A stretch of DNA of 64,000 nt from an uncultured delta proteobacterium (GCA_963785725.1 CAWAWS010000006.1:350109-414108), one strand, 5' to 3'; counted from the first letter of the stretch, positions 1 through 64,000 are shown. The notes: a model not told the origin generated them from the sequence alone. A program made the numbers and translations.

Positions 1-589
1 CCGCGCAGCCGCTCGTGATGGCCAAGCTGCAGCCGAGCGACAGATCTTGGTCGCAGGCGAGCCACGGGAAGAGCGGCGTCGGCGGCGGCAGCGGCGTCGG
101 CGACGGCACATAGGTCGTCGGCTTGTAGAGCGTGATCGTCGACGAGCCGAGCGGCACCAGCGCCGCCGGATCGATGCCCGTCGCCAGCTGCAGCCCGTTG
201 AACAGCGACAGCGTCACCTTCTCGCCGTTGCCGCCGCTGTCGAAGACGTGGACGAAGCCGGTCAAGGTCACGTTGTCGAGCGCGGCGGGCGCGCTCAGGT
301 CGGGGCCGCTGCTGCTCGTCGTCGTGGTCGTCGGCAGGCAGCTCAGGTTGGGCGCGGCTTGGCCGTTGGAAGCGCAAGAGCTGGTGATGCTGCTCGAGCA
401 GGCGGTGCGCGTGGTGACGGCGGTCGGCGCAAAGAAGCAGCCGATGTTGGCGAGGCCGGCGTCGAGGTTGGGCGTGCTCAAACCGCCGTCGACGTCGCTG
501 TCGGCGGACTTGCAGATCGGCCAGGTGTTCGCCGGATTCTTGCAGCCGGCGAACACCAGCAGCAGCGACAGCAGGTAGCCCGATTTCAT
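1..589 (-). CDS. Putative lipoprotein, Cys/Thr/Pro-rich (partial, runs off window start)
   Basis: Read manually: ATG at 589, MKSGYLLSLLLLVFAGC lipobox-type signal; frame open to position 1; TGcTATGGT -10-like hexamer 7 nt upstream. Confidence 0.75.
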   Translation of the reverse strand, partial: MKSGYLLSLLLVFAGCKNPANTWPICKSADSDVDGGLSTPNLDAGLANIGCFFAPTAVTTRTACSSSITSSCASNGQAAPNLSCLPTTTTTSSSGPDLSAPAALDNVTLTGFVHVFDSGGNGEKVTLSLFNGLQLATGIDPAALVPLGSSTITLYKPTTYVPSPTPLPPPTPLFPWLACDQDLSLGCSLAITSGCA

Positions 590-650
590 GGCGCGCACCA
601 TAGCACGATGAGACGCGGCAACCGTCCCGCTAGTTGCTCTCGGTTTTGCG

Positions 651-1568
651 CTACGTTTTGACGCGATCGCGGCCGGTCTTCTTGGCGCGATAGAGGGCTT
701 CGTCGGCCTTGCGCAAAAGGACGTCGGCGGCGGCGCCGTCGTCGGGGAACGCGGCGACGCCGATGCTGATGGTCGGCCGCACGACGACGCCGTCCTTCTC
801 GAAGCGGTGGCCCGATACGACCGAGCGGATGTTCTCGGCGACGCGCGTGGCGTGGCGCTTGGAATGACCCGGCAAATAGGCGGCGAACTCGTCGCCGCCG
901 AAGCGGCAGGCGGCGCCGTGCGGCGACACCACCTGGCCGATGAGCTTGCCGGCCTCCGCGATCGTGTGCGCGCCGACGGGATGGCCGTGCGTGTCGTTGA
1001 TGCGCTTCAACCCGTCGAGATCGAGCATCAGCACCGCGAGCACGTTCTTCGTCAGCCGCGCATCCTCGACGGCGCGCGCATAGGCCGCGTCGAAGCGCCG
1101 CTTGGCGATGAGGCCGGTCAGGTCATCGGTGCCGACGAGGACGTCCATCTGCGCGTGATAGCCGACCTCGAGCGCGTCCGAGAACGTGAACTTGACCACG
1201 CAGGCGCCGACGTAAATGCGATCGCCGGCCTCGAGCCGCTTCTGCCCGAGGACGCGCTTGCCATTGAGCAGCGTGCCGTTGGTCGAGCCCAAATCCTCGA
1301 CAAAAAACGCGTTCTTGTCCTTGTCGTAGACGACGCGGCAGTGGCGGCGCGAGATGCCTTCGTCCTGCAGCGTCAGCTCGACGCGCGGATCGCGCCCGAT
1401 CGTCACCGCCTTCTCCAGCATGACGTGCGTGCCGATTTCCGACTCCGAGCCCTGCAAGACGACCAGCGCCGCGTGCTTCAGCTGCGTGCGCGCGATCGAC
1501 TCGCGCACGTCGTCGACGTTGAGCTTCACCGTCTCGGGAGCCAGCGTTCGGCGACGGCGCGGCGGCAT
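651..1568 (-). CDS. FHA-domain diguanylate cyclase (FHA-GGDEF)
   Basis: FHA motifs TIGR, ISRRH, STNGT; DDLTGL, DLDGLKRINDTHGHPVG, RFGGDEF, ADEALYRAK. Confidence 0.93.
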   Translation of the reverse strand: MPPRRRRTLAPETVKLNVDDVRESIARTQLKHAALVVLQGSESEIGTHVMLEKAVTIGRDPRVELTLQDEGISRRHCRVVYDKDKNAFFVEDLGSTNGTLLNGKRVLGQKRLEAGDRIYVGACVVKFTFSDALEVGYHAQMDVLVGTDDLTGLIAKRRFDAAYARAVEDARLTKNVLAVLMLDLDGLKRINDTHGHPVGAHTIAEAGKLIGQVVSPHGAACRFGGDEFAAYLPGHSKRHATRVAENIRSVVSGHRFEKDGVVVRPTISIGVAAFPDDGAAADVLLRKADEALYRAKKTGRDRVKT

Positions 1569-1583
1569 TCGCCGTCTACGATA

Positions 1584-3551
1584 TCAGCTCTCGAGCTCCT
1601 CGCCCAGCCGCTCCCACTCGCTCATCCACGACTTGAGGCGCTGCTCGAGCAGCTCCTTCTCGGCCACGAGCGCGTTCAGCTTGTTCCAATCGCCGCCATG
1701 ATCGGCCGCCAATTTGTCGTTGAGCGCGCCAATCTCCGTCTCCGCCGTCGCGACCTTGTCTTCCAGCTCCTTGAGTCGCTTGCGCTTCTTCTCGGTCTCG
1801 CGCTGCCCGGCCTTCTGCCGCTCGCGCTCGGCGATGCGGTCGCCTTTGGCCTCGTCCTTGGCGTCGGGCTTGGCCTCGACGACGGCAGGCTTCGGCGCCG
1901 CTTTGGGCTCGCTCTTCGCCGCTTTCCCCCGCGTCTCGACGACGATCGGCTCCGCTTTTTTGTGCGTGCGCGCCTTCCACTCGCTGTAGTTGCCGACATG
2001 CTCCTCGGCGCGCCCGTCGTGGATGTGCACGATCTTCGTCACCACGCGATCGAGGAAGTAGCGGTCGTGCGACACGACGAGCACCGTGCCTTCGTACTCG
2101 GCCAGCGCCTCTTCGAGCACCTCGCGCGCCGGGATGTCGAGATGGTTCGTCGGCTCGTCGAGCGCCAGCAGATTGCGCGGCCGCAACATCATCTTCGCCA
2201 GCGTCAGCCGGTTGCGCTCGCCGCCGGACAGCCCTTTGACCTTCTTGAACGGATCGTCGCCGGTGAAGCGAAAGCGGCCCAAGAAGTTGCGCGCGATGTC
2301 CTCGGCGAAGTCGCCGCGCACGGTGCGGATCTCGTCGATGAGCGAGTTGTCGTCGCTGAGCTCGGATAATTTCTGGTCGAAGTAGCCGATGCGCACTTCG
2401 TGGCCGCGCAAGACGCTGCCGGCCAGCGGATCGATCTTGCCGAGCAACGTCTTGAGCAGCGTCGATTTGCCACAGCCGTTCGGCCCCACGAGCCCGATGC
2501 GATCGCCGCGATAAATGACGAGATTCACGTCTTTGACGAGCGCGGGTGCGCCGGCGTAACCGACGTCGAGGTGCTCGGTCTTGACCGCCTCTTTGCCGCC
2601 GGTGTGGTCGCCGACGGAGAAGCGCAGCCCGATGTTGCCCGCGGCCGCGAACTCGTCCTGCACGCGCCCCAGCCGATCGACCTTCTCCAGCTGTTTACGC
2701 CGCGATTGCGCCTGCTTCGTCTTGTTGCCGGCGATATTGCGGCGGATGAAGTCCTCGGTGCGCTCGATCGTCGCCTTTTGTCGTTCGTAAGCCGCGTTGA
2801 GCCGCTCGTGTCGCTCTTCGCGCTCGACGACGTACTTTTCGTAGCCGCCGCGAAAGACGATCGCCTTGCCGGCCTCGAGCTCGACGATGTCGCGACAGAC
2901 CGCGCGCAAGAAATAGCGATCGTGCGACACGAGCACGAAGGCCTTGGGCCACTCGCGCAGCCGCTCTTCGAGGTGCTCGGTCGCTTCGACGTCGAGATGG
3001 TTCGTCGGCTCGTCGAGCAGCAGCAGATCGGGCTCTTCGAGCAGCGTCTTGGCCAGCTCGAGGCGACCGCGCTCGCCGCCCGACAGCGTCTCGACGTTGC
3101 GCTCGAGATCGCCGTCGGAGAAGCCGAGATCGTGCGCCAGCGCTTTGACGCGACTTTCGAGCGAGTAGCCGCCCTCCGCCGCGTAGCGCTCTTGCAGCTC
3201 GCCGTAGCGCTGCAGCGCCTTGTCGTCGACGAGGTTGCGCTCGAGCGTCAAGAGCTCGTCGTGGATCGCGAGCAGCTTCTCGAACGGCTTGAGCAGCGCG
3301 TCGAAGATGCGGCCGGCGCCGGCGAACTCCTGCGACTGCTTGAGGTAGGCGAGGCTGAGGCCGCGGGCGCGGGCGATGGTGCCCGAATCGAGCGTCAGGC
3401 GGCCGTCGAGCACGCGCAGCAGCGTCGACTTGCCGCAGCCGTTGGGGCCGACGAGACCGATGCGATCGCCCGGGTTCACCTGCCAGGTGAGTCCGTCGAA
3501 GAGCTCGGTGCCCGGATAACCGAAGTGCGCGTCGGAGAGCTGGACCAGCAC
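1584..3551 (-). CDS. ABC-F family ATPase (two ABC domains, C-terminal coiled coil)
   Basis: Two GPNGCGKS Walker A, two LSGGE signatures, two LDEPTNHLD; no TM segments. Confidence 0.95.
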   Translation of the reverse strand: MLVQLSDAHFGYPGTELFDGLTWQVNPGDRIGLVGPNGCGKSTLLRVLDGRLTLDSGTIARARGLSLAYLKQSQEFAGAGRIFDALLKPFEKLLAIHDELLTLERNLVDDKALQRYGELQERYAAEGGYSLESRVKALAHDLGFSDGDLERNVETLSGGERGRLELAKTLLEEPDLLLLDEPTNHLDVEATEHLEERLREWPKAFVLVSHDRYFLRAVCRDIVELEAGKAIVFRGGYEKYVVEREERHERLNAAYERQKATIERTEDFIRRNIAGNKTKQAQSRRKQLEKVDRLGRVQDEFAAAGNIGLRFSVGDHTGGKEAVKTEHLDVGYAGAPALVKDVNLVIYRGDRIGLVGPNGCGKSTLLKTLLGKIDPLAGSVLRGHEVRIGYFDQKLSELSDDNSLIDEIRTVRGDFAEDIARNFLGRFRFTGDDPFKKVKGLSGGERNRLTLAKMMLRPRNLLALDEPTNHLDIPAREVLEEALAEYEGTVLVVSHDRYFLDRVVTKIVHIHDGRAEEHVGNYSEWKARTHKKAEPIVVETRGKAAKSEPKAAPKPAVVEAKPDAKDEAKGDRIAERERQKAGQRETEKKRKRLKELEDKVATAETEIGALNDKLAADHGGDWNKLNALVAEKELLEQRLKSWMSEWERLGEELES

Positions 3552-3711
3552 GCGCCGCTTCTAGCACACCTCATGGGTCCGCGGCAGGGCGGCACGCACG
3601 CTTGGGCGTCAGCGCGCTCACGCGTTGGCGCTGGTATCTCGCCGCCAGGTGGCCGTGAGCCAGCCGACACAATTGCATCTCGCCGCAACGCATCGGATGA
3701 TAGAGGGACGA

Positions 3712-4311
3712 ATGGACGCGCCGATCACCCAAATCTACATGCCGCCACGCGCGGCCGTCCTGCGGCTCGTCGACGCTGGGCTCGTGCGCGGGCTCGATTC
3801 CGCGCGCCTCGATGCCCTGCGCGCCGAGTGTTGGGACGACGATGAAGAGCAGATGGAAGAGGCGGGCGTCCTCGGGATTTTGACGTCGTTTTACGCCGAC
3901 CGTGAACGCGGCGTGCGCGACGGTTTCCTGTGGCACGACGATCGTTTCTGGCAGGAGACGGACGACGTCGTGGGCGAGCTCGCGCGCATGCTGCATGACG
4001 ATCGCCCCCTCTTTCGTCAGCTGGCGGCGATGGCCAAGGTGTCGACGGCGCGCCGCTTCCGCGAGAACGTGCAGGCGCTCGAGCTCGAGCGCGACGACGG
4101 CGTGCGCAAAGACGTCGAGGCGCGCGGCCTCGACGACGTCGTCGCCTGCTTCAACGAGGAGCTGCGCTCGCGCGGCCGGCCCAAGCGCATCGTGCCGCTC
4201 GAGACGTCGGGCGAGTGGAAGATGTACGTCGCCGGCGAGCTCCGACTCTTGCGCAAGCTGGCCGCCGAAGGCGCTCTGCCGGTCGCCACACTCGACGTCC
4301 TAAGTGACTGA
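3712..4311 (+). CDS. Hypothetical protein
   Basis: Normal-composition ORF filling the gap between ABC-F and aminotransferase; no motif recognised. Confidence 0.7.
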   Translation: MDAPITQIYMPPRAAVLRLVDAGLVRGLDSARLDALRAECWDDDEEQMEEAGVLGILTSFYADRERGVRDGFLWHDDRFWQETDDVVGELARMLHDDRPLFRQLAAMAKVSTARRFRENVQALELERDDGVRKDVEARGLDDVVACFNEELRSRGRPKRIVPLETSGEWKMYVAGELRLLRKLAAEGALPVATLDVLSD

Positions 4312-4366
4312 GGGCGACTGAATTTCGCCATTTGACCGACGGCAGCGCCTGCCGTACTGATTAACG

Positions 4367-5521
4367 ATGCTCAAACAGTATTTGCTGACGCCGGGACCGA
4401 CGCCGGTGCCCGAGCGCGTGATGCTGGCGATGGCGCGCCCGATGGTGCACCACCGCATGCCGGCCTTCATCGCCACGTTCAACGAGGCCGCGGCCGGGCT
4501 GAAGTGGATCTTTCAGACGTCGCAGCCGGTCTTGATGCTGACGGGCTCGGGCACGCTGGCGATGGAAGCGTCGATCGTCAACACGATGAAGCGCGGCGAC
4601 AAGGCGTTGTGCGTCGTCGGCGGCAAGTTCGGCGAGCGCTGGCGCAACATCTGTAAGGCGTACGGCATCGAGAGCGTCAACCTCGACGTGCCGTGGGGTC
4701 AGGCCGTCGACCCGCAGCAGGTCAAAGAGGCGCTCGACCAGGACGACAAGATCACCGCCGTCTTCAGCCAGGCCAACGAGTCCTCGACCGGCGTGCGCCA
4801 TCCCGTCGAGGAGATCGCCAAGATCACGGCCAGCCGCGACGGCGTCATCAACGTCGTCGATGCCGTCAGCGCGCTCGGCGCGTTCGATCTGCCGATGGAC
4901 AAGGCCGGCTTCGACGTGCTGCTGACCGGCTCGCAAAAAGCGCTCATGTTGCCGCCCGGCCAAGCCTATATCGCGCTCTCGGACAAGGCGTGGGCGCGCG
5001 CCGAGAAGGCCGATTTGCCGCGCTTCTACAGCGATTTGCGCCGCGAAAAGAAGGGGCAGACGAGCGGCGACAGCGCCTGGACGCCGGCCATCTCGCTGAC
5101 GATCGGCCTCGTCGAAGCGCTGCGCATCATCAAAGAAGAAGGGCTGGCCGAGTGCTTCGCGCGCCACGCCAAGCTGGCCGAAGCGACGCGCGCCGCTTGC
5201 GTGGCGCTCGGCTGCACGCTGTTCGCGCCGACGGCGCCGTCGCCGACCGTGACCGCCGTCGTCGCACCGGGCGGGCTCGACACCGACAAGCTCGTCAAGC
5301 AGCTGCGCGACCGATACGGCGTCTCGCTCACCGGCGGCCAGGACGCGGTCAAGGGCAAGATCTTCCGCGTCGCCCACCTCGGCTGGTTCGGCACCTTCGA
5401 CATCCTGACCTCGGTGTCGGCGCTGGAGATGGCGATGGCAGATCTCGGGGTCAAGGTGGAGCAGGGTCGCGGCGTCGCCGCCGCGCAGCAGATCCTCCAG
5501 GTCGGCCCGGTCGTAAGATAG
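4367..5521 (+). CDS. Class V PLP aminotransferase (alanine-glyoxylate/serine-pyruvate family)
   Basis: LLTPGPTP, GSGTLAME, NESSTGV, VDAVS, TGSQKAL (PLP lysine), FRVAHLG. Confidence 0.95.
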   Translation: MLKQYLLTPGPTPVPERVMLAMARPMVHHRMPAFIATFNEAAAGLKWIFQTSQPVLMLTGSGTLAMEASIVNTMKRGDKALCVVGGKFGERWRNICKAYGIESVNLDVPWGQAVDPQQVKEALDQDDKITAVFSQANESSTGVRHPVEEIAKITASRDGVINVVDAVSALGAFDLPMDKAGFDVLLTGSQKALMLPPGQAYIALSDKAWARAEKADLPRFYSDLRREKKGQTSGDSAWTPAISLTIGLVEALRIIKEEGLAECFARHAKLAEATRAACVALGCTLFAPTAPSPTVTAVVAPGGLDTDKLVKQLRDRYGVSLTGGQDAVKGKIFRVAHLGWFGTFDILTSVSALEMAMADLGVKVEQGRGVAAAQQILQVGPVVR

Positions 5522-5674
5522 GGTGTGCGCTCGGTAACTCGTTTGACCCCGCCAAAACTGCGTCCGAGGCGAATTACTTATGGACCAATTCGCCTCGTGA
5601 AGTACATTGACAGGCTAGAGTGTAAGCGCGATTCCTGATCGCGAAGCCTTAGGTCATTGTCATGTGGGCGACAA

Positions 5675-7326
<1,652 letters not shown>

Positions 7327-7330
<4 letters not shown>

Positions 7331-8100
7331 GACTGACCCTGCTCTTGGCCGTGCTGCTCGGCTCCACTCCGGCGTTCGCTGCCGGCACCGAAGCCGACGT
7401 GGCCGAAGCCAAGGTGCACTACGACCGCGGCATGACGCACTATCACCTCGGCGAATTCCCCGCTGCAGTCGACGAATTCAAGAGCGCCTACGGGCTGTCG
7501 CAAGCGCCGGGCCTGCTCTTCAACTTGGGCCAAGCCAGCCGTCTCGGTCATCAGTACGAGCAGGCGCTCTATTTCTACCGCACGTATCTACGGCTCATGC
7601 CTGACGCCAGCAATCGCACCGACGTCGAGCAGCGCATTACCGAGCTGCAGCCGCTGGCCGAGCAAGAGCGCGCGCGGGTCGAGGCGAGCAAGCGGCCGGT
7701 GGCGCCGCCCGCCGCCGTCGTGGAGTCGTCGACGCTGACGACGAGCCCGCGACAGCCGGGACCGAGCGGACGGCCGCTGCGTTTGACCGGCATCGCCTTG
7801 GGCGCCATCGGCATCGGCGTGCTCGGCGCCGGCGCGGGGCTGGGCGGCGCGGCGCTGTCGGCGCAATCGCAGCTGTCGAAGCTGGCGCGCGACATGGGCA
7901 CGTGGTCGCCGTCGCAGTCGGACATTTACCATCGCGGCAAAGCCGAAGCGGCCTCGGCCACGGCGCTGTATGCCGTCGGTGGCGCGGCGTTGGCGACCGG
8001 CGTCGTCCTCTATCTCGTCGGCCGCCACCGCGATCGCACGCGCTTTGCGATCGCGCCCGGCCCCGGCGGCGCACAGGCAGTCTTTTGGCACGACTTCTAA
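7327..8100 (+). CDS. Exported TPR protein with C-terminal hydrophobic Gly/Ala hairpin
   Basis: Signal peptide; AKVHYDRG..AVDEFKSAY..LLFNLGQ..ALYFYRTYL TPR pattern; ATGA overlap with kinase. Confidence 0.85.
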
Positions 8101-9230
8101 AGTTTCCGTTGGCGCTGCTGCTGGCGCTGACGACCACCGGCTGTCGCTTCGCGCCCAACTTGGGCGACGGCGAGATCGCCTGTGGCGCCAACGGCTCGTG
8201 CCCGCCCGGCCAGGCTTGCGGCGGCGATCAGCGCTGCCACATCACGACCGTCGCCGACGCGTCCGTCGCCTGCATCGCCATCGACTGCAGCGCCGCCGGC
8301 CACGTCTGTGGCTCGCTCGACGACGGCTGCGGCCACACCTTGAATTGCGGCAGCTGCAGCGCGCCCGAGACCTGCGGCGGCGGCGGCACACCCGGCCAAT
8401 GCGGCTGCACGCCCAGCTCCTGCAGCGCGCTCGGCAAGAACTGCGGCGCCGTCGCCGACGGCTGCGGCGCCATGGTCAGCTGCGGCACCTGCGCGCCGCC
8501 GAACGTCTGTGGCGGCGGCGGTCCGGCCAACGTCTGCGGCTGCACGCCCACGACCTGCCAAGCCCAAGGCAAGAACTGCGGCACCATGCCCGACGGCTGC
8601 GGCAGCATGCTCGACTGCGCGGCGGCGAGCGGCGGCTGTCCGACCGGCCAGACGTGCGGCGGCGCCGGCGTCCCCAACGTCTGCGGCGCCGGCATGTGCA
8701 TGCCGACGAGCTGCGCGGCGCTCAAGGACAACTGCGGCGACGTCTCCGACGGCTGCTCGCAGACGCTGTCGTGCGGCAGCTGCACGACGCCCGACACCTG
8801 CGGCGGCGGCGGCACCGCCAACATCTGCGGCTGCACGCCGACGACGTGCTCGGCGCTGGCGAAGAGCTGCGGCATGGTCCCCGACGGCTGCGGCGGCACG
8901 TTGAAGTGCGGCAACTGCGGCTGGCCCAACAGCTGCGGCGGTGGCGGCACGGCCAACACGTGCGGCTGCACGCCCAACACCTGCGCCGACGCCAGCACCA
9001 ACTGCGGTCGCATGCCCGACGGCTGCAACGGCGCCGTCAAGTGCGGCGTCATGAAGTGCCCGAACAACGGCGTCTGCATCGCCAACGTCTGCCAGCCGAG
9101 CGGCACCTGCACGCCGAAGACCGCCTGCGCCACCGGTCAATGCGGCGTGGTGTCGGACGGCTGCTCCGATGTGCTGAACTGTGGCAAATGCACGGGCAGC
9201 ATGAAGTGCGTGAATAACGTTTGCCAGTAG
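8085..9230 (+). CDS. Cys-rich repeat lipoprotein (seven ~45-aa CTPxxC..CG..DGC..C repeats)
   Basis: TTG start overlapping TPR gene end; LALTTTGC lipobox-like; repeats visible in translation. Confidence 0.85.
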   Translation: MARLLKFPLALLLALTTTGCRFAPNLGDGEIACGANGSCPPGQACGGDQRCHITTVADASVACIAIDCSAAGHVCGSLDDGCGHTLNCGSCSAPETCGGGGTPGQCGCTPSSCSALGKNCGAVADGCGAMVSCGTCAPPNVCGGGGPANVCGCTPTTCQAQGKNCGTMPDGCGSMLDCAAASGGCPTGQTCGGAGVPNVCGAGMCMPTSCAALKDNCGDVSDGCSQTLSCGSCTTPDTCGGGGTANICGCTPTTCSALAKSCGMVPDGCGGTLKCGNCGWPNSCGGGGTANTCGCTPNTCADASTNCGRMPDGCNGAVKCGVMKCPNNGVCIANVCQPSGTCTPKTACATGQCGVVSDGCSDVLNCGKCTGSMKCVNNVCQ

Positions 9231-9257
9231 CCTTGCCGTTTGCCTATTGTGCGCGGC

Positions 9258-10454
9258 ATGTCGGTTCGGCTGCCGCCGGGTGTACGCGACTACCTCCCGG
9301 TAGCGGCGTCTCGGCGTCGCGGCTTGGCGGCGGCAGCGACGGCGGAGCTGGAGCGCTGGGGCTATCGCGGCATCATCACGCCGCTCTATGAGTACGACGA
9401 CGTGCTGGCGCGCGGCATGGGCCAGAAGGTCCACGCCATGCGCTTCGTCGAGCCGGCGACGGGCGAAGTCGTCGCGCTGCGGCCCGATCTGACGCCGCAG
9501 GTCGCGCGCCTCGTGGCGACGCGCATGCACGACGAGCCCGGACCCTTGCGGCTCTATTATCAAGGCTCGGTCGTGCGGCTCGATGTGGCGCGGCGTGAGA
9601 TCTTCCAGGTCGGCGTCGAGCTCGTCGACGCGCCGCAGCCCGGCGGCGACTTGGAGGTCGTGGCGCTGGCCGAAGCGGCGCTCGACTCCGTCGGTGTGCG
9701 CGAGCGCGTCGTCGATCTCGGTCACGCCGCCATCGTGCGCGCGGCGCTGCATGGGCTCGATTTGGACGACGGGGCTCGCGCCACCTTGCACGAAGCCTTG
9801 GCGCGCAAAGACGGCGCCACCGTCGCCAAGCTGGCGCAGACGACGAGCTTGTCCGACAGCCGCAAGCGCCTCTTGGCCGCGCTGCCGTCGCTGTACGGCA
9901 GCGTCGAGGTGCTCGATCGCGCTCGCGTGCTCGTCGGTGACGATGCCGTCGCGCAGGCCGCGCTCGACGAGCTCGGCGGCCTGTGCCGGCGTCTCGGCGA
10001 GCTCGGTCCGAGCGAGCGCCTGGCCATCGATCTCGGCGAAGTGCGTGGTTTCGACTATTATACCGGCACGCGCTTCGCCATCTTCGCGGACGGCATCGGC
10101 GACGCGCTCGTGTCCGGCGGTCGTTACGATCGACTCATCGAGCGCTACGGCCGCCCGGCGCGCGCCGTCGGCTTCGCGCTCGACGTCGATCTCGTGGCCG
10201 ACCTCTTGAAGGCGCGCGGCGTGCCGGCGCCGCGGCAGTCGGGCGGCGTGCTGGTGGCCGGCGATGCCGTCGCTGCCGCCAAACTTTCGGCGACGTTGCG
10301 CGCACGCGGTGAGCGCGCCGTTCTCGAGCTGGACGAGCCGGTGCCGGCCGACCCCGAGCTGCGCCGGCGCGCGCAGCGCAGAGCTTTGGATCGCGTCGCC
10401 GTCGCTGTCGGCGAACAAATTCGGTGGCTCGACGAATCGGGCCCACTAGGCTAG
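9258..10454 (+). CDS. hisZ: ATP phosphoribosyltransferase regulatory subunit
   Basis: LPPGVRD, LRPDLTPQVAR, REIFQVGVEL, DYYTG, GGRYD (HisRS paralogue); directly upstream of purA. Confidence 0.9.
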   Translation: MSVRLPPGVRDYLPVAASRRRGLAAAATAELERWGYRGIITPLYEYDDVLARGMGQKVHAMRFVEPATGEVVALRPDLTPQVARLVATRMHDEPGPLRLYYQGSVVRLDVARREIFQVGVELVDAPQPGGDLEVVALAEAALDSVGVRERVVDLGHAAIVRAALHGLDLDDGARATLHEALARKDGATVAKLAQTTSLSDSRKRLLAALPSLYGSVEVLDRARVLVGDDAVAQAALDELGGLCRRLGELGPSERLAIDLGEVRGFDYYTGTRFAIFADGIGDALVSGGRYDRLIERYGRPARAVGFALDVDLVADLLKARGVPAPRQSGGVLVAGDAVAAAKLSATLRARGERAVLELDEPVPADPELRRRAQRRALDRVAVAVGEQIRWLDESGPLG

Positions 10455-10466
10455 GGTTACGGCCGC

Positions 10467-11753
10467 ATGGCGAACGTAGTGATCGTCGGCGCCCAATGGG
10501 GCGACGAAGGAAAAGGAAAAGTCGTCGATCTCTACACAGAGTTCGCCGACGTCGTGTTCCGTTACGGCGGCGGCCCCAACGCCGGCCACACGCTGGTCGT
10601 CGACGGGCAGAAGCTGGTGACGCGCTTGATTCCTTCGGGCGTCTTGCGCGGTCGCGGCAAGAAATGCGTGCTCGGCGACGGCATGGTCGTCGATCCGAAG
10701 GTGCTGATCGACGAGATCGACGAGTGCAAAGCGCGCGGGCTCCTCGCCGAGGACAAAGATCTCATCATCGGCAAGCACGCCCACGTGATCCTGCCGATCC
10801 ATCGCGAGATCGATCGCGTGCGCGAATCGGGCAAGAGCCCCATCGGCACGACGAAGCGCGGCATCGGCCCGGCTTACGAAGCGAAGATGGCGCGCCGTGG
10901 CGTGCGCATGAGCGATCTCATCGACGAGAAGCGCTTCCGCGCCATTTACGAGCAGAACCTCGAGGAAGTCGGCGATTGGCTGTTGTCGCGCGGTGGGCAG
11001 ATCGCGCCCATCGACGAGGTCGTCGCGGAATACATGCGCTACGCCGATCGACTGCGCAGCTACGTCGGCGATGCGTCGCGCCTCGTGCACGACGAGATCA
11101 AGCGCGGCCGCCACGTCCTCTTCGAAGGCGCGCAGGGCGCTTTGCTCGACGTCGATCACGGGACGTATCCGTACGTGACGTCCTCGTCGACGATCGCCGC
11201 CGGCGCCTGCACGTCGGCCGGCATCGGTCCGACGACGATTACGGCTGTGATCGGCATCGCCAAAGCCTATACGACGAGGGTCGGCGGCGGCCCGTTCCCG
11301 ACCGAATTGACCGACGCGCTCGGCGACAAGCTGCGCGAAGCGGGCGGCGAGTACGGCACGGTCACCGGTCGTCCGCGTCGCTGCGGCTGGCTCGACGTGG
11401 CCGCGCTCCGGCTCGCCGTGCGCTGGAACGGCCTGTCGGGCATCGCGCTGACGAAGCTCGACGTCCTGCGCGGCCTCGGTCGCGTGCGCATTTGCGTCGG
11501 CTACACCGTCGGCGGCGAGAGCCGCGACGAGCTGCCGACCGATCCGGGCGAGATCGACCGCGCCGAGCCGATTTACGAAGAGCTCGACGGTTGGGACGCC
11601 GACACGCGGGATGTGCGCGATTTCGCCGAGCTCCCTCCGGCGGCGCAGAAGTACGTGCGGCGCATCGAGGCCCTGGTTGGTGTCGACTGCACGCTGATTT
11701 CGGTGGGACCGGGGCGGGCTGAAACGATCGTCATACGAAACCCGTTCCGGTAG
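10467..11753 (+). CDS. purA: Adenylosuccinate synthetase
   Basis: GAQWGDEGKGK, NAGHT, EGAQGALLDVDHGTYPYVTSS, GTVTGRPRRCGWLD, TKLDVL. Confidence 0.98.
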   Translation: MANVVIVGAQWGDEGKGKVVDLYTEFADVVFRYGGGPNAGHTLVVDGQKLVTRLIPSGVLRGRGKKCVLGDGMVVDPKVLIDEIDECKARGLLAEDKDLIIGKHAHVILPIHREIDRVRESGKSPIGTTKRGIGPAYEAKMARRGVRMSDLIDEKRFRAIYEQNLEEVGDWLLSRGGQIAPIDEVVAEYMRYADRLRSYVGDASRLVHDEIKRGRHVLFEGAQGALLDVDHGTYPYVTSSSTIAAGACTSAGIGPTTITAVIGIAKAYTTRVGGGPFPTELTDALGDKLREAGGEYGTVTGRPRRCGWLDVAALRLAVRWNGLSGIALTKLDVLRGLGRVRICVGYTVGGESRDELPTDPGEIDRAEPIYEELDGWDADTRDVRDFAELPPAAQKYVRRIEALVGVDCTLISVGPGRAETIVIRNPFR

Positions 11754-11807
11754 TGTGCCAAGGTTCTGGGGGCAGGGGTGTCGAACTGTTTAAGGCGGGT
11801 CAATCAC

Positions 11808-11836
11808 TTGCGAATTGCACTCGCCACGCCTACAAT
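11808..11836 (+). promoter_or_regulatory. Sigma70-type promoter
   Basis: TTGCGA-17 nt-TACAAT upstream of ATG 11863. Confidence 0.6.
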
Positions 11837-11862
11837 GCTATGTCCATCGTACAAGGGGCCCC

Positions 11863-13728
11863 ATGAAGATCGTTTGCGATAATTGCGCGACGAAATACTC
11901 CATCGCGGACGAGAAGGTTCGCGGCAAGGTCTTCAAGATCCGCTGCAAGAAATGCAGCCACATTATTGTCGTTCGTGGTGGCGCAGATGGCAGCGTGGAG
12001 GCGACGTCGTCGCGCGACGCCGGCCCGGCCGATGGCGGATTCCCCGGCGGCGGTGAAGAGCAGCAAACGATCGCGGCTCGCGGCGCCTCGGGCGCCGAAG
12101 CGGGCGGTGACGCGGTGTGGCACCTCGTGATCGATCGCGAGCAGGTCGGCCCGCTGTCGCCGTCGGAGGTGCGCGCCAAGTTCTCCGGTGGTGAAGTGGA
12201 CGCCGAGACCTACGCCTGGCGCGAAGGCTTCGGCGACTGGCTGCGCCTCGGCTCGATCGAAGACTTCCGCGATCTCGGCGGTGATGCGCCGGCAGCACCG
12301 GAAGCGACGCGCCGCACCGACTCGGCCGATCTCTTCGGCGGCGGTGGCGGCGAGGACGCGGCCGATGCGCCGGCGGGCGACCTCTTCGGCGGTGGCGCGG
12401 CTCCGGCTCCGGCGTATTCGTCGGCTCCAGCTCCGGCCGCGAATGAAGACGTCTTCGGCGGTGGCGGTGGTGGCGCGTTGTTCAGCGCGCCGTCGGCGGC
12501 TCCGCAGCGTCAGTCGCGCGCGTCGTCGCCGGCGTTCTCGGCGTCGTCGGCTTCGGCCGAGTCGGCGCCGTCGTCGAGCCACGGTAACGGCAACGTCGTC
12601 GACGTGCGGCCGATGACCGGCCAGCGCAACGAGAACTCGGTGCTCTTCTCGCTCAACAACTTGCAGGCGTTGGCGACGGGCGGCGCGGGCGGCGGCAAGG
12701 CAGCGTCGTCGGGCGGCGGCTCGGAGAATCGCCCCGGCTTCGCCAACTCGCAGACCGAGGGCTCGGGCCTCATCGATATTCGCGCCATGGCGGCGTCGAC
12801 GTTGGCGGCTTCGCCGTCGACGGGCGGCATCGGCTCGGGCCCGGGCGAGCTGCCCGGCTTGGGCGCGGCGCCCGTGTTCTCGCCGATGGCGGCTCCGATC
12901 CTCATGCCGGCGGCGCCCTCGGGTCCGCCGAAGTGGATGTGGGCGATTCTTGGCGTCGGCGTCTTGGCGGTGCTCGGCATCGTCGTCGTCGGTGTGCTGC
13001 TCCTGACGCGTAAGCCGGCGGCCGAGCCGACGATGGCGCAAGGCCCAGCGGCGCCTGCTCCGACGGCGCCGGTGGCGGCGGCACCGAGCGCGGCGACGGC
13101 CAAGCCGAACGCGGCGGCGCCCGCGGCACCGGCGGCGGCGGCACCGGCAGCGGCGGCTCCGGTCGCGGCGGCTGCGAGTCCGGCGGCCGAGAAGCACCCG
13201 GGCAAGGCGGCCAAGGGCGGCGGCGAGAAGGCGACGAAGCTCGCCAAGAACGAGCCGGCGGCGGCGAAGGCTCCGGCGGCTGCACCCGAGCCGGTCGCGG
13301 CAGCGCCGGCGGCGCCGGCGGCCAAGCACTCGGGCAAGCGCGACGAGCTCGACGATTTGTTGAACAACGCGTCGCCGGGTGGCGATACGCCGAAGCCGCA
13401 CAAGGCGGCGGCGGCAGCGAAAGACGATTCGGGCGGCGGCGCCAGCGACGACAGCTTGCCCGACACGCTCGACAAGGGGCAGATCGTCTCCGGCATGTCG
13501 AAGGTCAAGGGCCGCGTTCAGGGCTGCTTCGACCAGTACAAAGTGCCGGGCACGGCCAGCGTCGCCATCACGATCGCCAACAGCGGTCGCGTCTCGAGCG
13601 CCAACGTCACCGGTCAGTTTGCCGGCACACCGACGGGTGAATGCGTCGCCAAGGCGGTCAAGACGGCCGGCTTCACGCGCTTCAAGGGCTCGCCGATGTC
13701 GTTCGTCTATCCCTACCTGCTGCGCTAG
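11863..13728 (+). CDS. Zinc-ribbon / GYF / TM / TonB-C-like protein (GltJ/AgmX-like gliding motility protein)
   Basis: MKIVCDNCATKY..IRCKKC zinc ribbon; WHLVIDREQVGP..AWREGFGDW GYF_2; TM helix; C-terminal VQGCF..G.CVAKAV..F domain. Confidence 0.85.
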   Translation: MKIVCDNCATKYSIADEKVRGKVFKIRCKKCSHIIVVRGGADGSVEATSSRDAGPADGGFPGGGEEQQTIAARGASGAEAGGDAVWHLVIDREQVGPLSPSEVRAKFSGGEVDAETYAWREGFGDWLRLGSIEDFRDLGGDAPAAPEATRRTDSADLFGGGGGEDAADAPAGDLFGGGAAPAPAYSSAPAPAANEDVFGGGGGGALFSAPSAAPQRQSRASSPAFSASSASAESAPSSSHGNGNVVDVRPMTGQRNENSVLFSLNNLQALATGGAGGGKAASSGGGSENRPGFANSQTEGSGLIDIRAMAASTLAASPSTGGIGSGPGELPGLGAAPVFSPMAAPILMPAAPSGPPKWMWAILGVGVLAVLGIVVVGVLLLTRKPAAEPTMAQGPAAPAPTAPVAAAPSAATAKPNAAAPAAPAAAAPAAAAPVAAAASPAAEKHPGKAAKGGGEKATKLAKNEPAAAKAPAAAPEPVAAAPAAPAAKHSGKRDELDDLLNNASPGGDTPKPHKAAAAAKDDSGGGASDDSLPDTLDKGQIVSGMSKVKGRVQGCFDQYKVPGTASVAITIANSGRVSSANVTGQFAGTPTGECVAKAVKTAGFTRFKGSPMSFVYPYLLR

Positions 13729-13883
13729 GGACTGTTCTCAATCAGCTCCCGTCGCCAAGCTTGCTGCGGGCCGCGTCTGCTTCGTTGCTCATCGCTCAGT
13801 TACCGCCAGTAGCTTCGCTCTTCGCGCCTCGCAGCCGCGGCTCCTCGCGGCGCTTGGCTCGGTCCGCCAATTGAGAACAGCCC
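13729..13883. mobile_element. MITE-like non-autonomous element (155 bp)
   Basis: 14-bp terminal inverted repeats GGACTGTTCTCAAT / ATTGAGAACAGCCC (13 of 14 match) flanked by CTAG on both sides; internally palindromic; no convincing ORF. Confidence 0.75.
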
Positions 13884-14699
13884 CTAGCGTTTCTGCTTCT
13901 TCGCCGCGCGGCCGAGGCGTCGCGCGGCGCCCACCATCAGCAGCACCACCAAGCCACCGAAGATAGCGAACGAGACGACGCGAGCGCGCCACGGCGAAAC
14001 GGCCGTTGCCGTCGGCGTGACCGCGGCCGACCGGTGCGCGCCGGCGCCGAAGCGGAACGTGACCGAGCGGTCTTCGAGCGCCGAAAAGCGGTTGCCGCGA
14101 AAGAGAAAGCGGGTCTCGCGCTCGTCGCCGGTCGGGCCGCGATGGGCGGCGATGAGCGTCGTCGCCGGCGACTCCTCGAGGCGCAGCTCGGTCTCGCCCA
14201 GCTGCGGCTCAGCCGAAGCCGCGCTGGCGGCGCGCCGACGATGGTCGACGGGCGTGCGGTCGTCGAGGCGAACCTCGTGCGGCCCTAGCCCTTGCAGCGG
14301 CAGCGTGGCCACGAGATCGATCGAGAACGGGCTGGGCGCGACGGCGTCGCCGGCCAACCCGACCTGCGGCGCGTCGAACGTGGGCGTGACGCGCGCGCCG
14401 TCGATCGTCAGCTCGAGCCCGCTCGCGACCGCCGCGCGCAGGCTCTCGCCGAGCGCGCGCGTCTCGTTCGCGTCGAGCTTGCCGTCGCCGTCGGCGTCGG
14501 CCGCTTGCCGCGCCAGCAGCGCCGGCTGCGGCCCGACGAGCTCGGTGTAGGCGAGGCGCATGCGATCGGGCGCCACCAAGTCGACTTCCAGGTAGCGATT
14601 TACCGTCGCTGGCGCGTACTCCGGATGGGCAAGCGCGCTGCCGGCGCTCGAGAGCAACGCAACGGCGACAAGGTTGACTGGCCAGTCAGTGTTTGCCAT
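13884..14699 (-). CDS. Exported protein with C-terminal membrane anchor (mature N-terminus HP; possible metal-binding)
   Basis: Signal peptide ending ALA-HP, DADGDG motif, C-terminal TM plus basic tail. Confidence 0.7.
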   Translation of the reverse strand: MANTDWPVNLVAVALLSSAGSALAHPEYAPATVNRYLEVDLVAPDRMRLAYTELVGPQPALLARQAADADGDGKLDANETRALGESLRAAVASGLELTIDGARVTPTFDAPQVGLAGDAVAPSPFSIDLVATLPLQGLGPHEVRLDDRTPVDHRRRAASAASAEPQLGETELRLEESPATTLIAAHRGPTGDERETRFLFRGNRFSALEDRSVTFRFGAGAHRSAAVTPTATAVSPWRARVVSFAIFGGLVVLLMVGAARRLGRAAKKQKR

Positions 14700-14761
14700 G
14701 CTGCGCCCCGAGCGTAGCACCTGCCGTCGCTGGCGGCGCGTCATCCGACGAGGAGAGAACC

Positions 14762-14983
14762 GTGGCCACCGAAGTCAAAGCGCACATCACCGGGACCGTC
14801 TGGAAAATCGAGACGCCGGCTGGGACGAAGGTCAACGAAGGCGACACGGTCATCATCCTCGAGTCGATGAAAATGGAGATGCCCGTCGAGGCGTCGGCCA
14901 CGGGAACGATCCGCGAGATCAAGATCAAGGAAGGCGAAGCGGTCGACGAGGGCAAGGTCGTCGCCATCATCGACGAAGCCTAA
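14762..14983 (+). CDS. Stand-alone biotin carboxyl carrier (biotinyl domain) protein
   Basis: AGGAG RBS, GTG start, ILESMKMEMPV biotinylation motif, 73 aa. Confidence 0.9.
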   Translation: MATEVKAHITGTVWKIETPAGTKVNEGDTVIILESMKMEMPVEASATGTIREIKIKEGEAVDEGKVVAIIDEA

Positions 14984-14992
14984 ACAGACTGT

Positions 14993-16079
14993 TTAGCGGC
15001 GGCGCGGCTTCGCGACCGGGCCCGCCGGTCGGCGCTTGTCGGGACCGATTGGCTTCAAGATGAACGTCCACGGCTGCGATTTGAAGAGCCGATGGGCTTC
15101 GTGCAAGTCGTCGAAGAGCTCGTGGTCGTCGAGGAAGCCGCCGAGCGTGCCTTCGCCGCGTGCGACGCCGTCGGCGAGCGCGCGCACGCCGGCGGCGGCG
15201 CGTTCGGCGCTGGCGACGGCGCGGCGGGCGGCGGCGAGCCCGCCGGCCCAACGCTCGCGCGCCGCCGGGCCGAATTGCGCGCCGATGCCGTCGAGACGCG
15301 TAAGCGCGCGGTCGAGCTTGTCGCCCAGCGCGCGCACGTCGGGCGTGGCGCGGTCGACGATGGCGGTGAGCGCGCGCGCGTCGTGGCGGGCGCGCCCGAT
15401 GACGTCGCCGTCGCGCAGCGCGCGCACCAGAATCGGCGCCGGCGACGAGCGCGAGGCCGCCTTGGTCGACGATGCGGCGCAGCTGACCGCGATCGGCCGG
15501 TAACGTCGCCAGCGTCGCCAACAGCTCGTCACCGGCGCGCAACAGCTCGTCGAGCGCCGGGCGATTCTCGTTCAAGAGCGCAAACGCCCGCCGCAAGCTC
15601 TCTTCACTGCGCGCCAAGAAATGATCGATGTCGGGCGGATCGGCGGCCGTCAAAAGCTCGCCCTCCGCGACGGGCGGGCCGCGATCGGCGCCGTGCGCGG
15701 GCGGGCCGATCTCGAGGTAGGCCTCGCCGAGCACCGACGGCGTCGCGACGAAGATCTGCGAGTTGCGCCTGAGCTCGCCGGCCCAGCTGCGCGCCAGGAA
15801 GACGAAGAGCTCGACGTGCTCGCCGTGGCCGTCGTCATCGTGGACGCGCACGGCGCCGCGCACTTCGCCGATGTCGCGGCCGGCGAGCCGCACTTTGGCG
15901 CCGGCGCGCAGCGGCCCGGCCGTCGACAAACGCACGCGCACGTCGAGGCCGGGGCCGATGGCGCGATCGGACAGCATGAGCACCCACGCGACGGCCGTCG
16001 CCAGCGCGACGACGACGGCGGCGCCGGCCCAGCGGCGCACGGCGAAGCCGCTGTCGTCGAACGGTGGGCCCAGCGACAT
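14993..16079 (-). CDS. MlaD/MCE family protein (one-base frameshift near 15431)
   Basis: N-terminal TM, GPLRAGAKVRLAGRDIGEV, SVLGEAYLEIGP; C-terminal GEGTLGGFLDD..PW in second frame; removing one base joins them. Confidence 0.85.
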
Positions 16080-16119
16080 TAGGGCGCGTCCTCGAAGCGC
16101 CGGCGCGCGAATCCTGGTG

Positions 16120-17130
16120 TCATTCCTTCCAGAAGAACTTCCACGGGTTGCGTTTGAGGTCGCGCACCATCTCCTTCAGATCGTCGTAGAGCTGCGGATC
16201 GACGAGCAGCGCGCCGGCCGTGCCTTTGCCTTGCCGCAGGTCGCCCACGAGCGCCGCGGCGTCGCCGGCCAGCCGGTCGGCCTTGTTGCCGACGGAGACG
16301 AGCTCGTCGAGCGCGCGCACCAGCTTGTCGCGCTCGGCCGGCCCGACGACGCTCGTCGCGCGGTCGACGCCGTCGAGCGCCTTTTGCGCCTTTTGCAGCA
16401 GCGGATCGATGTCGCGCCGCACCGCCGCCGACAGCGCCTCGACGTTGGCCAAGGTCGCCCGCACGGTCGCGCCGTCGCCGACGCCGGAGCGCAGCGACAC
16501 CATGAGCTGCGCGGCTTCGCGGCTGAGCGCGTCGATGTTGCCGAGCAGATGCGCGATCTGCGCCTTGTTCGCCTTCAACAGCTCGTCGAGCGTGCGCACC
16601 ACCGACGCGCCCGACTGCAGGAAATCGCGGATGACGTCCTTATCGTCTTTCAGTAATCCGGTGATCGAATCGAGGAACTCGTACAGCCGCGCCACGATCA
16701 AGTCGGTGCGCGGCGGATTGACGCCGGCGACGGTGTGCGCCGGATCGAGCGGCGGCTGGTCCCACGATCCCGGCTGAATCTCCAGATACTGCTCGCCCAA
16801 AACTCCTTGGGTATTGATGAAGAACTCGGCGTTTTGGCGGATCGATTGCCGGACGCGCTCTTCGATCCAGGCGACGACGCGGACTTGCACGCGCTTGCCG
16901 CTGTCGGGATCGATCTCGCCGCCGAGATAGCGGACGTCTTCGACTTTGCCCACCTTGATGCCGGAGATCTTGACGGCGGCGCCCGACTGTAGATTGCCGG
17001 AATAGTCGTAGTCGATGCGGATGCGATAGCCGCCGCGCAGCGAGAAGTTCCCCAAGAGCGCCAGGAATCCGCCGAGTAATAACAGCGAAACCAATATCAA
17101 TGCGCCGACTTTATATTCGATTGTTCGCAT
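16120..17130 (-). CDS. mlaD: MlaD/MCE family protein
   Basis: EYKVG + TM, GNLQSGAAVKISGIKVGKV, QGVLGEQYLEIQPG, GKGTAGALLVD. Confidence 0.92.
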   Translation of the reverse strand: MRTIEYKVGALILVSLLLLGGFLALLGNFSLRGGYRIRIDYDYSGNLQSGAAVKISGIKVGKVEDVRYLGGEIDPDSGKRVQVRVVAWIEERVRQSIRQNAEFFINTQGVLGEQYLEIQPGSWDQPPLDPAHTVAGVNPPRTDLIVARLYEFLDSITGLLKDDKDVIRDFLQSGASVVRTLDELLKANKAQIAHLLGNIDALSREAAQLMVSLRSGVGDGATVRATLANVEALSAAVRRDIDPLLQKAQKALDGVDRATSVVGPAERDKLVRALDELVSVGNKADRLAGDAAALVGDLRQGKGTAGALLVDPQLYDDLKEMVRDLKRNPWKFFWKE

Positions 17131-17880
17131 TTAGAATCCCGGCGTCTCCATCGGGCCACGGCTCTCGCCGCGGATGAACTGCTGCACGATCGGATCGGGC
17201 GACGCCGAAAGCTCGGCGCGCGTGCCGAGCGCGTGCACGACGCCCGCGTAGAGGAGCGCGATGCGATCGGCGACGCCGAAGATCGACGTCAGGTCGTGCG
17301 AGACGACGACCGCCGTCTTGCCGGCGTCGGCGAGCTCGCGAATGAGGCGGTCGATGCGGCGCGCCGCGACCGGGTCGAGGCCGGTCGTCGGCTCGTCGTA
17401 CAGGACGCATTCGGGCTCGAGCGTGAGCGCGCGGGCGATGGCGCCGCGCTTGCGCGTGCCGTCGCCGAGCTGCGCCGGGAAGGCGTGCGCGAACTCGCCG
17501 AGGTGCACTTGGGCCAGTCGCTCGTGCGCCTGCTTCTCGGCCTCTTTTTGCGACAGCTTTTGCAGCTTACGCAGCGGCAGCATGACGTTTTCGACGAGCG
17601 TCATCGAGTCGAACAGCGTCGCGTGCTGAAAGACCATGGCGCAGCGGCGGCGCACGGCGTAGAGCGCGCGCTCGTCCAAGTCGTCGACGCGCCGGCCGTC
17701 GAACCAGACCTCGCCGCCGTCGGGACGGAGCAGGCCGACGACGTGCTTGATGGTGACCGACTTGCCGACGCCGGAGGTGCCGATGATGTAGAGGACCTCG
17801 CCGCGACGGACCTCCAAATCGACGCCGCGCAGGACCTTTTGCGCGCCGAACGATTTGGTGAGGCCGCGAAACGCGATCAA
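17131..17880 (-). CDS. mlaF: MlaF-type ABC ATPase with degenerate signature (LGDGT)
   Basis: AAGGAG RBS + TTG; GTSGVGKS, FQHATLFDS, LYDEPTTGLDP, VSHD. Confidence 0.9.
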   Translation of the reverse strand: MIAFRGLTKSFGAQKVLRGVDLEVRRGEVLYIIGTSGVGKSVTIKHVVGLLRPDGGEVWFDGRRVDDLDERALYAVRRRCAMVFQHATLFDSMTLVENVMLPLRKLQKLSQKEAEKQAHERLAQVHLGEFAHAFPAQLGDGTRKRGAIARALTLEPECVLYDEPTTGLDPVAARRIDRLIRELADAGKTAVVVSHDLTSIFGVADRIALLYAGVVHALGTRAELSASPDPIVQQFIRGESRGPMETPGF

Positions 17881-18623
17881 TGGACGCTCCTTTGGAACGT
17901 GAAGAGCGCGAGGCCAGACAGGACGAAGTCGAGCAGGATGACGACGAAGCTGGCGCTGATGACGGCCCGGGTCGTGGCCGCGCCGACGCCTTCGGAGCCG
18001 CCGCGCGCCGACAGCCCGGCGATGCCGGCGACGATGGGAATGGCGGCGCCATAAGCGGCGCATTTCATGACGGCGGTGGCGAGGTCGCCGACGCGCACGT
18101 GCGAGACGTCGAGGAAGACGATCGGGTTGACGTGAAAGCTGTAGTAGGCGGTGAGCGCGCCCATCAGCATGGCGGCGCCGACGCCGATCGTCGTGAGCGC
18201 GCCGGTCATCACCAGCGACGCCAAGAAGCGCGGGACGATCAAGTAATCGACGGGATCGACGCCGTTCATGCGCAAGGCGTCGACCTGCTCGGTGACGACC
18301 ATCGAGCCGATCTCGGCGGCGATGCCGGCGCCGACGCGCGTGGCCAGCATCATCGCCGTCAATGACGGGCCGAACTCGTGGACGAGGATCTTGATGAACT
18401 CGGCGCCGACTTGCGACAGATCGCCGGTGATGCGGTTGACCTGCAGGCACGTCTGAAAGACCAGCACCATGCCCAAAAAGCCGAGCGTCACGCACACGAA
18501 GACGAGCGAGCGATTGCCGATTTGATAGAGCTGACGCAGGACTTCACCTTCGGTGCGGCGGCCGAAGAGCCAGCGCGCGGCGCCGCCGAAGGTGCGAGTG
18601 ATGACGTCGAGCGCCAGCTGCAT
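17877..18623 (-). CDS. mlaE: MlaE-type ABC permease
   Basis: HEFGP, RVGAGIAAEIGSMVVTEQVDAL, YLIVPR, GGSEGVGAATT. Confidence 0.93.
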   Translation of the reverse strand: MQLALDVITRTFGGAARWLFGRRTEGEVLRQLYQIGNRSLVFVCVTLGFLGMVLVFQTCLQVNRITGDLSQVGAEFIKILVHEFGPSLTAMMLATRVGAGIAAEIGSMVVTEQVDALRMNGVDPVDYLIVPRFLASLVMTGALTTIGVGAAMLMGALTAYYSFHVNPIVFLDVSHVRVGDLATAVMKCAAYGAAIPIVAGIAGLSARGGSEGVGAATTRAVISASFVVILLDFVLSGLALFTFQRSVH

Positions 18624-18645
18624 GGCGCGTCGAGCATACCGAAAG

Positions 18646-19737
18646 TCAGCCGAGGTGAAACAGACGATCGGCGCCGATGACCATGCCGAGCGTGGCGACG
18701 GCGATGGCGACCTCGCCGAGCGCGCCGACGACGAAGGGGCCGAAGCCTTGCTTGCGCAGCGCCGCGAAGTTGGTGCGCAAGCCGACGCCGGCGAACGTCA
18801 GCAAGAAGGCCCAGCGCGACAGGTTGGCGAGGCTGTCGAGCTGCGGCTTCGTAAAGGCGTGGAAGCTGGCCAGCGTCGAGAAGAGCAGGAAGCCGAGGAC
18901 GAACTTGGGGAACTTCTGCCACACGAAGGCGGCTTTGTTGCCGGTGACGGCGCGGCCGCCGCGGCTGGCGAAGTAGATGGCCGCGAAGAGGACGACGAAG
19001 CCGATGGTGGCGTTACGCGCGGTCTTGGCGAGGACGGCGATGCGCGCGGCTTCGTCGGAGTAGAGCGCGCCGGCGGCGGTGACCTCGGCGGTGTTGTCGA
19101 TGGCGAGGCCGACCCACAAGCCGTAGGCGTGGTCGCTCATGTGCAGCGCGTGGCCGATGAGCGGGAAGGTCACGAGCGCGACGGCGCCGAGCGCGAGGAT
19201 GGCGGCGATGGCGAACGTCGTGTCGCGCTCGTCGGCGTCGATGGCGCCTTGCGTGGCGATGATGGCGCTGACGCCGCATACCGACGAGCCGATGGCGAGC
19301 AGCGCCGACAGCTTCGGCCCCAGCTTGAAGCGGCGGCCGAGCCACGTCATGACCACGACGGCGAGCGCGATCTCGATGACGACGAGCGCCAAGCTGACGC
19401 CGCCCAATTTCGCGATGTCGCCGAGCAGGAAGCGGACGCCGAGCAGAACGATGCCGAGCTTGAGCCACAGCTCGTAGGTGCCGATGCCGGGCTCGAAGAT
19501 TTGGAACCAGCGCTGCTTGCTGCACAGGTTACCGATGACGAGGCCGATCAAGATCGCCCACAAGACGTACTCGATGTTGGGCAGCGTGTGATGGTGCGCT
19601 TTGCCCCAGGCTTTGAGCGCGCCTTCTATCCATTTGCCGGCATAGCCGACGACGAAGAGCAAGAGGAGGCCGGGGATCGTGGCCAGCGTGCGGGCGAGCG
19701 GTGATGGCGCGCTGCCCGACGGCGAGAACGCGCTCAC
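18646..19737 (-). CDS. YeiH/UPF0324 putative sulfate exporter family membrane protein
   Basis: LKLGIVLLG, IGSSVCGVSAIIA, YGLWVGLAI, KTARN, FPKFVLGF; multiple TMs. Confidence 0.9.
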   Translation of the reverse strand: MSAFSPSGSAPSPLARTLATIPGLLLLFVVGYAGKWIEGALKAWGKAHHHTLPNIEYVLWAILIGLVIGNLCSKQRWFQIFEPGIGTYELWLKLGIVLLGVRFLLGDIAKLGGVSLALVVIEIALAVVVMTWLGRRFKLGPKLSALLAIGSSVCGVSAIIATQGAIDADERDTTFAIAAILALGAVALVTFPLIGHALHMSDHAYGLWVGLAIDNTAEVTAAGALYSDEAARIAVLAKTARNATIGFVVLFAAIYFASRGGRAVTGNKAAFVWQKFPKFVLGFLLFSTLASFHAFTKPQLDSLANLSRWAFLLTFAGVGLRTNFAALRKQGFGPFVVGALGEVAIAVATLGMVIGADRLFHLG

Positions 19738-19826
19738 CACGACACCTTGACGCCGCCGGCGACGACGACCGCGGCCGCGGCGAGCGCGAGCAGGACCGGC
19801 AACCAATCTGAAATCAACGACTTCAT
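19734..19826 (-). CDS. 30-aa single-TM small protein coupled to the YeiH gene
   Basis: Read manually: MKSLISDWLPVLLALAAAAVVVAGGVKVSW; its TGA overlaps the YeiH GTG (GTGA). Confidence 0.65.
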   Translation of the reverse strand: MKSLISDWLPVLLALAAAAVVVAGGVKVSW

Positions 19827-19865
19827 GGTTGTACGGTAACTGCATCGGAAATAGCGGTCAATGGG

Positions 19866-20636
19866 TCAGCGGAGCACCATGGTCAAGAGGTTGTCGGAGA
19901 TCATGATGGCGACGGCGGCGGCGACGACGGCGTTGTTGACGGCGCGGCCGACCCCGACGGCGCCGCCGGTGACGCTGACGCCGAAGTGGCAGCTGGTGAT
20001 GGAGATGGCGAGCCCGAAGACGGCCGCTTTGATGAGGCCGATCGATAAGTCCCACGGCTTCAAGTTGTCGGCGAAGGAGTGGATGAAGCTCGAGAGCTCG
20101 ACGTTCAACAGCAGCTTGCCGAACAGGGCGCCACCGGCGATGGCGACGACGTCGCCGACGATGACGAGGCAAAAGAGCGCGGTCATCATGGCGACGACGC
20201 GCGGGACGATGAGGAAGCCGATGGGGTCGATGGCGAGGGCGCGCAGGCCGTCGAGCTGCTCGGTGACGGTCATCGTGCCCAATTCGGCGGCGTTGTTGGC
20301 GCCGACGCGGCCGGAGAACATGAGGCCGATGAGGATGGGGCCGACCTCGCGCAACGTCGCGTAGCCGGCGCCGAAGCCGAGCAGGCCGTAGGCGCCGAAG
20401 CGACGGACGAAGATGCCGCTCTGGATGACCATGATGCCGCCGGTGAAGAACGCGGTCAGGATGACGATGGGCAACGATTGCACGCCCATTTTGTGCAGGT
20501 TGCGCAGGAGCTCGCGGCCGTCCCAGTCGAAGCGCAGGAGCGAGCCGAGCGCGCGCCAGGCGAGCAGCGCCATGCCGCCGGCTTCGTCGCAAAGCGCGAG
20601 CGCGGCGGCGCCCAGTGCTTGCAGCGCGCGCGTCAC
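19866..20636 (-). CDS. mlaE: MlaE-type ABC permease
   Basis: GVQSLP, REVGP, GRVGANNAAELGTMTVTEQLDGL, GGAVGVGRA; GTGA overlap with upstream ATPase. Confidence 0.93.
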   Translation of the reverse strand: MTRALQALGAAALALCDEAGGMALLAWRALGSLLRFDWDGRELLRNLHKMGVQSLPIVILTAFFTGGIMVIQSGIFVRRFGAYGLLGFGAGYATLREVGPILIGLMFSGRVGANNAAELGTMTVTEQLDGLRALAIDPIGFLIVPRVVAMMTALFCLVIVGDVVAIAGGALFGKLLLNVELSSFIHSFADNLKPWDLSIGLIKAAVFGLAISITSCHFGVSVTGGAVGVGRAVNNAVVAAAVAIMISDNLLTMVLR

Positions 20637-21370
20637 AGCGGGCCGTCGAGCGCGCCCGACACGAACTGGCGGACGACGGCGTCGTCGCTGTCGGTGATGG
20701 TGGCGGCGTCGCCGTCGTAGCGCAGGCGACCGCCATGCAGCATGCCGAGGCGCGGCGCGAAGCGGCGCAGGGCGTCGACGTCGGAGGAGACGACGAGCAT
20801 CGTCATGGCGCCGCCGTTCCCGTCCGACCCGGCCGCGCCGTCGCGTTCGGCGCGCAGCAGATCGTAAATCTTCGACGTCGTGACCGGGTCGAGGCCGGCC
20901 GTCGGCTCGTCGAAGATGCACAACGGCGGGCGCGCGATGACGGCGCGGGCGAGCGCGGCGCGCTTCTTCATGCCGCCCGAGAGCTGATTGGGCAGCTTGT
21001 CTTGGCTGCCGCCGAGGCCGACGGCGCGCAGGCGATCGGCGACGCGGGCGCGGATCTCGTCGGCCGGCAGCCGGCCTTGGCGCACGAGCGGGAAGGCCAC
21101 GTTGTCGCCGACGGTCATGAAGTCGAAGAGCGCGTTGTTCTGGAAGAGCATGCCGATGGGCTGCGCGGCGACGGTGACCGAGCCGGCGTCGGGCGCGAGC
21201 AGGCCGCAGACGAGCTTCATGAGCACGCTCTTGCCGGCGCCGGCGGGGCCGATGAGGCCGAACGTCTCGCCGCGCCCGAGCGTGAGGTCGATGCCGTCGA
21301 GGAGCGGGCGATCACCGCGGACGCCGAAGCGCTTGCGCACGCCGGCGAGGACGACCGCGGGCTCATTCAC
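20633..21370 (-). CDS. mlaF: MlaF-type ABC ATPase lacking the H-loop histidine (VSSD)
   Basis: GPAGAGKS, FQNNALFD, LSGGMKKR, FDEPTAGLDP, VVSSD. Confidence 0.9.
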   Translation of the reverse strand: MNEPAVVLAGVRKRFGVRGDRPLLDGIDLTLGRGETFGLIGPAGAGKSVLMKLVCGLLAPDAGSVTVAAQPIGMLFQNNALFDFMTVGDNVAFPLVRQGRLPADEIRARVADRLRAVGLGGSQDKLPNQLSGGMKKRAALARAVIARPPLCIFDEPTAGLDPVTTSKIYDLLRAERDGAAGSDGNGGAMTMLVVSSDVDALRRFAPRLGMLHGGRLRYDGDAATITDSDDAVVRQFVSGALDGPL

Positions 21371-22400
21371 CGCAGTCGAGCTCCGCCTTTTCCGTCTCCG
21401 CTTCGCGCAGGTGATTGCTGTCGGGAAAGTCGCGAATGAGCCGCTGCACGGCCTTGCACGCGGCGTCTTTGTCGTTCTGCGCGCGACGCACGCGGGTGAG
21501 CTCGAGCAGCGCGTCGTCGCGCAGCGTCGACTCCTTGAAGTCGTCGGCCAGCCGCTCGAAGGCGTCGCCGGCGCGCGTCAGATCGTGCAGATCGTCGAGG
21601 TAGATCTTACCGATGAGGAGCTGCGCGTCGTCGAGCTGCAGGTAATTGTAGCTGCCGGTGATGAGCGCGACGCGCTTGGTGGCGACCATGGCGCGCAGGC
21701 GGCGCAGCGCGCCCTGAAAGTCGCCGGCGGCGCGCGCCAGGCCGGCGGCGCGCCAGATGGCGTCGTCGCGCAGGCTCGAACGGGGCCAGTGCTCGGCGAG
21801 CGCGTCGAAGGCGGCGATGGCGTCGGCGTCGTGCTCGTGGCGCGTGAACAAGAGCGCGCGGGCGTAGGCGATGTTGTCGGCGATGTCGAAGCGCTCGAGG
21901 CGCGTCTGCAGCTCGGCCAACTTCGCCGCCAGCGCTTGCCAATCGCGCGGCTCGTCGAGGCGCACGGCGAGCGTCAGCGCGTCGTCGGTCGAGCGTTCGT
22001 CGGGCGCGTTCTCGACGCAGCGCCAGGCCAGCTCGCGCGCGGCGTTGTCGTCGCCGAGCCGCGCGTGCGCCAGCGACGCCGCGCGCGACCAGGCTCGCGC
22101 CCGCGTCGTCGCCACGTGCGACATCGTCGCCGCGCGCAGCCACGCCGCGTAGGCCGGCTGCCACTGTTGATGATCCTCGGCCAATTCGGCGCTGCGCACG
22201 GCGGCCAGCGCGCAGTCGTCGTTGGCGAGCGGCTGCGTCCGACAGCGCGCCTCGAACGCGGCGTAGATCTGCTGCGCGCGCTCGGGCGACTGCGACTCCA
22301 GCTGCTGCGCGCGCCACAAATCGTCGGGCAGCGGCGCGCCGGCGCAGGCCGCCAAGAGGAGCGTCGTCGTCGCCCCGATGAACGATCGCGCGCGTCTCAC
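21363..22400 (-). CDS. TPR-repeat lipoprotein
   Basis: LLLAAC lipobox; repeated helical units ending (W/F)PxS..DDA; GTGA overlap with ltaE. Confidence 0.8.
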
Positions 22401-23434
22401 GCCGCGCGCAAGACGGCGGCGGCGAGCTCGGCGGCGACGCTGCAGGCTTGGGCGTCGACGTCGAGGTGCGTGACGGCGCGCAGCTTGCGCGGGCCGACGC
22501 TGTTGACGTAGAGGCCGTGGCTGCGCGCGCGCGTGACGAAGCCGGCGGCGTCGAACGGACAGTCGCTCGTCAGATCCCAGATGACGATGTTGGTCTCGAC
22601 GCCGGCCAAGTCGACGGCGATGCCGGGCAGCCGCGCCAAACCCTCGGCGAAGCGGCGCGCGTTGGCGTGATCCTCGGCCAGCCGCGCCACGTTGTGCTCG
22701 AGCGCGTACAGGCCGCCGGCCGCGAGCAGGCCCGCTTGGCGCATGCCGCCGCCGTACATCTTGCGCCGGCGCAGCGCGCGGTGAATCAGCTCTTTGGTTC
22801 CCGCCAACACCGAGCCCACCGGCGCGCCCAAGCCCTTCGACAGGCACAGGCTGATCGTATCGAACGGCGCCGACAATTCGCGCGCGCTCTTGCCGGTGGC
22901 GATGTGCGCGTTCATGAGGCGCGCGCCGTCGAGGTGCAGGCCGAGCCCGCGCTGCTTCGTCAACGCCGCGATCTTCACGATCTCCGCTTGCGGGAAGATG
23001 CTGCCGCCGCCGCGATTGTGCGTGTTCTCGATGGCGACGAGCGTCGTCGGCGCGAAGTGGTGATTGTCGGGATTGATGGCGGCCGCGACCTCGTCGGCGG
23101 TGAAGCGGCCCTGCTTGTCGCCGATGACGCTGCACTGCACGCCGGCGAGCGCGCCCGCGGCGCCCGACTCGAAGACCATGCAGTGCGCGCCTTGCGAGAC
23201 CAAGACGTCGTCGCCTGGCCGCGTGTGAATGGCGAGCGCGATCTGATTCGCCATCGTCCCCGACGGCACGAAGAGCGCGGCCTCTTTGCCGAGCAGCGCG
23301 GCGACGCGCTCCTGCAGCGCGTTCACCGTCGGATCCTCGCCGTAAACGTCGTCGCCGACTTCGGCGCGCGCCATGGCGTCGCGCATCGCCTGCGAGGGCT
23401 TGGTCACCGTGTCCGAGCGCAAATCGACGATCAT
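22397..23434 (-). CDS. ltaE: Low-specificity L-threonine aldolase
   Basis: [53 protein letters not shown]. Confidence 0.96.
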
Positions 23435-23513
23435 GCGCGGCAGCTTAGCACCGAAAGCGAGCGGTGGAGTGAGTCGCCGGCGCGCTCCGCGATCGCGAAA
23501 AGGTGTAACGAAA

Positions 23514-23927
23514 CTACGCGCCGAGATCTTTGGGCGCGACGGGTGGCGGCGGCGGCGGTGGTGGCGGCGTCGGCGTGCCGCGCTCGTCGCGCAGCTTGCG
23601 CTCGAGGAGCTCGAGCCAGCGCAGCTCCATCCCGTGCGTGTCGTCGCCGAGCGTAATCTGCGCGCGCACGCCCGCGCCCGCTTTGATGAGCTCGATCGAG
23701 CCACGCTTCACCTTGCCGTCGTCGAGACATTCGAAGGCGACGAAGGCGGCGTCGGGATCCTTGTCGACGATCTTGCAGCCCTTGTCGATGCGCACGAAGC
23801 GCACCGCCGTCGAGAACGTCTCGGTGACGCTCCACGGCCACTCGCTCTGCGCGCGCGCCTCGACGCGACCGCCGCCGATTGCAGCGGCGAGCACCACCAG
23901 GCCGACGACGACGAGCACGCGCTTCAT
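23514..23927 (-). CDS. Exported hypothetical protein with Pro-rich tail
   Basis: Signal peptide, two Cys, poly-Pro C-terminus. Confidence 0.75.
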
Positions 23928-24036
23928 CGGCCCATGCTACGAGCCTGGCTGAAGACGGCAACTTTTGCGGGGAGACTGCAACGCTGCGGGTCGCTGAAGC
24001 CGCAGATCGGCCGAGCGACCCGAGCGTGGTGAACGC

Positions 24037-25336
24037 TTACAGCGACAACAGCTTGGCGCGCGCGTCTTTGACGTTCTTCATCGCGTTGCGCGTGTCGACG
24101 ACGATCTTGGCCTTGGCGCCGACGGCCTTGTAGTCGACCGCGGTGTGATCGGTGACGATGATGACGCAGTCGAAGCTGTCGAGCTTGTCGAACGGCACCG
24201 ACTTGCAGCGAGTGCTCGCCAATCTGCACGGTCGGGCAGTGCGGATCGTGATAGCTGACGTCGGCGCCCTTCTTTTGCAGCAGCTCGATGACGTCGAGCG
24301 CCGGCGATTCGCGCAGATCCTCGATGTCCTTCTTGTAGGCGATGCCGAGCACGAGGATCTTGCTGCCGTTGATGGCCTTCTTGGCCTCGTTGAGCGCGTC
24401 CTGCGTCTTTTCGACGACGAGATGCGGCATGTGCGAGTTGATCTCGTCGGCGAGCGTGATGAAGCGCGCTTCGTACTTGAGCGTGCGCAGCTTCCACGAC
24501 AAATAGAGCGGATCGACCGGGATGCAGTGCCCGCCGAGGCCCGGACCCGGGTAGAACTTCATGAAGCCGAAGGGCTTGGTCGCCGCGGCGTCGATGACTT
24601 CCCAGGTGTTCATGCCGAGCTTGTGGCACATGATGGCCACTTCGTTCACGAGGCCGATGTTGACCGCGCGGAACGTGTTCTCGAGCAGCTTGCACATCTC
24701 GGCCGCGTCGGTCGACGACACCGGAACGAGTGTGTCGATGACGTGGCCGTACATCGCCTGAATCGCCTCCAAGCAGCGCGGCGTCGTGCCGCCGACCACC
24801 TTGGGCGTGTTCTTGGTCTGGAACTTCTCGTTACCCGGATCGACGCGCTCGGGCGAGAAGCACAAGAAGAAGTCTTCGCCGACCTTGAGCCCCGACTCGT
24901 TCAGCTTGGGCAGCAGGATCTCGCGCGTGAAGCCTGGAAACGTCGTCGACTCGAGGACGATCAGCATGTCCTTGTGCAACATCGGCTTCAGGTCTTCGGC
25001 CGCCATCATGATGAAGCCGTTGTCCGGCTCCTTCGTCTTGTTGAGCGGCGTCGGCACGCAGATGACCACGACGTCGGCTTCGCCGAGCACCTTCGGATCG
25101 CCCGAGGCGTCGAGCTTGCCCGACTTGACGAGCGGCGCGAGCACGCTGTCCGGGATGTCGCCGATATACGACTTCCCTTCATTGACCGACTTCACCTTGA
25201 AGTCGTGCTTGTCGTAGCCGGTCGTGCGGAACCCCGCCTTCGCCATTTCGACGCAGAGCGGAAGCCCGACATAACCGATGCCGATGACGGCAACCTTCGC
25301 CTCGTGGGTCTTGATCTTCTCGAGCAACGTGGCCAT
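24037..25336 (-). CDS. Nucleotide-sugar (UDP-glucose/GDP-mannose family, UDP-GlcNAc-type) 6-dehydrogenase; one-base frameshift near 24205
   Basis: GIGYVGLP, CVPTP, LESTTFPG, SPERVDPG, GPGLGGHCIP; C-terminal VTDH..VVDTRN in next frame. Confidence 0.93.
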
Positions 25337-25393
25337 GCGCGTGTCTCCTCGTAGTGCCGTATGTCGCTTTATAAGGCTTACTCGGCAGGTTCT

Positions 25394-26113
25394 CTAGTCG
25401 GGCAGCTCGCCTTGCAAGATCCGGCGCGGATTTTCCTCCAGCAATCGGCGTACTGCGCCGTCGCCGAGCTTTTTTTGCAGCCAGCGAATTCCTAGTCCCG
25501 CGTCCTTCGCGTCTTCCGCCGAATGCACGTCGCTGGCGCAGGCGTGCGCGAGCCCATCGCGCACCAAGCGCTGCGCCGCTTCGCCGGCGACCGGACCGTG
25601 CGCGCCGGCGAGCGCGCCCAAATCGACGACGAGAGCGGCCGTGCGACCGATCGCCGCCAGGCGCTCCGGTTGGCGACAGAGCCCGTGATAACGCTCGGGA
25701 TGCGCCAACACCGGCAAGCGACCGCGCGCGCGCAAACGGAAGAGCTGTTCCTCCAGCTGCGGCGGTGTGGCTACCGGCGCGACCTCGACGAGGAACGCGC
25801 GTTCTCCGGTGTACGCCGGCTGCGCATCGGTGCGCGCACGCTCCAGAAACAGCTCGTCCCAAAAATTCTCAGCTCCGAGGCGTAGCTCGACGGAAACGTG
25901 CGCTTCGGCGAGCGCGGCCACGACTTCGGCACGCGCCTTGGAAATAGCCTCGCTCGTCGGCACCCACGAGCCGACCTTTTGGTGCGGGGTGCAACAGACG
26001 ACGTCGAAGCCGAGCCGACCGAGCAGGCCCACGACCTCTACCGCCTCCGCGAGCGTCTTGACGCCGTCGTCGAGCGCGGGAAGGACGTGGGAGTGCAGGT
26101 CGACGAAGCCCAT
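25394..26113 (-). CDS. PHP-family tyrosine-protein phosphatase (CpsB/CapC/YwqE type)
   Basis: DLHSHVLPALDDG, TPH, LAHPERY, ASDVH, NPRRIL. Confidence 0.92.
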   Translation of the reverse strand: MGFVDLHSHVLPALDDGVKTLAEAVEVVGLLGRLGFDVVCCTPHQKVGSWVPTSEAISKARAEVVAALAEAHVSVELRLGAENFWDELFLERARTDAQPAYTGERAFLVEVAPVATPPQLEEQLFRLRARGRLPVLAHPERYHGLCRQPERLAAIGRTAALVVDLGALAGAHGPVAGEAAQRLVRDGLAHACASDVHSAEDAKDAGLGIRWLQKKLGDGAVRRLLEENPRRILQGELPD

Positions 26114-26151
26114 TGGCAGTTGGGGATTGTAAAGCAAAAGGCGAAAAATAA

Positions 26152-26937
26152 ATGCAAGACGGTCGATCCACAGATTTGGCAGGGTTGCAGGGCGCGGACG
26201 GCTCGGTGATGTTCTCGCTGCGGGAGCTGCGCGATTTGGAGGTCGAGCGCATCGAAGACGAGATCGCCGCCGATCGCCGGCGACAGGCGCAACGCGAGGA
26301 GGCGCAGCGGGCGGCGGCCGCCGCCGAGGCCGCGCGAGTTGCCGAGGCGCAGCGCGCGGAAATCGCGCGGCAGCACGCGATGGCCGAGGAGCGCGAGCGC
26401 AATCGGCGGCGCGACGAGCTCGAGCTCATCGCCATCGAAGCGCGGCTCGACCAGGAGGAGCAAGAGCGGCTGGAGACCGTGCGGCGCGCGGCCGAAGCGC
26501 AGGCGGCGATCGACATCAAGCGCGCGTCGCCGGTGCGCAAAGTGGTCGGCCTCGTCGGTGCGGTGGTCGCGTTCGGCGGCATCACGGTGGCGCTGTTGAT
26601 GCGCTCGGGTGACGCGGAGCTGGCGCGCACGCAAGCGGACATGAAGGCGCAGGCGCTGGCGGCGCAGCGGGTCGTCGACGAGGCCAACGAGGCCGAGGTG
26701 GCGCGCTTTACGACGCAGCTGGCCGGTCTGCAGTCGGAATTGGCGGCGGCGCAAGCGCGCGAGCAGGCGGCGCAAGAAGCGGCGCGGGCGGCGCGGCACG
26801 AAGAAGAGGAGCGCGCGCGGCAAGCCACGCCGCGTCATCATCGGGTGGCGACCGCGGGAGCCAGTCGGCCGGGAGCAAAATCGGCCGCTTCCGCGCCCCT
26901 CGATTCGGCCGCCGAAAGCATCCTCGACAATCTGTAA
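26152..26937 (+). CDS. Single-TM coiled-coil protein with SVMFSL motif
   Basis: E/R/A-rich heptads, central TM, paralogous to next gene. Confidence 0.8.
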   Translation: MQDGRSTDLAGLQGADGSVMFSLRELRDLEVERIEDEIAADRRRQAQREEAQRAAAAAEAARVAEAQRAEIARQHAMAEERERNRRRDELELIAIEARLDQEEQERLETVRRAAEAQAAIDIKRASPVRKVVGLVGAVVAFGGITVALLMRSGDAELARTQADMKAQALAAQRVVDEANEAEVARFTTQLAGLQSELAAAQAREQAAQEAARAARHEEEERARQATPRHHRVATAGASRPGAKSAASAPLDSAAESILDNL

Positions 26938-27002
26938 TCTCGCGGCCTTGAACCGGAACATCGGCTATGCTAGACCTACCGAATCAGGTAGGAGTCCCCG
27001 TA

Positions 27003-27743
27003 ATGGCCGAGCGTCGTGAAAACTCCGTCCTCTTTTCGCTGAACGAGCTGCGCAACATCGAGCAGGATCGCGTGCGCGGCGAAGAGGAAGCCGAGCAGTC
27101 CCGCATCGAGGCGGATCGGCGGGCGCGCGAAGAAGAAATTCGTCGCGCCAAGGAGGCCGAAGAGGCCAAGAAGCGCGCGGAAGAAGATCGTATCCGCGCC
27201 GATCAACTGGAAAAAGAGCGGATTGCGCGCGAGCACGACCTGCGGCTCAAGGAGTCGGAGCGGCGGGCGCAGATCGAAGCGGCGGCCAAGCTCGAGCAGG
27301 CGCGTATCGAAGCCGAGGCGCGGGCACGCATCGAGGGCAAGAAGTTCCCGACGACGCAGGTGGTCGGCGGCATCATCGCCCTCGTCCTCGTCGCCGGCGG
27401 CATCATGAGCTACCTCGTGTCGACGCATAACGCCGAGATGGCGCGGCAGCAGGCGGAGATGGCGCAGCAGCAGCAGAAGGCGGAAGCCGATCGCCGCGCC
27501 GAGCAGGTGCGCCAGCAAGCGCTGCAGAAGCAGCTCGACGACATGCAGGCGCAGCTGTCGAAGGCCAACACCGACGCCGAGAAGGCGCAGATTCGCGCCA
27601 AGATCGCGGCCACGGTCGCAGAGAAGACGACGCGTCCGGCGGCGGCTTCGCACGCGCAGGCGGCGCGCCCGGCCAAGGAGAAGGCGGCGGCCAAGCCGAA
27701 CGTCAAGACCACCGACGATCCGTTGGGCGGCTTGGGTCTGTAG
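27003..27743 (+). CDS. Single-TM coiled-coil protein with ENSVLFSL motif
   Basis: AGGAG RBS; MAERRENSVLFSLNEL; charged coiled coil, TM, C-terminal DDPLGGL. Confidence 0.85.
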   Translation: MAERRENSVLFSLNELRNIEQDRVRGEEEAEQSRIEADRRAREEEIRRAKEAEEAKKRAEEDRIRADQLEKERIAREHDLRLKESERRAQIEAAAKLEQARIEAEARARIEGKKFPTTQVVGGIIALVLVAGGIMSYLVSTHNAEMARQQAEMAQQQQKAEADRRAEQVRQQALQKQLDDMQAQLSKANTDAEKAQIRAKIAATVAEKTTRPAAASHAQAARPAKEKAAAKPNVKTTDDPLGGLGL

Positions 27744-27818
27744 CTCGTCCCGCTTCGTTCGACCCGTTCCAATCATCGTAAATTTCGACGTCGCGCGAGT
27801 GGCCGCTATGATGCGGGC

Positions 27819-28232
27819 ATGAGTGACGACAAGAACGCGATCGTGCGGCAGCAGCCGTATGCGATCGCGCCGCAGGACGGCGTTCGTTCGCAGCTGGTGT
27901 CGACGTCGTTCACGATCGAAGGGCACCGCATCGTCAAGAGCTTGGGCGTCGTGCGCGGCATCGTCGTGCGGTCGCGCTCGGTGATCGGCAGCCTGGGCGC
28001 GGCGTTACAGACGATCTTCGGCGGCAACATCACCATCCTGACCAACCTGTGCGAGCAGGCGCGGTCGGAGGCGTTCCACGTCATGCAGGTGCACGCGGCG
28101 CAGCTCGGCGCCAACGGCATCATCGGCATGCGCTACGACGCGACCGAGCTGATGGCCGGCGTCACCGAGGTGCTCGCCTACGGCACGGCCGTGGTGGTCG
28201 AGCCCGAAGCCGGACCCAGCGCCTATCGTTGA
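27819..28232 (+). CDS. YbjQ/UPF0145 family protein
   Basis: [34 protein letters not shown]. Confidence 0.92.
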
Positions 28233-28392
28233 CCGGCCGTCGTTGACGGCGACGAAGCGGCCGCGCGATTCTGCGTGTTGATCTTTTTCGTGACGTCGAC
28301 TATGAACGTTGCACCGCGAATCGCGCCGGACGTCGCCAGCGACGGAGTGGGGCGATGATGGTGCAAGTCAGCGGCTGAAAAAGAGAGCACAG

Positions 28393-28465
28393 GGTGCCGT
28401 CGCCAAGCTGGTAAGGCAACGGACTGCAAATCCGTCATTCCCCGGTTCAAATCCGGGCGGCACCT
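28393..28465 (+). tRNA. tRNA-Cys (GCA)
   Basis: Acceptor stem GGTGCCG/CGGCACC, anticodon arm ACGGA-CTGCAAA-TCCGT, T-arm GGTTCAAATCC, U discriminator; CCA not encoded. Confidence 0.97.
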
Positions 28466-28480
28466 CGAAGGCAGTAAGCG

Positions 28481-28509
28481 AAAAGCCCCGATGACCTCGG
28501 GGCTTTTTT
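28481..28509. terminator. Bidirectional intrinsic terminator
   Basis: AAAAGCCCCGA-TGACC-TCGGGGCTTTTTT between tRNA and convergent gene. Confidence 0.85.
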
Positions 28510-29104
28510 ACGTCCGGACGGCGCTGCTCGTCGCCGCCGGCGCGGGCGACCGCGAAGGCGCGGCGCTCCACATCGGCCACGTCGCCAGCCCGAGGTACAA
28601 GCCGAGCGCGACGACGAGCCACGGGATGGTCGAGCGCTCGATCGCGAAGCCGCGCTCGAGGCGGCGCGATCGCCACTGCCACACGGCCCAGCCGGCATAT
28701 ACGGCGACGACGGCCAGCGTGGCCACGTAGACTGTCGGACCCGCGGGCGCGAGCCAAGCGGTGGTGGGGCGGACGAAGTCGAGCGACTCGAGCAGCGTCT
28801 TGACGCCGATGGCGACGCCGGTGCCGGTCCAAAAGCGGAGCCAGCCGGGGCGACGACGCGATTGCGCGGCCAGCAGCGTGGCGGCGACCAGCTGCGCGAC
28901 GCCCATCAGCGGAATGCGCAGCGCGCTGACCGCGCTCTTGGGCATGAGCCGCGTCGCCGCGCCCGACCACGTGCGGTAGACGAAGAGCCAGTCGGGCAAG
29001 TCGTGGTAGCGCGCCACGACGAGGACGAGCCCGGCCAGCGCCGCGATGAAGGCGCCACGAAGGAGTGAGCGGGGCGCGGCGTCCATCGCGACATCGATGG
29101 TCAT
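28508..29104 (-). CDS. Membrane protein (DUF1648-like N-terminus)
   Basis: About 5 TM segments; YHDLPD..G..K pattern after first TM; start codon uncertain. Confidence 0.6.
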   Translation of the reverse strand: MTIDVAMDAAPRSLLRGAFIAALAGLVLVVARYHDLPDWLFVYRTWSGAATRLMPKSAVSALRIPLMGVAQLVAATLLAAQSRRRPGWLRFWTGTGVAIGVKTLLESLDFVRPTTAWLAPAGPTVYVATLAVVAVYAGWAVWQWRSRRLERGFAIERSTIPWLVVALGLYLGLATWPMWSAAPSRSPAPAATSSAVRT

Positions 29105-29137
29105 CGTCGGGCGCGCTGTCAAGGCGCGACGAGCGCG

Positions 29138-29623
29138 TCAGTCTTCGTCGGCGAACCAGATGAGGCCGATCGTGACCGCGTCGGCCGCGACCACGCCGAG
29201 GTCGAACGTATGCCGCGTGCGCGACGTCCACGACGCCAGCGCGCGCGGCCCGCTCTCCGCTTCCACCGCGTTCGTGTACAGCTGCGCCGCGTCGCCGAAA
29301 CGGTCGAAGAACTCGCCCGCCGCCTCCTCCGCCTGCGCGACGTCGCTGTCACGCGCTTCGTTGGCGTACGCGAGGTCATGACGCATCCAATGGACGACGA
29401 GCGCCCGCGCCTCCTCCATCCCGATCTCGCGCCAACCTTCGCTGCCCGGCGTCTGATCGCCGTCTTTGCCGAGCGACCGCAGATTCGCGGCGTCGACGTA
29501 GGCTTCCAGCTCGTCGAACGAGACCGCGCCCTGTCGCGAGCGGACGCGCCAATCGCACAACACCCAGCCCGCCTCGCGGATGGCGCGCATTCGACTGGTG
29601 AGCTCTTCGGGCGAGGTCGACAT
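29138..29623 (-). CDS. Hypothetical acidic protein
   Basis: GGAAGG RBS; downstream of amidase; ends TFDLGV..GLIWFADED. Confidence 0.7.
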   Translation of the reverse strand: MSTSPEELTSRMRAIREAGWVLCDWRVRSRQGAVSFDELEAYVDAANLRSLGKDGDQTPGSEGWREIGMEEARALVVHWMRHDLAYANEARDSDVAQAEEAAGEFFDRFGDAAQLYTNAVEAESGPRALASWTSRTRHTFDLGVVAADAVTIGLIWFADED

Positions 29624-29636
29624 CGCGCCTTCCATA

Positions 29637-31463
29637 TCACGCGAAGGCGGGCGGGCGCTCCTTGGCGACGCCGGCGGCCGTTTCCAGCGCCAGACCGACG
29701 CGACCGAGCAAACCCTCGTCGAACAGGCGGCCGACGAGCGTCGGGCCGTGCGGCACGCGGCGCGGCGGCGCAAACGTCGGCAGCGGCCGCGCCGGATCGG
29801 GCGCCCAATCGCTGCGCGCTTTGTCGACGCTGATGAAGCCCGTGCGCAGCGTCAGCGACGGATGGCCGGTGAAGTTGGAGATCGTCAGCATCTCGTCGCG
29901 CAGCGACGGCACGATGAGCACATCCGCCTCCGTCATCAGCCGCGCCATCTCGACGGCCACGCGACGGCGCAGTCGATCGGCCTGCACGAAGTCGATCGCC
30001 GACAGGAAACGCGCCTGCCGCACCGAGTTGGGCCAGGCGTCGGCCACTTGCATCTTGAGCGCGTCGAGGCCGTGACCGAGCGCCAGCTCTTCGAAGGAGG
30101 CGCCCACTTCGCCCATCAAGATCGTCTGCAGCGACGCATAAGGCCAATCGGGCAGCTTGACCTCGACGAGCTTGATGCCGAGACCGCGCAAGAGGTCGAG
30201 CGCTTGCCGATCGACTTCGGTCGCGGGCGCTTCGTTCATCCACGCCGGGACATAGCCGACGCGCAGGCCGCGCACCGGCGCCGTCGCGTCGAAGTCGAGG
30301 CGGCTCGGGACGCTCGACGGATCGCCGGCGTCGGGACCGCTCAAGACGCGCAAGACCAAGAGCGTGTCCTCGACGGTGCGCGCCATCGGGCCGAGCTTGT
30401 CGAGCGACCAGCTCAGCGTGAGCGCGCCGGTGCGCGGCACGCGGCCGAACGTCGGGCGCAAGCCGGCGACGCCGCAGCGCGTGCTCGGCGACACGATGCT
30501 GCCCAGCGTCTCCGAGCCGAGCGCAAAGCCGACGAGCCCAGCGGCGACGGCGGCGCCCGGTCCGGCGCTCGAGCCCGACGCGCCCTCTTCGAGCAGCCAC
30601 GGATTCTTGGTCTGCCCGCCGAACCAGACGTCGTTGAGCGCGAGCGCGCCCAGGCTCAATTTCGCGACGAGGACGGCGCCGGCGTCGCGCAAGCGGCGCA
30701 CGACGGTGGCGTCTTCGCCGGGCACGCGCGTGCGGAAGGGCTCGGCGCCGTAGGTCGTCGCGACGCCGGCCGTGTCGACGAGATCTTTGGCGCCCCAAGG
30801 AACGCCGTGCAGCGGGCCGCGATAGTGACCGCGCTCGAGCTCGCTGTCGGCGCGACGCGCTTCGGCCAGCGCTTCGTCGCGCAGGATCGTGATGCTGCAC
30901 AAGAGGCGCGACTGATAACGCTCGAGCCGCTCGAGGTAGATGCGCGTCAACCGCTCGGACGTCAGGCGCCGCGTCTCCAGCCAGCGCGACAGCGAAGTCA
31001 GCGGCGCGAACGCGATGTCTTCGTCGGCGAGCGGCAGGGCCGGCGTCGCCGTATGGCTGCGCACGAACCGGTCCTTCGTCACCTTGGGCGTCGCTCCCGC
31101 CGCCGTCGGGCCGAGCAGCGACGACGGTTGCCAGCGTGTCGCCGGCGCGCCGTCGAGCGGCACTTTGCGCGGTCCGGTGCGCCGTTCGAGCATGGGCGCC
31201 ATCGACTGCCGCCAGTTCGACGCCGCCAAGGCGCGCTCCGCCGGCGTCAGCTTGACCTGCATCAGCTTCTCGGCCTCGGCGAACGTGGCCGCGCTGACCT
31301 CCGGTCCGACGGGCGGCGCCGTGCCGAACGCCGGCGGCGAGGTCGCGGCCGGTGCGGCTTTGGCGTCGACTTTGCCGTCGGCGAGCGCGCGGCGATCGCC
31401 GGAAGCGACCGCCGCCAAGCCGAGCGCGGTGCGAGCAATGAACTGGCGGCGCGAGCTGGCCAT
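29637..31463 (-). CDS. Amidase signature family protein, Tat-exported
   Basis: SRRQFI Tat motif; GPLHGVPWGAKD, SGSSAG, GSETLGSIVSP, GLRPTFGRV. Confidence 0.93.
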   Translation of the reverse strand: MASSRRQFIARTALGLAAVASGDRRALADGKVDAKAAPAATSPPAFGTAPPVGPEVSAATFAEAEKLMQVKLTPAERALAASNWRQSMAPMLERRTGPRKVPLDGAPATRWQPSSLLGPTAAGATPKVTKDRFVRSHTATPALPLADEDIAFAPLTSLSRWLETRRLTSERLTRIYLERLERYQSRLLCSITILRDEALAEARRADSELERGHYRGPLHGVPWGAKDLVDTAGVATTYGAEPFRTRVPGEDATVVRRLRDAGAVLVAKLSLGALALNDVWFGGQTKNPWLLEEGASGSSAGPGAAVAAGLVGFALGSETLGSIVSPSTRCGVAGLRPTFGRVPRTGALTLSWSLDKLGPMARTVEDTLLVLRVLSGPDAGDPSSVPSRLDFDATAPVRGLRVGYVPAWMNEAPATEVDRQALDLLRGLGIKLVEVKLPDWPYASLQTILMGEVGASFEELALGHGLDALKMQVADAWPNSVRQARFLSAIDFVQADRLRRRVAVEMARLMTEADVLIVPSLRDEMLTISNFTGHPSLTLRTGFISVDKARSDWAPDPARPLPTFAPPRRVPHGPTLVGRLFDEGLLGRVGLALETAAGVAKERPPAFA

Positions 31464-31649
31464 GCGATCGATGCCTCCGAAAGCGTAGACAGTAGCGCAG
31501 TTGCAACGGTGGACGCGAACGCTGCCGCGGCCGCTCGTGTTACAGGGAAGCGGCGTCGATCGTCGCTCGCAAATGTGGATAAATGTAAAGGGTCAGTAAT
31601 GTTGGATTGCTCGATCGAAAAGCCGCCGTCATGATGTAACGACGTGTCT

Positions 31650-32264
31650 GTGAAGCGCACCGCGAATATTTTGGCAGCCATCATCGGGCTCTCGGCCGGC
31701 TCGGCGTTCGCAGCAGACGAAGGCTGGAAAGAGTGCGGCCACAAAGACGGCGTCATCGTCGAGAAGCGGGCGGTGCCGGGCTCGCGCTTCGTCGAGAATC
31801 GCGCGCGCGGCCATCTCGCGATGGCGCCGGCGGCGGTGCTCGATCACATCTGGAACGGCGTCGCGCACGAGTATCCGCCGACGGTCACCAAGCGCATCCT
31901 GATCAGTCAGGCGCCGCAAGAGATGGTCATCTACGATCAGATCCATACGCCGGTCGTGAGCGATCGCGATCTGACGACGCGGCTGCATAAAGTGGCCGAT
32001 CCGCAGAAGGGGATCTTCGAAATCCGCTTCGAGAGCGCCAGCGACGTCGGGCCGCCGCCCGATTCGCACTACGTTCGGCTGACCAAGGTGCGCGGGCTGT
32101 GGCACATCGAGTCCGACGGCGGCGGCGGCTCCAACGTCAGCTATCAGGTCTACAGCGAGCCGGGCGGCTCGGTCCCGGCGTTCTTGGTGCGCGGCACGTT
32201 GCAAGACGAGACCATGAAGGAGCTCGAGCGCGTCATCAACGTGCTCGGTCGCGTCAGGCACTGA
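31650..32264 (+). CDS. Exported START/SRPBCC lipid-binding domain protein
   Basis: Signal peptide; W....DGV, PVVSDRD, GLW, SEPGGSVPAFL. Confidence 0.8.
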   Translation: MKRTANILAAIIGLSAGSAFAADEGWKECGHKDGVIVEKRAVPGSRFVENRARGHLAMAPAAVLDHIWNGVAHEYPPTVTKRILISQAPQEMVIYDQIHTPVVSDRDLTTRLHKVADPQKGIFEIRFESASDVGPPPDSHYVRLTKVRGLWHIESDGGGGSNVSYQVYSEPGGSVPAFLVRGTLQDETMKELERVINVLGRVRH

Positions 32265-32556
32265 CGGTGGCGATGCCGCGACGGCGGCGCGCCTCCAAGC
32301 ACTCGCGGCCGCCGGGCTCGACGACGCGACAGGGCGTCGGGCGCATGCTGTAGATGCGGCAGCCGAAGTGGCCTTGGCGCGCGCGCAGCGCGGCGCAGTG
32401 GCCGTGCAGCATGCGCAGAAAGACGCGCTCTTTTTTTCGCACGACGTAGCGCGCCGTCGACTGCACGTCGAAGCGGCACAAGTCGGCGACGTTGACGCTG
32501 ACGTACTCCTCCGGGCCGTAACAGCAGGCGCCGCAGGTCTGACAATCGAGCTGCAT
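32254..32556 (-). CDS. YkgJ family Cys-cluster (CxxCxxCC) protein
   Basis: DCQTCGACC, CAAL, CRIYSMRPTPCR. Confidence 0.9.
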   Translation of the reverse strand: MQLDCQTCGACCYGPEEYVSVNVADLCRFDVQSTARYVVRKKERVFLRMLHGHCAALRARQGHFGCRIYSMRPTPCRVVEPGGRECLEARRRRGIATVSA

Positions 32557-32561
32557 TGCTG

Positions 32562-33245
32562 CTAACGATGGGCTTTGAGATCGGTCGTCGGCGGGACGGC
32601 GGCGAGCGGCGCCTTCGTCGACGGCGGCGCCAGCGGATGCAGGTAACCCATGCGATGCAGCTCGTTGATGCGCTGGCGGAGCGCGTGCACGAAGTTGCCG
32701 GTCGAGCGGCGCACGCCGCGATTGATCGCGCTCTTGGGCGCCACGGTATCGGGCACGGCCACGAGCTCGTAGGTGATCGCCGTCTTGCCGGGCGCGAACG
32801 GCTCGATATAGAGCGCGCCCGCGTACTGCTTGAGCGAGCCGTCCACCTTGTCGAAGCTGACGCGATAGGTCTCGCCGGGCAGCTTTTGGTAGCGGTAGCG
32901 CGCCGTCACCGTCGAGACGCCGGCCGGCCAGTGCAGATCGGCGGTCAGCTCGACGAGCGCGTGATCGGAGGTCGCCTCGCGCACCCGCGACGACGTCACG
33001 CGCGGCATGAAGTCGGCGTAGCGCGCGTAATCGGTGGCGATGCGGAAGACTTCCTCGGGCGTGGCGTCGATGACGCCGATGGCCTTGCCGCGATCGATGC
33101 CGCCGCCGGCCGGGTCGTTGAACGTCAAAACTTCATAGCGGCCGAGCGCATCGAGCCGCGCCGCGTCGAGACCGGGACGGGCCGAGGCCGAGCCGGTGAG
33201 CGCGAGGAGCAACGCGCCGCCGGTGAGCAAGCGGGGAACGAACAT
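32562..33245 (-). CDS. Exported SRPBCC/polyketide-cyclase-like protein
   Basis: Signal peptide; IDATPEEVF..TDYARYADFMP, GSLK..G. Confidence 0.8.
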   Translation of the reverse strand: MFVPRLLTGGALLLALTGSASARPGLDAARLDALGRYEVLTFNDPAGGGIDRGKAIGVIDATPEEVFRIATDYARYADFMPRVTSSRVREATSDHALVELTADLHWPAGVSTVTARYRYQKLPGETYRVSFDKVDGSLKQYAGALYIEPFAPGKTAITYELVAVPDTVAPKSAINRGVRRSTGNFVHALRQRINELHRMGYLHPLAPPSTKAPLAAVPPTTDLKAHR

Positions 33246-33273
33246 GCTAGCGTCAAAAGCTACCAGTCCGCCG

Positions 33274-34512
33274 ATGGCCCGTCAACGAGACCTGGAGTGC
33301 GCGCGCGGGCTTTTCGCGCGGCTGTTGCAAGCTGGTTTCAGCGACGAGGGCGTGCGGCGCTGGTTCGGCGTGCCGCGTGTAACCGATGCGCGCTGGGCGC
33401 CGCCGCCGTCGCCCGCGCTGCGCCCACGCCGCGGCATCGGCGGCTTTATCGCGCTGTGGGTGGCCGGTGAAGCCGTGGACGCGGCGGCGCTGCGGCCGGC
33501 GCCGACCGCCGACGAACGCGCGGCGCTGGTCGCGCTCGAGCTGACCGGCGATGACGGCGCGCGCTTGACGCCGCGCGTGCGCGTCTTGCCGTGGCGCGGG
33601 CTCGTCGTCGCCAGCGCCGCCGACGAAGCGTTCGACCTCTCGGCGCTCAATGTCGCGGCGTCGCTCGACGTCGCCGCGCTGGCCGCGAGCGCGGGCACGC
33701 TGTGGGACGTCGGCTGCGGCGCCGGGCTGTTGGCGCTCGTCGCGCGCCGGGCGGGCGCGCGCGTCTTCGCCAGCGACGTCGACGGCGCGCTCGTCGCGCA
33801 AGCGCGAGACAACGCCGCGCTCAACGGCCTCGCGATCGAAGGCGCGACCGGCGATCTCCTATCGGCCGCTCCGGCTGACGCGCGCTTCGATACGATCGTA
33901 TTCAATGCGCCGTTATTGCGTGCACCACTGGCCGCTGCCACGGGTGAAGCGCCGCGCTATTCGTCGGCTGCGGGCGGGGAAGCGTTGGCGCTGGCGTTTC
34001 TCGACGGGGTCGCCGCGCATCTGGCGCCGTCGGGACGCGTGCTCTTGCACGCGCAGCTGACGCCGGCCGTGGCGCGCGCGCTCGACGGCTGGGCGGCGCG
34101 CGCCGCGGTCACGAGCGTCGTGTTCGCGTACGCGCCCGACGGCACGCCGCACGCGCTGACCGAGATCGCGACCGGCGGCGCGGCCGGCGTGCGGCGCGTC
34201 GACGTGCCGCTGTCGCCGGCCTGTCCGCACTTGTCGCGCGCCATCTTCGCCGCGCTCGCCCGCTCGCGGACTCTCGACGATGCCGCGACGCCGACGGTCG
34301 CGCCCTGGCTCGAGCTGCGGACGAGCGAGCACTTCGCCGCAGGCGGGCGGCGCACGATCGAACGCCGCTTCGGCGGTCGCGTCCTCGATGACGACGACTT
34401 GGCGCTGCTCGATCGGCTGCGCGGTCAGTCGCTGGTGGAGCTGGCGTTATCGGCGGACGAGCGCGCGCGTCTCGACATCCTGGTCGCGCAGGGCTTCGTC
34501 AGCGCGGGCTGA
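33274..34512 (+). CDS. Class I SAM-dependent methyltransferase (HemK/MTS-like)
   Basis: WDVGCGAG, ASDVD, GDLL, FDTIVFNAP, HLAPSG. Confidence 0.82.
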   Translation: MARQRDLECARGLFARLLQAGFSDEGVRRWFGVPRVTDARWAPPPSPALRPRRGIGGFIALWVAGEAVDAAALRPAPTADERAALVALELTGDDGARLTPRVRVLPWRGLVVASAADEAFDLSALNVAASLDVAALAASAGTLWDVGCGAGLLALVARRAGARVFASDVDGALVAQARDNAALNGLAIEGATGDLLSAAPADARFDTIVFNAPLLRAPLAAATGEAPRYSSAAGGEALALAFLDGVAAHLAPSGRVLLHAQLTPAVARALDGWAARAAVTSVVFAYAPDGTPHALTEIATGGAAGVRRVDVPLSPACPHLSRAIFAALARSRTLDDAATPTVAPWLELRTSEHFAAGGRRTIERRFGGRVLDDDDLALLDRLRGQSLVELALSADERARLDILVAQGFVSAG

Positions 34513-35668
34513 GCGGCGCGTCCGTCGCCGTCGCCGGCAGCGGTCGCGCGAACGGCAGCCGCACCGTGAACGTCGTGCCGCGGCCCGGCTCGCTGTGCGC
34601 TTGCACGTCGCCGCCGAGCGTCTGCACGATCTCGTGCACGACGGCCAAGCCGAAGCCGCGCGCCACATCCTGCGTCTTGGTCGACACGAAGGGCTCGAAC
34701 ACGCGCGGCAACAGCTCGGGCGCGATACCCACCCCGGTATCCTCGACTTGCAGCACCGCGCGCAGCTCTTCGGCGAACACGCGAATGACGACGCGCCGCT
34801 CGCGATCGCTCGTCAGCGCTTCCACGGCGTTCATGAGGAGGTTGACGACGATCTGCGAGATCTGCGTCGCTTCGGCGGCGACCGGCGCCACGTCTTCGAC
34901 GTCGATGACGAGCTCGGCGCGCTGCCGGATCTCGCGCTCGACGATCGCCAAAGCCGCGTCGAGCGCGCGCTTCAGATCGGTCGACGTGCGCGGTGCGGTC
35001 GGCGAATCGCCGCGGCGGAAGCGATCGATGCGGCCGACGAGCTCGCGGCTGGCCAGCGCCGTCTCGCGCGCCGCCGTCAGCACGTCGGTCACGAGCGCCG
35101 CCACGTCCGCCGGCAGCTCGCTCGCCCGACGCGACAAGCCGGTCAAGGAGTCGGCGATCCACTCGACGTTCGTGTTGACCGTAGCCGCCGGGTTGGCCAG
35201 CTCGTGCAAGACCCGGCCGAGCAGATAGGTCGTCGTCGCCTGTTGCTCGCTTTGCAAGAGGCGCACTTGCAGCTCGCGCGTCATGACCCCCAGCTGATGC
35301 GCCTCGATCGCCGCGCGCAAGACCTCGGCCATCTGCTCTTCGCGCCAGGGCTTGAAGAGATAGCGGCTCACTTGACCGGCGTTGATGGCGGCGACGGCCG
35401 CGGTGACGTCGGCATAGGCGGTGACGATGACGCGCACGACGTCGGGATGGCGCTCGCGCACGAGGCGGCACAGCTCGACGCCGGTCATGCCCGGCATGCG
35501 CTGATCGGCGAGCAGGACCGCCGTCGGCGTCGTCGCCAGAAGCTGCAGCGCCGCGTCGCCGCTCGCGGCCGTCACGACGTCGAACAGCTCGTCGAAGCAG
35601 TACTTGAACGAGGTCAAGTTGGCCGCTTCGTCGTCGACGTACAGGATCTTGTAGCCGCGATAGTTCAC
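34499..35668 (-). CDS. Hybrid response regulator/histidine kinase (REC-HisKA-HATPase)
   Basis: ILYVDDE, ADQRMPGMTG, KPW; HELANP, NLLMNA, DTGVG, GFGL. Confidence 0.92.
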   Translation of the reverse strand: MNYRGYKILYVDDEAANLTSFKYCFDELFDVVTAASGDAALQLLATTPTAVLLADQRMPGMTGVELCRLVRERHPDVVRVIVTAYADVTAAVAAINAGQVSRYLFKPWREEQMAEVLRAAIEAHQLGVMTRELQVRLLQSEQQATTTYLLGRVLHELANPAATVNTNVEWIADSLTGLSRRASELPADVAALVTDVLTAARETALASRELVGRIDRFRRGDSPTAPRTSTDLKRALDAALAIVEREIRQRAELVIDVEDVAPVAAEATQISQIVVNLLMNAVEALTSDRERRVVIRVFAEELRAVLQVEDTGVGIAPELLPRVFEPFVSTKTQDVARGFGLAVVHEIVQTLGGDVQAHSEPGRGTTFTVRLPFARPLPATATDAPLSPR

Positions 35669-38572
35669 GCCCGAGCCTCGTTTGGCGGAGCGGGGAGCCA
35701 AATGCGAAAGCAGGCGCCCCGAAGCCGCGATGTTAACACGTCGATCGTTCCGCCATGCTCGTGCACGATGCGGCGCGTGATGTGCAAGCCGAGGCCGCTG
35801 CCTTCGCCGGCCGGGCGCGTCGTGAAGAACGGGTCGAAGATGCGCGCGCGTAATTCGTCGGGCACGCCGCGGCCGGAGTCGGAGAACGACAAGACGGCGC
35901 CGCCGTCGCGCGCTTCGGTCTGCACCTCGATGACGCCGGCGTCGCCGCTCTCGTGCACGGCGTGGATGGCGTTGTCGAGCAGGTTGACGAACACTTGGTT
36001 GAGCGCCGCCGGGCGCGCCAACACGAGGCCGCGGAACTCGAAGCGGCGGCGAATGTCGACGGCCCCGGGCGCGCGATGGCTGAGCACGCGAATGGCGGCC
36101 TCGATGCCTTCGTGCGGATCCCACAAGCGCGGCCCTTGGCGATCGGGCTGTCCGAGATCGAGCAGATCGCCGACGAGCCGGCTGACGCGCTCGGCGCACT
36201 CGATGGCCACGTCGACCATCTCGCGCGCTTGGGGCCGCACCGGCGCCGTCTCCAGCTCGCGGCGCAGCTTGGGCAGGCCCGACAAGATGGCGCCGATGGG
36301 ATTACGCACCTCGTGCGCCAGGCCGGCGGCGAGCTGCCCGAGCGTCGCCAGCTTCTCGCGGTGCACCGCTTCGTCGAGGAGCGTGCGCAGGCGCAGCTGC
36401 ACGTCGAGGCGCGCCAGCAGCTCGTCGGGATGGAACGGCTTGGCGATGTAGTCGTCGGCGCCCGCGGAAAAGCCGTGCAGCGCCCACTCGGTGTGCTGGC
36501 GCGCGGTCAGGAGCAGCACCGGCGTCGTCGGCGCGCTGCGTTTGATGTGCGCGCACAGCGCGTAGCCGTTCATGCCCGCCATCATGACGTCGCTGACGAC
36601 GGCGTCGGGGCGGCGCGCGGCGACGGCGGCCAGCGCCTCTTCCGCGCTCGCGCACTCGATGACGGCGTATTTGCGGCCGAGGACGCCGGCGATGAAGCCG
36701 CGCATGTCGGCGTGATCTTCGACGACGAGGATGCGCGGCGCCGTCGCCGGCAGCGTCGTCGTGAGCGAAGCCGGCGCGCCCACTTCCGCCGCCACCAAGG
36801 CCTCGACGGCGTAGGCGCGCAGCGGCACTGGAATGTCGCGCGCGGCGTGTGCGCCGGCCGGCTGCCGCACCGGCAACGTGACGGTGAACGTCGCGCCTTG
36901 GCCGGGCGCGCTGGCCACGCCGACCGTGCCGTGATGCAGCTCGACCAGCTCTTTGACGAGCGCGAGGCCAATGCCGCTGCCGGCGGCGCCCGGCGCCTCG
37001 GGCCGCTCGAAGCGCGTGAAGCGCTCGAAGATCTGCGCGCCGAGCTCGACGGGAATTCCGGGCCCGCTGTCGGCGACGGTGACGACGAGCGCGTCGCCGG
37101 CGGTCGCGCGCGTGACGGCGACGTCGACGTGGCCGCCGGCGGGCGTGAACTTGAGCGCGTTCGACAGCAAGTTGGCGAAGACGAACTCGAGCCGGCGCGC
37201 GTCACCTTCGATCGTCGGCTGCGCGGTCGCCGCCAGCGTCAGCTGCAGCTCGCGCCGGCGCGCCAGCGGCTGAAACTGCTCGACGGTGCGCTCGAGCGTG
37301 GCGACGAGGTCGAGCGCCTCCGTTTGCAAGCGCAGCTGCCCGGCCTGCAGGCGCGCCAGATCGAGCAGGTCGTCGACCATGGCGTTGAGCCGCACGGCGT
37401 TGCGCTTCACCAGCAGCAGCTCGTCTCGATGCTTTTGATGATCGTCGTCATTATTGGCGTCGTGCGCCAGTAAGTCTTCGAGCGGACCCAAAGATCAGCG
37501 TCAACGGCGTGCGCAGCTCGTGCGAGACGTTGGCCAAGAACTCGTCTTTGACTTGCGACAGCTGCTCGAGCCGGCTCAGCGACTCGGCCAGCTTCAGCGT
37601 CGTCAAGCGCAGCTCGGCCGTGCGCGTCTCCACCTTCGACTCGACGTCGCGCTTGGCCGCCTCCAGCTCGACGAAGCGCCGCTCCATCGCCTGCGCGGCC
37701 TCGGTGAGCGCGCGATTTTGCTCCTCGGTGAAGCGGGTCAGCTCGCGCTGCTGGCGGCGATCGTCGAGCACGCGGCCGGCGAGCGCGCCGAGGACGCCGG
37801 CGACGAGCGCGGTCGGCCAATGTCCGAGCGACAGCGGCGCGCCATGAACGGTGACGAGCGGCGCCCAATGGACGACGGCCAAGGCGGCGCCGAGGCTGCC
37901 GACGGCGCCGGCGAGCGTGCCGCGGATGCCGGCGCGCTCGGCCCAGTGCAGGCGATAGAGGCAGCGGGCGTCCCCGCGCGTTTGGCACTCGAGCTCCTCG
38001 ATCGTCGCCGCCGGCAGGCTCCACAGCGTCGGGCCGGCGGCCAGCTGCTCCTTGCGCAGCCGGCAGATGAGCGGCGAGCGCTCGCGCAGCGCCGGCGACG
38101 CCGGGCGATATTCGATCTCGGCGCGACCGCGCGCCACCGCCGACACTTGCACGAGGCTTACTTTGTTGAGCACGCCGACGAACTGCGGCAGCCGGACATA
38201 ACCGGCGCCGGGCGATCCGAAGGCGCGCAGGAGCGGATAGAGATAGCCCAACGCCTTGGGCGAGTAGGCGGCGCGCGTCGTCTCGGTCGCCAGCACGTCG
38301 GCGCCGAGGCGCGCGGCCAGCCAGTCGGTGAGCGCCTCGCAGAAGCGCAAGGAGACCCAGTTCGTCTCGTCGCGCAGGTCGGTGAGGCTCACGTCCCAGC
38401 TCGCGAGCAAGGGCGGCAGCTCGGTGGCAAACGGCGTCGCCAGATCGAGCAGCGGCTGCAGGTAGCGCGCGCTCAGCTCGAGCGCCAAGGCGCGGGTCGC
38501 CGCCGGCGTTGCCGTGGTGGAAGGCAGAGGCGCAGCCGTCGTCGTCGTCGTTGGTGTCGTTGTCGGTGTCAC
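35665..38572 (-). CDS. Hybrid sensor kinase: V4R/H-NOX-like sensor, 2 TM, HisKA-HATPase-REC-HisKA-HATPase; one-base frameshift near 37490
   Basis: ECQTRGDARC motif; SHELRTPLTLI continues as GPLEDLL in next frame; NLLSNALKFT; SDVMM; AHEVRNP; GLGL. Confidence 0.88.
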
Positions 38573-39345
38573 GGGGGATTCCGCGCGGCGGCGAACCAGC
38601 CGGCGGCGCAGGCGAAGGCGTCGGGGCGCGCGGCCCAACGGCGCAGGTCGGCCCACGCTTCGGCCGGATCGGCGACGAGATCGCTGTCGACCGGGCGCGC
38701 GGCCGGCGCCAAGAAGACGTCGACGAACGTCGGCGGCGCGACCTGCTCGGTCGTCACCGGCAAGACCTCGGCGCGCGGCTGCACGAAGCCGGCCTCGACG
38801 AGCAGGCGACGCAGCGCGCGGCCGATGAAGGGATCGCCGCCGCGTCGTCGCGCCGACTGCACGAGCGCGGCGCGCAAGACGGCCCAGCGCGGCGGCTCCG
38901 GATCGAAGAAGAGCGCGCCGTCATCGGCGTCGATGGCGAGGACGAGGCCGCCCGGCGCGAGCACGCGGCGCGCTTCGGCCAACAGCGCCGCCGGCGCCGG
39001 CACGTGACGCAGCACGAAGCGGAAGAGCACGACGTCGACGCTGCCGTCGGCGAGCGGCAGCGCGGCGCCGTCGGCGCGCGCCACGGTCGCGACGCTGCGC
39101 GCGCGCTGCAAATGCGCGGCCGACATGTCGACGGCGACGAGCGATCGCGGCGCGAAGTCCTGTCGCAGCGGCGCCAAGAGCGCGCCCGCGCCGCAGCCCA
39201 CCTCGAGCACGCGCGCGCCGTCGCCGAGACCGAGCCGACGCAAGAGCGCGCTCTCTTGGTTCCACAAGCGCGTCACTTGGTCGCGCAGCCGGGCCGCTTC
39301 CTGGCGCGCCTCGGCGTCGCTGCCGGCGTCGTAGCTGCCGCTCAT
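38569..39345 (-). CDS. Class I SAM-dependent methyltransferase
   Basis: GGAGG RBS + ATG 39345; VLEVGCGAG, ADGAALPLADGSVD, RVLAPGG, DPFIGR. Confidence 0.88.
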   Translation of the reverse strand: MSGSYDAGSDAEARQEAARLRDQVTRLWNQESALLRRLGLGDGARVLEVGCGAGALLAPLRQDFAPRSLVAVDMSAAHLQRARSVATVARADGAALPLADGSVDVVLFRFVLRHVPAPAALLAEARRVLAPGGLVLAIDADDGALFFDPEPPRWAVLRAALVQSARRRGGDPFIGRALRRLLVEAGFVQPRAEVLPVTTEQVAPPTFVDVFLAPAARPVDSDLVADPAEAWADLRRWAARPDAFACAAGWFAAARNPP

Positions 39346-41625
39346 GCCGCCTCCGTCGTGCGTGCGCGTAGACGTCCGTGCAGGAACCCATAACGACTGG
39401 CCACGTAGCGATGATACTCCTGCAAACCGTAGCGGTGCATCGCGTACAAGGTGCAGCCGGCGACGCGTCGCATGCCGGCCGCGCGCAGGTGCGCTTCGTC
39501 GATCGACTCGGGCACGAGCAGGAAGCGAAAAGGCGGATTGCCCGGCAGCGGCTGCGTCAGGAGCACGTCGCACAAGGCGTGAATGTCGGCCGCCAGAATC
39601 GCGCTCGGCCACGGGGATCAGCACGCCCGCCGACAACAGCGAGCTCAGGCTCAAGCCCGGCGACGCCAGCTCGCGCAAGAGGACCGCGCGCGGTCGGCCG
39701 CCGGCGAAGCTGCCCCAGGCTTCGCGGGCGCGAACCAGCCCGACTTTGGCGTAGGCGGCGCGCGTCGCCGGCATGCCAATCTCGCCCGGCCTGAGGCCGA
39801 GCGCGCGCGCGCAGATCGGGTCGAGCACGCGCGACGCCGCGTGCTCGACGAGCGACTCCTCGGCGCGGCGCAGCCGGCGCACGCCCTTCGGCGCCGGCGC
39901 GGCGCGGCGGCTCTCGGCCGTCCACAGGACGAAGCGCGTGGCGCCGCGATGCTCCGGCGTCGACCACTCGTCGAAGAACGCGTCCATGACGGCATGCTGC
40001 GAGCGCGCGTCCTCGTCGATGTAGCCGCACACGTATTCGCCGTCGGGCCGCGGAATCGCCAGCCGCACGAGGAGGCTGTGCAGCATGCCGGGATTGGCCG
40101 GCACCGCCGGCGACGCCACCGCGCTGTGCTGCAGCACCCACGTCGTCTCGTAGGCGCGCACCAGCGTCAACGTCGCGCCCACGCCGCCTTTCCAGCGGAT
40201 GAACGCCGTGCGCATGAGCCCGTCGGGATGTCGATGCGCCGTCTGCCACTGGGTGCGCGTGGCGTCGCGCGCGGCGTCGAGGTTGCGGCCCATCTCGTTC
40301 TCGAGCAGGTGCACCGACTGATGAAAGCGCACGATGTCGTCCAGATTGTCGCCGTCCGATAATTCGATGGGCTTGACCGCGAGCCGCGCCAGCTCGACGC
40401 GAAAACGATCGCTCTGCAGCTCCGAGAGCTGTCCGAGCTCGACGCCGCAGCGATGCGCCGACAGCGTCCGCACCGTCGCCGCGCTCGGCCGGATCGTCAG
40501 CGGGCTGCCGACACCGGGGAGGATGAGGCGCGCGTCGTCGAGCGGCAGGCCGGGCCAGATGGCCTCGTCGTCGGGCTCGCGGCGGAAGCCGACGCCGTGC
40601 GCCGACGCGTCCTCGACCGCGCGCTGCGAGCGGCGCCGCGTCACCGGGTGCACGAACTCGAAGCGGGCCACGCCGTCGCCGAGCACCAGCCGCTCCTCGT
40701 CGCGGCGGTGCCATTCGCGCACGACCGGCGCCGGGTTGAGCATGAGCACGCGGCCGACCATGCCCGTCAAGCGCGCGTAAAAACGATAGCCCGAGCCGTA
40801 CAGCGCGCACTCGAGCTGCACCGCGCCCACCGCCGGCGTCGCGTCGCCGCGCTCGAGCGTGCAGCGCATCGCCGGCAAGGCGTCGCGCGGCCCTTTGATC
40901 GGCTCGAGCCGGCCGCGCAGCAGCTGATGTCCGATACGCAGCGTCACCGGATGGCTCAAGTCGCACAGCGCCCACAAGATGCCGCGCACGCGCGTCGGCT
41001 CCGAGATCTCGAGCTGCTCGGCCGGATCGTCGTCGAGCGGCGCTTCGGTGGGCGCGCGCAGTCGCACCGAGCACTCGAAGCTGTGCCGTCCGAAGGGATC
41101 GACCACCTCGGCGCAGCTGAGCACGCTGCCTTCGGCGACGCGCACGATCTCGTTGTTCAAGATGATCGTGAGGCGCCGAAGGTGCGTGCCGCGCGTGAAC
41201 GGGTAGCTCGACTGCAGCCTGAGCGCGCGCAGCCCGATGTCGAGGATCGGCTGGCAGCACAGGCCGAGGCCGGCGCCGTCGGCGACGAACAGCGCCACCA
41301 TGCGGCCGGCCGGCGGGCTCACGCGCGCGCCGCGCGGCGGTCGCGGCTCGGGCCCGCGCTTGACGACGAAGCGCGCGCCGCGATCGAGCAGCTCGGTGAC
41401 GACGGCGTTGACGACGTAGGCGCTGCCGTCGAGCTGAAAGTCGATGGTCGCGTGCGTGCCCGGCTGCAGCTGTCGGCGCACCGGCGACAGCGTCACCACC
41501 GTCTCCCCGCGCCGCTGCGCGACGTCGTCGATGAGCGTCTGCAGCCGCGGCTCGGCAACCGAAGTGCGCAGCGATGCCGGCGTGAGCAGGCGGGCCGCGC
41601 GTCGCAACAACGAGGCTTGTGCCAC
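39342..41625 (-). CDS. Multi-PilZ-like protein with C-terminal GNAT/acyltransferase-like region; one-base frameshift near 39597
   Basis: RDEER (RxxxR) and DASAHG (DxSxxG) PilZ motifs; true C-terminus in ORF 39342..39575 whose TGA overlaps the methyltransferase ATG; start GTG 41625 or ATG 41631; GNAT call is inferred from secondary-structure pattern only. Confidence 0.7.
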
Positions 41626-41752
41626 GATCATATCCTACCGATTTGGCGCATTCCGTCCGTAATGCCGCGTGCAATCCAACGTGACTCGCGTCGCGACCGC
41701 CAAGCTACAGTGTGATCGGCGGTGCGATTTGCACGCGTGCTAGTGTCCGCTG

Positions 41753-43309
41753 GTGAGCGGTCGCGACGTTCGTACGCGCGTATATACGGCACTGGCCGGC
41801 CTCGCGCTCGTGCTCATGACGCTCGGGTTCGCCTATTGGACGCGCGCCTTCATCGCCGCCACGACGGTCGAGCTGGCGGACGGCCGCTTTCACACGCTCT
41901 TCGACGACGCCATGATCGCCATGCGCTACGCCTGGAACGTCGCGCACGGCAACGGCCTCGTGTTCAACCGCGGGCAGCGCATCGAAGGCTTCAGCAACCC
42001 GCTCTTCGTCCTCGCCATCCTGACGCCGGCGGCGCTGGCCGGCACCAAGAGCGCGGCGGTGGTGGTCGTGCAGTGGCTGGGCGCTCTCTTGCTCGTCGGC
42101 AACGCGGCGCTGACCGCGCGCGTCGCCGCGACGCTCGTCGCGTCCGAGCCGCGCGCCTGGCGATGGGTCGCGGCGCTCGTCGGTTTCGCGGCGGCGCTGC
42201 TCTATTACCCGCTCGATTATTGGACGCTGGGCGGCATGGAGACCGGCCTCGTCGCGCTGTTGGCGACGGCGGCGCTCGCCATCGCCGCGCAGCCGCGGCG
42301 CCCTTCGCGGCTGATCTTCGGCGTCATCCTCGGCCTGCTCGTCTGCACGCGCCTCGACGCGGCGACGACCGCCGCCGTCTTGTGGCTGTTCCGCGCCGCG
42401 ACCCTGCCGCGGCAGGACCGTCGCCGCCAGCTGGCGCGCGAGACCGCGATCGCCGTCGCGCTCATCGCCGTCATGCTGCTCGCGCGTCGCTGTTACTTCG
42501 GCGCCTGGCTCCCGAACACCTACGCGCTCAAGCTGCAAGGCGTCCCGTCGGCGATTCGCTGGCGCAACGGCTGGGTCTTCGTCACGCCGTTCGTGCGCGA
42601 CGAGGTCGGCGGCGCGCTCATCGTGACGCTCTTCGGCGCCGCCTGGCAGCGCTCGTCGCTGGCGCTGACGATAGGCCTGCTCTTGGGCACGGCCATCGTC
42701 TACCAAGCCTCGGTCGGCGGCGATCCGTGGGCCTATTGGCGCCACCTCGCGCCGTTCGTCCCGCTCGTCCTCGTCGGCTCGGCCTGGGGCGCGCTCGTCG
42801 TCTTGCGGCGCGTGCCCTGGCTCGGCGTCGTCGTCGCCGCGCTGGTCTTCTACGACGGCGTCGTGCGCGCCAACGCGCCCTTCGCCGCCGAAGCGCACTT
42901 TCGCCAGCTGCCCTATCTCGTCGACGAGAACCGCAAGAACGTCGCGCTCGCCGTGGCGCTCGGCCGCGTCTGCAAGCCCGAGGCGCGCCTCGGCCTCATC
43001 GCCGCCGGCGTCATCGGCTACTACAGCGACAACGAGATCGTCGACTTCCTCGGCAAGACCGACCGCCACATCGCGCGCCTGCCGCCCGATCTCCGCTTCG
43101 GCTTCCACGGCCTGTCGACGGTGCCGGGCCACAACAAATACGACTTGGACTATTCGATCGTGCAGCTGCGTCCCGACTACGTGCAGGTCGACAACTGGGG
43201 CCGCCAAAGCGTGCACGCCTTCGTCGACGGGCACTATCAGCGCGCCGGCAAGCTGTGGCTCCTGCGCGGCTCGCCCAACATTCGCTGGGACGTCGCGCTG
43301 AGACGTTGA
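41753..43309 (+). CDS. GT-C fold membrane glycosyltransferase (AftB-like)
   Basis: DDAMIAMRYAWN..GNGLVFN.G.RIEGFSNPL, GMET, PNTY..K, AAGVIGY, DFLG. Confidence 0.82.
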   Translation: MSGRDVRTRVYTALAGLALVLMTLGFAYWTRAFIAATTVELADGRFHTLFDDAMIAMRYAWNVAHGNGLVFNRGQRIEGFSNPLFVLAILTPAALAGTKSAAVVVVQWLGALLLVGNAALTARVAATLVASEPRAWRWVAALVGFAAALLYYPLDYWTLGGMETGLVALLATAALAIAAQPRRPSRLIFGVILGLLVCTRLDAATTAAVLWLFRAATLPRQDRRRQLARETAIAVALIAVMLLARRCYFGAWLPNTYALKLQGVPSAIRWRNGWVFVTPFVRDEVGGALIVTLFGAAWQRSSLALTIGLLLGTAIVYQASVGGDPWAYWRHLAPFVPLVLVGSAWGALVVLRRVPWLGVVVAALVFYDGVVRANAPFAAEAHFRQLPYLVDENRKNVALAVALGRVCKPEARLGLIAAGVIGYYSDNEIVDFLGKTDRHIARLPPDLRFGFHGLSTVPGHNKYDLDYSIVQLRPDYVQVDNWGRQSVHAFVDGHYQRAGKLWLLRGSPNIRWDVALRR

Positions 43310-43311
43310 AT

Positions 43312-43725
43312 TTAGCTGAGGCCGATCACGTGCGTCGTGATCGGCGTGCCTCGACGGAGGGTCTTGGTCACCGGCGTCTTGTCGGCGATCTCGCCGAGCC
43401 GCCGCTTCTGCTCGTCGCTGAGCGGCGCATCGAACGAGATCTGGCGCGTGATGTGCTCGTGCTTCTGCTGCTGCTCGTCCTCGCGCCGCTCCATCGTCAG
43501 CCGCACGCGAATCGTCCCGAGCTGCCAGCCTTTGCGCTCGGCGTACATGCGCAGCGTCGCCGACGTACAGCTGCCGAGGGCCGACAGCAACAGGCCATAC
43601 GGCGACGGACCCGCGTCTTGCCCGCCGTTGCCGAGCGGCTCATCGCCGACGAGGTGGTGATGCCCGGTCTCGATCGCTTGCAGATACTTGTGCTCGCTCT
43701 GCACCAACGCGCCGGCGATGATCAT
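43312..43725 (-). CDS. OsmC family protein
   Basis: DEP...GG.D.GPSPY.LLLSALGSCT..TLRMYA; second Cys replaced (KTPV). Confidence 0.92.
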   Translation of the reverse strand: MIIAGALVQSEHKYLQAIETGHHHLVGDEPLGNGGQDAGPSPYGLLLSALGSCTSATLRMYAERKGWQLGTIRVRLTMERREDEQQQKHEHITRQISFDAPLSDEQKRRLGEIADKTPVTKTLRRGTPITTHVIGLS

Positions 43726-43734
43726 GCGGCTAGT

Positions 43735-44766
43735 TTACGGTTGCGCGATTTTCATGCACGTCCAATAGCAGAGCGACGCGACGGCGGCGGCGGCGGGAAT
43801 CGTGAACAGCCAGGCCCAGACGATGCGGCCGGCGACGCCCCATTTGACGCCCGACAAGCTCGTCGTCGCCGAGCCGACGCCGACGATGGAGCCGGTGATG
43901 GTGTGCGTCGTCGAGACCGGGATGCCGGCGTGCGTCGCCAGAAAGAGCGTGATGGCGCCGGCGGTCTCGGCGCAAAAGCCGCCGACGGGCTTGAGCTTCG
44001 TCAGCTTCATGCCCATCGTGCGCACGATCCGCCAGCCGCCCATCGCCGTGCCGAGGCCCATGGCCGCGTTGCACGACAAGACGATCCACGACGTCTTGGC
44101 GCTGAACAGCGACAGCTTGGCCTCGGCGGGCAAGATGCCGCCGGCGAGCAGGACGGCCATGATGATGCCCATCGTCTTCTGCGCGTCGTTGCCGCCGTGG
44201 CCGATCGAGTAGAGCGCGGCCGAGAACAGCTGCGCGCGGCGGAAGATGCGGTCGACGCGCGCCGGGCGCCACCTTCGAAAGATCCAGAAGACGGCGAGCA
44301 TCAACAAGAAGGCCAAGCCGAAGCCCATGACCGGCGCGATGAAGATGAACTTCACGATCTCGGTCAGCGACTTCCAGCGCAGCGCGTGCCAGCCGCCGTG
44401 CGCGAGGCCGGCGCCGGCGAAGCCGCCGATGAGCGCGTGCGACGAGCTCGTCGGCAAGCCCCACCACCACGTCAGCAGGTCCCAGACGATGGCGCCGACG
44501 AGGCCGGCCAGGATGACGATGACGTAGTCGTGATCGTCGGCCTTGATGATGACGATCTTGGAGACGGTGTCGGCCACTTTGGGCGCGAACAAGAACATGG
44601 CGACGAAGTTGAAGAACGCCGCCCACAAGACGGCGACCTGCGGCTTCAGAACGCGCGTGGAGACGACGGTGGCGATGGAGTTGGCAGCGTCGTGAAAGCC
44701 GTTGATGACGTCGAAGCCGAGCGCGATGGCGACGGTGAGGATGACGAGGATCGAGGTCGTCGTCAT
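43735..44766 (-). CDS. pit: PiT family inorganic phosphate transporter
   Basis: NGFHDAANSIAT, PTSSSHAL, HGGNDAQKTMG, PVSTTH. Confidence 0.96.
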   Translation of the reverse strand: MTTTSILVILTVAIALGFDVINGFHDAANSIATVVSTRVLKPQVAVLWAAFFNFVAMFLFAPKVADTVSKIVIIKADDHDYVIVILAGLVGAIVWDLLTWWWGLPTSSSHALIGGFAGAGLAHGGWHALRWKSLTEIVKFIFIAPVMGFGLAFLLMLAVFWIFRRWRPARVDRIFRRAQLFSAALYSIGHGGNDAQKTMGIIMAVLLAGGILPAEAKLSLFSAKTSWIVLSCNAAMGLGTAMGGWRIVRTMGMKLTKLKPVGGFCAETAGAITLFLATHAGIPVSTTHTITGSIVGVGSATTSLSGVKWGVAGRIVWAWLFTIPAAAAVASLCYWTCMKIAQP

Positions 44767-44770
44767 GCGG

Positions 44771-45397
44771 CTACGCGTGCTCCAGCACGACGCCTTCGAT
44801 GATGTTGGCCACGTCTTCGCAGCGATCGGTCGCGTTCTCGAGGTTCTCGTAAATCTCTTTCCATTTGATGATCGCCAGAACGTCCTTCTCTTCGTCGAAC
44901 AGCCGCGCCACGGCCGCGCGCAAAATGGAGTCGGCCTCGTTCTCCAGCCGATTGATATCGATACACTTCTTGGTGATCGCCTCGGCGTGCTCGAGGTTGC
45001 GCAAGAGCTTCAGCGTGCCTTCCAGCTCCTGCGCGGCGCGCAACAGCACGTCCGCGAGATCCTTCACGTCTTGCGTCATCGTCGTCAGCTTGTAGAGCGC
45101 GATGCGCTCCGACGCCGCCTCGACGTAATCCATGATGTCGTCCATCTTCGAAATGAGCCGAAAGATGTCGTCGCGCTCGATGGGCGTGATGAAGGTCTTG
45201 TGCAGCTGCTCGACACAGTGATGCGTAATCGTGTCGCACTCGTGCTCGATCTCTTTGATGCGCTTGGCTTTCGCCGTGATGTTGGCGCCGGTCGACGCGA
45301 GCGAGAGGAACTCCTGCGCGCCCTGCACCGTCATCGCCGCGTGGCGCTCGAAGAAGTCGAAAAAGCTGGTTTCGCGAGGCAATAAGCGTCCGAACAT
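44771..45397 (-). CDS. DUF47 / Pit accessory protein (PhoU-like)
   Basis: FFDFF, EHECD, TFITPIERDDI, LENEAD, LENATD. Confidence 0.95.
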   Translation of the reverse strand: MFGRLLPRETSFFDFFERHAAMTVQGAQEFLSLASTGANITAKAKRIKEIEHECDTITHHCVEQLHKTFITPIERDDIFRLISKMDDIMDYVEAASERIALYKLTTMTQDVKDLADVLLRAAQELEGTLKLLRNLEHAEAITKKCIDINRLENEADSILRAAVARLFDEEKDVLAIIKWKEIYENLENATDRCEDVANIIEGVVLEHA

Positions 45398-45404
45398 GCG
45401 CAGC

Positions 45405-45446
45405 ATAGTAGCGATCGCGTGAACGAAGTGTGACTGTTTTGTGAGC
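45405..45446 (-). promoter_or_regulatory. Pho-box-like triple direct repeat plus -10 element for DUF47-pit
   Basis: Minus strand CTCACAAAACA-GTCACACTTCG-TTCACGCGATC (TCAC every 11 nt) just upstream of TACTAT. Confidence 0.65.
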
Positions 45447-45500
45447 GAGTGGCTCGCGGTTGCGGCACTATGGGTTTCGGCGCTACCACTGGCCCAATCG

Positions 45501-47249
45501 ATGGCGTCGACCCGCATCCAACAGCGCTTGCTCATTGCGTTCCTGGGCGTGGTCGTGGCCGTGCTCCTACCCGCGGCGTTCATGCTCGACAGCTGGATCG
45601 GCGACGGCGTGCGCGATCTGGTGCGCGAGTCGCTGACGCGCGAAGCCGAAGCGATGGCCGGCGAGCTGCAGCGCGCGCAGCCGCCCGATCTCGCCGACTG
45701 GGTCGCGCACTCGGCGACGACGGCGCGCGTGACCGTCATCGACGGCGACGGACGCGTGCGCGGCGACTCCGACGTGGCCGCCGCCAACCTGTCGACGCTG
45801 GAGAACCACGCCGCGCGCCCCGAAGTGCGCGACGCGCTCATCGGCAACATCGGCGTCGACGCGCGCCGCTCGCAGACGATCGGCCGCACGCTGCTGTACG
45901 TCGCCGTGCCGGTTCACGGCGACGGCCCGGCCAAGGTGCTGCGCCTGGCGTTGCCGCTCGATCAGGTCGGCGCCACCGTCGGACGCGCGCACTTCGCGGT
46001 GTGGCTCGCGGGCTTGATGGCGCTCGTGCTCGCGCTGCTCTTGGGCACGACACTGTCGCGCTGGCTGACGCGGCCGATCTTGGCGATGACGCGAGCCGCG
46101 CGCGCGATGAGCCACGGCGACTTCGAGGCGACACTGCCCGAGCCGAGCGACGACGAGCTGGGCGAGCTCGTGCACGCGCTCGACACCTTGCGCAACCAGC
46201 TGGCGATGCGTCTGGCCGAGCTGCGCCAAGAGGGCGTCAAGCTGCGCGCCATCGTCAACGGCATGTCCGAAGGCGTCGCGCTCGTGCAAGACGGCATCAT
46301 CTCGGTCGCGAACCCGGCCTTCGGCAAGCTGCTCAACGTCTCCGCCGAGGTCGAAGGCCGCGGCGTGCGCGACGCCACGCGGCTGCCCGCCGTCGGCGAC
46401 GCCATCGATGCCGCGCTCTCCAAAGGCAAAGGCGCGTCGCGCGAAGTGCAGATCGGCGGCCGCGCGCTCATGGTGCAGGTCGATCCGCTGGCCAACTCGC
46501 CGACGCCGCAGGCGGTCGTCGTGCTCATCGACGTCACCGAGCCGAAGCGGCTCGAGCGGCTGCGGCGCGAGTTCGTCGCCAACGCCTCGCACGAGCTGCG
46601 CACGCCGGTCGCCGCCATCGTCGGCGTCGCCGAGACGCTGGCCGCCGGCGCCGCCGACAATCCGGAAGCGCGCCAGTCGTTCCTCGAGATCTTGATTCGC
46701 CATTCGCAGCGGCTGTCGCGCTTGACGTCGGATCTGCTCGACATCGCGCGCCTCGAGGCTGGCTATCGTCCGCGCGTCGAAGTCGTCGAGCTCGGCCGCT
46801 CGATCGACGCGGTCATGGGCACGCTGCAGGTCAAAGCCGACGACAAGCGCATCGAGCTGTCGAAGACGGTGCCGCCCGAGCTGCGCGTCTCGGCCGAGCG
46901 CGCCGCCGTCGAGCAGATCCTGACGAACCTCGTCGAGAACGCCATCAAGTACACGCCGTCGGGCGGTCGCGTCCACGTGCAGGCCGAGCTCAAAGGCGCG
47001 AAGATCCGCATCATCGTCGCCGACACCGGCCCCGGCATCCCGGCCGAGCATCACGCGCGGCTGTTCGAGCGCTTCTACCGCGTCGACGACGCCCGCTCGC
47101 GCGACCTCGGCGGCACCGGCCTCGGCCTGGCCATCGTCAAGCACTTGTCGTTGGCCAACGGCGGCGACGTCTCCGTCGAGAGCGAGGTCGGCCGCGGCAG
47201 CCGATTCATCGTCAGTTTACCGCGCGAAGAGGTTAACGTAGCGTCATGA
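45501..47249 (+). CDS. phoR: Phosphate regulon sensor kinase
   Basis: ENH..RPEV sensor motif, HAMP, PAS, FVANASHELRTP, FERFYRVD.ARSR..GGTGLGLAIVKH; pst context. Confidence 0.92.
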   Translation: MASTRIQQRLLIAFLGVVVAVLLPAAFMLDSWIGDGVRDLVRESLTREAEAMAGELQRAQPPDLADWVAHSATTARVTVIDGDGRVRGDSDVAAANLSTLENHAARPEVRDALIGNIGVDARRSQTIGRTLLYVAVPVHGDGPAKVLRLALPLDQVGATVGRAHFAVWLAGLMALVLALLLGTTLSRWLTRPILAMTRAARAMSHGDFEATLPEPSDDELGELVHALDTLRNQLAMRLAELRQEGVKLRAIVNGMSEGVALVQDGIISVANPAFGKLLNVSAEVEGRGVRDATRLPAVGDAIDAALSKGKGASREVQIGGRALMVQVDPLANSPTPQAVVVLIDVTEPKRLERLRREFVANASHELRTPVAAIVGVAETLAAGAADNPEARQSFLEILIRHSQRLSRLTSDLLDIARLEAGYRPRVEVVELGRSIDAVMGTLQVKADDKRIELSKTVPPELRVSAERAAVEQILTNLVENAIKYTPSGGRVHVQAELKGAKIRIIVADTGPGIPAEHHARLFERFYRVDDARSRDLGGTGLGLAIVKHLSLANGGDVSVESEVGRGSRFIVSLPREEVNVAS

Positions 47250-47944
47250 ATCGCGGCTTAGTGCTCATCGTCGACGACGAACGCGATCTGCGCACGCTCC
47301 TCGACTTCAATTTGCGGCAAGCCGGCTGGCGGACGGCGCAAGCGGAGTCGGGCGCGGAGGCGTTGGCGCGCGCGCGCAGCTTGCAACCGTCGGTGATCGT
47401 GCTCGATCTGAACCTGCCCGACGTCTCCGGCATGGACGTCTGTCGCCTCTTGCGCGCCGAGCCCGAGACGCGCGACGTGCCGATCTTGATGCTGACCGCG
47501 CGTGGCGCCGAGTCCGATCGCGTGCAAGGCCTCGAGCTCGGCGCCGACGACTATCTGACGAAGCCGTTCTCGGTGCGCGAGCTGGTGTTGCGCGTCGAAG
47601 CGGTGTCGCGGCGGCGGCAGGGCGCGAGCGCGCCGGCGGCCAAGCAGCGCCTCGGCGCCGGCCGCATCGAGCTCGACCTCGACGCGCACCTCTGTTACGT
47701 CGACACCGTCGAGCTGCCGTTGACGCTGCAGGAGTTCCGCCTGCTCGCGTATTTGATCCAAGGTGCCGGCCGCGTGCGCACGCGCGAGGAGCTGCTCGCC
47801 GACGTCTGGAACGCGTCGCCCGAGCTCGAGACGCGCACGGTCGACACGCACGTCAAGCGGTTGCGCGACAAGCTCGGCGAAGCCGGCGAGATCATCGAGA
47901 CCGTCCGCGGCCTCGGCTATCGCATCCGCACCGGCGACGAATAG
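47246..47944 (+). CDS. phoB: Phosphate regulon response regulator (OmpR family)
   Basis: REC + winged helix, RTVDTHVKRLRDKL; ATGA overlap with phoR. Confidence 0.9.
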   Translation: MNRGLVLIVDDERDLRTLLDFNLRQAGWRTAQAESGAEALARARSLQPSVIVLDLNLPDVSGMDVCRLLRAEPETRDVPILMLTARGAESDRVQGLELGADDYLTKPFSVRELVLRVEAVSRRRQGASAPAAKQRLGAGRIELDLDAHLCYVDTVELPLTLQEFRLLAYLIQGAGRVRTREELLADVWNASPELETRTVDTHVKRLRDKLGEAGEIIETVRGLGYRIRTGDE

Positions 47945-48285
47945 CCTTCGTTCGGCCGACCCGACGGAAGGCGCCGGCCAGCGTCGCCACGCGGGTCGGA
48001 ACGTTCCGTCGCGACGTCAAAGTCGCGCGCCGGGTTCCGGAGCCATCGCGTCGATTCCGCCTATTTTCCGAAACGTCACAGAAGCCTGCTGTCGCGCCGT
48101 GTTACTGGCGGGCGCATGAGATCGCCGCATCGCCTCATCGCGCTCGAGCACGGGCGCGCCGGACGTCGTGCAGCCCAGCCACTCGCGAAATCATTACGTA
48201 AATTCCGTTCGCAACAGTTCGCATACTCGTCACCAAGGCGACACGTGGGGTCGATTAGGCTTCCGCAGTCGTCGCAGGAGAGATC

Positions 48286-49323
48286 ATGAAACGTCTTGGG
48301 TTTTTCGCCGCTGCCTGCTCGTTTGCCGCGCTCACTGCCGGCATCGCCCGCGCCGACTCGCTGCTCATCAACGGCGCCGGCGCGACCTTCCCGTTCCCGC
48401 TCTATTCGAAGTGGTTCAGCGAGTACAACAAGCTGCACGCCGACCAGAAGTTCAATTACCAGTCGATCGGCTCGGGCGGCGGCATCAAGCAGATCACCGA
48501 GAAGACCGTCGATTTCGGCGCCTCCGATGCGCCGATGTCGGATGACGACCTCAAGAAGGCGCCGGGCGTCGTGCACATGCCGACCGTTCTCGGCGCCGTC
48601 GCCGTCGTTTACAACGGCGCGCCGGCGGGCGTGAAGCTGAGCGCCGACGTCGTCGCCGACATTTTCCAGGGCAAGATCACCAAGTGGAACGACCCCAAGC
48701 TCGCCGCCGCGAACCCCGGCGTCAAGCTGCCGGACGTCGCCATCACCGTCGCCCATCGCTCGGACGGCTCGGGCACGACCGCCGTCTTCACCGACTACCT
48801 CGCCAAGGTCTCGCCGAGCTGGAAGACGACGGTCGGCGCCGGCAAGAGCGTCAAGTGGCCGGTCGGCCTCGGCGGCAAGGGCAACGAAGGCGTCACCGGC
48901 ACCGTCAAGTCGACGCCGGGCGCCATCGGCTACGTCGAGCTCGCCTACGCCAAGCAGAACAAGCTCACCATGGCCGCCATCAAGAACAGCGACGGCAACT
49001 TCGTGCTCCCGTCGATCGAGTCGACGTCGGAAGCGGCAGCGGCGGTCGTGATGCCGGCCGATTTCCGCGTCTCCATCACCGACGCCAAGGGCAAGGACGC
49101 CTACCCGATCTCGTCGTTCACCTACATCCTCGTTTACAAGGAGCAGACCGACGCCGCCAAGGGCAAGGCGCTGGTGAACTTCTTGTGGTGGGCGACGCAT
49201 GACGGCCAGAAGCTCGCCGGTCCGCTCGACTACGCGCCGCTGCCGAAGGCGGTCGTGACCAAGGTCGAGGCCGAGCTGAAGTCGCTGACGGTGCAGGGCA
49301 AGGCGGTCCTCGCGGCCAACTAA
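48286..49323 (+). CDS. pstS: Phosphate ABC transporter substrate-binding protein
   Basis: AGGAG RBS; GAGATFP, YQSIGSGGG, DFGASD, RSDGSGTT, GKGNEGV. Confidence 0.97.
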   Translation: MKRLGFFAAACSFAALTAGIARADSLLINGAGATFPFPLYSKWFSEYNKLHADQKFNYQSIGSGGGIKQITEKTVDFGASDAPMSDDDLKKAPGVVHMPTVLGAVAVVYNGAPAGVKLSADVVADIFQGKITKWNDPKLAAANPGVKLPDVAITVAHRSDGSGTTAVFTDYLAKVSPSWKTTVGAGKSVKWPVGLGGKGNEGVTGTVKSTPGAIGYVELAYAKQNKLTMAAIKNSDGNFVLPSIESTSEAAAAVVMPADFRVSITDAKGKDAYPISSFTYILVYKEQTDAAKGKALVNFLWWATHDGQKLAGPLDYAPLPKAVVTKVEAELKSLTVQGKAVLAAN

Positions 49324-50315
49324 TGGAAGCGATGGCGAACACGAGCGCGAGCACGCCTCCGGAGAAGCAGCCGGAGCGGTCGGCGCGCAGTCAGCGACAC
49401 GTCGGCGACCAAGTGTTCGCCGTCTCGACGACGCTGCTCGGCGGCACGGTGCTGCTCGTCGTCGGCGTCATCGTGCTCGTGTGCGCGCGCTTGTCGGCGC
49501 CGGCGTTCGCCAAGCTCGGCCTCTGGCACTTCCTCGGCGGCAGCGATTGGAATCCCGTCGAAGATTCGTTCGGCGCGCTGCCGTTCATCTACGGCACGCT
49601 CATGACGTCGGCGGTCGCGCTCGTCGTCGCGGTGCCGGTGGCCATCGGTCTCGCGCTCTTCCTGACCGAGATGGCGCCGGCGCGCGTGCAGCGGATCGTC
49701 TCGTTTCTCGTCGAGATCTTGGCCTCGATTCCGAGCGTCGTCTACGGCCTGTGGGGCCTCATGGTGCTGGTGCCGATTCTGCGCGACATCGTCGAGCCGG
49801 CGCTCGGGCGTTGGCTCGGCTGGCTGCCTCTGTTCGGTGGCCCGCCGCTCGGTCTCGGCTTTTTGGCCGCCGGGCTGCTGCTCGCGATCATGATCCTGCC
49901 GACGATCTCGTCGGTGACGATCGAGGTCTTGCGCACGATGCCGGGCGCCTTGCGCGAAGGTGCGCTGGCGCTCGGTGCGACGCGCTGGGAGGCCATCCGC
50001 ATCGCGACCTTGCCGTACGCCACGCGCGGCATCATGGGCGCGGTCATTCTCGGTCTGGCGCGCGCGCTCGGCGAGACGATGGCGGTGACGATGGTGATCG
50101 GCAATCAGCCCGAAATCCACGCGTCGCTGTTCGCCGCCGGCTACTCGCTGCCGTCGGTGATCGCCAACGAGTTCGCCGAGGCCTCGGGCGCCGTGCACAC
50201 CGGCGCGCTGGCCGGCCTGGCGCTCGTGCTCTTCGGCGTGACGCTGCTCTTGTCGGCGTCGGCGCGCCTCTTGGTTCGCCTGACGACCCGACGCTTCTCG
50301 ACGGTGGTGGCATGA
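49323..50315 (+). CDS. pstC: Phosphate ABC transporter permease
   Basis: FGALPFIYGTL, LASIPSVVYGLWG, ALGATRWE, RALGETMAV. Confidence 0.96.
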   Translation: MEAMANTSASTPPEKQPERSARSQRHVGDQVFAVSTTLLGGTVLLVVGVIVLVCARLSAPAFAKLGLWHFLGGSDWNPVEDSFGALPFIYGTLMTSAVALVVAVPVAIGLALFLTEMAPARVQRIVSFLVEILASIPSVVYGLWGLMVLVPILRDIVEPALGRWLGWLPLFGGPPLGLGFLAAGLLLAIMILPTISSVTIEVLRTMPGALREGALALGATRWEAIRIATLPYATRGIMGAVILGLARALGETMAVTMVIGNQPEIHASLFAAGYSLPSVIANEFAEASGAVHTGALAGLALVLFGVTLLLSASARLLVRLTTRRFSTVVA

Positions 50316-51215
50316 ACGGTACGAATCCCATGGCAATGACTCGCACGGCGGCCTACGCGATTCCGCGCACGGTCGGCAATCATCGCGCCCGCGCCGTCAC
50401 CAACACGATCATGACCGGCCTGTGCGCGGCGGCCGTCGTCGTCGCGCTGGCGCCGCTGTTCTCGGTGTTGTGGCTCGTCGTCTCGCGCGGCGTGCACTCG
50501 TTGTCGCTCGAGTTCTTCACCAGCCTGCCCAAGCCCGTCGGCGAGGTCGGCGGCGGCGTCGGCAACGCCATCGTCGGCACGCTTGTTCATGGTCGGCCTG
50601 GCGTCGCTCATCGGGCTGCCGCTCGGCATCGGCGCCGGCATCTTCTTGGCCGAGCGCGGCGACGGCAAGCTCGGCCACACCGTGCGCTTCACGGCCGAGG
50701 TCCTCGCCGGCGTGCCGTCGATCGTCGTCGGCGTCGTCGCCTACGGCCTCATCGTCATCCCCATGCGCCACTTCTCGGCGTTGGCGGGCGCGGCGGCGCT
50801 GGCGATCCTCATGATCCCGACCTTGGCGCGCGGCACCGAAGAGATGATCCGCCTGGTCCCGCGCTCGCTGCGTGAAGCGTCGCTGGCGCTCGGCGTTCCG
50901 GCGTGGAAGACGAGCCTCTCGGTCGTCCTGCGCACGGCGCTCGGCGGCCTCATCAACGCCGCGCTCTTGTCGATCGCGCGTGCCGCCGGCGAGACGGCGC
51001 CGCTCTTGTTCACGGCGCTGAACAACCAGTATTGGAACGCGCATCCGCTGCAGCCGACGGCGTCGCTGACCGTGCAGATCTACAACTACGCGATCAGCCC
51101 GTATGACGACTGGCATGACAAGGCGTGGGGGGCGGCGCTGTGTTTATTGATGCTCATTGGGCTTCTCAGTCTCGTCGCGCGCGTGGCCACGTCGCGCCGG
51201 CAAGTGAAAGCATGA
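50312..51215 (+). CDS. pstA: Phosphate ABC transporter permease; one-base frameshift near 50583
   Basis: [10 protein letters not shown] then next frame [23 protein letters not shown]. Confidence 0.92.
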
Positions 51216-51967
51216 CCGAGCAGCGTCCCAAGCTCGAGATCCAGAAGCTCGACGCCTGGTTCGGGGCGACGCGCGCGGTCAAGTCGATCTCGCTGTCGGT
51301 CGAAGCGCGCAGCGTGCTGGCGATCATCGGGCCGTCGGGCTGCGGCAAATCGACGTTCGTGCGCTGCTTGAACCGCATGCACGAGCTGACGCCGGGCGCA
51401 CGCTCCGAAGGCCGCGTGCTGCTCGACGGCGAAGACGTGTACGACGTCGATCCCGTCTATTTGCGCCGCCGCGTCGGCATGGTCTTCCAGCGCCCGAACG
51501 TGTTCCCGACGATGTCGATCCGCGAGAACGTCGTCGCCGGCTTGAAGCTCAACCGCGTGCGCGCCGACTACGAAGCGATCGTCGAGAAGACGCTGCAGCA
51601 GACGGCGTTGTGGGACGAGGTCAAGGATCGGCTCGATCAGAGCGCGGTCGGCTTGTCGGGCGGTCAGCAGCAGCGCTTGTGCATCGCGCGCGCCTTGGCG
51701 GTCGAGCCCGAAGTCTTGCTGATGGACGAGCCGGCGTCGGCGCTCGATCCCATCGCGACGGCGAAGATCGAGGAGCTCATCGACGAGCTCAAGCAGCAGT
51801 ACACCATCGTGATCGTCACGCATAATATGCAGCAGGCGATCCGCGTCAGCGATTTCACGGCATTCTTCTACTTGGGCGAGCTCATCGAGAAGGGGCCGAC
51901 GCAGCAGCTGTTCACGACGCCGGCGCAGCGGGCCACCGAAGACTACGTGACCGGGAAATTCGGCTGA
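51212..51967 (+). CDS. pstB: Phosphate ABC transporter ATPase
   Basis: [43 protein letters not shown]. Confidence 0.97.
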
Positions 51968-51971
51968 GGTG

Positions 51972-52658
51972 ATGGTGGAAAAGGGACACACGAGTCGCGA
52001 GTTCGATCGAGAGCTGCGCACGTTGCGCGACAAGCTGCTGGCCATGGGCGGGCGCGCCGAGCAGCAGATCGGCCGCGCCGTGCAGGCGATGATCAAGCGC
52101 GACGACGTCATCGCGCAGCAGGTCATCGACGACGACGAGAAGATCGATCAAGACGAGATCGGCATCGATGAGCTGGCCTTCTTGATCCTGGCGCGCCGGC
52201 AGCCGGTGGCGAGCGATCTGCGCTTCGTCATGCTGGCGCTCAAAGTGGTGACCGATCTCGAGCGCATCGGCGATCTGGCGGTCAACATCGCCAAGCGGCA
52301 AAAAGATCTGTCGCGCTATCCGGTGGCGGCGGCGCAGACGCGCATCGAGACCTTGGCGCAGCGCGTGCTGGCGGCGTTGCAGCTGGCGCTCGACGCCTTC
52401 GTGCACGCCGATGCCGAGCGCGCCGAGCAGGTCATCGAAGGCGATCGCGAGATCGACAGCATCAACACCGGCGTCATCGCCGACATCATCTCGCTCGACG
52501 TCGACGACAACAACGTCGTCGCGCGTTCGCTGGCGCTGTCGTCGGTGTCACGTTACTTGGAACGCATCGGTGACCACGCGACCAACATCGCCGAAATGGT
52601 CATTTATTTCGTACGCGGACGCGACGTCCGCCACCACTGGCCACGGCCTCGGGGGTGA
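51972..52658 (+). CDS. phoU: Phosphate signalling protein PhoU
   Basis: QPVASDLR, DLERIGD, YLERIGDHATNIAE. Confidence 0.96.
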   Translation: MVEKGHTSREFDRELRTLRDKLLAMGGRAEQQIGRAVQAMIKRDDVIAQQVIDDDEKIDQDEIGIDELAFLILARRQPVASDLRFVMLALKVVTDLERIGDLAVNIAKRQKDLSRYPVAAAQTRIETLAQRVLAALQLALDAFVHADAERAEQVIEGDREIDSINTGVIADIISLDVDDNNVVARSLALSSVSRYLERIGDHATNIAEMVIYFVRGRDVRHHWPRPRG

Positions 52659-52659
52659 C

Positions 52660-53400
52660 ATGCACGCGGAGAGTCATATGACGTGGGAAGGCTCGCGCAC
52701 GGCGCCAATCGTTCTCGTCGTCGACGATGAGAAGGATCTGCGTAGCCTGCTCGACTTCAACCTGAAGCAGTCGGGCTATCGGACCTTGCAAGCGGCGACA
52801 GGCCAAGAGGCGCTCATGCAAGCGCAGCGGCACGCGCCCGACATGATCCTGCTCGATCTCAACCTGCCCGACTTGTCGGGGATCGAAGTGGCGCGGCGGC
52901 TCAAAGCCGATCCCGAGACGCGCGAGATCCCGATCGTCATGCTGACGGCGCGCGGCTCGGAGGCCGATCGCATCGCCGGGTTCGAGCTGGGCGCGGAAGA
53001 CTACGTGCCGAAGCCGTTCAGCGTGCGCGAGCTCATCCTGCGGCTGAACGTCGTGCGCCGCCGCCTGTCGGTACCGCGCGGTACCGATGAGCCGCAAGAG
53101 GCGCGCCGCTTGACCTGCGGCCCGATCGACGTCGACCTGGACGCTTGCTTGGTGCGCGTCGAAGGCCGCGATCTGGCCTTGGCGCTGCTCGAGTTCCGTC
53201 TACTCGTGTACTTGATGGAAGGGCAGGGCAAGGTGCGGACGCGCGAGCAGCTGCTCAAGCACGTCTGGTCCTACCCGGTCGACTCGGCCACGCGCACCAT
53301 CGAGACGCACGTGAAACGGCTGCGCGCCAAGCTGGGTCAGGCCGGTGAGCGCATCGAGACCGTCCGCAGCATCGGCTACCGCATCCGCGTCGAATCCTGA
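52660..53400 (+). CDS. PhoB-like response regulator (paralogue 2)
   Basis: REC + winged helix; RTIETHVKRLRAKL; directly after phoU. Confidence 0.9.
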   Translation: MHAESHMTWEGSRTAPIVLVVDDEKDLRSLLDFNLKQSGYRTLQAATGQEALMQAQRHAPDMILLDLNLPDLSGIEVARRLKADPETREIPIVMLTARGSEADRIAGFELGAEDYVPKPFSVRELILRLNVVRRRLSVPRGTDEPQEARRLTCGPIDVDLDACLVRVEGRDLALALLEFRLLVYLMEGQGKVRTREQLLKHVWSYPVDSATRTIETHVKRLRAKLGQAGERIETVRSIGYRIRVES

Positions 53401-53555
53401 ACGCACTCCCGCATTCTGCCGTCACATTACCGCGTTTCCTACTTGTCACGATGTGCGCAATTGTGCGCAAGCCGACAGGATTTCGCAGACGTTTGACCTA
53501 ACCGAAACTCGACCCGAACGAGAACGTTGCAGGCGCCCTGTAGCTTTCTCGCAAG

Positions 53556-54356
53556 ATGATCGAGACCCTGGCGCATCTTTCAGATCTCCATCTCGGACGC
53601 TCGCCCGAGCACGACGCGGTCGTCGCGCAGCTCGTGGACTCGTTGGCGGGCATCGACCACGTCGTCGTCTCCGGCGACATCACCGATCGCGGTAAGCAGC
53701 ACGAATTCGACCGCTTCGAGCGGCTGTTCGCGCCGCTGTTGGCCGCGGGACGCCTGAGCGTCATCCCCGGCAACCACGATCGCCTGGGCGACGACATGGG
53801 CGCCAGGCTGCGCAAGGGCGCGCGCGTGCAGACGACCGACGCCGGCGGCGCCTTCATCGTGCGCGTCGACTCGACCGGCGATCACAACCGCTTCCTGCTC
53901 GCCGGTCACAGCGAGCTCGACGACGAAGTCATCGACGAAGTCATCGCTGCCGTCGACGGCGCGCCGGCGCGTCGCCTGGTCGTGGTCACGCTGCATCATC
54001 ATCCGCTGCCGCTGCCGGAAGAGACCTTCTCGGAGCTGCTGGCGACGCGCGTGGGACTGCCCTATGCGACCGAGATGCGGCTCGGCCACGCGCTGCTCAA
54101 CGACTTGCGCGGTCGCTGCGACCTCGTCTTGCACGGCCATCGCCACCGCCCGCGCGCGACGACGCTGTGGGCCAACGAAGCGCGTCCGCTCGGCCTCTAC
54201 AACGCCGGCTGCAGCCCGGCGCTCGGCCGTTTTCGCTTGTTCGCACACACCGGCGGCCGACTCCTCGGCGCGCCCGGTTGGCTCGACGCCCGTGAGCAGG
54301 CACCGCTGATGCGGGCCCGCGAACGGCGCCTCACCGGAACGGAGGCCCGCTCATGA
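53556..54356 (+). CDS. Calcineurin-like metallophosphoesterase
   Basis: SDLH, GDITD, GNHD, HHHP, HGHRH. Confidence 0.9.
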   Translation: MIETLAHLSDLHLGRSPEHDAVVAQLVDSLAGIDHVVVSGDITDRGKQHEFDRFERLFAPLLAAGRLSVIPGNHDRLGDDMGARLRKGARVQTTDAGGAFIVRVDSTGDHNRFLLAGHSELDDEVIDEVIAAVDGAPARRLVVVTLHHHPLPLPEETFSELLATRVGLPYATEMRLGHALLNDLRGRCDLVLHGHRHRPRATTLWANEARPLGLYNAGCSPALGRFRLFAHTGGRLLGAPGWLDAREQAPLMRARERRLTGTEARS

Positions 54357-55582
54357 TGTCTACGGTCAGCCTCGTCCTCTTTGGTTGTGCCGGCTTCGGC
54401 TTACTCCTATATGCAATTCAGCTGGCCGCGGTCGTCGGTCATCGGCGCGGTCGCTATCGGCTGCCGGCGCATCGTCCCGGCATCACGATCCTGAAGCCGC
54501 TCTGTGGTCTCGACGACGATCTGGCCGAGAACCTCGAGTGCTTCGTGGCGCTGCCTTATGATCGCTTCGAGATCCTACTCGGCGTACGCGATCGCAATGA
54601 CGCCGCCTATCCGACGGCGGCGCTGTTCGCCAAGCGTCACCCCGGTCGCGTGCGGCTGGTGCTGCAAGACGGCACGCCCGGCCTCAACCCCAAGGTCGCG
54701 CAGCTCATCGGCTTGGCGCGCGCGGCGCGCTACGACATCCTCGTCGTCAGCGACTCCAACGTGCGCGTCGCCGGCGACTACTTGCTCGAGATCGCGGCCC
54801 ACTTCGAAGATCGCCGCGTCGGCCTCGTCACCCATCCCGTCGTCGGCGTCGACGAAGCGCGCTTCGGCTCGCTGATGGACAACTTGCACCTGGCGTCCGC
54901 CATCGGCGCGGGCATGATCGGCGCCAAGCGCGTGGTCGGCCAAGACGTCGTCGTCGGCAAGTCGATGGCTTTTCGCCGCGCCGATCTCGACGCGCTCGGC
55001 GGCTTCACCATCGTCGCCGACGTGCTCGCCGAGGACTTCGTGCTCGGCCGCATGGTCGGCCGCCGCCTCGGCAAGCGCGTCGTCGTCGCCGGCACGCCGG
55101 TCTACAACGTGTCGCGCCGCCGCGACGCGCGCGAGTTCTATCGTCGCTATGCGCGCTGGAGCGTCATTCACCGCCAGGCCATCGGCGCCAGCATGTACGC
55201 CGGCCAGTCGCTGTTGAACCCGACCTTGTTCGCGGCGCTGGCGCTCATCGTCTGTCCGAGCCGCACGTCGCTCTATGGTTTCGGGCTCGTCGTCACGCTC
55301 AAGCTGGCGTATGACGCGGCGGCTTTGCACTTCATGCGCGGCGGTCGCGTCCCGCTCGCCACCGTCGTCGCGTCGCCGGCCAAGGATGCGCTGTTGGCGA
55401 TGGCGTGGGCGAGCGGCCTCGTGCGCCGTCACGTCGACTGGCGCGGCAACTCGCTGCGCGTCCTGCCCGGCACGCGTCTGCAAGCGCCGCCCGGCTTCGT
55501 GCGCACGTTCTCGAATGGCGCGCAGATGCCGGCGCTCGGCTGGAACGCGCCCGCGCGGCGCACGGCAAACGCGCGCCACTAA
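54353..55582 (+). CDS. GT21/GT2 ceramide-glucosyltransferase-like (HpnI-like) glycosyltransferase
   Basis: ILKPLCG, NPKV, SDSNV, GKSM, LAED, RYARW, WRG; ATGA overlap with phosphoesterase. Confidence 0.88.
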   Translation: MMSTVSLVLFGCAGFGLLLYAIQLAAVVGHRRGRYRLPAHRPGITILKPLCGLDDDLAENLECFVALPYDRFEILLGVRDRNDAAYPTAALFAKRHPGRVRLVLQDGTPGLNPKVAQLIGLARAARYDILVVSDSNVRVAGDYLLEIAAHFEDRRVGLVTHPVVGVDEARFGSLMDNLHLASAIGAGMIGAKRVVGQDVVVGKSMAFRRADLDALGGFTIVADVLAEDFVLGRMVGRRLGKRVVVAGTPVYNVSRRRDAREFYRRYARWSVIHRQAIGASMYAGQSLLNPTLFAALALIVCPSRTSLYGFGLVVTLKLAYDAAALHFMRGGRVPLATVVASPAKDALLAMAWASGLVRRHVDWRGNSLRVLPGTRLQAPPGFVRTFSNGAQMPALGWNAPARRTANARH

Positions 55583-55746
55583 ATCAGCGCGCACGCTCGA
55601 GCCCCCCCGCGGCCGGACTCCCGGCCGACGCGCGCTTTGCGCGCTCGCTCCAGAATCGCGACGGCTCGGTGCGGGTTTTGACCACCGGCTCCAAACGTTT
55701 GCCAACAGTTCACCCCGCTAAATTCTCGCGTCGTTAACCTCTACTC

Positions 55747-56452
55747 ATGATGCTCAACGAACGCGGACCGGTCCTCATCGTCGACGACGAGCGTGATCTG
55801 CGCGCGCTGCTCGACTTCAACCTGCAGAAAGCCGGCTACACGACGGCCCACGCGGCGACGGGCGCCGAGGCGTTGGCGCGGGCGCGTTCGCTGCGTCCGC
55901 GCGTGGTCGTGCTCGATCTCAACTTGCCCGACGTCTCGGGCATGGACGTGTGCCGCCTGCTGCGCGCCGATCCGGCGACGCGCGATCTGCCGATCTTGAT
56001 GTTGACGGCGAGCGGCTCCGAAGGCGATCGCGTCGGCGGTCTCGAGCTCGGCGCCGACGACTATGTGACCAAGCCATTCTAGCGTGCGCGAGCTCATCCT
56101 GCGCGTCGAGTCGGTGGCGCGGCGCCGGCACGAGTCGGCGCCGGCCAATCAGCGCCTCGGCGCCGGCCGCATCGCGCTCGATCTGGACGCGCACATCTGC
56201 TACGTCGACGGGGTCGAGCTGCCGCTGACGCTGCAGGAGTTCCGCCTCTTGTCGTACCTCATCCAAGGCCGCGGCCGCGTGCGCACGCGCGACGAGCTGC
56301 TCGCCGACGTCTGGAACACCTCGCCCGATCTCGAGACGCGCACGGTCGACACGCACGTCAAGCGGCTGCGCGACAAGCTCGGCGAAGCCGGCGACATCAT
56401 CGAGACCGTCCGCGGCGTCGGCTACCGCATCCGCGAAGCCGCCGCCGAATAG
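55747..56452 (+). CDS. PhoB-like response regulator (paralogue 3); one-base frameshift at about 56080
   Basis: Closely similar to 47246..47944 over full length; KPF-tag-cgtg versus KPFSV in the paralogues. Confidence 0.85.
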
Positions 56453-56467
56453 TCGTCAGCCGCGCGC

Positions 56468-56668
56468 CTACTCTTGCCGGCCCGGATCGACCTGCGACGC
56501 CGTGCCGCCATCGGCGGTCGCGGTCGTCAGGTCGCCGCCGCCCGTATTGCCGGTCGGCTGGGCCATGTCGACTTCGACCGCGGTCGAGCTCTTGTGCGCG
56601 GGAATGATGGAGTCGAGACAGCCCGCACCAAGCACCGCACAGGCCGCCACCAACACCAGCTTCCGCAT
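56468..56668 (-). CDS. Small lipoprotein (66 aa)
   Basis: MRKLVLVAACAVLGAGC lipobox. Confidence 0.7.
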   Translation of the reverse strand: MRKLVLVAACAVLGAGCLDSIIPAHKSSTAVEVDMAQPTGNTGGGDLTTATADGGTASQVDPGRQE

Positions 56669-56680
56669 GCGGCGACTGCC

Positions 56681-56696
56681 TGCGACCTTTGTGCCG
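56681..56696 (-). promoter_or_regulatory. Sigma54-type -24/-12 promoter candidate
   Basis: CGGCAC-AAAGG-TCGCA (GG-N10-GC) 12 nt upstream of ATG 56668. Confidence 0.55.
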
Positions 56697-56838
56697 AGTT
56701 TTAGCTCCCGTAAACCAGCGACAACAATCGATAACACTGCAATCACCGTGGAGCCGCGAGTCTTCGATCGGTGGGACCGTCCACCCCATTTGTATCGCCG
56801 GCGTTGATAGTAACTCGTGAATGAGTTACGAATCGGCC

Positions 56839-57723
56839 ATGTCCAGCTCGACGCCGAAGCTCTGCCTGTTCACCGCGCTCCTCGGCGTCGCCGGCTGCGA
56901 CGTCGCCGGCCCTGAAACGGCCGCTCGCACCAGCGCCGACACCGTCGCTGCCGCTCCGACAGCCGAGCTGCAATTCGCGATCGGCTGGCTGGAGCAGCAG
57001 CGCGGCGCGCTCGTCGACGGCGGCGCGGTCAGCGTCGACTACACCCTCGCGCGGCTGGGCAGCTGTCGCGGCGCCGGCTTCACGCTCGACGCGTTCGCGC
57101 AGTTTGCGCCGAGCGGACAGCTCGTCAGCGGCAGCGTCGTCGACGGCAGCGGCGCCGCGCAGCCGCTGACGATCGCGATCCCCGCCGGCGCCACCTCGGT
57201 CGCGCTCTGGTTCCACAACAGCGACGGCAGCGGCTGCGACGCGTGGGACTCGAATTACGGCGCCAATTGGACGTTCCCCGTCGTCGCCGCACCACCGCCG
57301 GGCGTCGGCTGGGCCGGCAATTACGGCGGCAGCACGTCGCGCGACTGCACGCACGAGGACGGCATCGAGGAGCCGATCGTCATCGACGAGTACGCGCGCG
57401 AGCGGGCCTGCTTGTTCGTCGACGCCGACGTCTGGGTGAGCGGCGTCAGCGACGGCAATCCGGCGCATCCCGAGTGGATCATGGCGCGGGTCGAGTGGTC
57501 GAAGGATGGCGGTGCGACGATGACGGAGTGGCTCGCCGACCAGGGGCGCGTCGGCAACAACGAGCGCTTCCGCTGGCAGATTCCCTACGAGCTGCGCAGC
57601 TTCACCGATTGGGATACGGCGCAGTATTCGCTGGAGTTCTCGACGGACGGTGTGGATTGGTTGGGAGCGGATGGCGGGGTGAAGCGGACGATCGAGCGCG
57701 ACTTCCAGCTCTCGTCGGACTAG
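56839..57723 (+). CDS. Lipoprotein, DUF6209-like / carbohydrate-binding-module-like
   Basis: LLGVAGC lipobox; VALWFHNS..CDAWDSNYGANWTF; VGNN. Confidence 0.75.
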   Translation: MSSSTPKLCLFTALLGVAGCDVAGPETAARTSADTVAAAPTAELQFAIGWLEQQRGALVDGGAVSVDYTLARLGSCRGAGFTLDAFAQFAPSGQLVSGSVVDGSGAAQPLTIAIPAGATSVALWFHNSDGSGCDAWDSNYGANWTFPVVAAPPPGVGWAGNYGGSTSRDCTHEDGIEEPIVIDEYARERACLFVDADVWVSGVSDGNPAHPEWIMARVEWSKDGGATMTEWLADQGRVGNNERFRWQIPYELRSFTDWDTAQYSLEFSTDGVDWLGADGGVKRTIERDFQLSSD

Positions 57724-57733
57724 CTGCGACTGC

Positions 57734-58606
57734 TTACTGCGAGCAGACCTGAGCGCCGTTGGAGATCTCGCAGGCGCCGACCGGGCAGGTGACGCCGTCG
57801 CACAAGCTGCCCGAGCCGTCGATGCAGCTGCCGTCGTCGCAGATCTGGCCGGTGGCGCAGGTGACGCCGCTGCACTTGTCGGTGACGCACTGGTTGAGCC
57901 GGCAGACGTCGCCGGTGGCGCAATCGGCGCTGGTGCCGCAGGTCGGCGGCGTAACCGCGCCACCACCACCGCCGCCGCCGCCCGCGCTGCCGCCGCCACC
58001 GGCCATGCCGCCGCCGCAGCCGTTCTTGATCTCGGTGGTCTTGATCTTGGCGTTCGCGCTCAAGATGTAGTCGTGCAGGCCGGGATGCGTGAACGTCGAG
58101 ATGTGCGGATCGAAGTCGAGGATCATCGTGCCCATCGCGCACGAGTCGAGGTCGATCTTGCCGGTGATGTTGATGAAGCCGCTGTCGGGCACGGTCAGCG
58201 GCTTTTTGTCGCCGTTCTGCAGCACGACGTAGTCACTCAGCTGATCGAGCACCATGCGCAGCTCGGTCACTTTGCCGGCCGGGATGGTCCCGACGCCGAG
58301 CGTGCTCAGCGCTTTGTCGTCGAGCGTGAGCAGGTCGACCTGCTCCGGCGTCTGCTCGAGCGTGACCCACGAGCCGCTGATCTTGGCGTCGATCTCGTTG
58401 ACGGTGACGATGGCCGAGACGACGGTCCAGTCTTTGTTCTGATGACAGTACGACTGGTAGTTCGCGTCGAAGAGCTGGACGGTGTCCGAAGCGCCCGTGA
58501 GCGAGAAGGTGACGTCGCCCGGCTGGCCGCTAATCTGGCCCGCACAACCGACCATCGCCAGGGCCACAAAGCCGACCATCATCGTCGTCATCGTCATCGG
58601 GCGCAT
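57734..58606 (-). CDS. DUF4382-like lipoprotein with Cys-rich C-terminus
   Basis: GAGGAG RBS; AMVGC lipobox; VDLLTL, IPAGKVTELRM, LTVP, ILDFD; Gly linker and Cys repeats. Confidence 0.8.
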   Translation of the reverse strand: MRPMTMTTMMVGFVALAMVGCAGQISGQPGDVTFSLTGASDTVQLFDANYQSYCHQNKDWTVVSAIVTVNEIDAKISGSWVTLEQTPEQVDLLTLDDKALSTLGVGTIPAGKVTELRMVLDQLSDYVVLQNGDKKPLTVPDSGFINITGKIDLDSCAMGTMILDFDPHISTFTHPGLHDYILSANAKIKTTEIKNGCGGGMAGGGGSAGGGGGGGGAVTPPTCGTSADCATGDVCRLNQCVTDKCSGVTCATGQICDDGSCIDGSGSLCDGVTCPVGACEISNGAQVCSQ

Positions 58607-58648
58607 CGCGTCTCCTCTTCCACACATCGGGTTCATGGTGGGACGCAG

Positions 58649-58664
58649 TGCAACCCAAGGACCA
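58649..58664 (-). promoter_or_regulatory. Sigma54-type -24/-12 promoter candidate
   Basis: TGGTCC-TTGGG-TTGCA (GG-N10-GC) about 43 nt upstream of ATG 58606. Confidence 0.55.
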
Positions 58665-58801
58665 ACTTGGAGGACATGGCGCACGTCCACACCTGCCGCG
58701 GCTTTACGAGGCGACGAAGTGGACGAGGAGGGTGTTCGTAGGTCGGCGGGGGACTCGTGACCCGATCGAATCTCGGAAGCAGCCTCCGAAATCCGGAGGT
58801 G

Positions 58802-59614
58802 CTAGTGCGGGACGACGGTGATGGGCGCGCTGTTGGTGCGCGAGAGCTCGACGGCGAGCACGGCCGCGCCCGCGCCCACGACGGCGACGCCGGCGAGCAC
58901 GCCCCAGAACCAGCCGCGCTTATAGACGGGCGTCTTCAGGCGCGCGACGCTGATTTCGAGCGGCTGCCCCAAGCTGCCGGCGGTGGCTACGGAGGCGCCG
59001 GCGTCGTCGAGCAGCACCACGTGGTAGTCGAGCGCCGGGGCGTGCACCGCCAGGCCGGGCACCGTGGCGGCGAAGCGCCCGTCGCTGCCGCCGTCGACGG
59101 TGGCGCGCGCGAAGGTCGCCTCGCTGCTCCCGCGGAAATAGAGCGTCATCTTACGCGCCATACCGCCCGGGTAATCGACCCGCACCGTGAGCGCCTGACC
59201 TTCGTGCGGCGCCGCCGGGTCGACGATCGGCTTGAGCTGCGGCAAGCCGGACGCAGCGCGATTCGACGTCGCCACTTGCGCCTTGGCCTCCTCGAACACC
59301 GCGCGAACCTTGGGCGCCACGCTGCGATCGAGCGACGCCGAGGCGTCGATGCGCAGCAGGTGCTGGAAGTCGGCGCGCGCCGCGTCGTTGTTGCCCATCG
59401 CCGCATAGGCGAGCCCGAGTGTGCGGTAGGTGACGAGCTTTTCTTCGCGTGTCAGCGACTCCGTGCGCGCCTGCTCCAGCGCCGCCACCGCCCCCGCATA
59501 ATCGAGGTCCCCATAAGCCGCCAACCCGCGCTTCACCAACGGGCTATCCACATCGGCATAAACGACCCCGGCACAAGCAAGCGACACACAGACAACGAAC
59601 GCGATAATTTTCAT
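58802..59614 (-). CDS. Exported TPR protein with Ig-like region and C-terminal TM
   Basis: Signal peptide, TPR helices, PVYKRGWFWG + hydrophobic tail. Confidence 0.82.
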   Translation of the reverse strand: MKIIAFVVCVSLACAGVVYADVDSPLVKRGLAAYGDLDYAGAVAALEQARTESLTREEKLVTYRTLGLAYAAMGNNDAARADFQHLLRIDASASLDRSVAPKVRAVFEEAKAQVATSNRAASGLPQLKPIVDPAAPHEGQALTVRVDYPGGMARKMTLYFRGSSEATFARATVDGGSDGRFAATVPGLAVHAPALDYHVVLLDDAGASVATAGSLGQPLEISVARLKTPVYKRGWFWGVLAGVAVVGAGAAVLAVELSRTNSAPITVVPH

Positions 59615-59634
59615 AACGTATCCAGGGCCTCTGC

Positions 59635-59890
59635 CAGCCAGAGCGGAGACAAAATGGGCGCGCGCGAGTTGTCTCCCGCAGCCCGTAGGGCGAGGACTGT
59701 CTGAGCGCGCGCCCGTTTTGTCGGAGCGACTGTCGCCCGCTTTGTCGGAGCGACTGTCGCCCGTTTTGTCGGAGCGACTGCCGTCCGCTTCGGCAGCCAG
59801 AGCGGAGACAAAATGGGCGCGCGCGAGTTGTCTCCCGCAGCCCGTAGGGCGAGGACTGTCCGAGCGCGCGCCCGTTTTGTCGGAGCGACT
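59635..59890. repeat. REP/BIME-like composite repeat
   Basis: Two 97-bp direct repeats (59635-59731, 59794-59890; one mismatch), each with an 18-bp inverted repeat; three tandem ~24-bp subrepeats at 59710-59780. Confidence 0.9.
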
Positions 59891-59897
59891 CGCACGC

Positions 59898-61271
59898 TTA
59901 TTTCCAGTTGACGTTGGTGCTCGTCGTGATCGGGCACCCGCACGTGGTGGTCGCCGAGAGCCGCGCCTTGCCCACCCACGTGTTCGAGCCGTCGTCTTCA
60001 TAAGTGAAGCAGACGCAGCCGGTGGTGAACTGATTGCAGACCACTTTCTCCACCGGGCTCGCGCAGCTCAGCAGACTGATGGTGCCGGTGGCGTTGTAGG
60101 CTTTGGCGGCGTCGGTGGCGTCGTTGACGTCGTAGACGCCGAGCGGATCGCAGTCGATGAAGCTGTGGCCGTAGCCGTCGGAGTGCGTGGCTTCGCAGCC
60201 GCCGGCGTAAGTGCCCGACGGGCAGCAGCCGCCGTTGACGTCGCCGAGCTTGGGGCACTCGCAGCCGTCGCTGGCTTTGCCGTTGCAGTCGGCGAAGCCG
60301 GTGTTGCAGCTGGCGATGGTGCACGTGCCGGCCGGACAGGCAGCGGTCGCCTGCGTCAGCGTGCAGGCGGTGTCGCAGCCGCCGCAATGCTGGATCGTGT
60401 GGATGTTGGTCTCGCAGCCGTCGTCGGCGGCGGGCGCGGCCGGCTCGGTGCAGTCGGCGAAGCCGGCGTCGCACGTCGGCTTGCACACGGAGCCCGCGCA
60501 GTCGGTGGCGGCGACGCCGGCGCTGCCCGCGGCCACGCAGGCGCGTCCGCAGCCGCCGCAGTTGTCGACGTCGTTGGTGGTGTTGACGCACAGCTCGGAG
60601 CAGCACATCAGATTCGCGTCGCACATGCTGCCCGACGACGGATCGCAGCCGTTGACGCAGGCGCCGGCGGGCGAGCAGCGCTGATCGGTCGGGCAATCGC
60701 TGCCGGTCAGGCACGTCACGCATTGATGGTTGGAGACGAGGCACTTGGGCGACGTCGGCGTGCCGATACAGTCGGCGTCGGTGCGGCAGCCGGGGAAGCA
60801 GTGATTTTCGAGACCGCACCAAAAGCCGGTCGGGCAGTCGTCGGGCGACTGCGTGCAGGTGGCGGCGTCGGGCGTGGCGACGAGGCCGGCGAGGTCGAGC
60901 GGAGGCGTCAACGTCAGGTTGAAGCAGGCGGGCGTGTCGGCCTTGAGCGTGACGACGCTGCAGGCGGAGCCGACGAGCTGCGTGGCGGCGGCGTCGGCGA
61001 ACGCAGACACGACGAGCACGTGGCGACCGGCGGGCACGTCGAGCTTGATGGCGACGCCCTCTTTGACGACCGACGTCTGCGACGGCGCGGGCGCGCCGGC
61101 GGCGATGACGTCGCCGTTGCAGCCGATGCCGCCGCTGTAAACGTCGAGACGAACGAGCGCGGCGCTCATGAGAATCGCGCTCACACCCATCGTCGGGCAG
61201 TTGGGCGACTCCTTCTTACAGCCGCTCAGCGACACCGCGAGGCACAGCCAGATCGTCGAGGCCAGACGCAT
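59898..61271 (-). CDS. Cys-rich lipoprotein
   Basis: SLSGC lipobox; NCGGCGRAC, CDAGFADC..DGCE repeats. Confidence 0.85.
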   Translation of the reverse strand: MRLASTIWLCLAVSLSGCKKESPNCPTMGVSAILMSAALVRLDVYSGGIGCNGDVIAAGAPAPSQTSVVKEGVAIKLDVPAGRHVLVVSAFADAAATQLVGSACSVVTLKADTPACFNLTLTPPLDLAGLVATPDAATCTQSPDDCPTGFWCGLENHCFPGCRTDADCIGTPTSPKCLVSNHQCVTCLTGSDCPTDQRCSPAGACVNGCDPSSGSMCDANLMCCSELCVNTTNDVDNCGGCGRACVAAGSAGVAATDCAGSVCKPTCDAGFADCTEPAAPAADDGCETNIHTIQHCGGCDTACTLTQATAACPAGTCTIASCNTGFADCNGKASDGCECPKLGDVNGGCCPSGTYAGGCEATHSDGYGHSFIDCDPLGVYDVNDATDAAKAYNATGTISLLSCASPVEKVVCNQFTTGCVCFTYEDDGSNTWVGKARLSATTTCGCPITTSTNVNWK

Positions 61272-61570
61272 TCGAGCACATTGTAAAGGGCGCGATTGTC
61301 ACCATCAATTGTTCGTATTTCCGTCGGTGAGCGCACGAATGCAAAGCGCATAGAGCCGCTTATTTAAGGGCCGAACGAAATGACGGCAATTGACGCTGCA
61401 GTCCCGACTCGCGCCTTCATCGTGCGCTTGGCGATCACGATCGGGCACGATCGGACCCGGGCGCGCACCGTTCCCTCTCACGCATTTTCGTGACGAAGCG
61501 ACAAGCGCAACGCCGCGTACACAAAAGGTTCCCCGTTGATCTTCGACGCGGGCAGGCTGATGCTGCTGTT

Positions 61571-63526
61571 ATGATCGAGGAGGCGAACCTGCCTTCTTCT
61601 GCCGGATCCAGCCCCGGAGAAGTCACCGTCGGACAGACGCTGGGCAAGTACGAAATCCTGCAGCGGTTGGCCGCGGGCGGAATGGCCGAGATATTTCTCG
61701 CGCGCACCGTCGGAGTGCTGGGTTTCGACAAGCTCGTCGTCATCAAACGCATCCTGCCGCACCTGGCGTCGCGCAACGACTTCATCGAGATGTTCCTCGA
61801 CGAAGCGCGCATCGCGACGACGCTCGGGCACGCCAATATCGTGCAGACGCACGAGGTCGGTGTGCACGGCAAGAGCTACTTCATGGCGATGGAGTATCTC
61901 GCCGGCGAAGACGTGCGCACGATCGTGCGTCACGTCGGGCGCGATGGCGCGCGCATGCCGATCGAGCACGCGCTCAGCGTCGCCATCGGCGTCGCCGCCG
62001 GCCTGCATTACGCGCACGAGAAGCGCGATCGCGACAAGAAGCCGCTCGACATCGTGCATCGCGACGTGACGCCGCAAAACGTCATCGTCACTTATGACGG
62101 CGCGGTCAAGCTGCTCGATTTCGGCATCGCCAAGGCGTCGAACCGCATGAACGAGACGCGGTCGGGCAGCTTCAAAGGCAAAGTGCCGTACATGTCGCCC
62201 GAGCAGTGCCGCGGCGAGCCGCTCGATCGGCGCACCGACATCTTCTCGCTCGGCATTCTCTTGTACGAGATGACGCTCGGTCGCCGCCTGTTCGCGGGCG
62301 ATACCGACTTCCAGATCCTGAAGCAAATCGTCGAAGGGCCGATTCGGCCGCCGCACGAGGTCGATCCCAGCTACGACCCGCGGCTCTCGGCGATCGTCAT
62401 GAAGACGCTGGCGCCCGATCCGAAGCAGCGTTTTCAGACGGCGCGCGAGCTGCAAATGGCGCTCGACGAGCTGGCGCACGAGCTCCGGCTGCGGCTGTCG
62501 CCGATCGCGCTCGCCGACTACATGCATCGGCTGTTCGCCGAGAAGATCGGCAACTGGGAGCGCGCGGCGGCGGACGGCGACGTCGCCAAGCTCGAGGCGC
62601 ACTTCGCGACGGTGCTGGCCGAGCGCGAGGCCGACTTGGCGGCGGAAGAGGCGCAGCCGCTCGTCCCCGTCGGCTCGCGGCCGCGCTCCGACGTGCAGAT
62701 GGTCGAGCTCGAGTTCTTGCCCGACGAGGATCTGCGGCCGGTGTCGCACCTCGGTCGCTGGCTGGGCGCGGCCGCGCTCGTGGCGGCGGTCGTCATCGGC
62801 GCCTGGCAGCTGCACGGGCGCGGCGGCGACAACGTCGCGCACGCAGCCACCGTCGCTGCCAGCGCGCCGGCTTCCGCGCCGCCGATGGCGACGAGCGCGC
62901 CCGCCGCGGCGTTGGCGCCGCCCGTGCAGCGCGAAATCCCCGCGCCGCCGGGCGCGTCGGCGACGGTGGAAGTCGTGACGGCGCCGCCGGGCGCGACCTT
63001 GGTACTGGACGGTACCACGCTGACGGATCAGAGCCCGGCGCGGCTGACGGTGACGCCGGGCATCGCGCACACGCTGTCGGTGCACACGACCGGACGACCG
63101 GGCGTGAGCCAGCGCTTCCAGCTCGACGCCGGCGAAGAGGCGACGATCGAGATCGACTTGCGGCGCGCGGCGGCGCACGCCGCGGCGACGGCGGTCAGGC
63201 GCGGCGCGACCTTGCCGACGGCGACGCCGAACGCCAAAGGCGCGCACGCGGCGGCGACGACCATCCCGGCGACGATGCCGCTGGTGGCGCCGGTGGCGCC
63301 GGCCGTGCCCAAAGGTGACGGCAGCCTCGTCCTCGCGTCGAGCCCGTGGTGCAACGTCACCGTCGACGGCCAGTCGCGCGGGACGACGCCGCTGAACCTG
63401 AAGCTCAAAGCGGGCAGCCACGAAGTCGTGCTCGCCAACCCCGAGTTCAAGATCAAGCGCACGCTGGCCGTCGACATCGAGCCCAATCAGACGGTGCGCA
63501 AGAGCCTCGACTTCGCGCCCGAGTGA
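61571..63526 (+). CDS. Hanks-type Ser/Thr kinase with TM and two PEGA-like domains
   Basis: AAGGMAEIF, FLDEARI, HRDVTPQN, DFGIAK, KGKVPYMSPE; PPGA..LDG and PWCNVTVDG..GTTP. Confidence 0.93.
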   Translation: MIEEANLPSSAGSSPGEVTVGQTLGKYEILQRLAAGGMAEIFLARTVGVLGFDKLVVIKRILPHLASRNDFIEMFLDEARIATTLGHANIVQTHEVGVHGKSYFMAMEYLAGEDVRTIVRHVGRDGARMPIEHALSVAIGVAAGLHYAHEKRDRDKKPLDIVHRDVTPQNVIVTYDGAVKLLDFGIAKASNRMNETRSGSFKGKVPYMSPEQCRGEPLDRRTDIFSLGILLYEMTLGRRLFAGDTDFQILKQIVEGPIRPPHEVDPSYDPRLSAIVMKTLAPDPKQRFQTARELQMALDELAHELRLRLSPIALADYMHRLFAEKIGNWERAAADGDVAKLEAHFATVLAEREADLAAEEAQPLVPVGSRPRSDVQMVELEFLPDEDLRPVSHLGRWLGAAALVAAVVIGAWQLHGRGGDNVAHAATVAASAPASAPPMATSAPAAALAPPVQREIPAPPGASATVEVVTAPPGATLVLDGTTLTDQSPARLTVTPGIAHTLSVHTTGRPGVSQRFQLDAGEEATIEIDLRRAAAHAAATAVRRGATLPTATPNAKGAHAAATTIPATMPLVAPVAPAVPKGDGSLVLASSPWCNVTVDGQSRGTTPLNLKLKAGSHEVVLANPEFKIKRTLAVDIEPNQTVRKSLDFAPE

Positions 63527-63626
63527 GCAAGCGTTGCATGGAGCGACCCGGCGAAGGCGCCGGCTGTCACCGCGGACGGACCTCGGGCCCTTGACGTAGC
63601 GGCGTCGCTGCCGAAGACCTAGGCTC

Positions 63627-64000
63627 ATGGGCAGCGCCGCAACCGCCGCTTGGCCCGCGTTGGCCGCGCGCATCCTCGTCGTCGACGACATCGCCGCCAA
63701 TCGCACGGCCGTCAATGCCGTCCTCCATCCGCTCGGCCAGGAATTGATCGAGGCGCGCTCGGGCGAAGAGGCGCTCAAGGCCACGCTGCAGAACGACTTC
63801 GCCGTCATCTTGATGGACGTGCAGATGCCGGGCATGGATGGCTTCGCCGTCGTCGAGCTGCTGCGTCAGCGGGAGCGCACGCGTTTCACGCCGGTCATCT
63901 TCATCACGGCGTTCGGCGACATCTCGGCGTCGGCGCGCGGCTACTCGCTGGGCGCGTTCGACTTCATCGCCAAGCCGTTCGATCCCGACGTCTTGCGCGC
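63627..64000 (+). CDS. Response regulator receiver-domain protein (partial, runs off window end)
   Basis: Read manually: ILVVDD, ILMDVQMPGMDGF, PVIFITA, KPF. Confidence 0.88.
   Translation, partial: MGSAATAAWPALAARILVVDDIAANRTAVNAVLHPLGQELIEARSGEEALKATLQNDFAVILMDVQMPGMDGFAVVELLRQRERTRFTPVIFITAFGDISASARGYSLGAFDFIAKPFDPDVLR

Follow-up and report, generated by a model that had tools for sequence, protein, structure and literature searches.

A conserved four-gene cassette related to the pixB operon and to AsgA of Myxococcus xanthus, with a candidate c-di-GMP-gated N-acyl signal synthase

Four adjoining genes of an uncultured delta proteobacterium are conserved and, by sequence comparison, related to the pixB operon of Myxococcus xanthus and, in the fourth gene, to AsgA. 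The analysis established the folds, the intact catalytic motifs, the gene order and the homology of the locus to pixB-MXAN_2605-MXAN_2606 and to AsgA. With slightly better than even confidence, gene 1 is proposed to encode a c-di-GMP-gated synthase of an N-acyl signal that comes with its own receptor and relay. A sequence-only reading had suggested that c-di-GMP gates the production of an acylated or methylated signal read by a V4R domain. This is partly supported: the folds, the gene order and the PixB homology stand, while an obligatory methyltransferase and a fixed three-kinase relay do not.

Layout of the locus and domains of its products

The window, that is, the whole stretch of 64,000 nucleotides that was analysed, carries the four genes on its minus strand (Table 1), and the three 4-nt stop/start overlaps claimed to join them were all located at the positions given, as ATGA (39342-45), GTGA (38569-72) and GTGA (35665-68). 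Gene 1 may start at an ATG at 41631, two codons ahead of the 41625 given earlier. The single-base insertions noted in genes 1 and 3 were confirmed, with one extra base near 39597 and one near 37490 breaking the respective frames in the assembly. The base at 39597 is missing from three contigs of closely related strains (two of four runs), and that at 37490 is missing from one close-strain contig, with weaker support (depth 3.9, about 27 letters on one side). Given that these contigs lack the extra bases and that intact homologues exist (P0001 for gene 1, 758 aa and 88% identity; the sensors of about 920 aa of L013, L022, L030 and L035 for gene 3), both frameshifts are most likely assembly errors, and pseudogene status of the window's copy was rejected on the evidence of the close-strain contigs. 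In agreement with the claim that the locus has neither a DNA-binding output nor an HPt domain, Pfam found no HTH or HPt in any of the four genes. A promoter and terminator scan of the locus gave nothing useful.

Table 1. Features of the four-gene locus (positions counted from the first letter of the window)
Feature	Position	Strand	Basis
Gene 1, PixB-family PilZN-PilZ-PilZN-PilZ and tandem GNAT (predicted), about 760 aa	39342..41631	minus	frame, homologues, model
Degenerate first PilZ signature of gene 1, RxxRxxR ... DxGxxA	41224..41343	minus	homologue alignment
Intact second PilZ signature of gene 1, RDEER 40704-40690, DASAHG 40611-40594	40594..40704	minus	
Predicted tandem GNAT region of gene 1, with conserved WxxQH and GLxRxR	39400..40380 (approximate limits)	minus	fold search, alignment
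Gene 2, SAM methyltransferase of class I with 258 aa, from the family of the gene after pixB	38569..39345	minus	
Gene 3, V4R/H-NOX-fold, hydrophobic hairpin, HisKA-HATPase, REC, HisKA-HATPase; MXAN_2606 homologue	35665..38572	minus	
V4R/H-NOX-fold sensor domain of gene 3	37928..38497	minus	fold search
Gene 4, REC-HisKA-HATPase, 389 aa, AsgA/LvrB-type receiver-controlled kinase	34499..35668	minus	

The AF2 model of gene 1 (pLDDT 89.5) and fold searches give two PilZN-PilZ units and a tandem GNAT, and gene 1 is therewith predicted to have the architecture of the PixB family, in which a pair of PilZ domains precedes a GNAT region at the C-terminus. The degenerate and the intact PilZ signature read earlier were both found, and both are conserved across 66 close homologues. 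The first, RxxRxxR/DxGxx(G/A), is degenerate yet conserved, with R97, R100 and D131 each present in 66/66; in the second, R310, R314, D341 and G346 are equally invariant (66/66) and S343 is kept in 64. The second signature aligns to R331-R335 of PixB, in which the R331A substitution blocks development (PMC8316039). Judged by its motif, the c-di-GMP site of gene 1 appears intact and conserved and is predicted to bind c-di-GMP, a binding shown in vitro for PixB only (PMC8316039). The GNAT fold expected of the C-terminus was found in the model, and in tandem. The best fold match is the histidine N-acetyltransferase 9emd (Z 14.8, rmsd 4.6, 270 aligned), a glycine N-acyltransferase is matched with Z 10.8, and protein-acting tandem GNATs come close behind the best match (VipF, Z 12.2; N-myristoyltransferase, Z 11.3). 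Neither Pfam nor NCBIfam returned a named family for the window's gene 1 or for P0001, the Pfam PilZ model matched 35 of the 66 homologues, weakly, and a PDB sequence search with gene 1 returned the PilZ domain of Alg44 alone (E 0.06). Gene 2 is, as had been read, a SAM methyltransferase (Pfam Methyltransf_11, 1.5e-20).

The V4R/H-NOX fold expected of the gene 3 N-terminus was recovered by structure search of its model, with Z scores of 7-14 and 9-17% identity to known proteins of this fold, and the Pfam V4R match is weak (E 0.016, below the cut-off). H-NOX proteins head the structural matches (4u99, Z 14.4, rmsd 3.2, 172 aligned), with VirS, a small-molecule binder, close behind (Z 12.7); the V4R-fold relatives PoxR, TRAPP Bet3 and VirS bind phenols, lipids or drug-like ligands. 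The haem motif of H-NOX consists of a proximal histidine and YxSxR. Both are missing from the window's gene 3, and among 41 aligned sensors any histidine in that helix occurs in six, at varying positions, and YxSxR anywhere in only two. Haem sensing of the H-NOX type was rejected for gene 3, despite its H-NOX fold, because these ligands are missing. The domain holds a predicted zinc site, C-x22-E-x2-C-x7-C, at 38065-37961, and the spacing C-x22-E/H-x2-C-x7-C agrees with that of the PoxR/Shewanella H-NOX zinc site; the three cysteines are conserved in 30 of the 41 sensors, and the other 11 have none of them. The domain thus resembles H-NOX, VirS, PoxR/DmpR/MopR and TRAPP Bet3 in its fold and three-cysteine site, but lacks the haem ligands and is fused to a kinase via a hydrophobic hairpin. 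As for the transmembrane hairpin claimed earlier, 10 of 11 homologues have two hydrophobic segments after the V4R domain, and the hydropathy peak of the window's own gene 3 is modest (1.66). Pfam recognises HisKA, HATPase and REC in genes 3 and 4, with intact H-boxes (all three), N/G boxes and Asp/Lys motifs in both receivers, which agrees with the two kinase cores around a REC described for gene 3 and the REC-kinase described for gene 4. The three-kinase relay proposed on this basis is a variant architecture, with 17 of 22 close sensors having one kinase core only.

Relationship to the pixB operon, AsgA and other systems

The start and stop primers published for pixB match, with 0 mismatches, an 804-aa protein that belongs to the gene 1 family and has R121 and R331 at their published positions, and a close-family profile built from close relatives only matches the PixB orthologue with E 3.8e-27 over profile positions 104-740. 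M. xanthus PixB is, by these comparisons, a true member of the family, and the link to PixB is stronger than had been guessed, with a homologous PixB and an identical three-gene order. Gene 1 is homologous to PixB end to end, and the pixB operon (PMC8316039; bioRxiv 10.64898/2026.08.28.747804) has the order PixB, methyltransferase, V4R-HK-REC-HK (MXAN_2604, MXAN_2605, MXAN_2606) and the 4-nt overlaps found here; identity to the DK1622 proteins amounts to 32% for gene 2 and 32-36% for gene 3, with the zinc motif kept. However, gene 1 is only about 22% identical to PixB and lies in a separate clade, its first PilZ carries RxxRxxR and not RxxxR, and the REC-kinase that stands inside the window's operon is unlinked in the pixB-carrying genome. 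A single GNAT is reported in the PixB paper, which leaves the genes downstream undiscussed (PMC8316039), whereas the present model has tandem GNATs and four barrels. The same study found PixB to be indispensable for the formation of fruiting bodies and its GNAT region to be necessary and sufficient for normal reversals, reported that PixB c-di-GMP-site mutants still support motility, and placed PixB upstream of Frz, with its substrate stated as unknown (PMC8316039). The preprint refers to MXAN_2606 as an orphan kinase that is uncharacterised (bioRxiv 10.64898/2026.08.28.747804). A literature search for a description of the cassette, covering few subscription papers, returned only the PixB paper and this 2026 preprint.

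Gene 4 is 34% identical to AsgA (MXAN_2670; E 6e-60), which is its only match below 1e-40 in the pixB-carrying genome, and the two share REC-HisKA-HATPase domains and a similar size (about 385 aa for this A-signal regulator). In 9 of 10 other genomes the best whole-genome match of AsgA is the operon REC-kinase, whereas the AsgA orthologue of the window's own genome has a better match there than gene 4, which comes second (187 vs 198 bits) and hence is not a reciprocal best match. AsgA groups with the operon REC-kinases of L192, L113 and L114 (support 0.86), and gene 4 falls in a different clade, deep support being weak. Outside one genus, 11 of 12 genomes that carry the operon have AsgA-like matches, against 1 of 21 that lack it. 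No kinase is known to act upstream of the AsgA receiver. In the preprint, insertions in asgA and in MXAN_2606 have the same fitness profile and class, and pixB, 2604 and 2605 do not appear in its main text, a silence that should not be read as rescue in the pool (bioRxiv 10.64898/2026.08.28.747804).

Leptospira LvrA is the best NCBIfam match of gene 3 (259 bits), over the C-terminal part only, and LvrB is described as a REC-DHp-CA kinase activated by the upstream LvrA (PMC13269768). The family cut-offs are nevertheless missed (259 vs 1200 and 76 vs 500 bits), the passages of that paper that were covered mention no synthase or V4R input, and the anti-sigma factor output LvrC has no counterpart in the locus. 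By analogy, the relay may work like LvrA/LvrB, as a member of neither family. The likeness to Ralstonia phcBSR drawn in the sequence-only reading is one of gene order only, namely a methyltransferase, a sensor kinase and a receiver protein without DNA-binding site: the window's locus adds a PilZ-GNAT gene and a V4R sensor, its methyltransferase is dispensable, and the top 25 NCBIfam matches include no PhcB model. PhcB makes a methyl-ester signal that is sensed by PhcS (PMC11960443, PMC8578825).

Conservation of the cassette and its neighbours

The four-gene order, expected to recur in other genomes, does so for the V4R sensor, which follows gene 1 in 26/26 close loci with room for it, and for the REC-kinase, which then follows the sensor in 21/21 close loci extending that far, but for the methyltransferase in only 16 of 26 close loci, absence from the other 10 referring to the locus only. 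Homologues ranging from 88% to about 22% identity retain both the gene order and the translational overlaps. At distant loci the V4R sensor is present in 36 of 58, with none within 6 kb in 22, including the paralogue on contig C21 of the window's genome. The methyltransferase family also adjoins V4R sensors without PixB (6 of 20 loci, plus C39 of genome G000). Because of these sensors and of the 10 close loci that lack it, the methyltransferase is not an obligatory second biosynthetic step. Of 301 genomes, 103 have V4R sensors and only 26 the synthase, which is thus much the rarer of the two (only 3 synthase candidates per genome being scored). The window's own 8.9-Mb genome has four V4R-type domains, and a PixB-family neighbour was found at 0 of 20 further V4R sensors. 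At some loci the sensor domain is replaced by unrelated membrane domains and the synthase is kept (L113, L114, L123, L129). Mirror-tree analysis of 11 close loci only did not separate V4R and kinase core (partial correlations 0.40 vs 0.40), and complex prediction for the GNAT region, methyltransferase and V4R domain scored 0.00, uninformative either way.

Beside PixB-like genes, TrzS/Rv1355c-family ThiF-nitroreductases scored above the curated cut-off in 9/9 tested loci, and in L059, L130 and L139 they directly follow the PixB-like gene. Characterised TrzS-family members depend on an N-acyl amino acid that an N-acyltransferase encoded upstream supplies (bioRxiv 10.1101/2020.06.11.147165; PMC12856293), and Pfam named no other acyltransferase among the scanned neighbours. 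Neighbours in other clades also include haem-oxygenase-like enzymes, B12 radical SAM enzymes, and an acyl-CoA ligase or NAD-reductase. The TrzS and haem-oxygenase neighbours are confined to one distant clade, not the window's, and therefore count as about one event. The likeness to OxzAB/TrzAS, which are pathways to N-acyl amino acids and oxazolones, is positional only, one gene 1-family clade occupying the OxzA/TrzA position; the window's locus is without a ThiF-nitroreductase, and the oxzAB paper mentions neither PilZ nor kinase (bioRxiv 10.1101/2020.06.11.147165). In a sister cassette, a PilZ module is fused to a PF02273 acyl transferase (matched in two of three fusions) and a methyltransferase, and this fusion stands ahead of an HK-REC-HK of the gene 3 type.

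Proposed function and alternatives

In the proposed mechanism, the gene 1 product would be a c-di-GMP-stimulated synthase of an N-acylated small molecule, a fatty-acyl signal that is probably an N-acyl amino acid or amine, which gene 2 would methylate, perhaps as an optional tailoring or on/off step. The product would bind the sensor pocket of gene 3. The V4R domain and the kinase cores are probably both cytoplasmic, across the hairpin, and the ligand should therefore be intracellular or membrane-permeant. Phosphate would pass from kinase 1 to the internal REC, which would activate kinase 2; the gene 4 REC would receive it next, switching on the gene 4 kinase by the logic of LvrA/LvrB, and an unlinked output would come last. 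In favour of this mechanism stand the top fold match to a histidine N-acetyltransferase, the small-molecule enzymes encoded beside other family members, the fusion in the sister cassette, the V4R sensors and REC-kinases linked to gene 1, the AsgA matches and the shared fitness profile of asgA and MXAN_2606. Against it stand the protein-acting tandem GNATs among the fold matches, the confinement of the TrzS and haem-oxygenase neighbours to one distant clade, the loci without methyltransferase or V4R sensor, the abundance of V4R sensors relative to the synthase, the position of gene 4 relative to AsgA, and the motility of PixB c-di-GMP-site mutants.

The near-equal fold matches to VipF and N-myristoyltransferase would also suit a c-di-GMP-regulated protein acyltransferase, with gene 2 as a protein methyltransferase, the pair covalently tuning the adjacent kinase or Frz and the V4R ligand being unrelated. 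The position of PixB upstream of Frz with a substrate stated as unknown (PMC8316039), and the methyltransferases that track V4R sensors even without PixB, fit such protein modification, which we nonetheless hold to be unlikely: it leaves the TrzS-family, haem-oxygenase-like, radical-SAM and acyl-CoA-ligase neighbours unexplained, as well as the acyltransferase-methyltransferase fusion in the same slot, and the swapping of the sensor domain while the synthase stays also speaks against it. That same fusion, the methyltransferase-V4R adjacency without PixB and the methyl-ester signal of PhcB could instead point to the methyltransferase as the real synthase, making a PhcB-like methyl ester from a fatty acid or phenol while gene 1 supplies, competes for or inactivates the substrate; given the 10 of 26 close loci that keep gene 1, sensor and REC-kinase with no methyltransferase in the locus, this appears improbable.

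The V4R/H-NOX domain could also be a redox, zinc or gas sensor, the operon integrating c-di-GMP and redox with no dedicated ligand. The H-NOX proteins among its best structural matches and the three cysteines of 30 sensors favour this, while the poorly conserved haem ligands, the 11 sensors with no cysteines altogether and the close score of VirS make it decidedly improbable. It is very improbable that co-regulation alone joins these c-di-GMP and two-component parts, without any chemical link, or that the window's copy is a decaying pseudo-operon: the assembly does hold two frameshifts, and synthase and sensor are also found apart, but near-identical contigs lack the extra bases and order and overlaps persist down to about 22% identity.

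The proposed N-acyl synthase and its relay gain wider meaning given that homologues of PixB, MXAN_2606 and AsgA stand here together in one operon. We suggest, tentatively and with considerable doubt, that in myxobacteria a PixB-family N-acyl signal, a V4R hybrid kinase as reader and an AsgA-family relay make up an undescribed c-di-GMP-gated lipid-signal system, running in M. xanthus from PixB to MXAN_2606 to AsgA, with asgA as the displaced fourth gene. If true, this would account for the role of PixB and for the activation of AsgA, and a single pathway would connect c-di-GMP, reversal control and A-signalling. It would also define a new signalling family of synthase and receptor, with a second messenger gating the former and a V4R pocket serving as the latter, widespread in Myxococcota (131 of 208 genomes of one family) and with a diversified, unexplored chemistry in which each clade would have a signal of its own through exchange of tailoring enzymes and sensor domains.

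Reading frames and domain structure of the operon

The sequence-only reading had described four minus-strand genes joined by three 4-nt overlaps, with PilZ and V4R-type motifs, and all of these are present in the sequence. It had also proposed two single-base insertions; genes 1 and 3 each shift frame once, and related contigs do not carry the extra base. Contigs of close strains have one base fewer at position 39597 in gene 1, and a single close-strain contig of low depth has one base fewer at 37490 in gene 3. Given these contigs and an intact gene 1 counterpart (758 aa, 88% identical), both breaks are treated as assembly errors in this genome of 8.9 Mb and 47 contigs. The kinase and receiver motifs of the operon were intact in a motif check.

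Gene 1, whose close relatives belong to Polyangia and Myxococcales, receives no name from Pfam or NCBIfam. The structure of an intact homologue, modelled from a 66-row alignment (pLDDT 89.5), contains four beta-barrels followed by tandem GNAT domains, the fold that had been expected at the C-terminus (Table). The second PilZ signature is near-invariant among homologues.

The modelled N-terminal domain of gene 3 (pLDDT 93.4) matches H-NOX (Z 14.4), VirS (12.7), Bet3 (9.1) and PoxR (7.9), as anticipated for a V4R/H-NOX fold. It contains C-x22-E-x2-C-x7-C, with the three cysteines found in 30 of 41 aligned sensors. A motif check of these 41 found no conserved haem ligands. A hydrophobic hairpin follows the domain in 10/11 homologues, which would place pocket and kinase both on the cytoplasmic side. 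The HK-REC-HK plus REC-HK pair of genes 3 and 4 resembles Leptospira LvrA/LvrB, where the phosphorylated receiver switches the kinase on (PMC13269768), although both genes score far under those family cut-offs. The output partner of the putative relay is not linked to the operon.

Table. Coordinates of domains, neighbouring genes and related loci
Feature	Location	Remarks
Barrel 1, PilZN-like	intact gene 1 homologue, residues 1-95	fold search Z 9.4
Barrel 2, PilZ	same, 96-193	fold search Z 10.1
Barrel 3, YcgR-N	same, 203-309	fold search Z 11.3
Barrel 4, PilZ	same, 307-417	fold search Z 10.8, rmsd 1.9
Tandem GNAT	same, 413-734	model and fold search
MTS/PrmA-like methyltransferase	window 33196-34512 (+)	convergent, unrelated, overlaps end of gene 4; one weak match among related loci (L022)
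Small cysteine-cluster ORF between two START/polyketide-cyclase lipid-binding proteins	window 31644-33245	downstream of operon
Membrane protein, 518 aa	window 41753-43309 (+)	divergent; no match in Pfam or NCBIfam; not seen adjoining operon homologues
Second AsgA-like REC-kinase, own genome	G000:C39:356507-357700	just after thiamine-diphosphate-enzyme-like gene (by eye)
Solo PixB-family paralogue, own genome	G000:C21:40799-43393	
V4R-like input module, own genome	G000:C39:666448-670424	
Oligopeptide:H+ symporter	L174:13435-14826	downstream of pixB operon, same strand
PilZ-methyltransferase fusion	L217:7480-10668	enoyl-CoA hydratase upstream
PilZ-methyltransferase fusion	L218:5489-8422	MMPL transporter divergent
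PilZ-methyltransferase fusion	L219:5876-9166	

Relation to pixB and AsgA of Myxococcus xanthus

A broad profile has matches in 131/208 genomes of one myxobacterial family. Primers published for the start and stop of pixB fit 10 of 30 tested loci with 0-2 mismatches; one locus, L172, matches both exactly, with the R331A primer at the expected offset. Its 804-aa protein has R121, R125, R331 and R335 (E 3.8e-27 against the close-relative profile of the gene 1 family). Downstream of its gene, joined by 4-nt overlaps, lie genes for a methyltransferase (262 aa) and a V4R-HK-REC-HK, both clustering at 90% identity with DK1622 proteins that show the same domains and zinc motif. From gene order, architecture and clustering, these two are taken to be MXAN_2605 and MXAN_2606. 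The locus studied here is a pixB operon homologue with an AsgA-family gene. According to PMC8316039, PixB binds c-di-GMP, its GNAT region is both necessary and sufficient for normal reversals, R331 is required for development, pixB and the two downstream genes probably form an operon, and the substrate is unknown. pixB is induced during development (PMC8844925). MXAN_2606 is termed an uncharacterised orphan HK-RR-HK, and its insertion falls in one mutant class with those in asgA, carD and digR, with poor aggregation and enriched spores (bioRxiv 10.64898/2026.08.28.747804).

Gene 4 is 34% identical to AsgA. A pixB-carrying genome has one match to gene 4 below 1e-40, which clusters with DK1622 AsgA, and the operon REC-kinase is the top whole-genome match of AsgA in 9/10 genomes, all picked for having the operon; in the window's genome it is second best. 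In an 88-genome family without genus g40, AsgA-like matches occur in 11/12 genomes with a full-length operon-type synthase and 1/21 without, these kin not being independent. Within g40, 49/55 genomes have a match but only 3 a full synthase. In a tree, AsgA joins (support 0.86) a group of operon REC-kinases; the synthases and methyltransferases encoded with these are near the ones of the pixB operon. These results assign gene 4 to the AsgA family, orthology not being proven.

Conservation and neighbouring enzymes

The close set comprised 40 loci, 34 of them at least 38% identical; removing from these 34 the eight whose contig ends within or just after gene 1 left 26, with two near-duplicate pairs among the close loci. 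The proposed conservation of the four-gene order holds for the sensor, next to gene 1 or right after the methyltransferase (26/26), and for the REC-kinase (21/21 loci of sufficient length), but the methyltransferase is present in only 16/26. Close sensors have one kinase core in 17/22 and two in 5/22. The distant set consists of 63 top-ranked matches, not a random sample, about ten being pixB orthologues; among the 58 with 3 kb downstream, 36 have a sensor within 6 kb and 25 the methyltransferase family. In a subset drawn from an even phylum sample, 10/19 distant synthases have a sensor nearby. The window's own genome has four such sensor domains in 8.9 Mb. The reverse linkage, from sensor to synthase, is loose: the sensor domain occurs in 103/301 genomes versus 26/301 for the synthase, and none of 20 further V4R sensors has a PixB-family neighbour (14 are fused to nucleotide cyclases, six have the methyltransferase family nearby). 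As an input module the V4R-like domain is widespread in myxobacteria: it occurs on cyclases, GGDEF proteins, Ser/Thr kinases and histidine kinases (loci L194-L213), and a gene of the same methyltransferase family frequently lies upstream. Four loci (L113, L114, L123, L129) keep the cassette with multi-pass membrane domains in place of V4R (HisKA_7TM in L129). The cassette was not found described as one system in the literature searched.

Neighbouring genes vary with clade in the gene 1 tree. PixB-family genes share operons with TrzS/Rv1355c-family oxazolone synthases in loci L059, L119-L122, L124, L128, L130 and L139; the neighbours scored above cut-off in 9/9 tested, and the linked V4R sensors are without the cysteines. 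Haem-oxygenase-like neighbours occur on another branch; these and the TrzS cases fall within one common clade. Elsewhere, B12 radical SAM enzymes, an acyl-CoA ligase and a reductase are neighbours. In Myxococcus-like genomes (loci L184-L188, L060, L058) a second PixB paralogue precedes a haem-oxygenase-like protein, with no sensor nearby.

Signal synthesis or protein modification

The main alternative is that the operon enzymes modify a protein. The top structural match of the tandem GNAT is histidine N-acetyltransferase (Z 14.8), and protein acyltransferases score close behind, so the fold leaves the substrate unfixed. OxzB and TrzS use as substrates the N-acyl amino acids that a neighbouring N-acyltransferase supplies (bioRxiv 10.1101/2020.06.11.147165; PMC12856293). 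Three of four regions taken when following up g40 carry a PilZ module fused to a methyltransferase, directly upstream of a membrane HK-REC-HK, and an AsgA-like kinase is nearby in the two of these sister cassettes that come from g40. Two of the three fusions contain the LuxD-type acyl-transferase domain PF02273. The fusion is a candidate synthase of fatty-acid methyl esters under c-di-GMP control. That an unrelated enzyme handling acyl groups takes up this position argues, as a second line of evidence, for synthesis of a lipid signal. Protein modification is considered unlikely.

A signal synthase with its receptor is the best reading of the operon, and we regard it as somewhat probable. The gene 1 family enzyme would make a lipid signal, the gene 3 sensor would serve as receptor for this product, and the HK-REC-HK and REC-HK pair would relay it, in a manner like that of LvrA/LvrB, to an unlinked output.
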